Shown here piece by piece: positions 1 through 64,000 of a stretch of 64,000 nt of DNA (its first letter is position 1; every line of letters starts with the position of its first letter). The stretch spans positions 1 through 64,000 of the forward strand of contig OZ242008.1 in NCBI GenBank assembly GCA_965204735.1, in the 5' to 3' direction. The position numbers and the translations under genes were made by a program. Source of the DNA: Longimicrobiales bacterium (GTDB taxonomy: Bacteria > Gemmatimonadota > Gemmatimonadetes > Longimicrobiales > Gaopeijiaceae). The notes beneath the pieces were generated by a model, which saw only the letters and a list, made by a program, of their open reading frames with translations, did no database searches and had not been told where the DNA came from.

Positions 1-28
1 CGTAGGTCTTGAGCTCGGGGGTGCTCAC
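1..28 (-). CDS. Possible 5' start of a gene running off the left edge (MSTPELKTY...)
   Basis: Minus-strand GTG at 28 preceded by SD-like GGAG about 8 nt upstream; only 9 codons visible. Confidence 0.25.
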
Positions 29-209
29 GACAGCTTCTCCGCCGGCCCGTGCAGGTGCTCCCGCTCGGCCTCGCCCGACGGATGTCCGGTCCTGCGCCAC
101 GGCGACGCTAGCCAGGACTGGCGGAGCCAACGCCGAGCAACCGAACAGGTCACTCTGAACGCAGGAGGAGACCTTGACTCCGCTACCCCGAACGACCATT
201 GTGACCTAA

Positions 210-310
210 GCCAAGGCCGCCGCCAACCGCCGCAAGCACGGCATAGCGTTTGATCTGGCAGCCGCTCCACGCACTATGAGCGTCGGCAGCACGAGGGGTC
301 CTTGACATGA
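210..310 (+). pseudogene. BrnT-like toxin remnant (internally deleted/frameshifted)
   Basis: 210-263 reads AKAAANRRKHGIAFDLAA (BrnT-type N-terminal K..N..KHGI.F pattern); 272-310 in another frame reads HYERRQHEGSLT* (BrnT-like C-terminus), with TGA overlapping the ATG at 307 (ATGA). Confidence 0.6.
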
Positions 311-390
311 AGTCCGAATACGACTTCTCCCGGGCGAGCGTCGGGAAGTTCTACCGCGAGGGGGCCAGCATTCGCCTGCCGGACGGGGGT
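307..390 (+). pseudogene. BrnA-like antitoxin N-terminal remnant, in frame with the Fic gene
   Basis: MKSEYDFSRASVGKFYREGA resembles the MK.EYDFS...GKFY N-terminus of antitoxins found after BrnT toxins; coupled to the BrnT remnant by an ATGA overlap. Confidence 0.55.
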
Positions 391-471
391 TCCGATCGAG
401 ACGGTGGATTGAACGAACAGGGCGACGGACCATGGTGGTTCCGCACTGTGACCGGTACTGATGTGGGAGCA

Positions 472-1590
472 ATGACCATGGCAACACACTATCGCGAAGG
501 GAGCTTTCCGCCGGAGGACCGCATCGACTGGTCCGCTGTAGTCCCGCTGATCGGCCCGGCGGTTGCCGCGGTCGCCCGATACGACGGGGCGTTGTCCACC
601 ATTCCCAACCCTCGAGTAGTGCTTGCTCTCGTGACGATGCAGGAGGCGATCCTGTCTTGCCGGATCGAAGGCATTGAGGTCACGATGGGCGAGGTCCTTG
701 AGTTCGATGCCGGTCGGGAAGCCGACTCTCCGAGGCGGCGAGACGACATCCGCGAGGTGCTCAACTGTCGTTGGGCGATGCGACGAGCCGATGAGATGCT
801 CAAGGAGTTGCCGCTTTGCCAGCGGGTCGTTCTCGAGACGCATCGCCTGCTCCTGTCGGGGGCACGGGGAGAGGGCAAGTCGCCAGGCGAGTATCGACGC
901 ATCCCCAACTGGATCGGTCGGCCCGGATGCACGATGGAGCAAGCCAGGTTCGTCCCCATCAGCGCGGAGAACCTGCCGGTCGCCATGGGCAGGTGGGAGC
1001 GCTACATCCACGAGGACGCGCCCGATCGGCTGGTCCAGCTTGCCGTCGTTCATGCCGAATTCGAGGCTCTTCACCCGTTCCTGGACGGCAACGGCCGTGT
1101 GGGCCGCTTGCTGGTGCCGCTGTTCTTGTCGGAGCACGGCCTGATCAGCCAACCCCTCTTCTCCATCAGCGCCTACCTCGAGGCTCGTCGAGCCGAATAC
1201 TACGAAGGACTGCTTGCCGTCTCCCGCGACGACGAGTGGACGGGATGGTGTCGGTTCTTCTTGAAGGCGGTGCTGGCCCAGGCCGAGGACAACCTGTCGA
1301 AGGCGAGAGCGGTCCTCGGCCTCTACGAGGAGATGAAGGAGCGGGTGGCAGACGTTACCCGGTCCCACTATGCCATTCCTGCGCTCGATTGGATCGTCGA
1401 GCATCCGGTCTTCAACAGCGCCTGGTTCTCAGCCCATGCGGGCGTCCCAGCCCGCACGGCCCGACGGCTCTTGGCGAAACTGGTCGACCATGGCGTACTG
1501 CGGGTCCTCCATGCCCCCAACGGCCGTCGGGGATCCATCCTGGTGTTTCCAGACCTCGTGAACGTTGTCGAGGGAAGGGATGTCTTCTGA
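472..1590 (+). CDS. Fic family protein (class II, AMP-transferase fold) with probable C-terminal winged helix
   Basis: Canonical Fic motif HPFLDGNGRVGR; N-terminal inhibitory motif SCRIEG. SD-like GGGAG at 465-469 favours a start at ATG 472/478; the frame is open from 307. Confidence 0.9.
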   Translation: MTMATHYREGSFPPEDRIDWSAVVPLIGPAVAAVARYDGALSTIPNPRVVLALVTMQEAILSCRIEGIEVTMGEVLEFDAGREADSPRRRDDIREVLNCRWAMRRADEMLKELPLCQRVVLETHRLLLSGARGEGKSPGEYRRIPNWIGRPGCTMEQARFVPISAENLPVAMGRWERYIHEDAPDRLVQLAVVHAEFEALHPFLDGNGRVGRLLVPLFLSEHGLISQPLFSISAYLEARRAEYYEGLLAVSRDDEWTGWCRFFLKAVLAQAEDNLSKARAVLGLYEEMKERVADVTRSHYAIPALDWIVEHPVFNSAWFSAHAGVPARTARRLLAKLVDHGVLRVLHAPNGRRGSILVFPDLVNVVEGRDVF

Positions 1591-1750
1591 CGGTCACGGA
1601 TGTCCGCGAACCTGGCTTGGTGGCCACTTTTGCCGTTTCGTGGCCGCCCGGTCGGTTTGGCGGTCACGGGTGTCCGCGAAATCGTCTTGGCGGTCATGTC
1701 CGGGATTTCGTGGCCGTCGGGCTGTCTTGCCGGTCACGCGTGTCCGCGAA
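1591..1750. repeat. Degenerate 70-bp tandem repeat with three 20-bp cores
   Basis: CGGTCACGNNTGTCCGCGAA at 1591, 1661 and 1731; the intervening 50-mers share CTTGG.GG.CA and TTTCGTGGCCG. Confidence 0.85.
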
Positions 1751-1807
1751 GCCAGGTCAAGAAGCGCTGCGGCCGCGCCAAGTCCTGGTTGACGAAGCGG
1801 AACGTCG

Positions 1808-3061
1808 TCACGGTCCCAGCGCCCCCAGCGGGACTACTCCCACGCGCCCCTGCGGAACCGCGCCGAAGCCGCTGGGGACGACGACGGCGAGAGCGCCGGG
1901 TTCGCCGTAGCCGCTGCTGGTCCTCATGCGGTCCGCGACTCGTTCCAGGTTGGCCATCCCGTCCTTGACCCGCCGCGCGCCCATCTTCACCTCGAACGCC
2001 GCCCACCTTCCCTCGGCGTCTTCGACGATGGCGTCCACTTCGAGGCCGTCCTTCTCGCGGTAGTGGAACACCTGGGCGTCGGCGGCCTGGGCGTAGACTC
2101 GCAGGTCGCGGACCACCATGGACTCGAACAGAAGACCGAGCGCCTTCAGATCGTTCCGCAGTCGGTTCGGCGTGGCCCGCAGCGCCGCGGCCGCCAGCGA
2201 AGGGTCGGCGAAGTGTCGAACGGGCGTGGTTCGCAGCGTGGTCCGGGAACGCAGATGCGGGGACCATGCCGGTTGATCCTCGATGATCATCAGCCGTTCC
2301 AGTGCCTCCATGTACTCGGCGGCGGTGCTCGCCTTGAAGGACGGCCCTGTCCCGCGCACGTCCCTGGCCAGCGTGGCCAGCGTGGCCGGCGTGGCGACGT
2401 TTCGGGCCAGCGACCGCAGCAGCCTTCCCACCTTGACTGGGTCGCGCCGCTTGTCTTCCAGCCGCTGGACCTCGACGCGCTGCACCTCCGACAGGTAGTC
2501 GCGGTTCGCCCGAAATGCTTGCGCCAAGCTGCGGCTCTGGTTGCCGGGCCAGCCCCCGGCGCACACCAACTCCGCCAGCTCTTGAACCGCGATGTGCGAA
2601 GGCGCCGACCGTTGAGGGCTCCCCGCCAACAGGCCGGCCAGCGATATCTCGCCCGTGGAACGGCCGGTCTCGAAGAGCGACATCGGACGCATCCGCAACC
2701 GCGTCAGTCGTCCGGCGCCGGTGTGGCGGGTGATGTCGTCCGCGGGCACCGCCGAACCGGTGAGGATGAACTGGCCGGGGGCGCCTCGTCTGTCCACGGC
2801 CCGCCGAATGTGGTTCCAGATCGCCGGCTCCGTCTGCCACTCGTCGACTAGGCGCGGCGTTTCGCCTGCAAGGACGGCCGCCGGGTCCAGGTCGACCATG
2901 GCCCGGGCGGCGTCGTCAACGTCCAGGAACACGGCGCTGGCTGCGACCGCTTCGGCCGTCGCGGTCTTCCCGCAAGCCTTGGGACCCTCGACGACGACTG
3001 CGCCGGTGGCGGCAAGCCGATCGGCGAGTTCGGCGTCGACGATTCGGGGAAGGTACTTCAT
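1808..3061 (-). CDS. AAA+ ATPase with DUF4143-like C-terminal domain
   Basis: Walker A GPKACGKT, Walker B LVDEWQ, ILTGS motif, C-terminal FES..RDL...YR....EVDAIVE...AFEVK (PD-(D/E)XK-like). Confidence 0.88.
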   Translation of the reverse strand: MKYLPRIVDAELADRLAATGAVVVEGPKACGKTATAEAVAASAVFLDVDDAARAMVDLDPAAVLAGETPRLVDEWQTEPAIWNHIRRAVDRRGAPGQFILTGSAVPADDITRHTGAGRLTRLRMRPMSLFETGRSTGEISLAGLLAGSPQRSAPSHIAVQELAELVCAGGWPGNQSRSLAQAFRANRDYLSEVQRVEVQRLEDKRRDPVKVGRLLRSLARNVATPATLATLARDVRGTGPSFKASTAAEYMEALERLMIIEDQPAWSPHLRSRTTLRTTPVRHFADPSLAAAALRATPNRLRNDLKALGLLFESMVVRDLRVYAQAADAQVFHYREKDGLEVDAIVEDAEGRWAAFEVKMGARRVKDGMANLERVADRMRTSSGYGEPGALAVVVPSGFGAVPQGRVGVVPLGALGP

Positions 3062-3110
3062 GCCACGGAACTACGCGCTCTTCCTCTTGCTGCGCAAGGG
3101 TTTCAGCAGG

Positions 3111-3202
3111 TCCAGGGGAAGGATCGGCGAAGATTCAGGGGACGATTCGGCGAAGGTTCAGGGGAAGGATCGGCGAAGACCCAGGGGAAGGATCGGCGAG
3201 AC
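3111..3202. repeat. Four tandem 23-bp direct repeats
   Basis: Units at 3111, 3134, 3157, 3180, consensus TTCAGGGGAAGGATCGGCGAAGA; about 50 bp upstream of the AAA/DUF4143 start. Confidence 0.9.
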
Positions 3203-3279
3203 GCCGTGGAGCCCGACGAGCTCCGCTGGCGGCTACGTCCACAGACGGATGTACGAGCCGTCTCGTCGAACCCCACCGC

Positions 3280-6200
3280 TCACAGCGCCGGGCGGCTTCC
3301 CTCGCCGTAGCCGGTCATCTCCAAGTAGCCTTGGCCGACCTGCAGGCCGTCGGGGTCGAACGCGCGGACCATTCCTTCCCAGTAGTGAAGGTTTGCCACG
3401 CGGAGCGACACGTTTTCCTGGGACGGGAAGGCGGCGCGCACGACGATGCGCCCGATCCGGCCCGGCAACGCCACGGTCCACTCGATGGGGTAGGTCGCGC
3501 CGGTGGCTGGGCTGGTCCAGGTCGCGCCGGGAGTCATCGACCATTCTTCGCGCGGCAGGTGACGGGGCGGGTCGGAGGATGTGGCCAGCGTCGCGGCTTG
3601 ATAGTCCGTGCGGCCGTCGGAGCGGCGGAGCTGGAACGCGGTCACGTCGACGCCGTTGTTCATGCGCAAGCTCAGCCAGTCCCAGCCGACCTGCTCGGGC
3701 GCCAGGGGTTCGGAGCTGAACTCGTGGTCCATCCAGCTGGCGCCGGCGACGGCGTAGCGCGCGGCGCCGAGTCGGACGGCCCCGGTCGTGGCCAGGCGCG
3801 GGCGGCTGTAGTACATGCTGGCACGGCCCGGTTCGGCAGACTTGCGGCTGTATCCGTTGGGACCTTGGAACACGACGGGGCGCGTTGGCCGGACGACGAG
3901 CGAGAGGGCCAGCTCCGCCGCATCGTCCGCAGCCGCCAGCGCGAAGCCGTCGTCCTGGAGGTCCAAGCGCCATGGAGAGGAGGTTCCGGGAGGACCGCGA
4001 CTCCATGCGATGGCGACGCGGGAGGCGTTGCCCGATGCGCCGGAGGCCGCGCCGAAGCCGGCCAGGAGAGGGCCGTCCGCGGGGGCGGCCGGGTTGTTGC
4101 TTGGACGGGAGCTGGGCGTCGGATCGGCGGTAGAGCTTGGGTCGGCGGTGGGCGTCGGCTCGCCGGGCGCGAGCAGGCCGGCGCGGTACAGCACCTCGGA
4201 GAAGACGTGCGTGCCTCTGGCGGGGTCGCTGACGGCCATGTGCCCCAGGAGCAACGCCGACGCCGTCCAGCGGGAGGACGGGGCGGGCGCGCTCGTCCGT
4301 GGGGGCGCGTCGCGTTCGGGGCCGGGCGGGCGCAAACCGATCTTGAAGATCGTGAACTGGTAGCCCAGCTCGCGGTCGGACGTGGGGCGGCCCGTCGAGG
4401 CGAGAGCCCGCGCGGACAACACGCCAGTGAAGTACCACCACTCGGTCTTGTAGCCGAAGTGGGGGCCGTGGTCGTCGGGAAACGACCAGGAGTAGTTGGG
4501 GTCTGCCGCCAGCCAGCCATCCGCGACCGCATCCGGCAGGGCAGAAGGCCCGCCCGGGGGATCGGAATCGGACTCCGGCGGGGGCGAGCACGCCGCCAGG
4601 GCCAGGGCAGCCACGGCCGCCGCCACGGCGGACCGCCGCGCGTCCGCGCCCCCTCCGCCGGACGCTCGGAAAGCAGGCCACCAAGACGCCGCAACGGCGG
4701 TCAGCAGCAGGAAGGCGCACTGCTGGGCAAGGCTGAACGCGGGCACGCCGAACTGCACCGTCCAGCCGAAGTAGGCTCGGTTGGTCACGTAGATCAGGAC
4801 TGCGGCCAGTCCGCCGCCGCCCGCCAATCCCAGCACTCCGCCGATGCCGGCCAACCCCGCGCCCTTGCCCAAGTGGAACCGGAAGACTTGGCCGCGGGTG
4901 GCGCCCAGGGCCCGACAGGTGGCGGTGTCCCAAGCTTCTTCCCGAGCCATGACCAGGAGCGACAGGGCCACGCCCGCCGCGGCCACGGCCAGCGCCATCG
5001 CCTGCAGGAGGAGCGTGACCGCGAAGGTCTGGTCGAAGACGCGAAGCGCGTCGGCCCGCAGGGCGCCGTGTGTGCGGACGACGACCGGGTAAGGCGCCGC
5101 CGCCTGCCGAACCGCTTGGACGACGCTTGCCTGCGCGCTGCCCACGCCTGCTCCGTCGCCCGCGCTTGCTCCGTCGCCGGTGCTTGCTCCGTTGCCCGTG
5201 CCAGTCGCCGTCCGCGCCCGTTCGCTGCTCCCGTCGCTGTCCGCACCCGCTCGCCGGTCCCGATCCAGGTAGATCGCCACTCCGTGAGGCGCGCCGGGTC
5301 CGAACCACGCCTCCATCGTGGCCAGGTCCATCGAGACCGAACCTCGGTCCGTGCCGTACTGGTAGTAGACGCCGGCGACCGCCGCCCGAACGGCGCCCGA
5401 GGCCGTCCGCACCAGGATCGAGTCGCCCCGTCCAACCCCCGCTCGGCGCGCCAGTGGCTCGCTGACGGCAACCGCCCCGTCCGCCAGCTCCGCCGCCACC
5501 GTCTCCGAGTCGCCCTCCTTCAGCAGCAGGCGGTCCCTGTATCGCATCCCGGTCGCCCCGGTCGTCCCAGTTGGCCGGGCGTCGATGCCTCGAAGCGCCA
5601 CCGGCAGGTCGTCCGCATAACCGTGGAAGCCCCGCAGCCGGCCCACGGCGGCCACGCCGGGCAGCCGCCGGAGCTGATCCAGCAGGTCGCCGTGCACGCC
5701 CCCCTGGTCGGTCGCGCCCGTCCACGCCGCGCCAGAGACGTACACGTCGGCCTGCATCGTGGCGTCCAGCCAAGCCCGAAAGGTGTCGCGGAAGCTGCCG
5801 ACCATCACGGTGGTCCCCACCAGCATGGCGAAGGCGACCGCAACGCCGGCCACCGCCACGCCCGACGTGTGAAGGCGAACGGGCAGGCCGCCCAGGGCGA
5901 AGCGCCAGCCGAACCCTCGCGAGCGCCCGGCCAGCCGGCACAGCCCCGTCACGAAGGCGGGCGCCGCCAACGCGGTCCACACCATGATCCCCGCCGCCAA
6001 GACGAAGCCCGCGTGGCGCCAGCGGTGGCCTCCGACGGCAAACCACGTCAGCAGAAGCGCCAGCACGGCCCAGCCCGCCCGCCAAAGCGTCTTCGCAACC
6101 GACCGCCAGCGGACGCGCGCGCGCCGGTCGGAGAGCAGGTCGGCCGCCGGGGCAAGGCAGACCTCGGCGGCAGGTCCTGCGGCGCCGGAGATCGTTCCGA

Positions 6201-7344
6201 GCACTCCGCCGGTCAGCGCCAGGAACCACACGCGCGGGGGCACTTCCAGGCTCCGGATCGCCGAGAGCAGGTAGAGGTCGGTCACCGTGCCGCTCACCGA
6301 ATCCAGGTTGGCCAGGGCGACGGCGTACCCCAGAGGCACTCCCAGGGCCGCGCCCGCCACGCCCAGGACGCCCGCTTCCGCCAGCGTTGCGCCCAGGACT
6401 TGGCTTCGAGTCGCCCCCAGGCTTCGGAGCAGGCCGGTCTCGTGGCGCCTTCGGGAAAGGGAGGCGCGCGTCGTGCCGTACACCAGAAAGAGGCCGACGA
6501 AGACCGACGTGAAGGCGAGCGCCGACAGGTTGACGCGAAACGCCGACAGGAGCCGGCGGGCCTCGGCGCGCTGACCCCCGGGCGAAGAAACGAGCGCGCG
6601 GCCGTCCAGTCGAGACGCGAGGCGGCGCCGAACCGTGTCGGCGGGCACGTCGGGGCGGAAGCGAACGTTGACGCGGCTGATCCAGTCGGCTCCGCCCAAG
6701 ACGTTCTGAGCGTCGGCGATGTCCATGATCAGCAGGGGACCTTCGGCCGAAGCGCGGGAGGTCGCGTCCAGCACGCGATCGAGGGCGACGGGCGCCCACG
6801 CCGGCCCGCTGGCCACTTCCACGGTGTCGCCGGCGCCCACGCCGAGGGCGCGGGCAAGGTCGGCGGAAGCGGCGGCGCGGAGCAGGTCGGAGGAGAAAGC
6901 GTGGGCGCGGCCCGGAGTCTGGACGCCGTCCGCCGGCGTGCTTCGGGGGGACTCGCCGGCCGACGACGGATGCAGGGGACCATCGACGGGGGACAGCAGG
7001 TCCACGCCGTACAGGGGAACGCGCCGCCGAAGGTCCTGTTCGCCCGCCCGACGCGCGACGACCGATCCCTCCAGAAGGGGCGAAGCCCAGGCCACGCCCT
7101 CCGTCCCCAAGACGACCGGATAGAGGGACTCGTCCACCTTGCCGCCGTGACCCAGCACCAGGGCGTCCGCGTCTCCCGCCAGCAGCTCCACCGTCGCGTC
7201 GAACGCCGCGACCGCCCCTTCCGTCAACACCTGCACCGTCACCACGGAGCCGGCGCCCAGCGCCACGCCGGCCACGGTCAGAAGGCTCGTCGCGGGCTCC
7301 CGCGCGAACCGACGGCGCAGGACGAAGCGCAGGTACCCGATCAC
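3280..7344 (-). CDS. FtsX/MacB-type ABC permease fused to a C-terminal AttH/CrtC-like lipocalin-fold domain
   Basis: Two permease halves (RRHETGLLRSLGAT, ATCRALGATRGQV) with TM segments; C-terminal part has FPDDHGPH, EWWYFTG, WMDHEFSS, GWDWLSL, YWEG, GYLEMTGY. GTGA overlap with the upstream ATPase. Confidence 0.85.
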   Translation of the reverse strand: MIGYLRFVLRRRFAREPATSLLTVAGVALGAGSVVTVQVLTEGAVAAFDATVELLAGDADALVLGHGGKVDESLYPVVLGTEGVAWASPLLEGSVVARRAGEQDLRRRVPLYGVDLLSPVDGPLHPSSAGESPRSTPADGVQTPGRAHAFSSDLLRAAASADLARALGVGAGDTVEVASGPAWAPVALDRVLDATSRASAEGPLLIMDIADAQNVLGGADWISRVNVRFRPDVPADTVRRRLASRLDGRALVSSPGGQRAEARRLLSAFRVNLSALAFTSVFVGLFLVYGTTRASLSRRRHETGLLRSLGATRSQVLGATLAEAGVLGVAGAALGVPLGYAVALANLDSVSGTVTDLYLLSAIRSLEVPPRVWFLALTGGVLGTISGAAGPAAEVCLAPAADLLSDRRARVRWRSVAKTLWRAGWAVLALLLTWFAVGGHRWRHAGFVLAAGIMVWTALAAPAFVTGLCRLAGRSRGFGWRFALGGLPVRLHTSGVAVAGVAVAFAMLVGTTVMVGSFRDTFRAWLDATMQADVYVSGAAWTGATDQGGVHGDLLDQLRRLPGVAAVGRLRGFHGYADDLPVALRGIDARPTGTTGATGMRYRDRLLLKEGDSETVAAELADGAVAVSEPLARRAGVGRGDSILVRTASGAVRAAVAGVYYQYGTDRGSVSMDLATMEAWFGPGAPHGVAIYLDRDRRAGADSDGSSERARTATGTGNGASTGDGASAGDGAGVGSAQASVVQAVRQAAAPYPVVVRTHGALRADALRVFDQTFAVTLLLQAMALAVAAAGVALSLLVMAREEAWDTATCRALGATRGQVFRFHLGKGAGLAGIGGVLGLAGGGGLAAVLIYVTNRAYFGWTVQFGVPAFSLAQQCAFLLLTAVAASWWPAFRASGGGGADARRSAVAAAVAALALAACSPPPESDSDPPGGPSALPDAVADGWLAADPNYSWSFPDDHGPHFGYKTEWWYFTGVLSARALASTGRPTSDRELGYQFTIFKIGLRPPGPERDAPPRTSAPAPSSRWTASALLLGHMAVSDPARGTHVFSEVLYRAGLLAPGEPTPTADPSSTADPTPSSRPSNNPAAPADGPLLAGFGAASGASGNASRVAIAWSRGPPGTSSPWRLDLQDDGFALAAADDAAELALSLVVRPTRPVVFQGPNGYSRKSAEPGRASMYYSRPRLATTGAVRLGAARYAVAGASWMDHEFSSEPLAPEQVGWDWLSLRMNNGVDVTAFQLRRSDGRTDYQAATLATSSDPPRHLPREEWSMTPGATWTSPATGATYPIEWTVALPGRIGRIVVRAAFPSQENVSLRVANLHYWEGMVRAFDPDGLQVGQGYLEMTGYGEGSRPAL

Positions 7345-8090
7345 GCGCTGGGAGGGGTCGCCCCGAGCACTCCGCTGGCCAGCGTCAGCTTGCGCTGGGC
7401 CAGGCCGGCGGCGTCGGCGCTGTGCGTCGCGTACAGGAGCGTCTTCCCTTCTTCCTCGGCCAGGCCGAGCAGCAGGTCCATGACCAGGGCCGCCGACTCG
7501 TCGTCCAGGTTGCCCGTCGGCTCGTCGGCCAGCAGCAGGGAAGGGCGGCGCAGCAGGGCGCGGCAGATGGCGACGCGCTGCTGCTCGCCACCGCTCAGGC
7601 CGTCGATCCGGTCGGCGGCGCGAGACGCCAGTCCGACGCGCTCCAGCAGCTCCTGCGCCCGGCGCTTGTGCCGCCCCAGGTCGCCGGCGATGCGGGCGGG
7701 CAGCGTCACGTTCTCCTCCACCGTCAAGTGGTCCAGCAGGCGGAAGAACTGGAAGACCATGCCCACGTGGTCACGCCTGAAGACGGCCCGTTCCCGGTCG
7801 CGCATCCGGCTCAGGTCCCGGCCCAGCACCTCGACGCGGCCGTGGCTGGGCACGTCGATTCCAGCCGCCAAGTGGAGCAGCGTGGTCTTGCCGCTGCCGC
7901 TCCGTCCAATCACGGCCGTTGTCGTTCCCGGCTCGAGCGCCAAGCTTGCGGCCTGAAGCGCGGTCAGCGGGCTTCCGCTGGCTCGGGGGTAGCTCTTGGA
8001 CGCGGCCTCGAGCCGGAGCGCGGGCCGGACGGGGGCAGCGGCGCGGGCCTGCGCGCTTGCCGGGACGGGTGCGACGGGGGGATCGATCAT
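7341..8090 (-). CDS. ABC transporter ATP-binding protein (LolD/MacB-like)
   Basis: Walker A GRSGSGKT, signature LSGGEQQRVA, Walker B/D-loop LLADEPTGNLD, H-loop ATHS. Confidence 0.93.
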   Translation of the reverse strand: MIDPPVAPVPASAQARAAAPVRPALRLEAASKSYPRASGSPLTALQAASLALEPGTTTAVIGRSGSGKTTLLHLAAGIDVPSHGRVEVLGRDLSRMRDRERAVFRRDHVGMVFQFFRLLDHLTVEENVTLPARIAGDLGRHKRRAQELLERVGLASRAADRIDGLSGGEQQRVAICRALLRRPSLLLADEPTGNLDDESAALVMDLLLGLAEEEGKTLLYATHSADAAGLAQRKLTLASGVLGATPPSA

Positions 8091-8204
8091 GCCGAAGATG
8101 ATAGCCTGCCCGGAGGGCTGAGCGGGTCCCCGGGCCGTGGACGTTTCGCTTATCTTGATTGCCCTCGTCGTTCCCTTCCCTCCTCGCGACTCCCGGTCCG
8201 CCTC

Positions 8205-9635
8205 ATGTCGAAGCTGCCCTGCCCTGCCGCCGGCCGCCGCCCAGCCGCCAACCCCCGCTCGACCGCACCGTCACGACCGCCCTTCGCGTTCCGTCTGCGC
8301 GCTGCCCGCTGGATCGCCGCCTTGGGCGTCGTCGTCGGGACCGCCGTCCAGCCCGCGGCGCCGGCGTCTGCGCTCGGGGCCGAAGTCGTCGGCGTCCAAG
8401 ACCAAGTCCGCCTGGTCGACGCCGCGGTGGCCCAGGTCCAGGACACGATCATCCGTCTTCGCGAGCACATCCATCAGCACCCCGAGCTGGGCAACCGCGA
8501 GTTCAACACGGCGGCGCTGGTGGCCGACCACCTGCGCGCGCTGGGCTTCGACGACGTGCGCACGGGCGTGGCGCACACGGGGGTCGTGGGCCTCTTGCGG
8601 GGCGGGCGGCCCGGTCCGGTGGTGGCGGTGCGCGCCGACATGGACGCGCTTCCGGTCACCGAGGACACGCCGTACCCCTTCAAGTCGACCGTGCGCACCA
8701 CCTACCTGGGACAGGAGGTGGGCGTGAGCCACGCCTGCGGGCACGACATCCACGTTGCGGTGCAGCTGGGCGTGGCGTCGGTGCTGGCGTCGATGCGCGA
8801 CGAGCTGCCGGGCACGGTCAAGTTCATCTTCCAGCCGGCGGAAGAGGGGCCGCCCCCCGGCGAGGACGGGGGCGCGCGGATGATGGTGGCGGAAGGCGTG
8901 CTTGCCGACCCCGCTCCGAGCGCCATCTTCGGATTGCACAGCTTCGCCGAGATGGAGGTGGGCAAGGTGGGTTTCTCGGTGGGACCCGCGCTGGCCGCCG
9001 TGGACCACTTCAAGATCAAGGTCGTGGGCAAGCAGGCGCACGGCGCGGCGCCTCACTTGAGCGTCGATCCGGTGGTCATGGCGTCGCAGGCCGTGGCCGC
9101 ATTCCAGACGATTCGGTCCCGGAACCTGAGCCCCTTGGAGCCCAGCGTGATCACCGTGGGCATCATCCGGGGCGGCACGCGCTTCAACATCATCCCCGAC
9201 GCGGTGGAGATGGAGGGGACGGTGCGCACGTACAACCCGGACGTCCGGGACGCCGTGGAGCGCCGCATGGGCGAGATCCTGGCAGGGATCACCACCGCCG
9301 CCGGCGGCAGCTACGAGCTGGAGTACGACCGGGGCACGCCGGCCACGATCAACGACCCCGTGCTGGCGGCCCAGATGCTTCCCACCCTGCGCCGCGTCGT
9401 CGGCGAGGACAACGTGCTCGACCTGGACCCGACGATGGGCGGCGAGGACTTCGCCTACTTCGCCAACGAAGTCCCCGGGTTCTTCTTCCGGCTGGGCCAA
9501 GTCCTTCCCGGCGGACGGTCGGGCGGCCACCACACCCCCGACTTCCAAGCCGACAACTCGGCCGTCCCCGTCGGCATCCGCGCCATGACGAACCTGCTGC
9601 TCGACTACCTGAAGACAGGACGCCCTGCAATGTAG
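8205..9635 (+). CDS. M20 family amidohydrolase, probably exported
   Basis: HQHPELG, RADMDALP, HACGHD, FQPAEEG, GGEDF, HHTP motifs; hydrophobic signal-like stretch near the N-terminus; start placed at ATG 8205 (uncertain). Confidence 0.92.
   Translation: MSKLPCPAAGRRPAANPRSTAPSRPPFAFRLRAARWIAALGVVVGTAVQPAAPASALGAEVVGVQDQVRLVDAAVAQVQDTIIRLREHIHQHPELGNREFNTAALVADHLRALGFDDVRTGVAHTGVVGLLRGGRPGPVVAVRADMDALPVTEDTPYPFKSTVRTTYLGQEVGVSHACGHDIHVAVQLGVASVLASMRDELPGTVKFIFQPAEEGPPPGEDGGARMMVAEGVLADPAPSAIFGLHSFAEMEVGKVGFSVGPALAAVDHFKIKVVGKQAHGAAPHLSVDPVVMASQAVAAFQTIRSRNLSPLEPSVITVGIIRGGTRFNIIPDAVEMEGTVRTYNPDVRDAVERRMGEILAGITTAAGGSYELEYDRGTPATINDPVLAAQMLPTLRRVVGEDNVLDLDPTMGGEDFAYFANEVPGFFFRLGQVLPGGRSGGHHTPDFQADNSAVPVGIRAMTNLLLDYLKTGRPAM
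9403..9454 (+). repeat. 52-bp direct repeat copy 1 (inside the amidohydrolase gene)
   Basis: 50/52 identical to 12898-12949 by eye. Confidence 0.9.
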
Positions 9636-9839
9636 AAGACGCGCTCCCGCGGGGCGTCCAGTCGATGCAATGTCATGCCAGACAGGGCTTTATCCATGGG
9701 ACAGCATGGTGCCCACGTCTTGGACATCTTATGGGACATTTTGAGTAGGCGAAATCTACTGACGGCCCGGAAGTAGTCGGCGGAAACGGCTTCTGGATCC
9801 GTCCGCCATGTCCCGCCCTTCGACCCCCAAAGCGCAGGG

Positions 9840-12125
9840 TCAGTCTAGGTCCAAGAGGCTCCGCCAGAACGCAGAGACATCCGCCCGGCTTTGGTCTCTG
9901 GTATCCTCGCCCGCGCGGATGATGCTGGGTGGATGGGACAGCCGAAGCAGCTTGTCGCTGGGACCCGACTTCTTCACGGATTGTTCGATGAGCAGACGGT
10001 GGTCTTCCAACAGCCTCCGAACGAACGGCCAGTCGGGGTCGCGTGTGGTCGAGAACCTATCAAGGTCGTCCTCCGACACGTAGAACCGCCGATCCATCTT
10101 GTGGAGAAAGCGCTCCAAAAGGCGGATTCTGCGCAGCTGGGCGTGTGAGTACCGAGTTGGTCTTGGCCCTGCTGCGGTTTCCATGCCCAACTTGCGCAAG
10201 ATCGCGTGCACGTCTCCCGGCGCGAAGTACTCTCCCTTGGGGAAATCTTCGTCGCCAGCCGCGATTCGAATTCCCTGAACCTGCTTGATCAGGCCAATGG
10301 GAGCGCCGTGGAACTCGGTGCGTCCGAGACTCACGACAGGCAGCCGAAGCGTGCAGGCCTCGAAGCTCGGGAATCGCATCCGCGTCTTCGTGAAGTCCAC
10401 CTCGTGGAACTCGCAGCGCAGGAAGTGTGGGCGATCTAGGTCGGCGGGTCCCAGCCGGCCGTGCCGGAAGACGAGATTGCGCAACGCACCGACGAGCCGC
10501 AGCTGGCCGCTGTCGGCGATGAGCCTTGCCACGAGGCGGCCGCCGTTTTCCCTGCCCACGACATCCACAAGTCCCTGTCGGACAGCCGCGCACACCGACT
10601 CGATCGTAACCGCGCGGTCGCTGCCGTTGGTTGCCGCGATCCTCGCGACTTCGTCGGTCACGATGTCGTCAAGAACCGATCGGTTGAGGAAATGCCGAAG
10701 ATCGTCTGGTTCCTGCTCCAAGCACTGGCCGACCTTGCTTGCCAAGAAATAGCTGTAGAACACTTCGTGCTCGAAGCGGAGAGTCTTCCCGCCCGCGTCG
10801 GCTGTAGTAAGAAACGCGTAGCTGGACACGCGACTCCGGATTGCCTTGGCTGCGTCCGGTGGCAATCCATGGCCTTCGGCCAAGAGTGCGGCGAGTTCCT
10901 GCACGGTCTCGAAATCCAGGTTGCGACGCTCCTGCCACCACATTTCCATGGCCAACTCCGCCAAGAACAAGCGGTGCTGATCCCGGCTCATAAGAGGCGC
11001 TCCGGCTTTGCTCAAGAGCTTCTTGTGTTCGCGAACTACAAGGGCGTCCACAAGCCGATCCAACAAAGTCATGTCGGAGAACAGATCAACGCCTTCCATC
11101 AACAGTTCGGCGACCCGCGACACGTAGAACGGTTTTGACAGTACTCTGCGGTTCGACTCGTCCAGGCTGTTTCGCAGCTGCCGGAACTCCGAAAGCACCT
11201 TATTGGGTTTCCGGGAATTGACCGTTTTGGCCGCCTTCTTCACATAGTTGTCACCCTGCGCGTCGCGCCAGGGCTGTACAAGCACGGGGTCCACGCGATA
11301 CCCGAGTCGGCCATCCCATCCAAACCGTGTAGCGTATTCCCGGAAGTTGTTGTAATCGAAGAACGACGAACGTGCGGAGGCCACAACCGCACCTCGCTGC
11401 TCCAGTGTTGCCACGAACGCGGCCAACGAGGAAAACGCCTCGTCGTACCCCCCGCTCCCGAGCAGCTCGTCGAAACCGTCGATCACCGGCACCAAGAGTC
11501 CAGACCGCACGAGTGGCGTGACCGCGCTGTAGGTAAACCTAGCTCGGAGGTCCTGCAATTCTCTAGCCATTGCATCGTCGAGTCGCGACAAAGACCGACC
11601 TTGGACGTCCACATAGAAAAACAGCGACTTCACGCTTCCGTCGATGAATTGTTCAGCTCTCCGCAGGGTCATGTGCCGGAGCACCATCGTCTTGCCCGAT
11701 CCCGCTTCACCTTGGACCAACACCACGCGAGTGGCCAAGTACGGCAAGTCTTCGGTGCTTCGGGATGCAACTACTCCCACGGCATCTTCGTGACGCTGGT
11801 CGCCGTTGTCGCCCCTGTCCTCGTCATTGTCACCGACGCTGGCCAGCGTCTGAACGTAGTCCGGCCCATCGGGAGCTGTTTTGACCACAAACTGGGCAAG
11901 GCGGTCCAGATCGGCCATTTCGGGGCCCGCCAGAAAGTGTTGATAGCTCATCCAAGTGTCGCCGATGCGCACGTCCGGCCAGCTTTCGGCATCCGACTGC
12001 CTCAAAGTCGCTGTGCGGCTGCGACCGTCTCGTTCCCAGATCAACGTGCGGTTGTCCATGAGCACGTCCGATCCGGGGTCGGCGAACCGTCTTATGTCCT
12101 TCTTGATTTCCGCTGTCCGGTCCAT
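9840..12125 (-). CDS. NACHT/STAND NTPase with pentapeptide-repeat-like and C-terminal domains
   Basis: Walker A VLVQGEAGSGKT, Walker B VIDGFDE, ASAR sensor, KPFY, LRFEHEVFYSYFLA (NACHT winged-helix F.H..F..YF.A); pentapeptide-like run LRNLVFRHGRL...CEFHEVDFTKTRM. Confidence 0.85.
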   Translation of the reverse strand: MDRTAEIKKDIRRFADPGSDVLMDNRTLIWERDGRSRTATLRQSDAESWPDVRIGDTWMSYQHFLAGPEMADLDRLAQFVVKTAPDGPDYVQTLASVGDNDEDRGDNGDQRHEDAVGVVASRSTEDLPYLATRVVLVQGEAGSGKTMVLRHMTLRRAEQFIDGSVKSLFFYVDVQGRSLSRLDDAMARELQDLRARFTYSAVTPLVRSGLLVPVIDGFDELLGSGGYDEAFSSLAAFVATLEQRGAVVASARSSFFDYNNFREYATRFGWDGRLGYRVDPVLVQPWRDAQGDNYVKKAAKTVNSRKPNKVLSEFRQLRNSLDESNRRVLSKPFYVSRVAELLMEGVDLFSDMTLLDRLVDALVVREHKKLLSKAGAPLMSRDQHRLFLAELAMEMWWQERRNLDFETVQELAALLAEGHGLPPDAAKAIRSRVSSYAFLTTADAGGKTLRFEHEVFYSYFLASKVGQCLEQEPDDLRHFLNRSVLDDIVTDEVARIAATNGSDRAVTIESVCAAVRQGLVDVVGRENGGRLVARLIADSGQLRLVGALRNLVFRHGRLGPADLDRPHFLRCEFHEVDFTKTRMRFPSFEACTLRLPVVSLGRTEFHGAPIGLIKQVQGIRIAAGDEDFPKGEYFAPGDVHAILRKLGMETAAGPRPTRYSHAQLRRIRLLERFLHKMDRRFYVSEDDLDRFSTTRDPDWPFVRRLLEDHRLLIEQSVKKSGPSDKLLRLSHPPSIIRAGEDTRDQSRADVSAFWRSLLDLD

Positions 12126-12128
12126 TGG

Positions 12129-12833
12129 CTACCAGGCGCAGACTCGTGCCCCCTCGCGTTCCAGCAGGTCCCTGTAGAAGCCCTTCGCGTCCCGCTTCGT
12201 CAAGTATACCAGCTCCACGTCGGAGACCACAAGGGCGAGAAGGGCCGGAACCATGTCGTGGTCGTCGCTGGCCAGCACCACGGTGTCCGCCAGCTTCTCG
12301 TAACGGATCGCCATGGCGTCCGCGGTCAGCAGAGTGTCGACCATCTTCTGCGTGTGCCTGGATGCAACGTCCGACAGGCGCACCGGGCATCCTGTCGCCG
12401 GGCACCGGCCTTTGCACCATGACTCAAAGGAGGCGAGAGTGCATTGGGCAGGCCCGAGGAGGCAGTCGCGGGACGGTTCGACGGTCGTCCTGAGTCGCGT
12501 TGCCCGAGACATCCGGACGGAGTTGCGTATTGGGACGGTCCGGTCCCAGACGGGTGATTCCGCAAGTTCGATCCGAAAGATCTGGCGGCCACGTCGGCGG
12601 GGCATGTCGTCTATTGACCGAGCCACCATGAGCCGCAGGTCGCGTTGTGCAGCCGGAATGTTTCCGTCCCATCCACCGTAGAGTCGTGTCGTCACCTCGC
12701 TGGCGTGAGGGACGGCGGTGAGGACACGGTCCGCAAGTTGCCCAAGCCCGTCTCGGATATCCGCGTAGTTCGGGGGTCGTCCGCTCGGCCAGAGCTCGAG
12801 GTTGAAGAGGTCGGCAAGACAGTAGGCACGCAT
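12129..12833 (-). CDS. NYN domain (PIN-like) ribonuclease with Cys-rich insert
   Basis: From ATG 12833: AYCLADLFN (DxxN), RLYGGW, QKMVDTLL, LASDDHDMVPAL; insert CLLGPAQC...WCKGRCPATGCP. Stop lies 3 nt before the NACHT ATG. Confidence 0.82.
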   Translation of the reverse strand: MRAYCLADLFNLELWPSGRPPNYADIRDGLGQLADRVLTAVPHASEVTTRLYGGWDGNIPAAQRDLRLMVARSIDDMPRRRGRQIFRIELAESPVWDRTVPIRNSVRMSRATRLRTTVEPSRDCLLGPAQCTLASFESWCKGRCPATGCPVRLSDVASRHTQKMVDTLLTADAMAIRYEKLADTVVLASDDHDMVPALLALVVSDVELVYLTKRDAKGFYRDLLEREGARVCAW

Positions 12834-12897
12834 CCGTCCGTCGTGTCGTTCGAGGCTTGGGTGTGGGGAGACAAGGTAGCACCACGCCACAACGGGA

Positions 12898-12949
12898 GCG
12901 AGGACAATGTGCTCGACCCGGACCCGACGATGGGCGGCGAGGACTTCGC
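12898..12949 (+). repeat. 52-bp direct repeat copy 2 (amidohydrolase fragment between the DUF1828-like and NYN genes)
   Basis: GCGAGGACAATGTGCTCGACCCGGACCCGACGATGGGCGGCGAGGACTTCGC matches 9403-9454 with 2 mismatches. Confidence 0.9.
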
Positions 12950-13734
12950 TACGCCGCAACCCCAGCTCTTCTGCCAAGCTTTCGTGCCAAGTCGTCACTT
13001 GAGTCCAGCGACGACACCATCTCGCCGCCGACGTCCGACAGCCGCGCTAGGTCCGACGGAGGAATCTTCTGCTGATCCTCGAACACGATGAGAGACTCGA
13101 AGGCCAGTCCATGCCGATGGAAGTGCGACAGCATAATGGTGGTCAGCCGCGCCTTGTCGCGGTTTGGCACGCCGTACAAGAAGACGGGATCGCCATTTCC
13201 CTCGATCCTGTAGTCGACCGAGTATGCTTCGGCGTGGGGCACCTTGCTCGGCCGGTAGTGGCGCTGCACGCTCCCTTGGTCCACCATTTCGCCGATTAGG
13301 TCCGCCAGGTCGTCATAGAAGGTGGAAGAAACCCGCGATCGCGACAGCGTCGTCAGGTCGAAGATACGAGTCATAGCCTGTCCGTAGCGAAAAATAGCTT
13401 CGGAAAGCTGCTCGGTGGGCGTGTCGAACACGAACGCGCCGCCGTTCCTTGCCAAACCGGTTTCGGCCAAGATGCGCTCCAGCAAGAGTCCGCGACTTCC
13501 TGCCAGGAATGCATCGACATCGTGATCGTAGCTGATGCGCATCAATGTGTGTCCACGATCCGACAGTCGAAGGCCACCCGTCACTTCCGAAACATGGATC
13601 GGGTAGTGATCCCCGTCCGGGAACTCGAAGAAGGTGTCGAGCATGAGCGCGCCGTCCGGTCGGCGCTCGAGACGAACGTCGTGGCAAAGTCCTTTGCACA
13701 ACGACCGTTGCAGGCCGTCGATGTCAAGTGCCAT
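12949..13734 (-). CDS. DUF1828/DUF1829-like protein
   Basis: DTFFEFPDGDHYPIHV...LRLSDRGHTL resembles the DUF1828 TPF..PDGD....SD.G.T pattern; C-terminal YSVDYRI region possibly nuclease-like. Confidence 0.72.
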   Translation of the reverse strand: MALDIDGLQRSLCKGLCHDVRLERRPDGALMLDTFFEFPDGDHYPIHVSEVTGGLRLSDRGHTLMRISYDHDVDAFLAGSRGLLLERILAETGLARNGGAFVFDTPTEQLSEAIFRYGQAMTRIFDLTTLSRSRVSSTFYDDLADLIGEMVDQGSVQRHYRPSKVPHAEAYSVDYRIEGNGDPVFLYGVPNRDKARLTTIMLSHFHRHGLAFESLIVFEDQQKIPPSDLARLSDVGGEMVSSLDSSDDLARKLGRRAGVAA

Positions 13735-13884
13735 CGAACAAGTCCGGCTGTACCTCGTCAGTGTAGTGCAGTGTCGTCACGGCTTGCAAGCGATCGGTGG
13801 AAGGCGTCTATCGACAGACCGGAAGATCGCCTACTGCGAGGCTCAGTGGAAGCCCCAATGGGCGGAACGCCGCGCCGCCCGCCC

Positions 13885-14865
13885 TCACACCCCTGCCAGC
13901 CCGCACGAAGGCGGCAGCTCCGCTCCCTCTCCCTCGACCCCGGCCACCACCTCCAGCCGACGCTGGACCGCGGTCCCGAAGACGCCGCCGCCGTTCCCGA
14001 AGACCGAGGAGATGCGCACCTCTCCCGACGGGTGGAAGTCGCCGCCTCGGGCCCAGTTGGCCCAGTTGCGGTCGAGGGCGGAGACGGACAGCGACGCGCG
14101 CGCGCCGTCGGGCAGGCCGTCCCGAAGAGCGAGGATCACGTCCGCGTCCCCGTCGTCGTTGAAGATGTCCAGCAGGCCGAAGTCGCGAGGGAACGCGATC
14201 TCGCTGTCGTCGCGTCCGATGGAGAGGCCGGTCAGGTTCAGCGTGTCGGGAGCTTCGATCTCGCGTGCCGCGAGAGGCGCCCGCAGGCCAGTGAACTCGG
14301 CTTCGGCCAAGTACGACCACGCGCCGTCGGCCGGGGTCCAGCGGAGACGATGGTTGGCGTCGGGCTCCAGCCGGCAAGCGCCCCCGGAGTAGGCCAGCCC
14401 GCTGAAGTTGAAGGCGCCGGGGATGCGGCTTTCTCCGGTCAGGACCTGCCCGCCGGGCGCCCCAACCTCCACGGAAAGCTCTTCCCCCGGAGCGAACGGC
14501 GTCGTTCCGCTGGGCGCCGTGTAGCAGGTTCCCTCCCCCAGGTACTCCCTTTCGTAGCGAGCCACGACGCACTCGTCCAGATCGGCTTCGACGAGGGCGA
14601 CCACGTTGCCGAACTCGCCCGCAATGCGCACCGACGCGCCGCTCAAAGTTCCCGAAGCGGCTCCATGCACCTTGTGCAGGAGCGTGGGAACGGCCATGCG
14701 CACCCGGGGCGGGTCGCCGGGTCCACCGGGCTCCAGCGTCAGGACCACCTGGACCTCGGCGACGATCAGGTCGTCCGGCCGAAGCAGCTCCATTTCGGTG
14801 AGCTCGCAGCCGGCGACGGCAGCAACCGCGAGGCAACAGGCCATGGCGCCCCGACGCCCCCTCAT
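13885..14865 (-). CDS. Lipoprotein partner of the TonB receptor (DUF4249-like)
   Basis: ATG 14865 overlaps the receptor stop (ATGA); signal peptide with lipobox VAGC; C-terminal SSVFGNGGGVFG. Confidence 0.7.
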   Translation of the reverse strand: MRGRRGAMACCLAVAAVAGCELTEMELLRPDDLIVAEVQVVLTLEPGGPGDPPRVRMAVPTLLHKVHGAASGTLSGASVRIAGEFGNVVALVEADLDECVVARYEREYLGEGTCYTAPSGTTPFAPGEELSVEVGAPGGQVLTGESRIPGAFNFSGLAYSGGACRLEPDANHRLRWTPADGAWSYLAEAEFTGLRAPLAAREIEAPDTLNLTGLSIGRDDSEIAFPRDFGLLDIFNDDGDADVILALRDGLPDGARASLSVSALDRNWANWARGGDFHPSGEVRISSVFGNGGGVFGTAVQRRLEVVAGVEGEGAELPPSCGLAGV

Positions 14866-17507
14866 CGGAACGACGCCTCGACGCCGATCGTCGGCAGGAT
14901 CGGGATCATGGAGATGCCGGTGCGCACGGGCGGGTCCCGATCGTACTCGAAGAAGTAGAAGAGCGCGTTCTTGTGGTTGTACACGTTGACGACGTTCAGG
15001 TAGGGGACGAGCCGGCCCCAGCTGCGGACCACGGGCTTGCGCACGCCGACGTCCAGCCGATGGCGGGCCGGGTAGCGCGCGCCGTTGCGGGCGCCGAGGA
15101 GCACGGCCGTGTTGTAGTCGATCTGCACCCCTCCGCGCAGCGGCCGGTGGCTGTAGTGCTCGAACGTTCCCAAGGGGCGGGTGTAGGGCAGGCCGGTGCC
15201 GAAGTTGAAGCGCAGGTTGCCCTCCAGGCCCCACCATCCCAATGGACGACGGAGCACCAGGTCCAGGTCGAAGCGGCGGTCGAAGAGGGGCGGATAGGTG
15301 ATCAAGGGCTGGGGATCAAGTCCCGAACGGGAGTTGGGGAAGGTGCGGTCGGTCTTGAGGAACGAGGCCGACACCCAGCCCGTGGCGGCGCCCAAGTCGC
15401 GCCTGGCGTACAGATCCACTCCCCAGGCGCGACCGGTTCCGGTCAGCAGGTCGTCCAGAGGATCGTTGGGGTCGTCGGCCGTGTTCTCGGCGATCACGCC
15501 GTCGAAGGTTCGGTAGTAGCCCTCCAACGAACCGAACCATGCGTCGTCGTCCCCGAAAAAGCTCTCGACGGCCAGCTGAATCTGGTCCGACACGACCCGC
15601 GGCGCGCGCTCCCCCGCGACCACCCACACGTCCAGCCCGATCGGCAGCTCTTCGTTGCGCCGGGAGTGGATGAACTGGGAGTAGCGACCGCCCGCGACCC
15701 TGACCGCCGAACGGCCCCCGCGCACGAAGCGCTTGAGGGCGAAGCGGGGCGACACGGTGGTCTCGCTCTCGCCGGTGTTCGGACGCCAATGGTCCAGGCG
15801 GACGCCGGCCTCCACCAGCCACCGGGAGCTGGGGTCCCACAGGACCTGCGTGTAGGCGGCGGTTTCCCAGCCGTGGCCGCGACCGTCCACGAAGTCGGTG
15901 CCGCCCGCCCGGATCTCGTTGTCGTAGGCGACGCGGCTGGCGGCCAGGCCGGACTTCCACCGGGCGCGGGGGGTCGGCCGGTGCTCGAGGTCCGCCCGCA
16001 CCGTGGCTTGCTCCGCGAAAGTGGCGAAGGTGGCGTCGAAGTCGTCGAAGCCCAGGTCGGCCTTGAAGCGGGTGAACGAAGCCTTCACGTCGAGGGCGCC
16101 GCCGCCCCGCATCGGACTCGTCCACGACGCGCCCGCCGCCACGTTGCCCCAGTCCCAGTCGAACTGCAGCGGCGCGTCTTCCTCGCTGAGCTGGGAAAGG
16201 TCCAGCACGTCCTCGCCGGCGTAGGCACTGATCCGGAGCCGGTTGCCGCCCCGGGTCCAGCCCTCGAAGACCGCCTGCAAGTCGGACAGGTGGTAGGGGA
16301 CGGTCGTCCACGGCCGGAAGACCACGTCGAAGTACGACCTGCGCCCCGAGACCCGCCAGCGGGCGTTGGCCAACCCCAGGCCGTCGGCAAGACCGGCGGG
16401 GAGCGAGCCGTTCACCGCCGTCCGGGTCGCGAGCAAGCTCACTCCGGCGTCCACGCCGAAGCGGCCGTCCCCCGGATCCGACTCGACGGAGAGCACCGAC
16501 GACACCCGTCCCCCGTACTCGGCCGGGAATCCTCCCGACTGAAGCTCGGCCCGCGCCACCATGTCGGCGTTGAAGACCGAGAAGAAGCCGCCCAGGTGGA
16601 AGGGGTTGAAGATCGGCACGTCGTCCAGAAGGATCAGGTTCTGGTCGGCGGAACCGCCTCGGACGTTGAAGGCCGCAGAGAAGTCGGAGACGGTGGTGAC
16701 GCCCGGCAGCACCTCCACGGCCCGAACCGGGTCGGCCTCCGCCACGCCGGGGATCGCCTTCACCACTCCCCGCTCGATCTCCTGGATCGTGGCGCCCGCG
16801 GTTTCCTCGAAGCGGGCTCGCGCCCGGCTGCGCTCGGCTTCGACCACGACGCCCGCCAGCTCGATCGCCTGGGGGGACAGGACGGCCTCCACCTCCACGC
16901 GACCGGGGCCGCTCGCCTGGACGGCAGTCTCGTGGGGCGCGAAGCCTAGCCGCTCGACGACGAGCCGGTACTCGCCCAGCGCCACGTCGGCGAAGGAGAA
17001 GTACCCCAGGGCGTCGGTGGCTCCGATGCGGAGGGGGGGCGACGCCGAGTCGGCTGCGGCCAAGAACAGGCGAACGACGGCCCCCTCCACCGGCGTGCCG
17101 TCCTCGGACCAGACGCGGCCGGCGATCTCGGCGTTCTGGGGGAACGTCGCGCTTGCCGTCGGCGACCGCGCCTCGGCGACCGCAGGGGCTGCTTCCGTGG
17201 TGGGCGCTGCCGAAGCCGCCGGTGCCGCTTTCGTGGTGGGCGTTGCCGATGCAGCAGGTCCTGCTTCCGTGGTGGGCGCCGCCGAAGCCGCCGGTGCGGG
17301 GACGAACGCCGAGCCGACCACGGCCGCCGCGCCGAGGAGAGCGGCGCCGATCCGACGTGGCCCGCGGCCGGGAGCGGCGTCGCGATGTGGCCCGCGGCCG
17401 GGAGTGCCGACACGATGTCGCCCCCGGCCGGGAGCGCCGACGCGATGTGGCCCCCGGCCGGGAACGCCGACGAGTCGGTTGGATGCGAAGAGATCGGCAG
17501 GGATCAC
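14862..17507 (-). CDS. TonB-dependent receptor with N-terminal carboxypeptidase-regulatory-like domain
   Basis: IAGRV...PVEGAVV...TDALGYF; plug motif FNVRGGSADQNLILLDDVPIFNPFHLGGFFSVFN, GGFPAEYGGRVSSV; C-terminal NVYN and terminal aromatic. Start uncertain. Confidence 0.9.
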   Translation of the reverse strand: MIPADLFASNRLVGVPGRGPHRVGAPGRGRHRVGTPGRGPHRDAAPGRGPRRIGAALLGAAAVVGSAFVPAPAASAAPTTEAGPAASATPTTKAAPAASAAPTTEAAPAVAEARSPTASATFPQNAEIAGRVWSEDGTPVEGAVVRLFLAAADSASPPLRIGATDALGYFSFADVALGEYRLVVERLGFAPHETAVQASGPGRVEVEAVLSPQAIELAGVVVEAERSRARARFEETAGATIQEIERGVVKAIPGVAEADPVRAVEVLPGVTTVSDFSAAFNVRGGSADQNLILLDDVPIFNPFHLGGFFSVFNADMVARAELQSGGFPAEYGGRVSSVLSVESDPGDGRFGVDAGVSLLATRTAVNGSLPAGLADGLGLANARWRVSGRRSYFDVVFRPWTTVPYHLSDLQAVFEGWTRGGNRLRISAYAGEDVLDLSQLSEEDAPLQFDWDWGNVAAGASWTSPMRGGGALDVKASFTRFKADLGFDDFDATFATFAEQATVRADLEHRPTPRARWKSGLAASRVAYDNEIRAGGTDFVDGRGHGWETAAYTQVLWDPSSRWLVEAGVRLDHWRPNTGESETTVSPRFALKRFVRGGRSAVRVAGGRYSQFIHSRRNEELPIGLDVWVVAGERAPRVVSDQIQLAVESFFGDDDAWFGSLEGYYRTFDGVIAENTADDPNDPLDDLLTGTGRAWGVDLYARRDLGAATGWVSASFLKTDRTFPNSRSGLDPQPLITYPPLFDRRFDLDLVLRRPLGWWGLEGNLRFNFGTGLPYTRPLGTFEHYSHRPLRGGVQIDYNTAVLLGARNGARYPARHRLDVGVRKPVVRSWGRLVPYLNVVNVYNHKNALFYFFEYDRDPPVRTGISMIPILPTIGVEASFR
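17181..17470. repeat. Coding tandem repeats in the TonB receptor N-terminus
   Basis: About 3x 36 bp (AASAAPTTEAAP-like) at 17181-17297 and about 4x 30 bp (GAPGRGPHRV-like) at 17341-17470. Confidence 0.85.
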
Positions 17508-17655
17508 GAGACGGCGGGTCTCCGGTGGCGGGGAGCGGCTTCAGTCCAGCCGGGGCCGCGCAGGGCAGGCTGGGCCGCTCCGCAGGGCAGGCCGGGCCAC
17601 TCCGCTGGACCGTAAGTTACGCACATCGGACACCCCACTTCCCCAAAAGGTTCCC

Positions 17656-18768
17656 ATGGACAGTGCGACGGCGGGCGGCGCAATGGCGACACAAGCCGCC
17701 CTGGATCGGCTCGATCGGCTTGGACGCACGCGCCTCGCGGCGACGCCGACGCCGCTGGTTCCGGCGCCCCGCTTGGCTGCCCGGCTGGGGATCGACGCGG
17801 CGGTGCACGTGAAGGCCGACGCCTGGACCGGGTTCGGGCTGGGCGGCAACAAGGTCCGCAAGCTGGAGTACGAGCTGGCCCCGAAGCGGCTGGAAGGGGC
17901 GACCCATCTGGTGACCTCGGGCGGGCCCCAATCCAATCACTGCCGGGTCGCGGCGGCGGCAGCCGCCCGCCTGGGACTCGATTGCGTCCTCGTGGTGAAC
18001 GGTGCGCCGGAGCACGCAGGGCGCGGAAACGCGGCGCTCCACCGGCTCTTCGGCGCCAAGATTGCGACCGTCGAACGAAGCTCCCAGCGCGAAGCCGCGA
18101 TGGAGGCGGAGGCGGAGCGGATCGCCGCGGCGGGCGGCAAGGCCCTGGTCGTGCCCCTGGGTGCCTCGACCCCCCGGGGCGCCTTCGGCTACGTCCGCGC
18201 CCTGGCCGAGCTGCGCGACCAGCTGGGCGGGGCGCCGGCGTGGATCTTCGTCTCCTCCTCGTCGGGCGGCACAATGGCGGGACTCGTCCTGGGCTCGGCG
18301 CTGCTGGGATGGCGGCCCCGGTTGGTGGCGGTCAGCGCCGACGATCCGGCGGAACGGATCAAGGCGGTCGCGACCGCGCTGGCCGTCGACGCGGCGAAGC
18401 TGCTCTGTGTCGGCCAGGGCCAAGGCGGCGACGACGGCCGCAAACGCGCCCGCAAGCTGCGAGAGACGCCGACGGGCGGCGGCCCCTGCGCCCCCGACCC
18501 CTGCGCCGGCCTCCCCGAGCGAACCCTGGAAGCGGCGAGCGAGATCATTGCCACCGACGCCTTCGTCGGCCCCGGCTACGGGCGTCCAACCCCCGCCGCC
18601 GAAGAAGCCGCGCTCCTCTTCGCTCGCTGCGCCGGGTTCGTCCTCGACCCCGTCTACACGGCGAAGGCGGCCGCCGCCATGATCGAATGGGCCAGGGAAG
18701 GCAGGCTGGACGGCGCCCGGCACGTCGTCTTCCTTCACACCGGCGGCCACCCCGCGCTCTTCCGCTGA
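17656..18768 (+). CDS. PLP-dependent D-cysteine desulfhydrase / ACC deaminase family protein
   Basis: PTPL, GGNKVRKLEY (PLP lysine), QSNH, SSSGGT, LDPVYTAKA, FLHTGG. Start at ATG 17656 or 17683. Confidence 0.9.
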   Translation: MDSATAGGAMATQAALDRLDRLGRTRLAATPTPLVPAPRLAARLGIDAAVHVKADAWTGFGLGGNKVRKLEYELAPKRLEGATHLVTSGGPQSNHCRVAAAAAARLGLDCVLVVNGAPEHAGRGNAALHRLFGAKIATVERSSQREAAMEAEAERIAAAGGKALVVPLGASTPRGAFGYVRALAELRDQLGGAPAWIFVSSSSGGTMAGLVLGSALLGWRPRLVAVSADDPAERIKAVATALAVDAAKLLCVGQGQGGDDGRKRARKLRETPTGGGPCAPDPCAGLPERTLEAASEIIATDAFVGPGYGRPTPAAEEAALLFARCAGFVLDPVYTAKAAAAMIEWAREGRLDGARHVVFLHTGGHPALFR

Positions 18769-18894
18769 CGGCGTCGATCCCGCACGACCCGGTGCCCGAC
18801 ACCGACGGCTCCGCGCCCGGCGGCCCCGGCGCACCCGTGGCCCAGCGCGCCCCGGCGCACCCGTGGACGCCCCGGACCGCCCCGGACCCCCTTC

Positions 18895-18919
18895 AAACCT
18901 TCCCGGCCCTTGGATCGTC
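18895..18919 (+). promoter_or_regulatory. Putative ECF-sigma promoter (AAAC-N17-CGTC)
   Basis: AAAC at 18895-18898 and CGTC at 18916-18919, just upstream of the ECF sigma gene; fits the general ECF AAC/CGT pattern. Confidence 0.45.
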
Positions 18920-18959
18920 CAAGCCTCCAAGGTCTCACAGGAAGGGGGCGTGCTGGAAG

Positions 18960-19481
18960 CTGGAAACCGAACTTCTGGCTGGCCGGGCCCAGAAGGGCGA
19001 CCAGGCCGCCTTCGAGGCGTTGTACATCAAGACGTCCGGACGGGTGTACGCCGTCTGCCTGCGGATGTCCGGCAGCTCGCAGGAGGCGGAGGAACTCACC
19101 CAGGACGTTTACGTCCGGTGCTGGGAGAGGCTGCACCAGTTCCGGGGCGACAGCCTGTTCACGACATGGCTCCACCGCCTTGCCGTGAACCTGGTCGTCG
19201 AGCAGCGGAAGAAGCGAACCCGCGTCGCAAAGAAGGAGATGGTCGTGGAGGACTTGGACGCTTACGGCCGCCACGTGGAAGCGGTCATGCCCGAAACCAG
19301 GATCGACTTGGAGCGAGCGATTGCAGGCCTGCCTCCGCGAGCTCGGGAAGCGCTGATCCTGCGGGACGTGGAGGGGTACACCTACAAGGAAGTCGCGCGA
19401 ATGACGGGAGTCGCGGTGGGCACGGTGAAGGCGCAGGTGCACCGCGCCCGCAAGCTGGTGAGGCGTGCCCTGAACTTGTGA
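18960..19481 (+). CDS. ECF RNA polymerase sigma factor
   Basis: GDQAAFEALY, AEELTQDVY, FTTWLHRLAVN, LPPRAREALILRDVEGYTYKEVA...GTVKAQVHRAR. Start uncertain (CTG 18960 or GTG 18837). Confidence 0.92.
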   Translation: METELLAGRAQKGDQAAFEALYIKTSGRVYAVCLRMSGSSQEAEELTQDVYVRCWERLHQFRGDSLFTTWLHRLAVNLVVEQRKKRTRVAKKEMVVEDLDAYGRHVEAVMPETRIDLERAIAGLPPRAREALILRDVEGYTYKEVARMTGVAVGTVKAQVHRARKLVRRALNL

Positions 19482-19555
19482 GTGAGAAGTGGGACGGCGG
19501 CCGGGCACGGAATGACGGGGCCGGGCACGGAACGACGAAGGCGAGGGAACGGCGA

Positions 19556-20386
19556 ATGAACGAGCGGGACGAACGACTCCTCAACGACTACCTGGACGGC
19601 GCCCTGGGCGAGGAGGAGCGGACGGCGCTGGAGGCGCGCCTGGACGGCGAGCTGCGCCTCCTTCGGGAGTACGCCGCCCTCTTGGAGGTCGTCAAGGCGA
19701 TGGGGGACCTGCCTGCCGAGGCGAGGCCGGTCGACCCGGACGCGATCTGGGCTCGAATCGCGGAGCGGACCGGCGCTGGCGCCGGGGAGGACGTGAGGGG
19801 AGGCGCGTCGGTTCGCTCCGCACTCGGGCCACTCGGGTCCACCGAAGGAAGATCGGGATGGGCCGCCGTTCGGTCCGCGGGAGCGGCGCGAAGGGCGCTT
19901 CGGGCTTGGCGGTCTGCGCCGACCCTGCCCCGGCTGGCGGCGACGCTGGTCCTGGCGGCGCTCTCCGGCGCGGCCGCTTGGCTGGCGCTGGGCGCCCCGA
20001 GCTTCGGTCCTGCCGCCGACCCGCAGGCCGGGGTCGGAGCCGTTGCCCAGTCTGACGGGGTTTCTTCCCAGGCGTCCGCCGGCGTCGTGGCGGCCCTTGC
20101 AGGCGCCGCGGCTCCCGACGTCGACGCCATCTTCGAAGGCTACGAGACCTCGACCCGCGTATTCGATCGCGTTCTGGAGGAGGGAGCGTCGACGCTTTCG
20201 CCGGAGACGCTGGACGCGGTCCGGGAAGCGCTGGCGGTCGCGGACCACGCAATAGCCGAGGCGCGCCGGGCCTTGGAGGAAGATCCGGGAAGCGAGGAGC
20301 TGGCGCGAATCCTCTTCGCAAGCATGAAGCGGCGGCTGGAGCTGCTGCGAAGCGCCGCGGCAGTGGTCCAGTCGGCGGCCCAGTAG
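19556..20386 (+). CDS. Putative transmembrane anti-sigma factor
   Basis: LLNDYLDGALGEEERTALEARL (anti-sigma domain-like, no HxxxCxxC), central TM helix, directly downstream of the ECF sigma. Confidence 0.75.
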   Translation: MNERDERLLNDYLDGALGEEERTALEARLDGELRLLREYAALLEVVKAMGDLPAEARPVDPDAIWARIAERTGAGAGEDVRGGASVRSALGPLGSTEGRSGWAAVRSAGAARRALRAWRSAPTLPRLAATLVLAALSGAAAWLALGAPSFGPAADPQAGVGAVAQSDGVSSQASAGVVAALAGAAAPDVDAIFEGYETSTRVFDRVLEEGASTLSPETLDAVREALAVADHAIAEARRALEEDPGSEELARILFASMKRRLELLRSAAAVVQSAAQ

Positions 20387-20409
20387 TAGGCGGCAGAAGG
20401 AGGCGAGAG

Positions 20410-21372
20410 ATGCTTCTCGAAGCGTTGACGGCAGGGCTGGCGGCGACGGGCGCGGTCACGACGTCCCCAGCAGGATGGCCCGCCAAGGCGGCGTCGGCGC
20501 CAGTCGCGGTCCAGGAAACCGACACGACCTTTGGGGCCCGGGACGCGTCGCGGCTGGACGTGGAGAACCACGGCGGCGAGATCGTGGTGGAAGGGTGGGA
20601 CCGGAACGAAGTGCGCGTCCGGGCCGACCATTCGCGCCGCCGCCAAGTGGAGATCCGCCGTTCCGGGGGGACGGTGTACGTGGAGGCGGCCGGAAACGGG
20701 TTCTCGGGCGTCGCCAGGTACCACATCCAGGTGCCCGCCGGCTTCGACGTCTCGGCAGAGGGCTGGCGGACCGCCATCGAAGTGAAGGGAACCACCGGAC
20801 GGATCGACGCCGAGACCTTCACGGGGAACGTCTCCGTCAGGGGAGGACGGGGCCGGGTGTCGGCCTCGACCGTCAACGGCAGCTTGACGATCGCCGACGC
20901 CCAAGGGGACGTGACCGCCGAGAGCGTCTCGGGGACGATCCGGATCGCCGGGGCCGAAGGCTGGATCAGCGCCGAGACGATGTCGGGCACGGTTCGAGTG
21001 TCGAACTCGCGGGGGTCCGTCGTGGCGGAGGCGATTGCCGGCGCCGTGATCCTGGACGCCGTGGCGGCCGCTTCGGTGGAGGCGACCACCGTCGGCGGAA
21101 GCATCGAGTTCAAGGGAGAGACGCAGCCGGACGGCGACTACTACTTCAACACCCACGGCGGCCGCATCCTGCTGGAGCTTCCCTCCTCGACCGACGCGGT
21201 CCTGGAGGTCCACACAGCCAGCGGCCGCGTCAGGATCGACCATCCGGCGGCGGTTCCCCAGGAGAACCGCTCCCGCCGGTACAGGTCCACCTACACCCTG
21301 GGGGCCGGCGGCGCGCTGATCGAAGTGGAGACCTACAGCGGCACGATCGTCGTGCGGCCTCCAGGGTCCTGA
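20410..21372 (+). CDS. DUF4097-like beta-strand repeat protein
   Basis: Signal-like N-terminus; repeated (S/T)xxGxI/V strands (ETFTGNV, STVNGSL, ESVSGTI, ETMSGTV, ETYSGTI); SD AAGGAGG. Confidence 0.8.
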   Translation: MLLEALTAGLAATGAVTTSPAGWPAKAASAPVAVQETDTTFGARDASRLDVENHGGEIVVEGWDRNEVRVRADHSRRRQVEIRRSGGTVYVEAAGNGFSGVARYHIQVPAGFDVSAEGWRTAIEVKGTTGRIDAETFTGNVSVRGGRGRVSASTVNGSLTIADAQGDVTAESVSGTIRIAGAEGWISAETMSGTVRVSNSRGSVVAEAIAGAVILDAVAAASVEATTVGGSIEFKGETQPDGDYYFNTHGGRILLELPSSTDAVLEVHTASGRVRIDHPAAVPQENRSRRYRSTYTLGAGGALIEVETYSGTIVVRPPGS

Positions 21373-21376
21373 TCCC

Positions 21377-23842
<2,466 letters not shown>

Positions 23843-24240
23843 GGATGTCACCTCCACGACGAGGCAGGACGGACAACTGCGAAGTCGACAGAGTGGGGAA
23901 GGGACGCCGGCTTCGGCAAGGGGTGGCCAAGGGGCTTCCGCGCAGCCCGGCGGGCAGTCTCGCAGGCTCTACCTTTCGTTGAGCTTGCCGATGCGCTATC
24001 TATTGAGTTCGGCTCCGAAGCCTGGACTGCATCCAAACTTTCGCATGCTCCCAATCCGCTCTTGCTACGTGCTGCTAGGCCAGCGCGATGGACGCCCCGG
24101 CCCTGCCGAGGGGGCCCGCCCGGTGAATGTCGAGTCGAGCCCCTCTGGCCCGGCATGGCGCACGAACGGCTGGCTCGGCCACGCCCAAGCGCGCGCGGGT
24201 GCCCCTTGGGGGGGGAACCTAAGCGCGGTACTCACTCAAT

Positions 24241-24284
<44 letters not shown>

Positions 24285-24318
24285 AGCGCGCCTTTGTGGC
24301 TCTTCGCATTGCTGTCGT

Positions 24319-27300
24319 ATGAATCGAGTTGGCGGCGACGGCAAGACGGTGCGACTGACGACAAGGAAAGCGGCCGTTCTATTATGGCGACTCATGCAAC
24401 CCGTCGTTGTTTTTTTGTCACCTGGGCTGGAGCTTGCGAGACCGGATGCGGCGCATGGCCTACAAGCCCCAGTGGTGAGCGGCGTGCAGATCACCTCATC
24501 ACCGGTGAGCGACTCGACGTACCAGTTGGGGGAGAGAATCTATGTCAAAGTAATGTTCAGCAAGCCATTAAATCATTTCATAGTGGGCGCGCCGCAGCTG
24601 GCGCTGACGATCGGGTCCTTGACGAGGCAAGCGAATTTTTTTACGAGCGGTTCAAACAGCTTGACATTCATGTACGATATCCAGGCGTCGGACATGGACG
24701 CGGACGGGATCAGCATCGGCGCGAACGCACTTTCTCTGAATGGCGGAAGAATCACGTCGAGTGACGATTCGGTGGATGCCGTGCTGGATCTGGGCGACCA
24801 CGCAGTCAGGAACGACGCCACGCACAAGGTCAACGGAGGCTTAGCGACAGCGCCTTCTATTAGAAGCGTTAATTTCGGAACAAGAGGGAATGCCAGGGCC
24901 GATTCAACGTACACGCTGGGCGACGAGATACAGATCTTTGTGCTCTGGGATCGACCCATAACGGTGACGGGTACGCCGCAACTAACGCTGACGATCGGCT
25001 CTTTGACGCGGCAGGCGAGCTACTACTACGCCGCGGCACTGCCTAACTATGCCACGTTCCGCTACTACGTCCAGGCGTCGGACATGGACGCGGACGGGAT
25101 CAGCATCGGCGCGAACGCGCTGACGCTGAACAGCGGAACGATCACGCTTCGAGGTTCGAGTGCGACGAACGCGAATCTGGGCCTTGGGAGTTATGCGATC
25201 GCGAACGCGGCGACGAGCAAGGTGAACGGTGGCCGAGAAGAGATACCGGTTGTGAGCAAGGTGTCGGTCGGTCGGCCACCGGTGGGCAGCTCTTTCGGGT
25301 ACGGCGACACGATTGCCGTGACGGTGACGTTCAACAAGGCGGTGGACGTGACGGGCGCGCCGCAGCTGGCGCTGACGATCGGCTCTTTGACGCGGCAGGC
25401 GAGCTACGCCACCGGTACGGGCACGGCGTCGTTGGTATTCCGGTACGTCGTGGGCGACGTGGGCTTAGGAGACATTTTCATCAGCGCGGGTGCGCTGGCG
25501 CTGAACAGCGGGACAATCTACGTGGCCGGCGGGACGACTGCCGCGGCACTGGGGCTTCGCAATTACAATAGGATTTACGGAGTGGACAGCAGGCGTCCAG
25601 AGGTGAACGGAGTGCTTTTCCTTACACGATCGCAGAGCGACTCGACGTACCAGTTGGGGCACATCATCGAAGTGCGTGTGTTCTTCGGCGAGCCGATTTC
25701 AGTGGTGGGTTCGCCGCAACTGGCGCTGACGATCGGTTCGCAGACGCGACAGGCGAACTTGTCCGACACGTCAAGCACTAGCTTGACATTCATGTACGAT
25801 ATCCAGGCGTCGGACATGGACGCGGACGGGATCAGCATCGGCGCGAACGCACTTTCTCTGAATGGCGGAAGGATCACGTCGTCGAACTACCTGTCGAACG
25901 AAGCTGTGCTGGACCTGGGCGACTACGCGATCACCAACGCCGCCCATCAAAAGGTGAACGGAAGCTTGAAGACAGCACCGTCTGTCACCCGGGTAAGGAT
26001 GTCGAGTTTTGCCGGAACCGATTCGACGTACACGATGGGCGATGAGGTCCGCATCACAGTGTGTTGGGATCGAGCCGTCACGGTGACCGGCACGCCGCAG
26101 CTGCAGTTGACGATCGGAGCACGGACGCGGCAAGCAAGCCACTGGAGATCAGGCGGGAAATGGGACAACTGTAGCACTTTCCGCTACTACGTCCAAGCGT
26201 CGGACATAGACGCGGACGGGATCAGCATCCACACGAACGCGCTGAGGCTGAACAGCGGGACGATCACGCTTCGGGGTTCGAGCGCGACGAACGCGAACCT
26301 GCCCCTGGGGACACAAGCGATATCGAACGCCGCAGCGCACAAGGTGGATGGGAGTGTGCCGGTTGTGAGCGCGGTGTCGATCGTCTCGCCTGTGGTGGGC
26401 AACACCTTCGAACGGGGCGAGACGATCGAGGTCACGGTGACGTTCAACAAGGCGGTGGACGTGACGGGCACGCCGTGGCTGGCACTGACGATCGGGTCTT
26501 TGACGAGGCAGGCGAGCTACGCCAGGGGTACAGGCACGGCGTCGTTGGTCTTCCGGTACGTGGTGGTGGCGGGCGACGCAGACGCAAACGGTTTGAGCAT
26601 CGGCGCAAACGCACTGAACGGGTCAATTCGTGACATGCGCAGGACAACCGCAGTGCTGAGGTTGGGCAGCCATGCGGTCACAAACAGCACGGGCCACAAG
26701 GTGGCGGGCGGGACGTTCACGGTGGCGTCGGCGAGCGGGGTGGCGGTGTCGAGCACTCCGGCGACTGGCGACAGCACGTATGTGCTGGGCGAGCGGATCG
26801 AGGTTGAGGTGACGTTCACGCGGCCCGTGACGGTGACGGGCGCACCGCAACTGGCGCTGACGGTAGGTGCAGCAACGCGGCAGGCCGACTACGCTTCCGG
26901 CACGGGCACGAAGACGCTGACGTTCGGCTACACGGTGGTGGCGGGCGACGCGGATGCGAACGGGGTCGGCATCGGCGGGAGCGCGTTGGCGCTGAACGGC
27001 GGCACGATCGTAGACGCCCGGGATGATTCGACGGCGGCGAACCTAGGGCTGGGGTCGAACGCGATAGTGAACGCCGCAGCGCACAAGGTGGACGGGAGCC
27101 GGGCACCGCCGCTCGTGAGCTCAGTGTCGATCGCTTCGCCTGTGGTCGGCGACACCTTCGAGCGGGGCGACTCGGTTGCGGCGATGGTGATGTTCAATAA
27201 GGCGGTGGACGTGACGGGCACGCCCCGCCTGGCGCTGACAATCGGAAGCACAACAAGGCAGGCCTTGTACGCTTCGGGCACTGGCACGGCGTCGCTGGTG

Positions 27301-30300
27301 TTCACGTACTGGGTGGTCCAGACAGACACGGACGCGGACGGGATCAGCATCAGCGCCGGTGCGCTGGCTCTGAACGGCGGGACGATCGACGTGGCTGGCG
27401 GAACGTTGGACGCGGCTCTGGGGCTGGGCGGGCATGCGATCTCGAACAGCGCGGGCCACAAGGTCGCGGGCGGCACATTCACGGCGTCGTCGGTGAACGG
27501 CGTGACGATAACGAGCGAGCCAGTGAGCGACAGCACCTACCTGCTGGGCGAGCGGATCGAGGTCGAGGTGACGTTCACGCGGCCCGTGACGGTGACAGGC
27601 GCACCGCAACTGGCGCTGACGGTCGGCGCAGCGACGCGGCAGGCCGGCTACGCTGATGGCACGGGCACGAATGCACTGACGTTCGGCTACACGGTCGCGG
27701 CGTCCGACGCCGACAGCGACGGGCTGAGCATCGGCGCGAGCGCGTTGGTGCTGAACGGCGGCGCGATCAACGACGTGCGGCCCGGGGCGGCAGCGGCGAA
27801 CCTGGGACTGGGGTCGAACGCAATACCCGACGCCGGGGCGCACAGGGTGGACGGGAGCGGACCGCCGAGCGTGACGGCGGTGTCGATCGCCTCGCCTGTG
27901 GTGGGCGACACCTTCGAGCGGGGCGAGACGATCGAGGTTGAGGTGACGTTCAACAAGGCGGTGGACGTGACGGGCACGCCGCAGCTGGCACTGACGATCG
28001 GCTCTACAGCGCGGCAGGCGTCGTACGCGAGCGGCGCGGGCACGGCGTCGCTGGTGTTCCGGTACTTGGTGGTCCAGACAGACGCGGACGCGGACGGGAT
28101 CAGCATCAGCGCCGGCGCGCTGGCTCTGAACGGCGGGACGATCGACGTGGCTGGCGGAACGTTGGACGCGGCTCTGGGGCTGGGCGGGCATGCGATCTCG
28201 AACAGCGCGGGCCACAAGGTCGCGGGCGGCACATTCACGGCGTCGTCGGTGAGCGGCGTGACGATATCGAGCAAGCCGTCGGGCGACAGCACCTACAGCC
28301 GCACGGAACGGATCGAGGTCGAGGTGACGTTCACGCGGCCCGTGACGGTGACGGGCGCGCCCCAGCTCGCGCTGACGATCGGCAGGACGGGGGGCCGAGC
28401 CGACTACGCGAGCGGCACGGGCACGAGCGCACTGATGTTCCGCTACACGGTTCAGGCTGCGGACAGGGACACGGACGGGCTGAGTATCGGCGCGAGCGCG
28501 TTGGCGCTGAACGGCGGCGCGATCAACGACGCGCGGCCCGGCGCGGCAGCGGCGAGCCTGGGGCTGGGCGCGAACGCGATATCGAACGCCGCGGCGCACA
28601 AGGTGGACGGCAGCCGCGGACCACCGGTTGCGAGCGGGTTGTCGATCTCTTCGCCTGTGGTCGGCGACACGTTCGAGCGAGGCGAGACGATCGAGGTCAT
28701 GGTGACGTTCAACAAGGCGGTGGACGTGACGGGCACGCCGCAGCTGGCACTGACGATCGGGTCTTTGACGAGGCAGGCGAGCTACGCCAGCGGTACAGGC
28801 ACGACGTCCTTGGTCTTCCGGTACGTGGTGGTTCGAACAGACGCGGATGCGAACGGCATCAGCATCGGATCAAGCGCCTTGGCATTGAACGGCGGGACGA
28901 TCGACATGGCTGGCGGAACGTTGGACGCGGTTCTGGGGCTGGGCGCGCATGCGATCTCGAACAGCGCGGGCCACAAGGTCGCGGGCGGCACGTTCACGAG
29001 GCCGTCGGTGAACGGCGTGACCATAACGAGCGAGCCGGCGAGCGACAGCACCTACCTGCTGGGCGAGCGGATCGAGGTCGAGGTGACGTTCACGCGGCCC
29101 GTGATGGTGACGGGCGCGCCTCAGCTCACGCTGGCGATCGGCGGGGCGAGGCCCCCAGCCGACTACGCGAGCGGCACGGGCACGAACGCACTGATGTTCC
29201 AGTATACGGTTCAGGCTGCGGACAGGGACACTGACGGGCTGAGCATCGGCTGGAGCGCGTTGGCGCTGAACGGCGGCGCGATCAACGACGTGAGGTCCGG
29301 CGCGGCAGCGGCGAGCCTGGGGCTGGGCGCGAACGCGATATCGGACGCCTTAGCGCACCAGGTGAACGGCAGTGTGCCGGTTGTGAGCGCGGTGTCGATC
29401 GCCTCGCCTGTGGTGGGCGACACGTTTGAGCGGGGCGAGACGATTGAGGTCACGGTGACGTTCAACAAGGCAGTGGACGTGACGGGCACACCCCAGCTGA
29501 CGCTGGCGATTGGAAGCACGACGAAGCAGGCCTTGTACGCTTCGGGCACTGGCACGGCGTCGCTCGTCTTCCGGTACTTGGTGGTGATGGCGGACGCGGA
29601 CGCGGACGGGATCAGCATTGGCGTCGACGCGCTGGTGCTGAACGGCGGGACGATCGACGTGGCTGGCGGAACGTTGCACGCGGCTCTGGGGCTGGGCGCG
29701 CACACGGTCTCGAACAGCGCGGGCCACAAAGTCGCGGGCGGCACGTTCACGGCGTCGTCGGTGAACGGCGTGACCATAACGAGCGAGCCGGCGAGCGACA
29801 GCACCTACCTGCTGGGCGAGCGGATTGAGGTCGAGGTGACGTTCACGCGGCCCGTGAGGGTGACGGGCGCGCCCCAGCTCACGCTGACGATCGGCAGGAC
29901 GGGGAGCCGAGCCGACTACGCGAGCGGCACTGGCACGAACGCACTGACGTTCCGGTACCCTGTTCAGGTTGCGGATAGTAGGGACACGGACGGGCTAAGC
30001 ATCGGGTCGGGCGCCTTGGCGCTGAACGGCGGTGCGATCGACGACGCGCGGCCCGGCGCGGCAGCGGCGAGCCTGGGGCTGGGCGCGAACGCGATATCGA
30101 ACGCCGCAGCGCACAAGGTGGACGGCAGTAGGCGTCGGCCGGGCGTGTCGGGCGTGACGCTGGGGCTTGCCCCGGTGGGCGACACGTTCGAGCGGGGCGA
30201 CGCGATTGCCGTGACGGTGACGTTCACCGACTCGGTGGACGTGACGGGGACGCCGCAGTTGGCGCTGACAATTGGTTCGACGACGAAGCAGGCGAGCTAC

Positions 30301-33300
30301 GCTTCGGGCACGGGCAGCATGTCGCTCGTCTTCCGGTACTTGGTGGTGATGGCGGACGCGGACGCGGACGGCATCAGCATCGAATCAAGCGCGTTGGCGT
30401 TGAACGGCGGCGCGATCAAGGAAGCGGGTGGGACGACGGACGCGCTTCTGGGGCTGGGCGTGCTTGCGATCTCGAACAGCACAAACCACAAGGTGGCGGG
30501 CGGGACGTTCACGGTGGCGTCGGCGAGCGGGGTGGCAGTGTTGAGCACTCCGGCGACTGGCGACAGCACGTATGTGCTGGGCGAGCGGATCGAGGTTGAG
30601 GTGACGTTCACGCGGCCTGTGGCGGTGACGGGCACGCCCCAGCTCTGGCTGACGCTCGACGGCCGGAGGGGGGTCCCAGCCGACTACGCGAGCGGCACGG
30701 GCACGAGCGCACTGATGTTCCGCTACACGGTTCAGGCTGCGGACAGGGACACGGACGGGCTGAGTATCGGCGGCGCGTTGGCGCTGAACGGCCACGCGAT
30801 CAACGACGTGCGGCCCGGCGCGGCAGCGGCGAGCCTGGAGTTGGGCGCGAACGCGATAGTGAACGCCGCAGCGCACAAGGTGGACGGGAGCCGGGCACCG
30901 CCGCTTGTGAGCTCAGTGTCGATCGCTTCGCCTGTGGTCGGCGACACCTTCGAGCGGGGCGACTCGGTTGCGGCGATGGTGATGTTCAATAAGGCGGTGG
31001 ACGTGACGGGCACGCCCCGCCTGGCGCTGACAATCGGAAGCACAACAAGGCAGGCCTTGTACGCTTCGGGCACTGGCACGGCGTCGCTGGTGTTCACGTA
31101 CTGGGTGGTCCAGACAGACGCGGACGCGGACGGGATCAGCATCAGCGCCGGTGCGCTGGCTCTGAACGGCGGGACGATCGACGTGGCTGGCGGAACGTTG
31201 GACGCGGCTCTGGGGCTGGGCGGGCATGCGATCTCGAACAGCGCGGGCCACAAGGTCGCGGGCGGCACATTCACGGCGTCGTCGGTGAACGGCGTGACGA
31301 TAACGAGCGAGCCAGTGAGCGACAGCACCTACCTGCTGGGCGAGCGGATCGAGGTCGAGGTGACGTTCACGCGGCCCGTGACGGTGACAGGCGCACCGCA
31401 ACTGGCGCTGACGGTCGGCGCAGCGACGCGGCAGGCCGGCTACGCTGATGGCACGGGCACGAATGCACTGACGTTCGGCTACACGGTCGCGGCGTCCGAC
31501 GCCGACAGCGACGGGCTGAGCATCGGCGCGAGCGCGTTGGTGCTGAACGGCGGCGCGATCAACGACGTGCGGCCCGGGGCGGCAGCGGCGAACCTGGGAC
31601 TGGGGTCGAACGCAATACCCGACGCCGGGGCGCACAGGGTGGACGGGAGCGGACCGCCGAGCGTGACGGCGGTGTCGATCGCCTCGCCTGTGGTGGGCGA
31701 CACCTTCGAGCGGGGCGAGACGATCGAGGTTGAGGTGACGTTCAACAAGGCGGTGGACGTGACGGGCACGCCGCAGCTGGCACTGACGATCGGCTCTACA
31801 GCGCGGCAGGCGTCGTACGCGAGCGGCGCGGGCACGGCGTCGCTGGTGTTCCGGTACTTGGTGGTCCAGACAGACGCGGACGCGGACGGGATCAGCATCA
31901 GCGCCGGCGCGCTGGCTCTGAACGGCGGGACGATCGACGTGGCTGGCGGAACGTTGGACGCGGCTCTGGGGCTGGGCGGGCATGCGATCTCGAACAGCGC
32001 GGGCCACAAGGTCGCGGGCGGCACATTCACGGCGTCGTCGGTGAGCGGCGTGACGATATCGAGCAAGCCGTCGGGCGACAGCACCTACAGCCGCACGGAA
32101 CGGATCGAGGTCGAGGTGACGTTCACGCGGCCCGTGACGGTGACGGGCGCGCCCCAGCTCGCGCTGACGATCGGCAGGACGGGGGGCCGAGCCGACTACG
32201 CGAGCGGCACGGGCACGAGCGCACTGATGTTCCGCTACACGGTTCAGGCTGCGGATAGGGACACGGACGGGCTGAGTATCGGCGCGAGCGCGTTGGCGCT
32301 GAACGGCGGCGCGATCAACGACGCGCGGCCCGGCGCGGCAGCGGCGAGCCTGGGGCTGGGCGCGAACGCGATATCGAACGCCGCGGCGCACAAGGTGGAC
32401 GGCAGCCGCGGACCACCGGTTGCGAGCGGGTTGTCGATCTCTTCGCCTGTGGTCGGCGACACGTTCGAGCGAGGCGAGACGATCGAGGTCATGGTGACGT
32501 TCAACAAGGCGGTGGACGTGACGGGCGGGCCACGGCTGGCGCTGACGATTGGCAGCACGACGCGGCAGGCCTCGTACGCTTCGGGCACGGGTAGCATGTC
32601 GCTGGTATTCCGGTACTTGGTGGTCCAGACGGACGCGGACGTGGACGGGATCAGCATCGGTGCCGGCGCGCTGGGGTTGAACGGAGGGACGATCGATGTG
32701 GCGGGCGGAACGTTGGGCGCGGCGCTAGGGCTGAGCGCGCACACGATCTTGAACAGCGCGGGCCACAAGGTCGCGGGCGGCACGGTCACGGCGTCGTCGG
32801 TGAACGGCGTGACGATATCGAGCAAGCCGTCGAGCGACAGCACCTACAGCCGCACAGAACGGATCGAGGTCGAGGTGACGTTCACACGGCCCGTGACGGT
32901 GACGGGCGCGCCCCAGCTCGCGCTGACGATCGGCAGGACGGGGGGCCGAGCCGACTACGCGAGCGGCACGGGCACGAGCGCACTGATGTTCCGCTACACG
33001 GTTCAGGCTGCGGACAGGGACACGGACGGGCTGAGTATCGGCGCGAGCGCGTTGGCGCTGAACGGCGGCGCGATCAACGACGCGCGGCCCGGCGCGGCAG
33101 CGGCGAGCCTGGGGCTGGGCGCGAACGCGATATCGAACGCCGTAGCGCACAAGGTGGACGGCAGCCGCGGACCGCCGAGCGTGAGCGGGTTGTCGATCTC
33201 TTCGCCTGTGGTCGGCGACACCTTCGAGCGAGGCGAGACGATCGAGGTCATGGTGACGTTCAACAAGGCGGTGGACGTGACGGGCACGCCGCAGCTGGTG

Positions 33301-36300
33301 CTGACGATCGGCTCTACAGCGCGGCAGGCGTCGTACGGGAGCGGGCACGGCACGGTGTCGGTGGTGTTCCGGTACTTGGTGGTCCAGACGGACGCGGACG
33401 CGGATGGGATCAGCATCGGTGCCGGCGCGCTGGGGTTGAACGGCGGGACGATCGACATGGCTGGCGGAACGTTGGACGCGGCTCTGGGGCTGGGCGCGCA
33501 TGCGATATCGAACAGCGCGAGCCACAAGGTCGCGGGCGGCACGTTCACGAGGCCGTCGGTGAACGGCATGACGATATCGAGCGTCGCGGCAGACAGTACC
33601 TACGTGCTGGGCGATCAGATCGAGGTCGAGGTGACGTTCACACGGCCCGTGACGGTGACGGGCGTGCCCCAGCTCGCGCTGACGATCGGCAGGACGGGGA
33701 GCCGAGCCGACTACGCGAACGGCATGGGCACGAATGCACTGACGTTCCGGTACGCGGTTCAGGCTACGGATAGGGACACGGACGGGCTGAGCATTGGCGC
33801 GAGCGCGTTGGCGCTGAACGGCGGCGCGATCAACGACGCGCGGCCCGGCGCGGCAGCGGCGAGCCTGGGGCTGGGCGCGAACGCGATATCGAACGCCGCG
33901 GCGCACAAGGTGGACGGCAGCCGCGGACCGCGACCCCACGTCGTCAGCGGGGTGAGACTGTGGTCCCGACCGTTGAACGACTCGACGTACCATCTGGGGG
34001 AGCAAATCAGCGTTACGCTGACTTTTAACAGGACTGTCTCGTTGCCAGACGAACCGATGTTTGTGTACCTATATATTGACGTCGGTTCGGCGCGCCGCCC
34101 AGCGCTCTGCAATAGCCACCCGAGGAGTTTTCGCTCACTGACTTGCCATTACTCAATCGCGGAACGCGACTCTGACTTCAACGGTGTGAGCATCGGTGCC
34201 TACGCGGCTAGTCATCATAAGTTTCTGTCGTCGGACGGCTACGTGTCGATGTACCTGGGCACCCACACGATCAAGAACGACGCTAGGCACAAGGTGGACG
34301 GAAGCGTCAAGAAAGTGCCGTCTGTGGTTGGAATAACCTTCGAAAATGTGCCTGACGACTCGACGCACGCGCTAGGTGAGCGGATCGAAATCTCAGTGTG
34401 GTGGGATAGAAGCGTCCAGGTGGCCGGCATGCCGCAGCTGGCGCTGAGGATCGGGAGCGCGACGCGGCAGGTGTCGCGCAGGTTCTCGAGAGCGCACTTC
34501 AGCTCAAGGGTGGAGTTCGCATACGAGGTGCAGGCAATGGACAGCGATTCGGACGGCATCTCTATCGCCGCGAACGCGCTGACACTGAACGGCGCGTCGA
34601 TCTACCTTCATGGCTCGGCTCACGACCCCGTGAATGCGAGGCTGGGGCTGGGCGCGAACGCAATATCGAACGCCGCAGGGCACAAGGTGGACGGCAGTAG
34701 CCGTCGGCCGGGCGTGTCGGGCGTGGTGCTGGGCTCGCCCCCGGTGGGCGACACGTTCGAGCGGGGTGACACGATTGCCGTGACGGTGACGTTCACCGAC
34801 TCGATTGCCGTGACGGGGACGCCGCAGCTGGCACTGGGGATCGGTTCGCAGACGCGGCAGGCGAGCTACGCGAGCGGGAGCGGGACGACGGCGCTGGTGT
34901 TCCAGTACACGGTGATGCAGGCGGACGCGGACGTGGACGGGTTGAGCATCGGGACGAGCGCGCTGGGGCGGAATGGCGGGACGGTCCGGCTGTCGGGCGG
35001 CACGCTGCATGCGACTTTGGGGCTGGGCGGCCACGCGATATCGAACAGCACGGGCCACAAGGTGGCGGGCGGGATGTTCACGGCGGCGTCCGTAAGCACG
35101 GTGACGATAGCGAGCGCGCCGGCGAGCGACAGCACGTATGCGGAGACGGAGGAGATCGAAGTCGAGGTCTCGTTCAACCGCCGGGTGACGGTCACGGGGA
35201 CGCCGCAGCTGGCGCTGGCGATCGACACGCTGACGCGGCAGGCGGACTACGTCGGCGGCACGGGCACGGCGACGCTGGCGTTCGCGTACCAGGTGCAGGC
35301 GGCGGACGCGGACTCGACCGGTATCGGCATCGGCGCGAACGCGCTGACGCTGAACGGCGGGACGATCGCGGACGCTCGCGACGACACGACGGCGGCCGGG
35401 CTGAGCTTGGGAGCGCACGCGATTGCGGACGCTGCTGCGCACAAGGTGAACGGCAGCCTGCCGCCGCCGGTGACGCGCACCACGGGGGCGCCGGAGGCGA
35501 GGGGCTTGACGATCGGGGCGCCTGCGGTGGGCGACACCTTCGAGCGGGGCGAGACGATCGAAGTCGAGCTGGCGTTCCACCGGGCGGTGGACGTGACGGG
35601 CACGCCGCGGCTAGCGCTGACGATCGGCGCTGCAACCAGGCAGGCCGACTACGCGAGCGGGACGGGCACGGACACGCTGGTGTTCCGGTATGTGGTGGCG
35701 TCGGGCGACGCGGACGCGGACGGGCTCGGCATCGGGGCGAGCGCGCTGACGCTGAACGGCGGGACGATCAGGGCGTCGGGCGAGGCGCTGGACGCGCTGC
35801 TGGACCTGGGCGCGCACGCCGTGACGAACAGCGCGGGCCACAAGGTCGCGGGCGGGACGTTCACGACGCCGGCCGTGAGCGCGGTGACGATATCGAGCAC
35901 GCCGACGAGCGACAGCACGTATCAGCTGGGCGAGTCGGTCGAGGTGAAGGTGGCGTTCGGCCGTCCGGTGACGGTGACGGGCGCGCCCGAGCTGGCGCTG
36001 ACGATCGGCACGCAGACTCGGCAGGCCAGCTACGAGTCGGCGTCGAGCACTGCGGACACGCTGGTGTTCGGGTACGCGGTCCGTCCTGCGGACGCGGACG
36101 CGGACGGCATCGGCATCGGCGCGAGCGCGTTGACGCTGAACGGCGGAGCCATCAACGACGTGCGCCCGGGCGCGACTGCTGCGAGTCTGGGCCTGGGCGC
36201 GAACGCAGTGACGAACGCGGCGTCGCACAAGGTGAACGGCAGCTTGGGGCCGCCGGGGGTGGTGGGGTTGACGGTGGCTGCGCCGCCGGTGGGCACGACG

Positions 36301-39300
36301 TTCGAGCGTGGCGACCCGGTGGCGGCGACGGTGACGTTCAACAAGGCGGTGGACGTGACGGGCACGCCGCAGCTGGCGCTGGGGATCGGGAGCGCGACGC
36401 GGCAGGCGAGCTACGTGAGCGGCACGGGCACGACGGCGCTGGTGTTCCGGTACGTGGTGGTGCAGACGGACGCGGACGCGGACGGGTTGAGCATCGGCGC
36501 GAACGCATTGGCGTTGAACGGCGGCACGATCGACGTTGCGGGTGGAACGACTGACGCCTTGCTGAGCTTGGAGCACCATGCGATCAGCAACGACAGGGCG
36601 TTGCACGTCGCGGGCGGGACGTTCACGGCGGCGTCGGTTGCGGGCGTGGCGATCACGAGCAGCCCGGCGAGCGACAGCACGTACGGTCGTACGGAGCGGG
36701 TCGAGGTCGAGGTGACGTTCGACCGCAACGTGGCGGTGACGGGCGCGCCGCAGGTAGCGTTGGGGATCGGTTCGCAGACGCGCCAGGCGGCATACGCGAG
36801 CGGGACGGGGACGAAGACGCTGGTGTTCCGCTACGCGGTGGTGGCGTCGGACGCGGACTCGACGGGCATCACCATCGGCGCGGGCGCGTTGGTGCTGAAC
36901 GGCGGGACGATCTCGGACGCTCGGGACACGACGGTGGCAGTGGCGCTGGGGCTGGGGAGCCACGCGATTGCGAATGCTGCTGCGCACAAGGTGGACGGCA
37001 ACCGGGGTCCGCCGGGTGTGACGGACTTGACGGTCGCGTCGCCGCCGACGGGCGACACGTTCGAGCGCGGCGACGCGATTGAAGCGACGGTGACGTTCAA
37101 CCGTGCGGTGGACGTGACGGGCACGCCGCAGCTGGCGTTGGGGATCGGTTCGCAGACCCGTCAGGCGGGCTACGCGAGCGGCAGCGGCACGACGGCGCTG
37201 GTGTTCCAGTACACGGTGGTGACCGCGGACGCGGACGCGGACGGCTTGAGCATCGGGACGAGCGCGCTGGGGCTGAACGGCGGGACGGTCCGTCTGTCGG
37301 GCGGCACGCTGGACGCGACTTTGGGGCTGGGCGGCAACGCGATATCGAACAGCACAGGCCACAAGGTGGCGGGCGGGACGTTCACGGCGTCGTCGGTGAG
37401 CGGGGTGTCGATCACGAGCACTCCGTCGAGCGGGGACACCTACGGCCTGGGCGAGGAGATTGAGGTCGAGGTGGCGTTCGTGCGGCCGGTGAGCGTGACG
37501 GGCACGCCGCAGCTGGCGCTGGGCATCGGGACGGACACGGTGCAGGCGGACTACGGCTCGGGCAGCGGCACGAAGACGCTGAGGTTCAGCTACGCGGTCG
37601 CGGCGTCCGACGCCGACAGCGACGGGCTGAGCATCGGCGCGAGCGCATTGGCGCTGAACGGCGGGGCGATCGTTGATGCGCGCGACGGCGCGACGGCGGC
37701 GAGCCTGGGGCTGGGGTCGAGCGCGATCGCCAACGCGGCGTCGCACAAGGTGGACGGCGCGCAGGGGCCGCCGGGGGTGACCGCGCTGTCGATCGCGTCG
37801 CCCGTGGTGGGCGACACGTTCGAGCGTGGCGACACGATTGCGGCGACAGTGACGTTCAACAAGGCGGTGGACGTGACGGGCACGCCGCAGCTGGCGCTGA
37901 CGATCGGGACGCAGACGCGGCAGGCGTCGTACGCGGGCGGCACGGGGACGGCGTCGCTGGTCTTCCGCTACGTGGTGGTGCAGTCGGATGCGGACGCCGA
38001 CGGGCTCAGCATCGGCGCGAGCGCATTGGCGCTCAACGGCGGGACGATCGACGTGGCGGGCGGGACGATGGACGCGCTGCTGGGGCTGGGCGCGAGCGCG
38101 GTGTCGAACAGCGCGGGCCACAAGGTCGCGGGCGGCACGTTTACGGCGGCGTCGGTGAGCGGGGTCGCGGTCACGAGCGTTCCGTCAAGCGACAGCACGT
38201 ACGGTCGAACGGAGGTGATCGAGGTCGAGGTGACGTTCACGCGCCCGGTGGCGGTGACGGGCGCACCGCAGCTGGCGCTGGGGATCGGCGCTGCGACGCG
38301 GCAGGCGTCGTACGCGAGCGGGAGCGGCACGACGGCGCTGGCGTTCCGCTACACGGTGGAGGCGGCGGACGCGGACTCGACGGGCATCAGCGTCGCCGCG
38401 AGCGCGTTGACGCTGAACGGCGGTACGATCGCCGACGCTCGGGACGGTTCGACGGCGGCGAGCCTGGGACTGGGGAGCAACGCGATTGCGAACGCCGCTG
38501 CGCACAAGGTGGACGGCAACCGGGGTCCGCCAGGCGTGACGGCGCTGACGATCAGTGCGCCTGTGGTGGGCGACACGTTCGAGCGTGGCGAGACGATCGA
38601 GGTGTCGCTGGTGTTCAACCGGTCGGTGGACGTGACGGGGACTCCGCGGTTGGCGCTGACGATCGGCAGCGCGACGCGGCAGGCGAGCTACGCGAGCGGT
38701 ACGGGGACGGACACGCTGGTGTTCCGCTACGTGGTGGCGAGCGGCGACACGGACGCGGACGGGCTGAGCATCGGGGCGAACGCATTGGCGCTGAACGGAG
38801 GGACGATCCGGGTTGCGAGCGGCACCCTGGACGCGACTTTGGGGCTGGGCGGGAGCGCGGTTGTGAACAGCACGGGCCACAAGGTTGCGGGCGGGACGTT
38901 CACGACGCCGGCGGTGAGCGCGGTGACGATCTCGAGCACTCCGGCGAGCGCGAGCACGTACCAGCTGGGCGAGTCAATCGAGGTGAAGGTGGCGTTCGGT
39001 CGTCCGGTGGCGGTGACGGGCTCGCCGCGGCTGGCGCTGACGATCGGGACGCAGACGCGGCAAGCCAGCTACGTGGCCGCTTCCAGCAAGGCGGACACGC
39101 TGGTGTTCGGCTACGCGGTCCGTCCGGTGGACGCGGACGCTGACGGGATCAGCATCGGCGCGAGCGCGCTGACGCTGAACGGCGGAGCCATCAACGATGT
39201 GCGTGCGGGCGCGACCGCTGCGGTGCTGGGCCTGGGCGCGAACGCGGTGTCGAACGCTGCGGCGCACAAGGTGAACGGCAGCCTTGGGCCGCCGGGGGTG

Positions 39301-42300
39301 GTGGGGTTGACGGTGGCTGCGCCACCGGTGGGCACGACGTTCGAGCGTGGCGACACGGTGGCGGCGACGGTGACGTTCAACAAGGCGGTGGACGTGACGG
39401 GCACGCCGCGGCTGGCGTTGTCGATTGGGACGCAGACGCGGCAGGCCGGCTACGCATCGGGGACGGGCACGACGGCGCTGGTGTTCCGGTACGTGGTGGT
39501 GCAGGCGGACGCGGACGCAGACGGGTTGAGCATCGGCGCGAGCGCGCTGACGCTCAACGGCGGAGCGATCGATGTGGCGGGCGGAACGACGGACGCCTTG
39601 CTGAGCCTGGAGCACCACGCGTTCAGCAACAACGAGGCGTTGCGCGTCGCGGGCGGGACGTTTACGGCGGCGTCGGTTGCGGGCGTGGCGATCACGAGCA
39701 GCCCGGCGAGCGACAGCACGTACGGTCGTACGGAGCAGGTCGAGGTCGAGGTGACGTTCGACCGCAACGTGGCGGTGACGGGTGCGCCCGAGCTGGCGCT
39801 GGGGATCGGGAGCCAGACGCGCCAGGCGGCGTATGCGAGCGGTTCGGGCACGAAGACGCTGGCGTTCCGCTACGCGGTGCAGGCGTGGGACGCGGACTCG
39901 ACGGGCATCAGCATCGGGGCGAGCGCGCTGGGGCTGAACGGCGGGGCGATCTCGGACGCTCGAGACACGACGGCGGCGGTGGCGCTGGGGCTGGGGAGCC
40001 ACACGATCGCGAACGCTGCTGCGCACAAGGTGGACGGCAACAGGGGTCCGCCGGGGGTGACGGGCTTGACGGTTGCGTTGCCGCCGACGGGCGACACGTT
40101 CGAGCGCGGCGACGCGATTGCGGCGACGGTGACGTTCAACCGCGCGGTGGACGTGACGGGCACGCCGCAGCTGGCGCTGGGGATCGGGAGCGTCACCCGT
40201 CAGGCGGGCTACGCGAGCGGGAGCGGCACGACGGCGCTGGTGTTCCAGTACACGGTCGTGCAGGCCGACGCGGACGCGGACGGGTTGAGCATCGGGACGA
40301 GCGCGCTGGCGTTGAACAGCGGGACGGTCCGGCTGGCTGGCGGCACGCTGGACGCGACTTTGGGTCTGGGCACGCACGCGGTGTCGAACAGCACGGGGCA
40401 CAAGGTAGCGGGCGGGACGTTCACGGCGTCGTCGGTGAGCGGCGTGACGATCTCGAGCACTCCGTCGAGCGGCGACACGTACGGCCTGGGCGAGGAGATC
40501 GAGGTCGAGGCGACGTTCGTTCGTGTGGTGAGCGTGACGGGCACGCCGCAGCTGGCGCTGGGCGTCGGATCCGACACGGTGCAAGCGGACTACGCCTCGG
40601 GCACCGGCACGAAGACGCTGACGTTCAGCTACACGGTCGCAGCGTCCGACGCCGACAGCGATGGGCTGAGCATCGGCGCGAGCGCGCTGGCGCTGAACGG
40701 CGGGACGATCGTCGACGCACGCGACGGCGCGACGGCTGCGAGCCTAGGGCTGGGGACGAACGCGATCGTCAACGCGGCGTCGCACAAGGTGGACGGCGCG
40801 CAGGGGCCGCCGGGCGTCACCGCGCTGTCGATTGCGTCGCCCGTGGTGGACGACGTGTTCGAGCGAGGCGACACGATTGCGGCGACAGTGACGTTCAACA
40901 AGGCGGTGGACGTGACGGGCACGCCGCAGCTGGCACTGGGGATCGGGACGCAGACGCGGCAGGCGTCGTACGCGGGCGGCACGGGCACGGCGTCGCTGGT
41001 TTTCCGCTACGTGGTGGCGAGTGGCGACGCGGACGCGGATGGGCTCAGCATCGGCGCGAGCGCGCTGGCACTGAACGGCGGAACGATCGACGTGGCGGGC
41101 GGTACGACGGACGCGTTGCTGGGTCTGGGCACGCACGCGGTTGTGAACAGCACGGGCCACAAGGTCGCGGGCGGCACGTTCACGGCATCTGCGGTGAGCG
41201 GGGTCGCGGTCACGAGCGCTCCGTCGAGCGACAGCACGTACGGTCGGACGGAGGTGATCGAGGTCGAGGTGACGTTCACGCGCCCGGTGACGGTGACGGG
41301 CGCACCGCAGCTGGCGCTGACGATCGGCACGCAGACGCGGCAGGCGTCGTACGCGAGCGGGAGCGGCACGACGGCGGTGACGTTCGGCTACACGGTGCAG
41401 GCGGCGGACGCGGACTCGACGGGCATCAGCATCGGCTCGAGCGCTTTGACGCTGAACGGCGGGACGATCGCTGATGCTCGGGACGGTTCGACGGCGGCGG
41501 CGCTGGGTCTGGGGAGCAACGCGATCGCGAACGCTGCTGCGCACAAGGTGGACGGCAACCGGGGTCCGCCGGGGGTGACGGCGCTGACGATCAGTGCGCC
41601 GACGGTGGGCGACACGTTCGAGCGGGGCGAGACGATCGAGGTGTCGCTGGTGTTCAACCGCGCGGTGGACGTGACGGGGACTCCGCGGTTGGCGCTGACG
41701 ATCGGCAGCGCGACGCGGCAGGCGAGCTACACTGTGGGTACAGGTACGGACACCTTGGCGTTCCGGTACGTGGTGGCGAGCGGCGACGCAGACTCGACGG
41801 GCATCAGCATCGGGGCGAGCGCATTGGCGCTGAACGGCGGCACGATCAAGGTGGCGGGCGGAACATTGGACGCGACGTTGGGGCTGGGTTCAAGCGCGGT
41901 GACGAACAGCGGGGGCCACAAGGTTGCGGGCGGCACGTTCACGACGCCGGCGGTGAGCGGCGTGACGGTCTCGAGCACGCCGGCGAGCGCGAGCACATAC
42001 CAGCTGGGCGAGTCAATTGAGGTGAAGGTGGCGTTCGGTCGTCCTGTGGCGGTGATGGGCTCGCCGCGTCTGGCGCTGACGATCGGGACGCAGACGCGGC
42101 AGGCCAGCTACATGGCCGCTTCCAGCAAGGCGGACACGCTGGTGTTCGGCTACGCGGTCCGTCCTGCGGACGCGGACGCGGACGGTATCAGCATCGGCAC
42201 TAGCGCGTTGACGCTGAACGGCGGGACCATTGCGGATGTGCGTCCGGGCGCTGCCTCTGCGGCGCTGGGTCTGGGCGCAAACGCGGTAACGAACGACGTG

Positions 42301-45300
42301 TCGCACAAGGTGAACGGCAGCTTGGGGCCGCCGGGGGTGGTGGGGTTGACGGTGGCCGCGCCGCCGGTGGGCACGACGTTCGAGCGCGGCGACACGGTGG
42401 CGGCGACGGTGACGTTCAACAAGGCGGTGGACGTGACGGGGACGCCGCGGCTGGCGTTGTCGATCGGGACGCAGACGCGGCAGGCCGGCTACGCATCGGG
42501 GACGGGCACGACGGCGCTGGTGTTCCGGTACGTGGTGGTGCAGACGGACGCGGACGCGGACGGGTTGAGCGTCGGCGCGAGCGCATTGGCGTTGAACGGC
42601 GGGACGATCGACGTGGCGGGCGGTACGACGGACGCTTTGCTGAGCTTGGTGCACCACGCGATCAGCAACGACGGCGCGCGCCGTGTCGCGGGCGGGACGT
42701 TCACGGCGGCGTCGGTTGCGGGCATGGCGATCACCAGCAGCCCGACGAGCGACAGCACGTACGTACGTACGGAGCGGATCGAGATCGAGGTGACGTTCGA
42801 CCGCAACGTGGCGGTGACGGGCACGCCGCAGGTGGCGTTGGGGATCGGTTCGCAGACGCGCCAGGCGGCATACGCGGGCGGGACGGGGACGAAGACGCTG
42901 GCGTTCCAGTACGCGGTGCAGGCGTCGGACGCGGACTCGACGGGCATCAGCATCGGGGCGGTCGCGCTGGGGCTGAACGGCGGGACGATCTCGGACGCTC
43001 GGGACACGACGGTGGCGGCCGCGCTGGGGCTGGGGAGCCACGCGATTGCGAACGCTGCTGCGCACAAGGTGGACGGCAACCGGGGTCCGCCGGGGGTGAC
43101 GAGCTTGACGGTCGCGTCGCCGCCCGTAGGCGACACGTTCGAGCGGGGCGACGTGATTGCGGCGACGGTGACGTTCAACCGTGCGGTGGACGTGACGGGC
43201 ACGCCGCAGCTGGCGCTGGGGATCGGTTCGCAGACCCGTCAGGCGGGCTACGCGAGTGGGAGCGGCACGACGGCGCTGGTGTTCCAGTACACGGTCGTGC
43301 AGGCCGACGCGGACGCCGACGGGTTGAGCATTGGGACGAGCGCGCTGGCGTTGAACGGCGGCACAATCCGTCTGTCGGGCGGTACGCTGGATGCGACGCT
43401 GGGTCTGGGCACGCACGCGGTGTCGAACAGCACGGGCCACAAGGTTGCGGGCGGGACGTTCACGGCGTCGTCGGTGAGCGGCGTGGCGATCACGAGCAGT
43501 CCGGCAAGCGGGGACACCTACGGCCTGGGCGAGGAGATCGAGGTCGAGGTGGCGTTCGTGCGGCCGGTGAGCGTGACGGGCACGCCGCAGCTGGCGCTGG
43601 GCATCGGGACCGACACGGTGCAGGCGGACTACGGCTCGGGCAGTGGCACGAAGACGCTGACGTTCAGCTACACGGTCGCTGCGTCCGACGCCGACAGCGA
43701 CGGGTTGAGCATCGGCGCGAGCGCGTTGGCACTGAACGGCGGGACGATCGTCGACGCGCGCGACGGCTCGACGGCGGCGAGCCTGGGGCTGGGGACGAAC
43801 GCGATCGCCAACGCGGCGTCGCACAAGGTGGACGGCGCACAGGGGCCGCCGGGGGTGACTGCGCTGTCGATCGCGTCGCCCGTGGTGGGCGACACGTTCG
43901 AGCGGGGCGACACGGTGGCGGCGACGGTGACGTTCAACAAGGCGGTGGACGTGACGGGGACGCCGCAGCTGGCGCTGACGATCGGGCCGCAGACGCGGCA
44001 GGCGTCGTACGCGGGCGGCACGGGCACGGCGTCGCTGGTCTTCCGCTACGTGGTGGTGCAGTCGGATGCGGACGCCGACGGGCTCAGCATCGGCGTGGGC
44101 GCGCTGGCGCTGAACGGCGGGAAGATCGATGTGGCGGGCGGTACGACGGACGCGCTGCTGGGGCTGGGCGCGAGCGCGGTGTCGAACAGCGCGGGCCACA
44201 AAGTAGCGGGCGGCACCTTCACGGCGGCGTCGGTGAGCGGGGTCGCGGTCACGAGCGCTCCGTCGAGCGACAGCACGTACGGTCGAACGGAGCAGATCGA
44301 GGTCGAGGTGACGTTCACGCGCCCGGTGACGGTGACGGGCGCACCGCAGCTGGCGCTGGGGATCGGCGCTGCGACGCGGCAGGCGTCGTACGCGAGCGGG
44401 AGCGGGACGACGGCGGTGACGTTCGGCTACACGGTGCAGGCGGCGGACGCGGACTCGACGGGCATCAGCGTGGGCGCGCGCGCTTTGACGCTGAACGGCG
44501 GAGCGATCGCCGACGCTCGGGACGGTTCGACGGCGGCGAGCCTGGGACTGGGGAGCAACGCGATCGCGAACGCTGCTGCGCACAAGGTGGACGGCAACCG
44601 GGGTCCGCCGGGGGTGACGGCGCTGACGATCAGCGCGCCTGTGGTGGGCGACACCTTCGAGCGTGGCGAGACGATCGAGGTCGCGCTGGTGTTCAACAGG
44701 GCGGTGGACGTGACGGGGACGCCGCGTCTGGCGCTGACGATCGGCAGCGCGACGCGGCAGGCGAGCTACACTGCGGGTACAGGTACGGACACCTTGGTGT
44801 TCCGGTACGTGGTGGCGAGCGGCGACGCGGACACGACGGGCATCAGCATTGGGGCGAGCGCATTGGCGCTGAACGGCGGGACGATCAAGGTGGCGGGGGG
44901 AACATTGGACGCGACCTTGGGGCTGGGTGCGAGCGCGGTGACGAACAGCGCGGGCCACAAGGTTGCGGGCGGGACGTTCACGACGCCGGCGGTGAGCGCG
45001 GTGACGATATCGAGTACGCCGGCGAGCGCGAGCACGTACCAGCTGGGCGAGTCAATCGAGGTGAAGGTGGCGTTCGGTCGACCGGTGGCGGTGACGGGCT
45101 CGCCGCGACTGGCGCTGACGATCGGCACGCAGACGCGGCAGGCCAGCTACGAGTCGGCGTCAAGCAAGGCGGACACGCTGGTGTTCGGGTACGCGGTCCG
45201 TCCTGCGGACGCGGACGCGGACGGCATCGGCATCGGCGCGAGCGCGCTGACGCTCAACGGCGGGACGATCAACGACAAGCGTCCGGGCGCGACTGCTGCG

Positions 45301-48300
45301 GCACTGGGCCTGGGCGCGAACGCAGTGACGAACGCGGCGTCGCACAAGGTGAACGGCAGCTTGGGGCCGCCGGGGGTGGTGGGGTTGACGGTGGCTGCGC
45401 CGCCGGTGGGGACGACGTTCGAGCGGGGCGACGCGATTGCGGCGACGGTGACGTTCAACAAGGCGGTGGACGTGACGGGCACGCCGCGGCTGGCGCTGGG
45501 AATCGGTTCGACCACAAGGCAGGCGAGTTACGCTTCGGGCACGGGCACGACGGCGCTGGTGTTCCGGTACGTGGTGGTGCAGGCGGATGTGGACACGGAC
45601 GGGTTGAGCGTGGGCGCGAGCGCGCTGACGCTCAACGGCGGGACGATCGACGTGGCGGGCGGAACGACGGACGCCTTGCTGAGCTTGGAGCACCATGCGT
45701 TCAGCAACGACGGGACCTTGCGCGTCGCGGGCGGGACGTTCACGGCTGCGTCGGTTGCGGGCGTGGCGATCACGAGCAGCCCGTCGAGCGACAGCACGTA
45801 CGGTCGTACGGAGCAGGTCGAGGTCGAGGTGACGTTCGACCGCAACGTGGCGGTGACGGGCGCGCCGCAGGTGGCGTTGGGGATCGGTTCGCAGACGCGG
45901 CAGGCGGGCTACGCGAGCGGTTCGGGGACGAAGACGCTGGCGTTCCAGTACGCGGTGCAGGCGTCGGACGCGGACTCGATGGGTATCAGCATCGGGGCGG
46001 TCGCGCTGGGGCTGAACGGCGGGACGATCTCGGACGCTCGGGACACGACGGTGGCGGCCGCGCTGGGGCTGGGGAGCCACGCGATTGCGAACGCTGCTGC
46101 GCACAAGGTGGACGGGAACCGGGGTCCGCCGGGGGTGACGAGCTTGACGGTCGCGTCGCCGCCCGTAGGCGACACGTTCGAGCGGGGCGACGTGATTGCG
46201 GCGACGGTGACGTTCAACCGTGCGGTGGACGTGACGGGCACGCCGCAGCTGGCGCTGGGGATCGGTTCGCAGACCCGTCAGGCGGGCTACGCGAGTGGGA
46301 GCGGCACGACGGCGCTGGTGTTCCAGTACACGGTCGTGCAGGCCGACGCGGACGCCGACGGGTTGAGCATTGGGACGAGCGCGCTGGCGCTGAACGGCGG
46401 CACAATCCGTCTGTCGGGCGGTACGCTGGATGCGACGCTGGGTCTGGGCACGCACGCGGTGTCGAACAGCACGGGCCACAAGGTTGCGGGCGGGACGTTC
46501 ACGGCGGCGTCGGTGAGCGGCGTGACGATCACGAGCAGTCCGGCAAGCGGGGACACCTACGGTCTGGGCGAGGAGATCGAGGTCGAGGTGGCGTTCGTGC
46601 GGCCGGTGAGCGTGACGGGCACGCCGCAGCTGGCGCTGGGCGTCGGGACGGACACGGTGCAGGCGGACTACGGCTCGGGCAGTGGCACGGAGACGCTGAC
46701 GTTCGGCTACACGGTCGCGGCGTCCGACGCCGACAGCGACGGGTTGAGCATCGGCGCGAGCGCTTTGGCGCTGAACGGCGGGACGATCGTCGACGCGCGC
46801 GACGGCGCGACGGCGGCGAGCCTGGGGCTGGGGACGAACGCAATCGCCAACGCGGCGTCGCACAAGGTGGACGGCGCGCAGGGGCCGCCGGGGGTGACCG
46901 CGCTGTCGATCGCATCGCCCGTGGTGGGCGACACCTTCGAGCGGGGCGACACGATTGCGGCGACGGTGACGTTCAACAAGGCGGTGGACGTGACGGGCAC
47001 GCCGCAGCTGGCGCTGGGAATCGGTGCTGCGACGCGGCAGGCGTCGTACGCGAGCGGCACGGGCACGGCGTCGCTGGTGTTCCGCTACGTGGTGGCGAGT
47101 GGCGACGCGGACGCGGACGGGTTGAGCATCGGCGTGAGCGCTCTGGCCTTGAACGGCGGAACGATCGACGTGGCGGGCGGTACGACGGATGCGCTGCTGG
47201 GGCTGGGCGCGAGCGCGGTGTCGAACAGCGCGGGCCACAAGGTCGCGGGCGGCACGTTCACGGCGTCTGCGGTGAGCGGGGTCGCGGTTACGAGCGCTCC
47301 GTCAAGCGACAGCACGTACGGTCGAACGGAGCAGATCGAGGTCGAGGTGACGTTCACGCGCCCGGTGACGGTGACGGGCGCACCGCAGCTGGCGCTGGGG
47401 GTCGGCGCTGCGACGCGGCAGGCGTCGTACGCGAGCGGGAGCGGGACGACGGCGCTGGCGTTCGACTACACGGTGCAGGCGGCGGACGCGGACTCGACGG
47501 GCATCAGCATCGGCGCGAGCGCTTTGACGCTGAACGGCGGGACGATCGCCGACGCTCGGGACGGTTCGACGGCGGCGGCGCTGGGTCTGGGGACAAACGC
47601 GATTGCGAATGCTCCTGCGCACAAGGTGGACGGCAACCGGGGTCCACCGGGGGTGACGGCGCTGACGATCAGCGCGCCTGTGGTGGGCGACACCTTCGAG
47701 CGTGGCGAGACGATCGAGGTCGCGCTGGTGTTCAACAGGGCGGTGGACGTGACGGGGACTCCGAGGTTGGCGCTGACGATCGGTTCATCGACCAAGCAGG
47801 CGAGCTACGCGAGCGGTACGGGGACGGACACCTTGGTGTTCCGGTATGTGGTGGCGAGCGGCGACGCGGACTCGACGGGCATCAGTATCGGGGCGAGCGC
47901 GCTGGCGTTGAACGGCGGCACGATCCGGGTTGCGGGTGGCACGCTGGCCGCGACGTTGGGGCTGGGCGCGAGCGCGGTGACGAACAGCGGAGGCCACAAG
48001 GTCGCGGGCGGGACGTTCACGACGCCGGCGGTGAGCGCGGTGACGGTCTCGAGCATGCCGGCGAGCGCGAGCACATACCAGCTGGGCGAGTCAATCGAAG
48101 TGAAGGTGGCGTTCGGTCGTCCTGTGGCGGTGACGGGCTCGCCGCGGTTGGCGCTGACGATCGGCATGACGACCAGGCAGGCGGACTACGAGTCGGCGAC
48201 GAGCAAGGCGGACACGTTGGTGTTCGGGTACGCGGTCCGTCCGGCGGACGCGGACGCGGACGGGATCAGCATCGGTGCGGGCGCACTGACGCTGAACGGC

Positions 48301-51300
48301 GGAGCGATCAACGACGTGCGCCCGGGCGCGACTGCTGCGAGTCTGGGCCTGGGCACGAACGCAGTGACGAACGCGGCGTCGCACAAGGTTAACGGCAGCC
48401 TGGGGCCGCCGGGGGTGGTGGGATTGACGGTGGCTGCGCCGCCGGTGGGCACGACGTTCGAGCGCGGCGACACGGTGGCGGCGACGGTGACGTTCAACAA
48501 GGCGGTGGACGTGACGGGCACACCGCAGCTGGCGCTGGGGATCGGTTCGCAGACCCGTCAGGCGAGCTACGCGAGCGGCACGGGCACGACGGCGCTGATG
48601 TTCCGGTACGTGGTGGTGCAGACGGACGCGGACGCGGACGGGTTGAGCATCGGCGCGAACGCATTGGCGTTGAACGGCGGCACGATCGACGTTGCGGGCG
48701 GAACGACGGACGCCTTGCTGAGCCTGGAACACCACGCGTTCAGCAACAACGGGGCGTTGCGCGTTGCGGGCGGGACGTTCACGGCTGCGTCGGTTGCGGG
48801 CGTGGCGATCACGAGCAGCCCGTCGAGCGACAGCACGTACGGTCGTACGGAGCGGATCGAGGTCGAGGTGACGTTCGACCGCAATGTGGCGGTGACGGGT
48901 GCGCCGCAGGTGGCGTTGGGGATCGGTTCGCAGACGCGCCAGGCGGCATACGCGAGCGGGACGGGGACGAAGACGCTGGCGTTCCAGTACGCGGTGCAGG
49001 CGTCGGACGCGGATGCGAACGGCGTCAGCATCGGGGCGGTCGCGCTAGGGCTGAACGGCGGGACGATCTCGGACGCTCGGGACACGACGGTGGCGGCCGC
49101 GCTGGGGCTGGGGAGCCACGCGATTGCGAACGCTGCTGCGCACAAGGTGGACGGGAACCGGGGTCCGCCGGGGGTGACGAGCTTGACGGTCGCGTCGCCG
49201 CCCGTAGGCGACACGTTCGAGCGGGGCGACGTGATTGCGGCGACGGTGACGTTCAACCGTGCGGTGGACGTGACGGGCACGCCGCAGCTGGCGCTGGGGA
49301 TCGGTTCGCAGACCCGTCAGGCGGGCTACGCGAGTGGGAGCGGCACGACGGCGCTGGTGTTCCAGTACACGGTCGTGCAGGCCGACGCGGACGCCGACGG
49401 GTTGAGCATTGGGACGAGCGCGCTGGCGCTGAACGGCGGCACAATCCGTCTGTCGGGCGGTACGCTGGATGCGACGCTGGGTCTGGGCACGCACGCGGTG
49501 TCGAACAGCACGGGCCACAAGGTTGCGGGCGGGACGTTCACGGCGTCGTCGGTGAGCGGCGTGGCGATCACGAGCAGTCCGGCAAGCGGGGACACCTACG
49601 GCCTGGGCGAGGAGATCGAGGTCGAGGTGGCGTTCGTGCGGCCGGTGAGCGTGACGGGCACGCCGCAGCTGGCGCTGGGCGTCGGGACGGACACGGTGCA
49701 TGCGGACTACGGCTCGGGCAGTGGCACGGAGACGCTGACGTTCGGCTACACGGTCGCGGCGTCCGACGCCGACAGCGACGGGTTGAGCATCGGCGCGAGC
49801 GCGTTGGCGCTGAACGGCGGGACGATCGTCGACGCGCGCGACGGCGCGACGGCGGCGAGCCTGGGCCTGGGGTCGAACGCGATCGCCAACGCGGCGTCGC
49901 ACAAGGTGGACGGCGCGCAAGGGCCGCCGGGGGTGACCGCGCTGTTGATCGCGTCGCCCGTGGTGGGCGACACCTTCGAGCGGGGCGACACGGTGGCGGC
50001 GACGGTGACGTTCAACAAGGCGGTGGACGTGACGGGCACGCCGCAGCTGGCGCTGGCGATCGGTGCTGCGACGCGGCAGGCGTCATACGCGGGCGGCACG
50101 GGGACGGCGTCGCTGGTCTTCCGCTACGTGGTGGCGAGTGGCGACGCGGACGCGGATGGGCTCAGCATCGGCGCGGGCGCGCTGGCGCTGAACGGTGGGA
50201 CGATTGACGTGGCGGGCGGTACGACGGACGCGTTGCTGGGGCTGGGTGCCAGCGCGGTGTCGAACAGCGCGGGCCACAAGGTCGCGGGCGGCACGTTCAC
50301 GGCGGCGTCGGTGAGCGGGGTCGCGGTCACGAGCGCTCCGTCGAGCGACAGCACGTACGGTCGAACGGAGCAGATCGAGGTCGAGGTGACGTTCACGCGC
50401 CCGGTGACGGTGACGGGCGCACCGCAGCTGGTGCTGGGGATCGGCGCTGCGACGCGGCAGGCGTCGTACGCGAGCGGGAGCGGGACGACGGCGGTGACGT
50501 TCGGCTACACGGTGCAGGCGGCGGACGCGGACTCGACGGGCATCAGCATCGGCGCGAGTGCTTTGACGCTGAACGGCGGGACGATCGCCGACGCTCGGGA
50601 CGGTTCGACGGCGGCGAGCCTGGGACTGGGGAGCAACGCGATTGCGAACGCTGCTGCGCACAAGGTGGACGGCAACCGGGGTCCACCGGGGGTGACGGCG
50701 CTGACGATCAGCGCGCCTGTGGTGGGCGACACGTTCGAGCGTGGCGAGACGATCGAGGTCGCGCTGGTGTTCAACCGCGCGGTGGACGTGACGGGCGCGC
50801 CGCGACTGGCCCTGGGAATCGGGAGCGCGACGCGGCAGGCGAGCTACGCGAGCGGGACGGGCACGGACACGCTGGTGTTCCGGTACGTGGTGGCGAGCGG
50901 CGACGCGGACGCGGACGGGTTGAGCATCGGCACGAGCGCTTTGACGCTGAACGGCGGGACGATCAAGGTGGCGGGCGGAACATTGGACGCGACGTTGGGG
51001 CTGGGTTCGAGCGCGGTGACGAACAGCGGGGGCCACAAGGTTGCGGGCGGGACGTTCACGACGCCGGCGGTGAGCGGCGTGACGGTATCGAGCACGCCGG
51101 CGAGCGCGAGCACGTACCAGCTGGGCGAGTCAATCGAAGTGAAGGTGGCGTTCGGTCGTCCTGTGGCGGTGACGGGCTCGCCGCGGTTGGCGCTGACGAT
51201 CGGCACGCAGACGCGGCAGGCGGACTACGAGTCGGCGACGAGCACGGCGGACACGCTGGTGTTCGGGTACGCGGTCCGTCCGGCGGACGCGGACGCGGAC

Positions 51301-54300
51301 GGCATCAGCATCGGCGCGAGCGCGCTGGGGCTGAACGGCGGGACGATTGCGGATGTGCGTCCGGGCGCTGCGGCTGCTGCGCTGGGCCTGGGCGCGAACG
51401 CAGTGTCGAACGCGGCGTCGCACAAGGTGAACGGCAGCCTGGGGCCGCCGGGGGTGGTGGGGTTGACGGTGGCTGTGCCGCCGGTGAGCACGACGTTCGA
51501 GCGCGGCGACACGGTGGCGGTGACGGTGACGTTCAACAAGGCGGTGGACGTGACTGGGACGCCGCAGCTGACGTTGTCGATCGGGACGCAGACGCGGCAG
51601 GCCAGCTACGCTTCGGGCACGGGCACGACTGCGCTGGTGTTCCGGTACGTGGTGGTGCAGACGGACGCGGACGCGGACGGGTTGAGCGTGGGTGCGAGCG
51701 CGCTGACGCTCAACGGCGGGACGATTGACGTGGCGGGCGGAACGACGGACGCCTTGCTGAGCCTGGAGCACCATGCGATCAGCAACGACGGCGCGTTGCG
51801 CGTTGCGGGCGGGACGTTCACGGCGTCGTCGGTGAGCGGCGTGTCGATCGCGAGCGTTGCCGCAAGCGACAGCACCTACGGGTTGAGCGAGCAGATTGAG
51901 GTCGAGGTGACGTTCGTGCGGCCGGTGGCGGTGACGGGGACACCGCAGCTGGTGCTGGGGATCGGCGCTGCGACGCGGCAAGCAGACTACGCGAGCGGCA
52001 CGGGGACGAAGACGCTGGCGTTCAGCTACACGATCGCGGCCACGGATGCGGACGCAAACGGGATCAGCATCGGCACGAGCGCGCTGACGCTCAACGGCGG
52101 AACGATCGCCGACGCTCGGGACGGTTCAAGGGCGGCCAGCCTGGGCCTGGGCTCCAACGCGATCGTGAATGCGGCGGCGCACAAGGTGGACGGCACGCAG
52201 GGTCCGCCGGGCGTGATCGGCTTGGTCGTCGCGTCGCCGCCGACGGGCGACACGTTCGAGCGTGGTGACGTTGTTGTGGCGACGGTGACGTTCAACAAGG
52301 CGGTGGACGTGACGGGCACGCCGCAGCTGGTGCTGGGGATCGGGAGCCAGACGCGGCAGGCGAGCTACGCCAGCGGCACGGGTACGGCGTCGCTGGTGTT
52401 CCAGTACGTCGTGGTGACCGCGGACGCGGACGCCGACGGGCTCAGCATCGGGACGAGCGCGCTGGCGCTGAACGGCGGAACGATCGACGTGGCGGGCGGA
52501 ACGACGGACGCGGAGTTGGGGCTGGGCACCCACGCGATATCGAACAGCGCGGGCCACAAGGTAGCGGGCGGGACGTTCACGGCGTCTGCGGTGAGCGGCG
52601 TGACGGTCACGAGCAGCCCGGCGAGCGGGGACACTTACGGCCTGGGCGAGGAGATAGAGGTCGAGGCGACGTTCGTGCGGCCGGTGAGCGTGACGGGCAC
52701 GCCGCAGCTGGCGCTGGACATCGGGACCGACACGGTGCAGGCGGACTACGGCTCGGGCAGTGGCACGAAGACGCTGACGTTCAGCTACACGGTCGCGGCG
52801 GCGGACGCCGACAGCGACGGGTTGAGCATCGGCGCGAGCGCTTTGGCGTTGAACGGCGGGACGATCGTCGACGCGCGCGACGGCGCGACAGCGGCGAGCC
52901 TGGGGCTGGGGACGAACGCGATCGCCAACGCGGTGTCGCACAAGGTGGACGGCGCGCAGGGGCCGCCGGGGGTGACCGCGCTGTCGATCGCATCGCCCGT
53001 GGTAGGCGACACCTTCGAGCGGGGCGACACGATTGCGGCGACGGTGACGTTCAACAAGGCGGTGGACGTGACGGGGACCCCGCAGCTGGCGCTGGGGATC
53101 GGTGCTGCGACGCGGCAGGCGTCGTACGCGAGCGGCACGGGTACGGCGTCGCTGGTGTTCCGCTACGTGGTGGCGAGTGGCGACGCGGACGCGGACGGGT
53201 TGAGCATCGGGGCGAGCGCTTTGACGCTGAACGGCGGTACGATCGACGTGGCGGGCGGTACGACAGACGCGCTGCTGGGACTGGGCGCGAGCGCGGTCGC
53301 GAACAGCGCGGGCCACAAGGTTGCGGGCGGCACGTTCACGGCGGCGTCGGTGAGCGGGGTCGCGGTCACGAGCGCTCCGTCAAGCGACAGCACTTACGGT
53401 CGAACGGAGCAGATCGAGGTCGAGGTGACGTTCACGCGCCCGGTGACGGTGACGGGCGCACCGCAGCTGGCACTGGGGATCGGTGCTGCGACGCGGCAGG
53501 CGTCGTACGCGAGCGGGAGCGGGACGACGGCGGTGGCGTTCGGCTACACGGTGCAGGCGGCGGACGCGGACTCGACGGGCATCAGCATCGGCGCGAGTGC
53601 TTTGACGCTGAACGGCGGGACGATCGCCGACGCTCGGGACGGTTCGACGGCGGCGGTGCTGGGTCTGGGGAGCAACGCGATTGCGAATGCTCCTGGGCAC
53701 AAGGTGGACGGCAACCGGGGACCGCCGGGGGTGACGGGGCTGTCGATCAGTGCGCCGACCGTGGGCGACACCTTCGAGCGTGGCGAGACGATCGAGGTGT
53801 CGCTGGTGTTCAACCGAGCGGTGGACGTGACGGGGATGCCGCGGCTGGCGCTGACGATTGGGAGCGCGACGCGCCAGGCAAGCTACGCGAGCGGGACGGG
53901 CACGGACACGCTGGTGTTCCGGTACGTGGTGGCGAGCGGCGACGCGGACGCGGACGGGTTGAGCATCGGCGCGAGCGCGCTGGCGCTGAACGGCGGGACG
54001 ATCCGGGTTGCGGGCGGCACGCTGGACGCGACGCTGGGCCTGGGCGCGAGCGCGGTGACGAACAGCGGGGGCCACAAGGTTGCGGGCGGGACGTTCACGA
54101 CGCCGGCGGTGAGCGGCGTGACGATCTCGAGCACGCCGGCGAGCGCAAGCACGTACCAGCTGGGCGAGTCGATCGAGGTGATGGTGGCGTTCGGCCGTCC
54201 TGTGGCGGTGACGGGCTCGCCGCGGTTGGCGCTGACGATCGGCACGCAGACGCGGCAGGCCAGCTACGTGGCCGCTTCCAGCACGGCGGACACGCTGGTG

Positions 54301-57300
54301 TTCGGCTACGCGGTCCGTCCGGCGGACGCGGACGCGGACGGCATCAGCATCGGCGCGAGCGCGCTGGGGCTGAACGGCGGGACGATTGCGGACGTGCGTC
54401 CGGGCGCTGCGGCTGCTGCGCTGGGCCTGGGCGCGAACGCGGTGACGAACGACGCGTCGCACAAGGTGAACGGCAGCTTGGGGCCGCCGGGCGTGGTGGG
54501 GTTGACGGTGGCTGCGCCGCTGGTGGGCGCCACGTTCGAGCGGGGCGACACGGTGGCGGCGACGGTGACGTTCAACAAGGCAGTGGACGTGACGGGCACG
54601 CCGCAGCTGGCGCTGGGAATCGGTTCGACGACGCGGCAGGCGAGCTACGCGAGCGGCAGCGGCACGACGGCGCTGGTGTTCCGGTACGTGGTGCTGCAGG
54701 CGGACGCGGACGCAGACGGGTTGAGCATCGGCGCGAGCGCGCTGGTGCTGAACGGCGGGACGATCGACGTGGCGGGCGGTACGACGGATGCCTTGCTGAG
54801 CTTGGAGCATCATGCGATCAGCAACGACGGCGCGCGCCGAGTCGCGGGCGGGACGTTCACGGCGGCGTCGGTTGCGGGCGTGGCGATCACGAGCAGCCCG
54901 TCGAGCGACAGCACGTACGGTCGGACGGAGCGGATCGAGGTCGAGGTGACGTTCGGCCGGCGTGTGGCGGTGACGGGCACGCCGCAGGTCGCGCTGGGGA
55001 TTGGTTCGCAGACGCGGCAGGCGGACTACGCGAGCGGGACGGGGACGACGACGCTGACATTCGGCTACACGGTGGCGGCTGCGGACGCGGACGCGAACGG
55101 GATCAGCATCGGGGCGAGTGCATTGGCGCTGAACGGCGGAACGATTGCGGACGCTCGTGACGCGAGCGAGGCGGCGGGCTTGGGTCTGGGGAGCTACGCG
55201 ATTGTCAACGCGGCGGCGCACAAGGTGGACGGCAACCAAGGTCCGCCGGGGGTGAGCGGCGTGTCGGTCGAGTCGCCTCCGACGGGCGACACGTTCGAGC
55301 GGGGCGACGTGATTGCGGCGACGTTGACGTTCAACCGTGCGGTGGACGTGACGGGCACGCCGCAGCTCGGGCTGGGGATCGGTTCGCAGACCCGTCAGGC
55401 GAGCTACGCGAGCGGGAGCGGCACGACGTCGCTGGTGTTCCAGTACACGGTGGTGCAGGCCGACGCGGACGCGGACGGCATCAGCATCGGGACGAGCGCG
55501 CTGGGATTGAACGGCGGCACGATCCGGCTGTCGGGCGGCACGCTGGACGCGACTTTGGGTCTGGGCACGCACGCGATATCGAACAGCACGGGGCACAAGG
55601 TTGCAGGCGGTACGTTCACGGCTGCGGCGGTGAGCGGCGTGACGATCTCGAGCGCTCCGTCGAGCGGGGACACGTACGGACTGGGCGAGAAGATCGAGGT
55701 CGAGGTGGCGTTCGTGCGGCCGGTGAGCGTGACGGGCACGCCGCAGCTGGCGCTGACGATGGGGACCCGGACGCGCCAAGCGGAGTACGCGAGCGGGACG
55801 GGCACGAAGACGCTGACGTTCGGCTACACGGTGGCGGCTGCGGACGCCGACAGCGACGGGCTCGGCATCGGCGCGAGCGCGCTGGCGCTGAACGGCGGAG
55901 CGATCGCCGACGCTCGTGACGGTTCGACGACGGCCAGCCTGGGCTTGGGTTCCAGCGCGATTGCGAACGCGGCGTCGCACAAGGTGGACGGCGCGCAGGG
56001 TCCGCCGGGCGTGACGGGGCTGACGATCAGCTCGCCTCAGGTGGGCGACACGTTCGAGCGTGGCGAGACGATCGAGGTCAAGGTCGCGTTCAACAAGTCG
56101 GTAGCGGTGACGGGGACGCCGCAGTTGGCGCTGGGGATCGGCGCGGCGACGAAGCAGGCGAGCTACGCTGCGGGCACGGGCACGGACACGCTGGTGTTCC
56201 GGTACGTGGTGGCGGCTGCGGACGTGGATGCGGACGGGATCAGCATCGGCGCGAGCGCTTTGGCGCTGAACGGCGGGACGATCCGGGTGTCGGGCGGTAC
56301 GACGGACGCGGTGCTGGGGCTGGGCGCGAGCGCGGTTGCGAACAGCACGGGCCACAAGGTTGCGGGCGGCACGTTCACGGCGTCTGCGGTGAGCGGCGTG
56401 GCGATCACGAGCACTCCGCCGAGCGACAGCACGTACGGTCGAACGGAGCGGATCGAGGTCGAGGTGACGTTCACGCGCCCGGTGACGGTGACGGGCGCAC
56501 CGCAGCTGGCGCTGGGGATCGGTGCTGCGACGCGGCAGGCGTCGTACGCGAGCGGGAGCGGCACGACGGCGGTGGCGTTCGGCTACACGGTGCAGGCGTC
56601 GGACGCGGACTCGACGGGCATCAGCATCGGCGCGAGCGCTTTGACGCTGAACGGCGGGACGATCGCCGACGCTCGTGACGGTTCGACGGCGGCGAGCCTG
56701 GGACTGGGGAGCAACGCGATCGCGAACGCTGCCGCGCACAAGGTAGACGGCAGCCGCGGGCCCCCGGGGGTGACGGGGCTGTCGATCAGTGCGCCGACGG
56801 TGGGCGACACCTTCGAGCGTGGCGAGACGATCGAGGTGTCGCTGGTGTTCAACCGCACGGTGGACGTGACGGGGACGCCGCGGCTGGCACTGACGATCGG
56901 GAGCGCGACGCGGCAGGCGAGCTACGCATCGGGGACGGGGACGGACACGCTGGTGTTCCGGTACGCAGTGGCGAGCGGCGACGCGGACGCGGACGGGTTG
57001 AGCATCGGCGCGAGCGCGCTGGCGCTGAACGGCGGGACGATCCGGGTCGTGGGCGGCACGTTGGACGCGACGCTGGGGCTGGGCGCGAGCGCGGTGTCGA
57101 ACAGCACGGGCCACAAGGTTGCGGGCGGGACGTTCACGACGCCGGCGGTGACAGCGGTGACAGTGTCGAGCACGCCGGCGAGCGCGAGCACGTACCAGCT
57201 GGGCGAGTCAATCGAGGTGAAGGTGGCGTTCGGCCGTCCGGTGGCGGTGACGGGCTCGCCGCGTCTGGCGCTGACGATCGGGACGCAGACGCGGCAAGCG

Positions 57301-60300
57301 AGCTACGAGGCGTCGTCGAGCAAGGCGGACACGCTGGTGTTCGGCTACGCAATCCGTTCGGCCGACGCGGACACCGACGGGATCAGCATCGGCGCGAGCG
57401 CGCTGACGCTGAACGGTGGGGCGATTGTGGATGTGCGCCCAGGCGCTGCAACTGCTGCGCTGGGACTGGGCGCGAACGCAGTGTCGAACGCGGCGGCGCA
57501 CAAGGTGAACGGCAGCTTGGGGCCGCCGGGCGTCGTGGGGTTGTCGGTGGCTGCGCCGCTGGTCGGCGACACCTTCGAGCGCGGCGACACGGTGGCGGTG
57601 ACGGTGACGTTCAACAAGGCGGTGGACGTGACGGGCACGCCGCAGTTGGCGTTGTCGATTGGGACGCAGACGCGGCAGGCCGGCTACGCATCGGGGACGG
57701 GCACGACGGTGCTGGTGTTCCGGTACGTGGTGGCGCAGGCGGACGCGGACACGGACGGGTTGAGCATCGGCGCGAGCGCCTTGGCGCTGAACGGCGGAAC
57801 GATCGATGTGGCGGGCGGAACGACGGACGCGCTGCTGAGCCTGGCGCACCACGCGATCAGCAACGACGGCACGCGCCGCGTGGCGGGCGGGACGTTCACG
57901 GCGGCGTCGGTGAGCGGCGTGTCGATCCAGAGCAGCCCGGCGGGCGGCAGCACGTACGGGCTGAGCGAGCAGATCGAGGTTGAGGTGACGTTCAACCGCA
58001 CCGTGGCGGTGACGGGCGCGCCGCAGCTGGCGCTGACGATCGGTTCGCGGACCCGGCAGGCGGCGTACGTCTCGGTGACCGCCGGCAAGCAGCTGACGTT
58101 CCGGTACGAGGTGGTGGCTGGGGACATGGACGCGAACGGGTTGAGCGTGGGCGCGAGTGCTTTGACGCTGAACGGCGGAACGATCGTGGACGCCCGCGAC
58201 GGGACCATTGCTGCGAGCCTGGGGCTTGGCAGCCACGCGATATCGAGCGACGCGGCCCATCGCGTGGACGGCGCCCAGGGACCGCCGGGCGTGAGCGGCG
58301 TGTCGGTCGCGTCGCCGCCGGTCGGCGACACCTTCGAGCGGGGCGACACGGTGGTCGCGACGGTGACGTTCAACAAGGCGGTGGACGTGACGGGCACACC
58401 GCAGCTGTCGCTGACGATCGGCGTTGCGACGAAGCAGGCGGCGTACGCTTCGGGGACAGGCACGGCGTCGCTGGTGTTCCAGTACTTGGTTGTGCAGTCG
58501 GACGCGGACACGGACGGGTTGAGCATCGGGGCGAGCGCGCTGGCGCTCAACGGCGGAACGATCGACGTAGCAGGCGGGACGGTGGACGCCGTCCTGGGGT
58601 TGGGCGCCCACGCGGTGACGAACAGCGCGGGCCACAAGGTTGCGGGCGGGACGTTCACGGCGGCGTCGGTGAGCGGCGTGTCGCTGACGAGTTCGCCGGC
58701 GGTGGCGACGACGTACGGTCGCGACGAGCAGATCGAGGTGCAGGTGACGTTCAACCGTCGCGTGACGGTGACGGGCACGCCACAGGTTGCGCTGACGGTG
58801 GGCGCGCAGACGCGGCAGGCGGACTACGCGAGCGGGACGGGCACGTACACGCTGACGTTCCGCTACACGGTGGCGGCTGCGGACGCGGACACTGACGGGA
58901 TCAGCATCGGCCCGAGCGCGCTGGCGCTGAACAGCGGCACGATCAACGACGCCCGGGACGGCACGACGGCAGCGGCGTTGGGACTGGGCAGTCATGCGTT
59001 GAGCGCTGCTGCGGGCCACAAAGTGGACGGGACCCTGGCGGGCGCGTCGGTGACGGACGTCGCGGTGTCGAGCACGCCGGAGAGCGGCGACACCTACGGC
59101 CTGGGCGAGCGGATCGAGGTGAAGGTGACGTTCGACCGGACGGTGACGGTGACGGGCGCGCCCCAGCTGGCGCTGACGGTGGGCACGGCGACGCGGCAGG
59201 CGAGCTACGCCGGTGGCAGCGGCACGGCGACGCTGTGGTTCGCGTACCGCGTGCAGGGCGCGGGCAGTGGCGGCAGCGGCACGGGCGGCGTGGACGCCGA
59301 CGCGGACGGGATCGGCGTTGCGGCGGGCGCGCTGACGCTGAACGGCGCCAGGATCGTGAACACGGCGGACGGTGTACCGGCGGTTCTGGGTCTAGGCAGC
59401 CACGCGATCGCGGCGGCTGCGAACGACAAGGTGGACGGCACGATCGAGGTGGCGCCGGTGGTGGTGGGGATGACGGTGACGAGCACGCCGGGGGCGAGCG
59501 GGCTGTACGGTCCCCGGAGCGTGATCCGGGTGGCGGTAACGTTCAGCAGGCCGGTCGAGGTGGCGGGGGCGTCGCAGCGGGCGGGCTACATGTCGGCGGT
59601 CACTGTTCCGGTGCGGCTGGCGATCGAGATGGAGGCTCGGACGCGCCATGCGAGCTACGCTTCGGGTTCGGGCACGCCGGTGCTGGTGTTCGAGTACCGG
59701 GTGCAGCCTGCGGACCGGGACCCGGACGGCATTAGCATCCGCGCCGACGCGCTGGCCGGGTCGGTTGGCGCGGTGCGGATAGCGGGCGGCACGACGGCGG
59801 CGGTGCTGGACCTGGGCAGCTACGCGGTGGAGAACCTGGAGGAGCACCAGGTGAACGGGGCCGGGGGCACGGACCCCGTGTTCGGTCGCGCGGAGTACGA
59901 GTTCGAGCTGACGGAGGACGAGGCGGGGCCGGTGGTGGTGGGGACGGTGAGTGCGACGGACCCCTTCGGCGGCGAGGTGACGTACTCGCTGGCGGCGGGC
60001 GACGAGGGCCTCTTCGAGGTGGACGCGCGCACCGGCGAGGTGCGGTACGTGGGGACGGGCGAGGACGCGGAGGCGCGTTCGGAGTTCGTGATGATCGTGC
60101 GCGCGACGGCCGACGACGGGGAGCGGACGGGCGACGCGACGGTGACGGTGCGGCTGGTGAACCTGAACGACGCGCCGGTGTTCACTGCGGAGCGCTACGC
60201 CTTCGCCATGGCGGAGAACGTTGCGGGGCCGCTGGCGCTGGGCGTGGCGGAGGCGGTGGACCTGGACGAGGGCGACACGCTGACGTACCGGCTGGCGGCG

Positions 60301-63300
60301 GGCGACGCGGACCGCTTCGAGGTGGACGGCGCGACGGGCGAGGTGCGGTACGTCGGCGGCGGCCAGGACTACGAGGGCGCGGGACCGAAGTCGTGGGAGC
60401 TGGAGGTGACGGCAACGGACCTGGCGGGCGCGAGCGCCAAGGCGGTGGTGGCGGTGGCGCTGACGAACGTGAACGAGAGACCAGCGTTCGCCGACTCTGC
60501 GTACGCCTTTGATCTGGCGGAGAACGCCCGGGGACCGCTGCTGCTGGGCGAGGTTCGGGCGACGGACCCGGACGGCGGCGACTGGCTGTCGTACGCGCTG
60601 GCGGCGGGCGACGCCGAGCGGTTCAAGGTGAACGCGACGAGCGGAGCGGTGCAGTACGTGGGGTCCGGCGAGGATGCGGAGACGGGCCCAGACAGCTGGG
60701 AGCTGGAGGTGACGGCGACGGACCGGGGCGGCCTGGCGACACGGACCCGAGTGGTGGTGACGCTCGAGGACCGGAACGAGGGCCCGGTGTTCGTCGAGTC
60801 GAGCTACGAGTGGGAGCTGGCGGAGCACGTGGCGGGCCCGGCGGAGTTGGGCACGGTGGTGGCAACGGATGTGGACGCGGGCGACACGCTGCGCTACAGC
60901 CTGAGCGGCGCGCGCGCGGCGCTGTTCGACGTGGGCGAGTCGAGTGGCGTGGTGTGGTACGTGGGTGCGGGCGCGGACGCGGAGACGGGCCCGGAGGGCT
61001 GGAAGTTCGAGGTGGTGGCGACGGACCGGGCTGGGTTGGCGGCGGTGGCGAAGGTGAGGGTGTTGCTGCTGGACGTGAACGAGGCGCCCGCGTTCGTGGA
61101 CTCCGCGTATGCCTTCGAGCTGGCGGAGAACATATCTGGGCCCCGGGAGCTGGGTCGGGTCGAGGCGACGGACCCGGACCGCGGCGACGCGCTGACCTAC
61201 AGCTTGGCGCAGGGCGACGCGGGTCGGTTTGAGGTGGATGGCGCGAGCGGGCAGGTGCGCTACGTGGGCGTCGGCGAGGACTACGAGAACAGTCCGCCGG
61301 AGTTCGCGCTGGTGGTGCGCGTGACGGACGCGGGCGGCCTGACGGCCGAGGCTACGGTCATGGTGACGCTGCTGAACGTGAACGAGGAACCGGAGGCGGT
61401 GGGTTCGCTGTCGTTGCCGGTGCTGGAGGCGGGCGGCGCGCCGTGGGAGGTGGGTCTGGGCGAGTACTTCCGCGACCCGGACGGCGACGCTTTGAGCTAC
61501 GCGGTGGTGTCGTCGTCGCCGAGCGTGGCGGAGGCGACGGTGTCGGTCGCGGGGCGGCTGTCGGTGGCGGCGCGGGAGATCGGCGCGGCGGTGGTGACGG
61601 TAACGGCGAGCGACGCTGGCGGCTTGACGGCGACGCAGCGTGCGAGCGTGACGGTCGAGGCGTCGCGTTCGGATCGAGCGCGTGCGCTGAAGCTGACGCT
61701 GGCGGCGTTCGGTCGGTCGCTGGGGACGGAGACGGTCGACGCGATCGGCGGGCGTCTGGGGCTCGAGTCGTCGGGCTCGCTGGGCCGTTCGCACGTGCAG
61801 CTGGGCGGGGGCTCGCTGAGCTGCGCCACGTTCGGCAGCGACAGCGGCGACAGCCGCGTCGAAGGCGCAGCCACGGTCGCGGCCGACTCGGTCGCCGATG
61901 CGGACGGAACGGGCGAAGGCGGTGCGGGCTCGGGAGGGGGCGGCCAGTGCGGTTTCGAGTCGCTGGTGCGGGACGCAACGGGGCTGCTGGGGTTCCAGAT
62001 CACGCACCCGGGCACCCCCGGCTCGGGACCTGGAGACGGCATCCCGGGCGGGACGCTGGACTTGGCCGCCATCTTCTTCGGCGACGGCGCGGCGGGCATG
62101 GGTGGCGCTCCGCCCAGCTCCCTCGGCACGGGCGGCTCGTACCGGGGCCAGCGGGAAGAAGACGCGCTGCCCGCCGAGCGCGAGCGCGGCGGCGTCGCGT
62201 TCAGCCCGCTGACGAGCAGCGACCTCCGCTCCCGGAGCTCGTTCCAGCTCTCCTTTGGCGGCGGGCAAGGCGGTGACGCCGCCGACCCGCTCCAGGCGGT
62301 GTCCCGATCCGGCTGGACGCTGTGGGGCCAGGCCAACGTGGGCGAGTTCGAGGGCCGTCCCGAAGACGACTTTACCATGGACGGCCGCACCCGCTCGGCG
62401 TACCTGGGCCTGGACTACCGCTTCGGCTCGGGCTTCCTGATGGGCGTGGCCGGCTCGCGCAGCGACATGGCGGCGAACTACGAGAGCGGGATCAACGGCG
62501 TGGGCAAGACGAAGGCCCACCTGACCAGCCTCTACCCCTACGCGAGCTGGTTGTCCCAGGGCGGCTTCGGCGTCTGGGGCTTGGCCGGCGCGGGCCGGGG
62601 CGCCGCCAACGTGGGCGAGACGGGTCCGACCTACGACGCCGACCTGCGGATGCGGATGGGCGCGCTGGGCGTGCGTCAGCAGCTGGTGGGCGGCTTGGCG
62701 CTGAAGGCCGACGCCTTCGCGGTGCGGATGACGACGGACGCGTCGAACGGACATGTGGCGGCGGTGACGGCCGACGCGCAGCGCGTCAGGCTGGCGCCCG
62801 AGCTGGGCGGGCAGTGGACGGGCGACGGCATGGCGATGCGCACCCGCATCGAGGTGGGCGGTCGCTACGACGGCGGCGACGCAGAGACGGGGATGGGTGC
62901 GGAGGCGGGCGCCGAACTCGGGTTCACGCACCAGGGCAGCGGCCTGAGCCTGGATGCCCGGGGCCGGATGCTGCTGATCCACCAGGATCGGAACTTCAAG
63001 GAGTGGGGCGCGGGCGTCGCGTTGAGGCTGCAACCCGGTCGCGATGCGGGCGGGCTGTCGCTTTCGCTCGAGCCGTCGTGGGGCGTCGCTTCGGGTGGCG
63101 GTGCGCAGTCGCTGTGGCAGGGCGACGACGTGTGGCGGAGCGCAGGCGTGCCGGCGCTGGGCGCGACGAGTCCGGCGGTGCCGGCCAGCCACGGCGATGT
63201 TGCCGGCCTTGGCGGTCCCGCCCACCACGGTGCAGGGGCGTCCCCGGGCCTATTGGCCGCCCGGAACGCGACGGGCTGGGCGCCGGACCGCTTGGCGATG

Positions 63301-63555
63301 GAGGTGGGCTACGGTGTGGCACTGCCCGGCGGCGGCCGGATCAAGCCGTTCGGCCGCTGGAGCCGAGAAGGTCCGGCGGGCTACCGCCTGAACGTGGGCA
63401 CCCAGTGGGCGATGCTGGGCGGCGAGACCGCCGAGCAGCAGGACCCTGGCCTCCGCCTGCTGATGGACTTCTTTGGCGAGCAGGTGGCCGACGGACTCCA
63501 GCCTCTGGAACGCCGCGTCGGACTCGTCGGCACGATCACCTTTAACCAGGACTAG
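24319..63555 (+). CDS. Giant (13,078 aa) repetitive surface adhesin: ~93 Ig-like repeats, 5 cadherin-like domains, one further Ig-like domain, autotransporter-like beta-barrel
   Basis: Uninterrupted 39.2-kb ORF; signal-like N-terminus; unit consensus TY..GE.IEV.VTF...V.VTGTPQLAL.IG..TRQA.YASG.GT..L.F.Y.V...D.DADG.SIGA.AL.LNGGTI...HKV.G; cadherin motifs N.NDAP.F, L.EN..G, ATD; C-terminal WGQ...YLGLDYRF...YPYASW barrel strands. Confidence 0.92.
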   Translation: MNRVGGDGKTVRLTTRKAAVLLWRLMQPVVVFLSPGLELARPDAAHGLQAPVVSGVQITSSPVSDSTYQLGERIYVKVMFSKPLNHFIVGAPQLALTIGSLTRQANFFTSGSNSLTFMYDIQASDMDADGISIGANALSLNGGRITSSDDSVDAVLDLGDHAVRNDATHKVNGGLATAPSIRSVNFGTRGNARADSTYTLGDEIQIFVLWDRPITVTGTPQLTLTIGSLTRQASYYYAAALPNYATFRYYVQASDMDADGISIGANALTLNSGTITLRGSSATNANLGLGSYAIANAATSKVNGGREEIPVVSKVSVGRPPVGSSFGYGDTIAVTVTFNKAVDVTGAPQLALTIGSLTRQASYATGTGTASLVFRYVVGDVGLGDIFISAGALALNSGTIYVAGGTTAAALGLRNYNRIYGVDSRRPEVNGVLFLTRSQSDSTYQLGHIIEVRVFFGEPISVVGSPQLALTIGSQTRQANLSDTSSTSLTFMYDIQASDMDADGISIGANALSLNGGRITSSNYLSNEAVLDLGDYAITNAAHQKVNGSLKTAPSVTRVRMSSFAGTDSTYTMGDEVRITVCWDRAVTVTGTPQLQLTIGARTRQASHWRSGGKWDNCSTFRYYVQASDIDADGISIHTNALRLNSGTITLRGSSATNANLPLGTQAISNAAAHKVDGSVPVVSAVSIVSPVVGNTFERGETIEVTVTFNKAVDVTGTPWLALTIGSLTRQASYARGTGTASLVFRYVVVAGDADANGLSIGANALNGSIRDMRRTTAVLRLGSHAVTNSTGHKVAGGTFTVASASGVAVSSTPATGDSTYVLGERIEVEVTFTRPVTVTGAPQLALTVGAATRQADYASGTGTKTLTFGYTVVAGDADANGVGIGGSALALNGGTIVDARDDSTAANLGLGSNAIVNAAAHKVDGSRAPPLVSSVSIASPVVGDTFERGDSVAAMVMFNKAVDVTGTPRLALTIGSTTRQALYASGTGTASLVFTYWVVQTDTDADGISISAGALALNGGTIDVAGGTLDAALGLGGHAISNSAGHKVAGGTFTASSVNGVTITSEPVSDSTYLLGERIEVEVTFTRPVTVTGAPQLALTVGAATRQAGYADGTGTNALTFGYTVAASDADSDGLSIGASALVLNGGAINDVRPGAAAANLGLGSNAIPDAGAHRVDGSGPPSVTAVSIASPVVGDTFERGETIEVEVTFNKAVDVTGTPQLALTIGSTARQASYASGAGTASLVFRYLVVQTDADADGISISAGALALNGGTIDVAGGTLDAALGLGGHAISNSAGHKVAGGTFTASSVSGVTISSKPSGDSTYSRTERIEVEVTFTRPVTVTGAPQLALTIGRTGGRADYASGTGTSALMFRYTVQAADRDTDGLSIGASALALNGGAINDARPGAAAASLGLGANAISNAAAHKVDGSRGPPVASGLSISSPVVGDTFERGETIEVMVTFNKAVDVTGTPQLALTIGSLTRQASYASGTGTTSLVFRYVVVRTDADANGISIGSSALALNGGTIDMAGGTLDAVLGLGAHAISNSAGHKVAGGTFTRPSVNGVTITSEPASDSTYLLGERIEVEVTFTRPVMVTGAPQLTLAIGGARPPADYASGTGTNALMFQYTVQAADRDTDGLSIGWSALALNGGAINDVRSGAAAASLGLGANAISDALAHQVNGSVPVVSAVSIASPVVGDTFERGETIEVTVTFNKAVDVTGTPQLTLAIGSTTKQALYASGTGTASLVFRYLVVMADADADGISIGVDALVLNGGTIDVAGGTLHAALGLGAHTVSNSAGHKVAGGTFTASSVNGVTITSEPASDSTYLLGERIEVEVTFTRPVRVTGAPQLTLTIGRTGSRADYASGTGTNALTFRYPVQVADSRDTDGLSIGSGALALNGGAIDDARPGAAAASLGLGANAISNAAAHKVDGSRRRPGVSGVTLGLAPVGDTFERGDAIAVTVTFTDSVDVTGTPQLALTIGSTTKQASYASGTGSMSLVFRYLVVMADADADGISIESSALALNGGAIKEAGGTTDALLGLGVLAISNSTNHKVAGGTFTVASASGVAVLSTPATGDSTYVLGERIEVEVTFTRPVAVTGTPQLWLTLDGRRGVPADYASGTGTSALMFRYTVQAADRDTDGLSIGGALALNGHAINDVRPGAAAASLELGANAIVNAAAHKVDGSRAPPLVSSVSIASPVVGDTFERGDSVAAMVMFNKAVDVTGTPRLALTIGSTTRQALYASGTGTASLVFTYWVVQTDADADGISISAGALALNGGTIDVAGGTLDAALGLGGHAISNSAGHKVAGGTFTASSVNGVTITSEPVSDSTYLLGERIEVEVTFTRPVTVTGAPQLALTVGAATRQAGYADGTGTNALTFGYTVAASDADSDGLSIGASALVLNGGAINDVRPGAAAANLGLGSNAIPDAGAHRVDGSGPPSVTAVSIASPVVGDTFERGETIEVEVTFNKAVDVTGTPQLALTIGSTARQASYASGAGTASLVFRYLVVQTDADADGISISAGALALNGGTIDVAGGTLDAALGLGGHAISNSAGHKVAGGTFTASSVSGVTISSKPSGDSTYSRTERIEVEVTFTRPVTVTGAPQLALTIGRTGGRADYASGTGTSALMFRYTVQAADRDTDGLSIGASALALNGGAINDARPGAAAASLGLGANAISNAAAHKVDGSRGPPVASGLSISSPVVGDTFERGETIEVMVTFNKAVDVTGGPRLALTIGSTTRQASYASGTGSMSLVFRYLVVQTDADVDGISIGAGALGLNGGTIDVAGGTLGAALGLSAHTILNSAGHKVAGGTVTASSVNGVTISSKPSSDSTYSRTERIEVEVTFTRPVTVTGAPQLALTIGRTGGRADYASGTGTSALMFRYTVQAADRDTDGLSIGASALALNGGAINDARPGAAAASLGLGANAISNAVAHKVDGSRGPPSVSGLSISSPVVGDTFERGETIEVMVTFNKAVDVTGTPQLVLTIGSTARQASYGSGHGTVSVVFRYLVVQTDADADGISIGAGALGLNGGTIDMAGGTLDAALGLGAHAISNSASHKVAGGTFTRPSVNGMTISSVAADSTYVLGDQIEVEVTFTRPVTVTGVPQLALTIGRTGSRADYANGMGTNALTFRYAVQATDRDTDGLSIGASALALNGGAINDARPGAAAASLGLGANAISNAAAHKVDGSRGPRPHVVSGVRLWSRPLNDSTYHLGEQISVTLTFNRTVSLPDEPMFVYLYIDVGSARRPALCNSHPRSFRSLTCHYSIAERDSDFNGVSIGAYAASHHKFLSSDGYVSMYLGTHTIKNDARHKVDGSVKKVPSVVGITFENVPDDSTHALGERIEISVWWDRSVQVAGMPQLALRIGSATRQVSRRFSRAHFSSRVEFAYEVQAMDSDSDGISIAANALTLNGASIYLHGSAHDPVNARLGLGANAISNAAGHKVDGSSRRPGVSGVVLGSPPVGDTFERGDTIAVTVTFTDSIAVTGTPQLALGIGSQTRQASYASGSGTTALVFQYTVMQADADVDGLSIGTSALGRNGGTVRLSGGTLHATLGLGGHAISNSTGHKVAGGMFTAASVSTVTIASAPASDSTYAETEEIEVEVSFNRRVTVTGTPQLALAIDTLTRQADYVGGTGTATLAFAYQVQAADADSTGIGIGANALTLNGGTIADARDDTTAAGLSLGAHAIADAAAHKVNGSLPPPVTRTTGAPEARGLTIGAPAVGDTFERGETIEVELAFHRAVDVTGTPRLALTIGAATRQADYASGTGTDTLVFRYVVASGDADADGLGIGASALTLNGGTIRASGEALDALLDLGAHAVTNSAGHKVAGGTFTTPAVSAVTISSTPTSDSTYQLGESVEVKVAFGRPVTVTGAPELALTIGTQTRQASYESASSTADTLVFGYAVRPADADADGIGIGASALTLNGGAINDVRPGATAASLGLGANAVTNAASHKVNGSLGPPGVVGLTVAAPPVGTTFERGDPVAATVTFNKAVDVTGTPQLALGIGSATRQASYVSGTGTTALVFRYVVVQTDADADGLSIGANALALNGGTIDVAGGTTDALLSLEHHAISNDRALHVAGGTFTAASVAGVAITSSPASDSTYGRTERVEVEVTFDRNVAVTGAPQVALGIGSQTRQAAYASGTGTKTLVFRYAVVASDADSTGITIGAGALVLNGGTISDARDTTVAVALGLGSHAIANAAAHKVDGNRGPPGVTDLTVASPPTGDTFERGDAIEATVTFNRAVDVTGTPQLALGIGSQTRQAGYASGSGTTALVFQYTVVTADADADGLSIGTSALGLNGGTVRLSGGTLDATLGLGGNAISNSTGHKVAGGTFTASSVSGVSITSTPSSGDTYGLGEEIEVEVAFVRPVSVTGTPQLALGIGTDTVQADYGSGSGTKTLRFSYAVAASDADSDGLSIGASALALNGGAIVDARDGATAASLGLGSSAIANAASHKVDGAQGPPGVTALSIASPVVGDTFERGDTIAATVTFNKAVDVTGTPQLALTIGTQTRQASYAGGTGTASLVFRYVVVQSDADADGLSIGASALALNGGTIDVAGGTMDALLGLGASAVSNSAGHKVAGGTFTAASVSGVAVTSVPSSDSTYGRTEVIEVEVTFTRPVAVTGAPQLALGIGAATRQASYASGSGTTALAFRYTVEAADADSTGISVAASALTLNGGTIADARDGSTAASLGLGSNAIANAAAHKVDGNRGPPGVTALTISAPVVGDTFERGETIEVSLVFNRSVDVTGTPRLALTIGSATRQASYASGTGTDTLVFRYVVASGDTDADGLSIGANALALNGGTIRVASGTLDATLGLGGSAVVNSTGHKVAGGTFTTPAVSAVTISSTPASASTYQLGESIEVKVAFGRPVAVTGSPRLALTIGTQTRQASYVAASSKADTLVFGYAVRPVDADADGISIGASALTLNGGAINDVRAGATAAVLGLGANAVSNAAAHKVNGSLGPPGVVGLTVAAPPVGTTFERGDTVAATVTFNKAVDVTGTPRLALSIGTQTRQAGYASGTGTTALVFRYVVVQADADADGLSIGASALTLNGGAIDVAGGTTDALLSLEHHAFSNNEALRVAGGTFTAASVAGVAITSSPASDSTYGRTEQVEVEVTFDRNVAVTGAPELALGIGSQTRQAAYASGSGTKTLAFRYAVQAWDADSTGISIGASALGLNGGAISDARDTTAAVALGLGSHTIANAAAHKVDGNRGPPGVTGLTVALPPTGDTFERGDAIAATVTFNRAVDVTGTPQLALGIGSVTRQAGYASGSGTTALVFQYTVVQADADADGLSIGTSALALNSGTVRLAGGTLDATLGLGTHAVSNSTGHKVAGGTFTASSVSGVTISSTPSSGDTYGLGEEIEVEATFVRVVSVTGTPQLALGVGSDTVQADYASGTGTKTLTFSYTVAASDADSDGLSIGASALALNGGTIVDARDGATAASLGLGTNAIVNAASHKVDGAQGPPGVTALSIASPVVDDVFERGDTIAATVTFNKAVDVTGTPQLALGIGTQTRQASYAGGTGTASLVFRYVVASGDADADGLSIGASALALNGGTIDVAGGTTDALLGLGTHAVVNSTGHKVAGGTFTASAVSGVAVTSAPSSDSTYGRTEVIEVEVTFTRPVTVTGAPQLALTIGTQTRQASYASGSGTTAVTFGYTVQAADADSTGISIGSSALTLNGGTIADARDGSTAAALGLGSNAIANAAAHKVDGNRGPPGVTALTISAPTVGDTFERGETIEVSLVFNRAVDVTGTPRLALTIGSATRQASYTVGTGTDTLAFRYVVASGDADSTGISIGASALALNGGTIKVAGGTLDATLGLGSSAVTNSGGHKVAGGTFTTPAVSGVTVSSTPASASTYQLGESIEVKVAFGRPVAVMGSPRLALTIGTQTRQASYMAASSKADTLVFGYAVRPADADADGISIGTSALTLNGGTIADVRPGAASAALGLGANAVTNDVSHKVNGSLGPPGVVGLTVAAPPVGTTFERGDTVAATVTFNKAVDVTGTPRLALSIGTQTRQAGYASGTGTTALVFRYVVVQTDADADGLSVGASALALNGGTIDVAGGTTDALLSLVHHAISNDGARRVAGGTFTAASVAGMAITSSPTSDSTYVRTERIEIEVTFDRNVAVTGTPQVALGIGSQTRQAAYAGGTGTKTLAFQYAVQASDADSTGISIGAVALGLNGGTISDARDTTVAAALGLGSHAIANAAAHKVDGNRGPPGVTSLTVASPPVGDTFERGDVIAATVTFNRAVDVTGTPQLALGIGSQTRQAGYASGSGTTALVFQYTVVQADADADGLSIGTSALALNGGTIRLSGGTLDATLGLGTHAVSNSTGHKVAGGTFTASSVSGVAITSSPASGDTYGLGEEIEVEVAFVRPVSVTGTPQLALGIGTDTVQADYGSGSGTKTLTFSYTVAASDADSDGLSIGASALALNGGTIVDARDGSTAASLGLGTNAIANAASHKVDGAQGPPGVTALSIASPVVGDTFERGDTVAATVTFNKAVDVTGTPQLALTIGPQTRQASYAGGTGTASLVFRYVVVQSDADADGLSIGVGALALNGGKIDVAGGTTDALLGLGASAVSNSAGHKVAGGTFTAASVSGVAVTSAPSSDSTYGRTEQIEVEVTFTRPVTVTGAPQLALGIGAATRQASYASGSGTTAVTFGYTVQAADADSTGISVGARALTLNGGAIADARDGSTAASLGLGSNAIANAAAHKVDGNRGPPGVTALTISAPVVGDTFERGETIEVALVFNRAVDVTGTPRLALTIGSATRQASYTAGTGTDTLVFRYVVASGDADTTGISIGASALALNGGTIKVAGGTLDATLGLGASAVTNSAGHKVAGGTFTTPAVSAVTISSTPASASTYQLGESIEVKVAFGRPVAVTGSPRLALTIGTQTRQASYESASSKADTLVFGYAVRPADADADGIGIGASALTLNGGTINDKRPGATAAALGLGANAVTNAASHKVNGSLGPPGVVGLTVAAPPVGTTFERGDAIAATVTFNKAVDVTGTPRLALGIGSTTRQASYASGTGTTALVFRYVVVQADVDTDGLSVGASALTLNGGTIDVAGGTTDALLSLEHHAFSNDGTLRVAGGTFTAASVAGVAITSSPSSDSTYGRTEQVEVEVTFDRNVAVTGAPQVALGIGSQTRQAGYASGSGTKTLAFQYAVQASDADSMGISIGAVALGLNGGTISDARDTTVAAALGLGSHAIANAAAHKVDGNRGPPGVTSLTVASPPVGDTFERGDVIAATVTFNRAVDVTGTPQLALGIGSQTRQAGYASGSGTTALVFQYTVVQADADADGLSIGTSALALNGGTIRLSGGTLDATLGLGTHAVSNSTGHKVAGGTFTAASVSGVTITSSPASGDTYGLGEEIEVEVAFVRPVSVTGTPQLALGVGTDTVQADYGSGSGTETLTFGYTVAASDADSDGLSIGASALALNGGTIVDARDGATAASLGLGTNAIANAASHKVDGAQGPPGVTALSIASPVVGDTFERGDTIAATVTFNKAVDVTGTPQLALGIGAATRQASYASGTGTASLVFRYVVASGDADADGLSIGVSALALNGGTIDVAGGTTDALLGLGASAVSNSAGHKVAGGTFTASAVSGVAVTSAPSSDSTYGRTEQIEVEVTFTRPVTVTGAPQLALGVGAATRQASYASGSGTTALAFDYTVQAADADSTGISIGASALTLNGGTIADARDGSTAAALGLGTNAIANAPAHKVDGNRGPPGVTALTISAPVVGDTFERGETIEVALVFNRAVDVTGTPRLALTIGSSTKQASYASGTGTDTLVFRYVVASGDADSTGISIGASALALNGGTIRVAGGTLAATLGLGASAVTNSGGHKVAGGTFTTPAVSAVTVSSMPASASTYQLGESIEVKVAFGRPVAVTGSPRLALTIGMTTRQADYESATSKADTLVFGYAVRPADADADGISIGAGALTLNGGAINDVRPGATAASLGLGTNAVTNAASHKVNGSLGPPGVVGLTVAAPPVGTTFERGDTVAATVTFNKAVDVTGTPQLALGIGSQTRQASYASGTGTTALMFRYVVVQTDADADGLSIGANALALNGGTIDVAGGTTDALLSLEHHAFSNNGALRVAGGTFTAASVAGVAITSSPSSDSTYGRTERIEVEVTFDRNVAVTGAPQVALGIGSQTRQAAYASGTGTKTLAFQYAVQASDADANGVSIGAVALGLNGGTISDARDTTVAAALGLGSHAIANAAAHKVDGNRGPPGVTSLTVASPPVGDTFERGDVIAATVTFNRAVDVTGTPQLALGIGSQTRQAGYASGSGTTALVFQYTVVQADADADGLSIGTSALALNGGTIRLSGGTLDATLGLGTHAVSNSTGHKVAGGTFTASSVSGVAITSSPASGDTYGLGEEIEVEVAFVRPVSVTGTPQLALGVGTDTVHADYGSGSGTETLTFGYTVAASDADSDGLSIGASALALNGGTIVDARDGATAASLGLGSNAIANAASHKVDGAQGPPGVTALLIASPVVGDTFERGDTVAATVTFNKAVDVTGTPQLALAIGAATRQASYAGGTGTASLVFRYVVASGDADADGLSIGAGALALNGGTIDVAGGTTDALLGLGASAVSNSAGHKVAGGTFTAASVSGVAVTSAPSSDSTYGRTEQIEVEVTFTRPVTVTGAPQLVLGIGAATRQASYASGSGTTAVTFGYTVQAADADSTGISIGASALTLNGGTIADARDGSTAASLGLGSNAIANAAAHKVDGNRGPPGVTALTISAPVVGDTFERGETIEVALVFNRAVDVTGAPRLALGIGSATRQASYASGTGTDTLVFRYVVASGDADADGLSIGTSALTLNGGTIKVAGGTLDATLGLGSSAVTNSGGHKVAGGTFTTPAVSGVTVSSTPASASTYQLGESIEVKVAFGRPVAVTGSPRLALTIGTQTRQADYESATSTADTLVFGYAVRPADADADGISIGASALGLNGGTIADVRPGAAAAALGLGANAVSNAASHKVNGSLGPPGVVGLTVAVPPVSTTFERGDTVAVTVTFNKAVDVTGTPQLTLSIGTQTRQASYASGTGTTALVFRYVVVQTDADADGLSVGASALTLNGGTIDVAGGTTDALLSLEHHAISNDGALRVAGGTFTASSVSGVSIASVAASDSTYGLSEQIEVEVTFVRPVAVTGTPQLVLGIGAATRQADYASGTGTKTLAFSYTIAATDADANGISIGTSALTLNGGTIADARDGSRAASLGLGSNAIVNAAAHKVDGTQGPPGVIGLVVASPPTGDTFERGDVVVATVTFNKAVDVTGTPQLVLGIGSQTRQASYASGTGTASLVFQYVVVTADADADGLSIGTSALALNGGTIDVAGGTTDAELGLGTHAISNSAGHKVAGGTFTASAVSGVTVTSSPASGDTYGLGEEIEVEATFVRPVSVTGTPQLALDIGTDTVQADYGSGSGTKTLTFSYTVAAADADSDGLSIGASALALNGGTIVDARDGATAASLGLGTNAIANAVSHKVDGAQGPPGVTALSIASPVVGDTFERGDTIAATVTFNKAVDVTGTPQLALGIGAATRQASYASGTGTASLVFRYVVASGDADADGLSIGASALTLNGGTIDVAGGTTDALLGLGASAVANSAGHKVAGGTFTAASVSGVAVTSAPSSDSTYGRTEQIEVEVTFTRPVTVTGAPQLALGIGAATRQASYASGSGTTAVAFGYTVQAADADSTGISIGASALTLNGGTIADARDGSTAAVLGLGSNAIANAPGHKVDGNRGPPGVTGLSISAPTVGDTFERGETIEVSLVFNRAVDVTGMPRLALTIGSATRQASYASGTGTDTLVFRYVVASGDADADGLSIGASALALNGGTIRVAGGTLDATLGLGASAVTNSGGHKVAGGTFTTPAVSGVTISSTPASASTYQLGESIEVMVAFGRPVAVTGSPRLALTIGTQTRQASYVAASSTADTLVFGYAVRPADADADGISIGASALGLNGGTIADVRPGAAAAALGLGANAVTNDASHKVNGSLGPPGVVGLTVAAPLVGATFERGDTVAATVTFNKAVDVTGTPQLALGIGSTTRQASYASGSGTTALVFRYVVLQADADADGLSIGASALVLNGGTIDVAGGTTDALLSLEHHAISNDGARRVAGGTFTAASVAGVAITSSPSSDSTYGRTERIEVEVTFGRRVAVTGTPQVALGIGSQTRQADYASGTGTTTLTFGYTVAAADADANGISIGASALALNGGTIADARDASEAAGLGLGSYAIVNAAAHKVDGNQGPPGVSGVSVESPPTGDTFERGDVIAATLTFNRAVDVTGTPQLGLGIGSQTRQASYASGSGTTSLVFQYTVVQADADADGISIGTSALGLNGGTIRLSGGTLDATLGLGTHAISNSTGHKVAGGTFTAAAVSGVTISSAPSSGDTYGLGEKIEVEVAFVRPVSVTGTPQLALTMGTRTRQAEYASGTGTKTLTFGYTVAAADADSDGLGIGASALALNGGAIADARDGSTTASLGLGSSAIANAASHKVDGAQGPPGVTGLTISSPQVGDTFERGETIEVKVAFNKSVAVTGTPQLALGIGAATKQASYAAGTGTDTLVFRYVVAAADVDADGISIGASALALNGGTIRVSGGTTDAVLGLGASAVANSTGHKVAGGTFTASAVSGVAITSTPPSDSTYGRTERIEVEVTFTRPVTVTGAPQLALGIGAATRQASYASGSGTTAVAFGYTVQASDADSTGISIGASALTLNGGTIADARDGSTAASLGLGSNAIANAAAHKVDGSRGPPGVTGLSISAPTVGDTFERGETIEVSLVFNRTVDVTGTPRLALTIGSATRQASYASGTGTDTLVFRYAVASGDADADGLSIGASALALNGGTIRVVGGTLDATLGLGASAVSNSTGHKVAGGTFTTPAVTAVTVSSTPASASTYQLGESIEVKVAFGRPVAVTGSPRLALTIGTQTRQASYEASSSKADTLVFGYAIRSADADTDGISIGASALTLNGGAIVDVRPGAATAALGLGANAVSNAAAHKVNGSLGPPGVVGLSVAAPLVGDTFERGDTVAVTVTFNKAVDVTGTPQLALSIGTQTRQAGYASGTGTTVLVFRYVVAQADADTDGLSIGASALALNGGTIDVAGGTTDALLSLAHHAISNDGTRRVAGGTFTAASVSGVSIQSSPAGGSTYGLSEQIEVEVTFNRTVAVTGAPQLALTIGSRTRQAAYVSVTAGKQLTFRYEVVAGDMDANGLSVGASALTLNGGTIVDARDGTIAASLGLGSHAISSDAAHRVDGAQGPPGVSGVSVASPPVGDTFERGDTVVATVTFNKAVDVTGTPQLSLTIGVATKQAAYASGTGTASLVFQYLVVQSDADTDGLSIGASALALNGGTIDVAGGTVDAVLGLGAHAVTNSAGHKVAGGTFTAASVSGVSLTSSPAVATTYGRDEQIEVQVTFNRRVTVTGTPQVALTVGAQTRQADYASGTGTYTLTFRYTVAAADADTDGISIGPSALALNSGTINDARDGTTAAALGLGSHALSAAAGHKVDGTLAGASVTDVAVSSTPESGDTYGLGERIEVKVTFDRTVTVTGAPQLALTVGTATRQASYAGGSGTATLWFAYRVQGAGSGGSGTGGVDADADGIGVAAGALTLNGARIVNTADGVPAVLGLGSHAIAAAANDKVDGTIEVAPVVVGMTVTSTPGASGLYGPRSVIRVAVTFSRPVEVAGASQRAGYMSAVTVPVRLAIEMEARTRHASYASGSGTPVLVFEYRVQPADRDPDGISIRADALAGSVGAVRIAGGTTAAVLDLGSYAVENLEEHQVNGAGGTDPVFGRAEYEFELTEDEAGPVVVGTVSATDPFGGEVTYSLAAGDEGLFEVDARTGEVRYVGTGEDAEARSEFVMIVRATADDGERTGDATVTVRLVNLNDAPVFTAERYAFAMAENVAGPLALGVAEAVDLDEGDTLTYRLAAGDADRFEVDGATGEVRYVGGGQDYEGAGPKSWELEVTATDLAGASAKAVVAVALTNVNERPAFADSAYAFDLAENARGPLLLGEVRATDPDGGDWLSYALAAGDAERFKVNATSGAVQYVGSGEDAETGPDSWELEVTATDRGGLATRTRVVVTLEDRNEGPVFVESSYEWELAEHVAGPAELGTVVATDVDAGDTLRYSLSGARAALFDVGESSGVVWYVGAGADAETGPEGWKFEVVATDRAGLAAVAKVRVLLLDVNEAPAFVDSAYAFELAENISGPRELGRVEATDPDRGDALTYSLAQGDAGRFEVDGASGQVRYVGVGEDYENSPPEFALVVRVTDAGGLTAEATVMVTLLNVNEEPEAVGSLSLPVLEAGGAPWEVGLGEYFRDPDGDALSYAVVSSSPSVAEATVSVAGRLSVAAREIGAAVVTVTASDAGGLTATQRASVTVEASRSDRARALKLTLAAFGRSLGTETVDAIGGRLGLESSGSLGRSHVQLGGGSLSCATFGSDSGDSRVEGAATVAADSVADADGTGEGGAGSGGGGQCGFESLVRDATGLLGFQITHPGTPGSGPGDGIPGGTLDLAAIFFGDGAAGMGGAPPSSLGTGGSYRGQREEDALPAERERGGVAFSPLTSSDLRSRSSFQLSFGGGQGGDAADPLQAVSRSGWTLWGQANVGEFEGRPEDDFTMDGRTRSAYLGLDYRFGSGFLMGVAGSRSDMAANYESGINGVGKTKAHLTSLYPYASWLSQGGFGVWGLAGAGRGAANVGETGPTYDADLRMRMGALGVRQQLVGGLALKADAFAVRMTTDASNGHVAAVTADAQRVRLAPELGGQWTGDGMAMRTRIEVGGRYDGGDAETGMGAEAGAELGFTHQGSGLSLDARGRMLLIHQDRNFKEWGAGVALRLQPGRDAGGLSLSLEPSWGVASGGGAQSLWQGDDVWRSAGVPALGATSPAVPASHGDVAGLGGPAHHGAGASPGLLAARNATGWAPDRLAMEVGYGVALPGGGRIKPFGRWSREGPAGYRLNVGTQWAMLGGETAEQQDPGLRLLMDFFGEQVADGLQPLERRVGLVGTITFNQD
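24470..59870 (+). repeat. Array of about 93 coding units of ~380 bp, mostly alternating A (DSTY) and B (DTFERG) types
   Basis: Counted by HKV.G unit termini in the translation; 3039-bp higher-order period from about 35490. Confidence 0.9.
59872..61390 (+). other. Five cadherin-like domains within the giant protein
   Basis: Five ~100-aa units P.F....Y.F.L.E...GP..LG.V.ATD.D.GD.L.YSL..GD...F.VD...G.V.Y...D.E...V.ATD..GL...V.V.L.N.NE. Confidence 0.85.
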
Positions 63556-63711
63556 TAGGCGTACGCTTCGACCTGTCCGGCCGTGCCTCCCGAAGGGCGA
63601 ATAGTAGGAATCGCGGGTTCGTTCGTTAACAGGTTGCAGATCGGAGCGTCGCACCGATTCGGTCACGGGTTGGCGCGATGCGAGCCGCCCTCTCCAACAA
63701 GGAGACGCATC

Positions 63712-64000
63712 GTGACGTTCCACACGTCGGCACACCATTCGTCTCGGAAGTTGGCGGTGGCGGCCGCGATGGTTGTTTCGATGTCGGCGTGTGGCGAGCC
63801 GGGAGAGCAGGCCCTAATCGTCCCCCGCTGGCGCCGTTCGCGTCGGTGTCGGTTCCCCTCAGCCGAAACAACCAAGTCGTCTTGACCGACGAAGCGACCG
63901 CCTGCGTGGTCGACTCCTATGAAGTGCGCGTGTTCTGCGTCGGCCGGACGGATTCGTCGGCACGCGCCTTTGGTCGCCAGGGCGACGGGCCGGGCGAGTT
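63712..64000 (+). pseudogene. Frameshifted lipoprotein with beta-propeller (NHL-like) repeat, partial
   Basis: SD AAGGAG, GTG 63712, lipobox MSAC; one extra C in the C5 run at 63822-63826 would join it to a frame reading PLAPFAS...ACVVDSYEVRVFC...FGRQGDGPGE at the window edge. Confidence 0.65.

Follow-up and report, generated by a model that had tools for sequence, protein, structure and literature searches.

A NYN nuclease gene and a NACHT NTPase gene form a conserved and horizontally mobile pair that recurs across bacterial phyla, keeps its catalytic motifs intact and varies in presence between strains. We describe this cassette in a 64,000-nt stretch of Longimicrobiales DNA (hereafter the window) and favour, at a probability of about 0.6, its interpretation as an NLR-like system of conflict or phage defence, in which an RNase encoded in trans is the effector and a short pentapeptide beta-helix the sensor. 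NLR-like STAND proteins embody an immune logic common to bacteria, plants and animals, and most bacterial examples studied to date carry the effector fused within a single polypeptide. The cassette would be a naturally split counterpart, making the contact between sensor and effector accessible to study as an interface between two proteins. It would also offer NYN as a nuclease type and the pentapeptide helix as a sensor type for immunity; we know of no proven role for NYN in bacterial immunity.

The locus and its two proteins

The NYN/LabA-type PIN-like nuclease, the predicted effector, is encoded at 12129-12833 on the reverse strand (234 aa), and the NACHT-clade STAND NTPase at 9840-12125 on the same strand (761 aa). 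The frame of the former is open already from 12998, giving a 289-aa ORF; we set the gene to 12129-12833 because the alignment with every 234-aa homologue starts at the ATG at 12833. As the first-pass annotation had read, the NYN stop (TAG, 12131-12129) lies 3 nt before the NACHT ATG at 12125, and this short spacer (CCA, 12126-12128, reverse strand) implies operonic, probably translational, coupling. GC content is 0.59-0.64 across 9501-13500 and 0.70-0.74 in the flanks, so that the AT-rich island proposed earlier is real; its description as lying among housekeeping genes does not hold on the upstream side, where the pair has no direct housekeeping neighbour because a DUF1828 gene (12949-13734, reverse strand) shares the island as its third gene. 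We rejected DUF1828 as a cassette member, since it is missing from a cassette of the same genus and the largest neighbour family covers 7 of 80 loci. A sigma-70 consensus scan of 9500-14000 returned no promoter-like site, this consensus being possibly not of the host's type, and the three terminator-like sites in the same interval were no excess over shuffled controls.

The acidic motifs by which the nuclease had been recognized are all found: ADLFN (the DxxN motif; D8, N11), QKMVD (162-166) and SDDHD (189-193). The Pfam NYN model (PF01936) scores 26.9 bits against a cut-off of 24.2, with a match that covers only the second half of the protein, towards the C-terminus (residues 200-261 in the 289-aa ORF, or about 145-206 in the 234-aa form). 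D8, N11, Q162, K163, D166, D172, S189, D191 and D193 are invariant in NYN homologues. Conservation across the two NYN-bearing clades of the NACHT tree (A and B, below) was read column by column from a MAFFT alignment: D8, N11, D166, D172, D191 and D193 are retained in 27-29 of 29 clade A and 27-28 of 28 clade B sequences, and K163 and the acidic residues (DxxN; KxxD; SDDxD) are invariant or nearly so in all 57 NYN partners. The five cysteines noted earlier as an insert (C124, C131, C140, C144 and C149, within 124-149) exist in the window protein; four of them, C124, C131, C144 and C149, are invariant in 28/28 aligned homologues, and the insert, at about residues 110-157, is a clade-specific and probably zinc-binding 4-Cys element.

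The AlphaFold model of the nuclease (pLDDT 84.7) aligns best with NYN proteins in VIA-align: the MARF1 NYN domain (5yaa_A; Z 12.9, rmsd 3.0, 140 of 150 residues aligned, 13% identity) and VPA0982 (2qip_A; Z 11.3, rmsd 3.7, 140 residues aligned), followed by T4 RNase H (Z 9.7), ExoIX (Z 9.3) and T5 exonuclease (Z 9.1). Foldseek placed 2qip tenth at a probability of 0.98 and gave no match at E<=1e-3; a NYN profile found none among PDB sequences at E<=1. The protein is predicted to be a metal-dependent nuclease and, by family, most likely an RNase. The family comprises 1053 cluster representatives at E<=1e-3, and almost all of the best 150 of these measure 200-300 aa.

The NACHT protein divides into an N-terminal alpha/beta domain (residues 1-97), an acidic linker (98-114), the NBD (115-285), HD1/WHD (286-452), HD2 (453-539), a pentapeptide beta-helix (540 to about 635) and, in the model, a C-terminal winged-helix-like domain (636-761). 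Pfam NACHT (PF05729) matches residues 133-224 with 34.6 bits against a cut-off of 26.7. Walker A is GEAGSGKT (139-146) and the Walker B signature DGFDE (216-220), with G144, K145 and D216-E220 invariant in 28/28 sequences. The model (pLDDT 84.5, pTM 0.71) has the NBD-HD1-WHD-HD2 arrangement of solved NLRs, and Foldseek retrieves NLRC4 (4kxf_F, 2.9e-13), NOD2 (5irm_C, 1.9e-11) and NLRP3 (8ej4_A, 8.1e-11). No N-terminal effector had been recognized previously, and residues 1-130 indeed match no Pfam, NCBIfam or PADLOC domain; the 97-aa domain is conserved among homologues. In the ESM Atlas, residues 1-100 reached a best score of 0.81, which is noise level, and residues 610-761 gave no usable match.

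The pentapeptide-like repeats also stand. On the single sequence, Pfam Pentapeptide_4 stays below its cut-off (E 0.066, 13.7 bits against 38), and we therefore consider the region short and diverged. A family profile matches MfpA (6zt4_A) at 1.4e-10 over profile positions 540-593, and other pentapeptide proteins, McbG-like (5.3e-9) and Qnr (7e-8), within 540-605, and in the AlphaFold model regular 3-residue strands over 540-606 build a beta-helix. Sequences of this region share a mean pairwise identity of 0.24, versus 0.49 for the NBD.

Conservation, distribution and mobility of the pair

Gene-pair synteny, proposed earlier as a check, is well preserved: at 61 of the 80 genome loci encoding NACHT relatives, the ORF immediately upstream, on the same strand, belongs to the NYN family, a pairing far beyond chance. 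These loci come from at least 10 phyla, among them Gemmatimonadota, Acidobacteriota, Pseudomonadota, Actinomycetota, Spirochaetota and Bacteroidota. Carriers in culture include Methylorubrum rhodinum DSM 2163 (L054) and Luteimonas aquatica RIB1-20 (L063). In 55 of 59 separate pairs the two genes are an estimated -60 to +30 nt apart, and both share one frame at the two other NYN-bearing loci. The first of these, L042, is an intact fusion, with NYN at aa 204-427 and a complete NACHT at aa 446-1199 of one open frame; in the second, L049, the NACHT part is broken downstream. No third gene is conserved, the largest neighbour family being that found at 7 loci, and from its neighbourhoods the cassette appears to be a self-contained two-gene unit. 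In the size range near the NACHT protein's own length, the best 120 of 278 homologue matches were covered. Long fused forms were sought among homologues of 1333-3805 aa, which yielded two weak WD40 giants only (8e-8 and 1e-6); this search says little, because fusions of about 1000 aa belong to another size range.

A NACHT tree of 76 rows, from which five partial rows were left out, separates three clades. Clade A holds 29 members with a Cys-insert NYN, one fused and three without NYN; clade B holds 28 with an insert-less NYN and one without; the 14 members of clade C have none. NYN type thus tracks NACHT clade, a pattern indicative of co-diversification, and the Cys insert appears as a feature of one clade and not of the whole system. 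The tree conflicts with taxonomy. Upstream of 19 NYN-less NACHT genes, a relaxed HMM search found nothing better than E 0.006. At six Solirubrobacterales loci, upstream conservation corresponds to a divergently transcribed Schlafen/AlbA_2 gene.

Several observations show that the cassette moves. Nucleotide homology to a second cassette of the same genus is limited to positions 9849-12896 of the window (78.7% identity over 3055 nt), and this second copy sits at a different genomic place. The shared segment includes 12834-12896 (reverse strand), a putative leader or promoter region that moves with the two genes. A NYN match occurs in 5 of 41 related genomes, the window's own included. In one metagenome (run X3), a contig of depth 56 joins 9669 to 12961 and omits 3291 nt (9670-12960, no strand), with 39 other letters between the two ends and 55 letters on its shorter side; cassette pieces reach a depth of 2 in this run, against about 50 for the flanks. 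The dominant strain in that metagenome is therefore without the cassette, and contigs carrying it were recovered in runs X5 and X6. At the upstream edge, a repeat search identified a diverged 65-nt copy (12885-12949, forward strand, 88% identity) of positions 9390-9454, which lie inside the adjacent amidohydrolase gene. Three relatives (G001-G003) have the in-gene copy only, and the extra fragment is a scar of insertion or recombination. One of them, G003, carries in the same slot a HEC-04-like ATPase (3.4e-21) and a Schlafen/AlbA_2 protein.

No tRNA gene that could serve as integration target was found within the window, and searches for mobile carriers gave no relative in PLSDB plasmids at 1e-20 or in GenBank phages at 1e-10. 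The 41 pattern matches in IMG/VR viral contigs contained no confirmed relative. Among PHROGs, NACHT is unmatched and NYN matches only phrog_5783 (1.1e-4), a family whose function is unannotated. An expected enrichment in defence islands was borne out in part. By Pfam, the nearest neighbour is of restriction, Schlafen, DruA or HipA type at 10 of 61 loci and a transposase or integrase at 7 of 61; at E<=1e-10, PADLOC models match 9 of 116 nearest-neighbour proteins, two of which, a sigma factor and an ABC ATPase, seem generic. Some defence neighbours are thus present, and the association is modest. Copies often lie between housekeeping genes, such as hyuA/hyuB (L056), E2/E3 (L068) and trpC/trpE (L078).

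Predicted complex and proposed mechanism

Complex prediction, suggested earlier as a check, places the two proteins in contact: ipSAE, which is the model's own confidence, was 0.63, 0.66 and 0.64 over three runs, against 0.00 for the best of three controls. Agreement between the runs is at least 86% of contacts, with a partner pLDDT of 80 or more. In calibration, the mark that this pair passes was reached by 116 of the 157 solved complexes and by 2 of the 215 mismatched pairs, counts that hold roughly here because our analysis used its own alignments. NYN is predicted to dock at the NBD-WHD-HD2 junction of NACHT, away from the N-terminal domain. Both NYN-bearing clades keep interface residues E394, D404 and T/S407; other residues stand there in clade C, which lacks NYN. 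Clade B matches the clade A consensus at 0.31 of the interface versus 0.40 of the rest of the NACHT module, and the interface positions thus show no extra conservation across clades. Both binding and interface position are to be taken as model predictions.

The trigger, substrate, activation step and defence role described next are inferences. The two genes would form one conflict system, most likely anti-phage with an abortive-infection type of action. NACHT would be the switch, and the pentapeptide beta-helix, its least conserved folded part, would sense an invader cue together with the C-terminal winged-helix domain. The NYN nuclease would be held on the NACHT module. In STAND proteins, NBD, WHD and HD2 surfaces separate when exchange of ADP for ATP opens the protein. 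Since the predicted docking site lies on these separating surfaces, sensing might either free NYN or cluster copies of it on an oligomer. Released or clustered, the nuclease would then cut cellular RNA, invader RNA or both, and growth would stop.

A more detailed version of this scheme is tempting, and we hold it as a tentative, rather doubtful whole. NYN would act as a latch spanning the closed NACHT junction, to be ejected or re-arrayed by the ADP-to-ATP opening, a release-on-opening logic unlike the induced proximity of fused NLR effectors. The pentapeptide helix would mimic DNA and bait a DNA-binding protein of the invader, and the Schlafen/AlbA_2 proteins of clade C would be alternative RNase partners in the same position.

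Among competing explanations, the one that survives best, and that we still judge unlikely, is an addiction module of toxin-antitoxin type, where NYN is constitutively toxic, NACHT is its stoichiometric inhibitor and the cassette persists through post-segregational killing with no sensing. A small, tightly coupled two-gene cassette, inserted alone amid housekeeping genes and strain-variable, would behave in this way, and the stable contact predicted between the two proteins could be inhibitory. However, a 761-aa switch ATPase with invariant Walker A and B motifs and variable sensor-like repeats exceeds the needs of an antitoxin, and the L042 fusion would be self-toxic unless regulated. The gene order and sizes usual in type II toxin-antitoxin pairs also differ from those of NYN and NACHT. 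This explanation overlaps with the anti-phage one, because abortive-infection systems often act like toxin-antitoxin pairs.

Mobility bears directly on a second explanation, a housekeeping or stress function in which NACHT is a MalT/AfsR-type regulator of an RNA-processing NYN or of gene expression, with no role in conflict. Patchy distribution (5 of 41 related genomes, including that of the window), a same-genus copy elsewhere in the genome, presence and absence inside one population, GC below that of the host, a tree discordant with taxonomy and a slot filled by defence-type genes in G003 all make it very unlikely, despite the winged-helix-like fold at the NACHT model's C-terminus and the many loci amid metabolic genes. 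STAND transcription factors reportedly exist, according to a study of AfsR, and would speak for it. So would LabA-type NYN proteins, which also have non-defence, regulatory roles, such as in circadian regulation (available portion of PMC5499597).

It is just as hard to credit a defence system in which NYN is not the killer and acts instead on DNA, in FEN/5'-nuclease fashion, or as an adaptor or guarded decoy activating NACHT when disturbed by phage: DNA-flap 5'-nucleases do rank next after NYN proteins structurally, predicted docking spares the N-terminal domain and falls on the regulatory NBD-WHD-HD2 junction, and the conserved 97-aa domain lacks an assigned role, but the top structural matches are NYN RNases, strictly kept catalytic residues would be superfluous in a decoy, and the cassette has no other conserved effector-like domain or gene.

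Comparison with known systems

The pair had been considered unnamed, and it remains so in PADLOC-DB v2.0.0, NCBIfam and the literature, in which we found no named NYN+NACHT system. In PADLOC-DB v2.0.0, a library that presumably includes bNACHT models, NYN is unmatched, NACHT has only weak matches to mad8 (1e-4) and RecD (0.042) and none to an Avs model, and family members from other clades (L042, L054 and L066) have none at 1e-3. NCBIfam returned nothing meaningful for either protein. As the cassette is invisible to PADLOC-DB v2.0.0, counts of defence systems in soil, marine and sponge-associated bacteria may be too low.

Bacterial NACHT proteins have been shown to be anti-phage (Kibby et al., 10.1101/2022.07.19.500537), and the window protein resembles them, as far as the accessible text of that study describes them, in its D[GAS]hDE signature (here DGFDE), its central switch, joined to a C-terminal region that varies more, and its C-terminal repeats, pentapeptide repeats being among the types listed. 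The NLRC4/NOD2-like fold of our model is a further likeness. The proteins described in that text are single-gene, with an effector usually fused N-terminally, whereas the sole effector candidate here is a separate gene and the N-terminal 97-aa domain falls outside known families. The window NACHT is thus no tripartite effector-NTPase-sensor fusion, and no bNACHT or Avs model of PADLOC-DB v2.0.0 recognizes it.

With Avs/AVAST systems the cassette would share a STAND NTPase sensor that links a recognized phage cue to an effector, such as a nuclease. Accessory genes accompany some AVAST types. In Avs proteins, unlike the NYN+NACHT cassette, the effector is fused at the N-terminus and the sensor is TPR-like or of another kind. 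The main text of a 2026 Avs survey (10.64898/2026.01.04.697583), in its available part, contains no mention of NYN, PIN, pentapeptide or operon. The NLR-like CARD-protease-gasdermin systems, as partially documented, also have an ATPase that signals to a separately encoded effector, but do so through CARD-like adaptors and proteolysis that acts on a pore former; the cassette has neither adaptor nor protease domains, and the partner, a nuclease, is predicted to contact the NACHT module itself.

On the nuclease side, a bacterial parallel is HEC-09 (10.1101/2024.01.29.577857), a MARF1-like NYN protein with conserved catalytic aspartates and a defence context. In the available sections of this source, HEC-09 is encoded by one gene, has an HTH-like region at its N-terminus and lacks a STAND partner. 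It is embedded in Hma systems, is the one NYN-domain defence candidate that we know to have a published test, and failed to protect against the phages used, which counts against the anti-phage interpretation. Eukaryotic NYN RNases such as MARF1 (5yaa, Z 12.9) share the fold and acidic active site; they are not orthologous (13% identity) and differ in partner domains and regulation. Cnidarian immune proteins fuse NYN to TRADD-N, so that, in the portion of PMC8195603 available, NYN also serves as an output domain of immune-type proteins in eukaryotes.

Locus layout and the two proteins

The cassette consists of two genes on the minus strand of the window, an NYN gene (12129-12833) and an ORF encoding a NACHT protein of 761 aa (9840-12125), with only three bases between the stop codon of the first and the start codon of the second. 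The NYN reading frame is open to 12998, and the ATG at 12833 was taken as its start because the 234-aa homologues cover the protein from there. Both genes belong to a three-gene stretch of low GC content (0.59-0.64, versus 0.70-0.74 in the flanks) that begins with a DUF1828 ORF (12949-13734, minus strand); the latter shares the low-GC island but lies outside the NYN-NACHT cassette. The DUF1828 product matches its Pfam family (1.9e-14), the PADLOC candidate PDC-M24B (8.6e-11) and the phage family phrog_5059 (3.1e-29). At the upstream edge of the cassette, 12885-12949 is a copied fragment of the 3' region of the amidohydrolase gene, forming with 9390-9454 a direct repeat of 65 nt (88% identity); the in-gene copy is the sole one in three related genomes (G001-G003), and the repeat looks like a scar of cassette arrival.

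The NYN protein matches its Pfam model at 26.9 bits (cut-off 24.2). Across 28 aligned NYN partners, no variation occurs at D8, N11, Q162, K163, D166, D172, S189, D191 or D193, or at cysteines 124, 131, 144 and 149. The AlphaFold model has a pLDDT of 84.7, falling to about 60 in the Cys insert. Foldseek returned no match to this model at E<=1e-3; the top match of a full VIA scan was the NYN domain of MARF1 (5yaa_A; Z 12.9, rmsd 3.0, 140 aligned), followed by the LabA-like VPA0982 (Z 11.3) and then FEN-type 5'-nucleases. The NYN profile retrieved 1053 cluster representatives at E<=1e-3, and almost all of the top 150 are separate proteins 200-300 aa long.

The NACHT protein reaches 34.6 bits (cut-off 26.7), residues 1-130 having no Pfam match, and the motifs GEAGSGKT and DGFDE are kept without exception across the family. 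Its model (pLDDT 84.5, pTM 0.71) comprises an alpha/beta domain (residues 1-97), an acidic linker of low confidence, the NBD, HD1/WHD and HD2, a beta-helix from residue 540 to about 635, and a winged-helix-like C-terminal end. Foldseek matched this model to NLRC4 (2.9e-13), NOD2 and NLRP3, and the family profile matched MfpA (1.4e-10) among solved pentapeptide proteins. The NBD has the highest mean pairwise identity (0.49) and the pentapeptide region the lowest among folded parts (0.24), a sequence pattern that would be expected of a sensor. The same genome holds a distant second NACHT-family match (locus L082, G000:C1:1594075-1595622, plus strand; 24% identity, E 2.8e-23), which also carries pentapeptide repeats (Pentapeptide_3, 7.2e-6).

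Conservation of the gene pair

Scanning a single genome from each species yielded 148 confirmed NACHT relatives, and the best 80 of these 148 loci were kept. In 61 of the 80, the NACHT gene is immediately preceded, in the same orientation, by an NYN-family ORF, which bears out the pairing proposed in the first-pass annotation. Cultured carriers include Methylorubrum rhodinum DSM 2163 (L054), Luteimonas aquatica RIB1-20 (L063) and Embleya sp. (L064). The estimated gap between the two genes is -60 to +30 nt in 55 of 59 separate pairs; elsewhere, NYN and NACHT form one open frame (L042) or share a frame in which NACHT is broken further on (L049). Among the neighbours of these loci, no further gene was found to be conserved beside the pair. 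The NYN-NACHT cassette is real, widespread and self-contained.

A maximum-likelihood tree of 76 NACHT rows, from which five partial rows were dropped, resolves three clades. Clade A, of mixed taxa, contains 29 members whose NYN carries the Cys insert, none whose NYN lacks it, one fusion and three members with no NYN. Clade B, also mixed, has 28 NYN partners, all lacking the insert, no fusion and a single member with no NYN. In clade C, composed of Actinomycetota with one Planctomycetia and one unplaced member, all 14 are devoid of NYN, fused or separate. The four cysteines are present in 29/29 clade-A partners and deleted in 28/28 clade-B partners, and the NYN catalytic residues are retained in both clades alike.

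Several loci show further features. In six clade C loci (L066, L067, L072, L075, L077 and L079; ~4100-5970), a Schlafen AlbA_2-HATPase_c_4(-HTH) gene adjoins the NYN-less Solirubrobacterales NACHT, in L067 directly upstream on the same strand, and may be an alternative NACHT partner. Other NYN-less NACHT genes stand next to a JAB+ThiF (E1-E2-like) gene (L053, L055) or to HNH and GmrSD genes (L080). In L045, the strand opposite to the pair carries a second NYN-family ORF (13136-13912, minus strand; E 4.2e-26), some 5 kb downstream. Finally, L073 and L074, whose contigs are attributed to one Saccharibacteria and one Myxococcales MAG, have identical NACHT sequences; the probable cause is double binning or mis-binning of a single contig, not a recent transfer.

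Predicted NYN-NACHT complex

Binding between the NACHT protein and the nuclease proposed to act in trans gained model-level support from structure prediction, run on both full-length chains with alignments that drew on 26 shared loci and the window. The three runs scored ipSAE 0.63, 0.66 and 0.64 and had at least 86% of contacts in common, with a partner pLDDT of at least 80; no control out of three scored above 0.00. The mark used was attained by 116 of the 157 solved complexes in the tool's calibration, as opposed to 2 of its 215 mismatched pairs, figures that are rough here, the alignments being custom-built. We know of no like complex, so the prediction is unlikely to reproduce a memorised structure; the complex is still a model.

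Predicted contacts on the NACHT side fall in the NBD (184-188, 224-236, 264), the WHD (394-414, 447) and HD2 (474, 478, 518-521), with none in the N-terminal domain; those on NYN are at 2, 46, 68-87, 95-101 and 175-181. Clades A and B, which have NYN, both retain E394, D404 and T/S407, positions at which the NYN-less clade differs. Overall, interface positions are no better conserved between clades than others (0.31 versus 0.40). The modelled interface is best described as plausible and clade-co-evolving, short of proven.

Mobility and a probable role in defence

The NYN query matched 5 of 41 related genomes, the window's own counted, and a close copy (82%) occurs in only one of them, from the same genus. 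That copy has window 9849-12896 and nothing else in common with our locus, and lies in a different genomic place. In G003, another member of the genus, the slot between the amidohydrolase and lipoprotein genes is filled differently: it contains a truncated DUF1828 gene and, replacing NYN-NACHT (L094, G003:C1:1342000-1351000, at 2585-6418), a HEC-04/PtuA-like ATPase (HEC-04 match 3.4e-21) and a Schlafen/AlbA_2-HATPase_c_4-HTH (wHTH) protein. Because other genes occupy it there, this slot is a variable, defence-type hotspot.

Strains vary as well. In sequencing run X3, depth is about 50 over the flanks and 2 over cassette pieces, and in one contig (depth 56) 9669 is linked to 12961 through 39 other letters, the shorter side of the joint spanning 55 letters. 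As run contigs were placed at 90% likeness, this is good, but imperfect, evidence. Contigs of runs X5 and X6 carry the cassette, and the runs matching the window include sponge and marine metagenomes. Strains also differ at the edge of the island: in the cassette-bearing X5 contig, 10 other letters stand in place of 144 nt between the DUF1828 and lipoprotein genes (13750-13895). At other loci the cassette splits normally adjacent genes, namely hydantoinase A/B (L056), 2-oxoacid dehydrogenase E2/E3 (L068) and trpC/trpE (L078), which suggests precise insertion of a small cassette without its own recombinase.

The pair had not been recognised as a named system. In PADLOC-DB v2.0.0, NYN has no match and NACHT matches only mad8, at 1e-4. 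NCBIfam gave no meaningful match for either protein, and full-text literature searches turned up no paper describing the pair. The comparison covered parts of Kibby et al. (10.1101/2022.07.19.500537), a 2026 STAND survey (10.64898/2026.01.04.697583), Kaur et al. 2021 (PMC8195603), Payne et al. 2024 (10.1101/2024.01.29.577857) and Matelska et al. 2017 (PMC5499597). The terms NYN, PIN, pentapeptide and operon are absent from the main text of the survey as searched; the NACHT clade, minus its partner, may be catalogued in its supplements or in Table S1 or a figure of Kibby et al.

We favour, with a probability of about 0.6, a conflict system of NLR-like type whose nuclease is encoded in trans. 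This reading rests on homology to NACHT proteins with proven anti-phage activity, as described in the part consulted of Kibby et al., and on the nuclease partner, the variable sensor, mobility and strain variability, and the hotspot context. Other observations count against defence, or are neutral: many cassette copies are wedged between metabolic genes, no relative of the pair was found in the viral contigs, plasmids and phages searched, and the genes beside the pairs are of mixed kinds. Pfam annotation of the 116 proteins that flank the 61 pairs most closely shows a restriction-, Schlafen-, DruA- or HipA-type neighbour at 10 loci and a transposase or integrase at 7. Nine of these 116 proteins match PADLOC at E<=1e-10, two of them (one sigma factor, one ABC ATPase) being probably generic.
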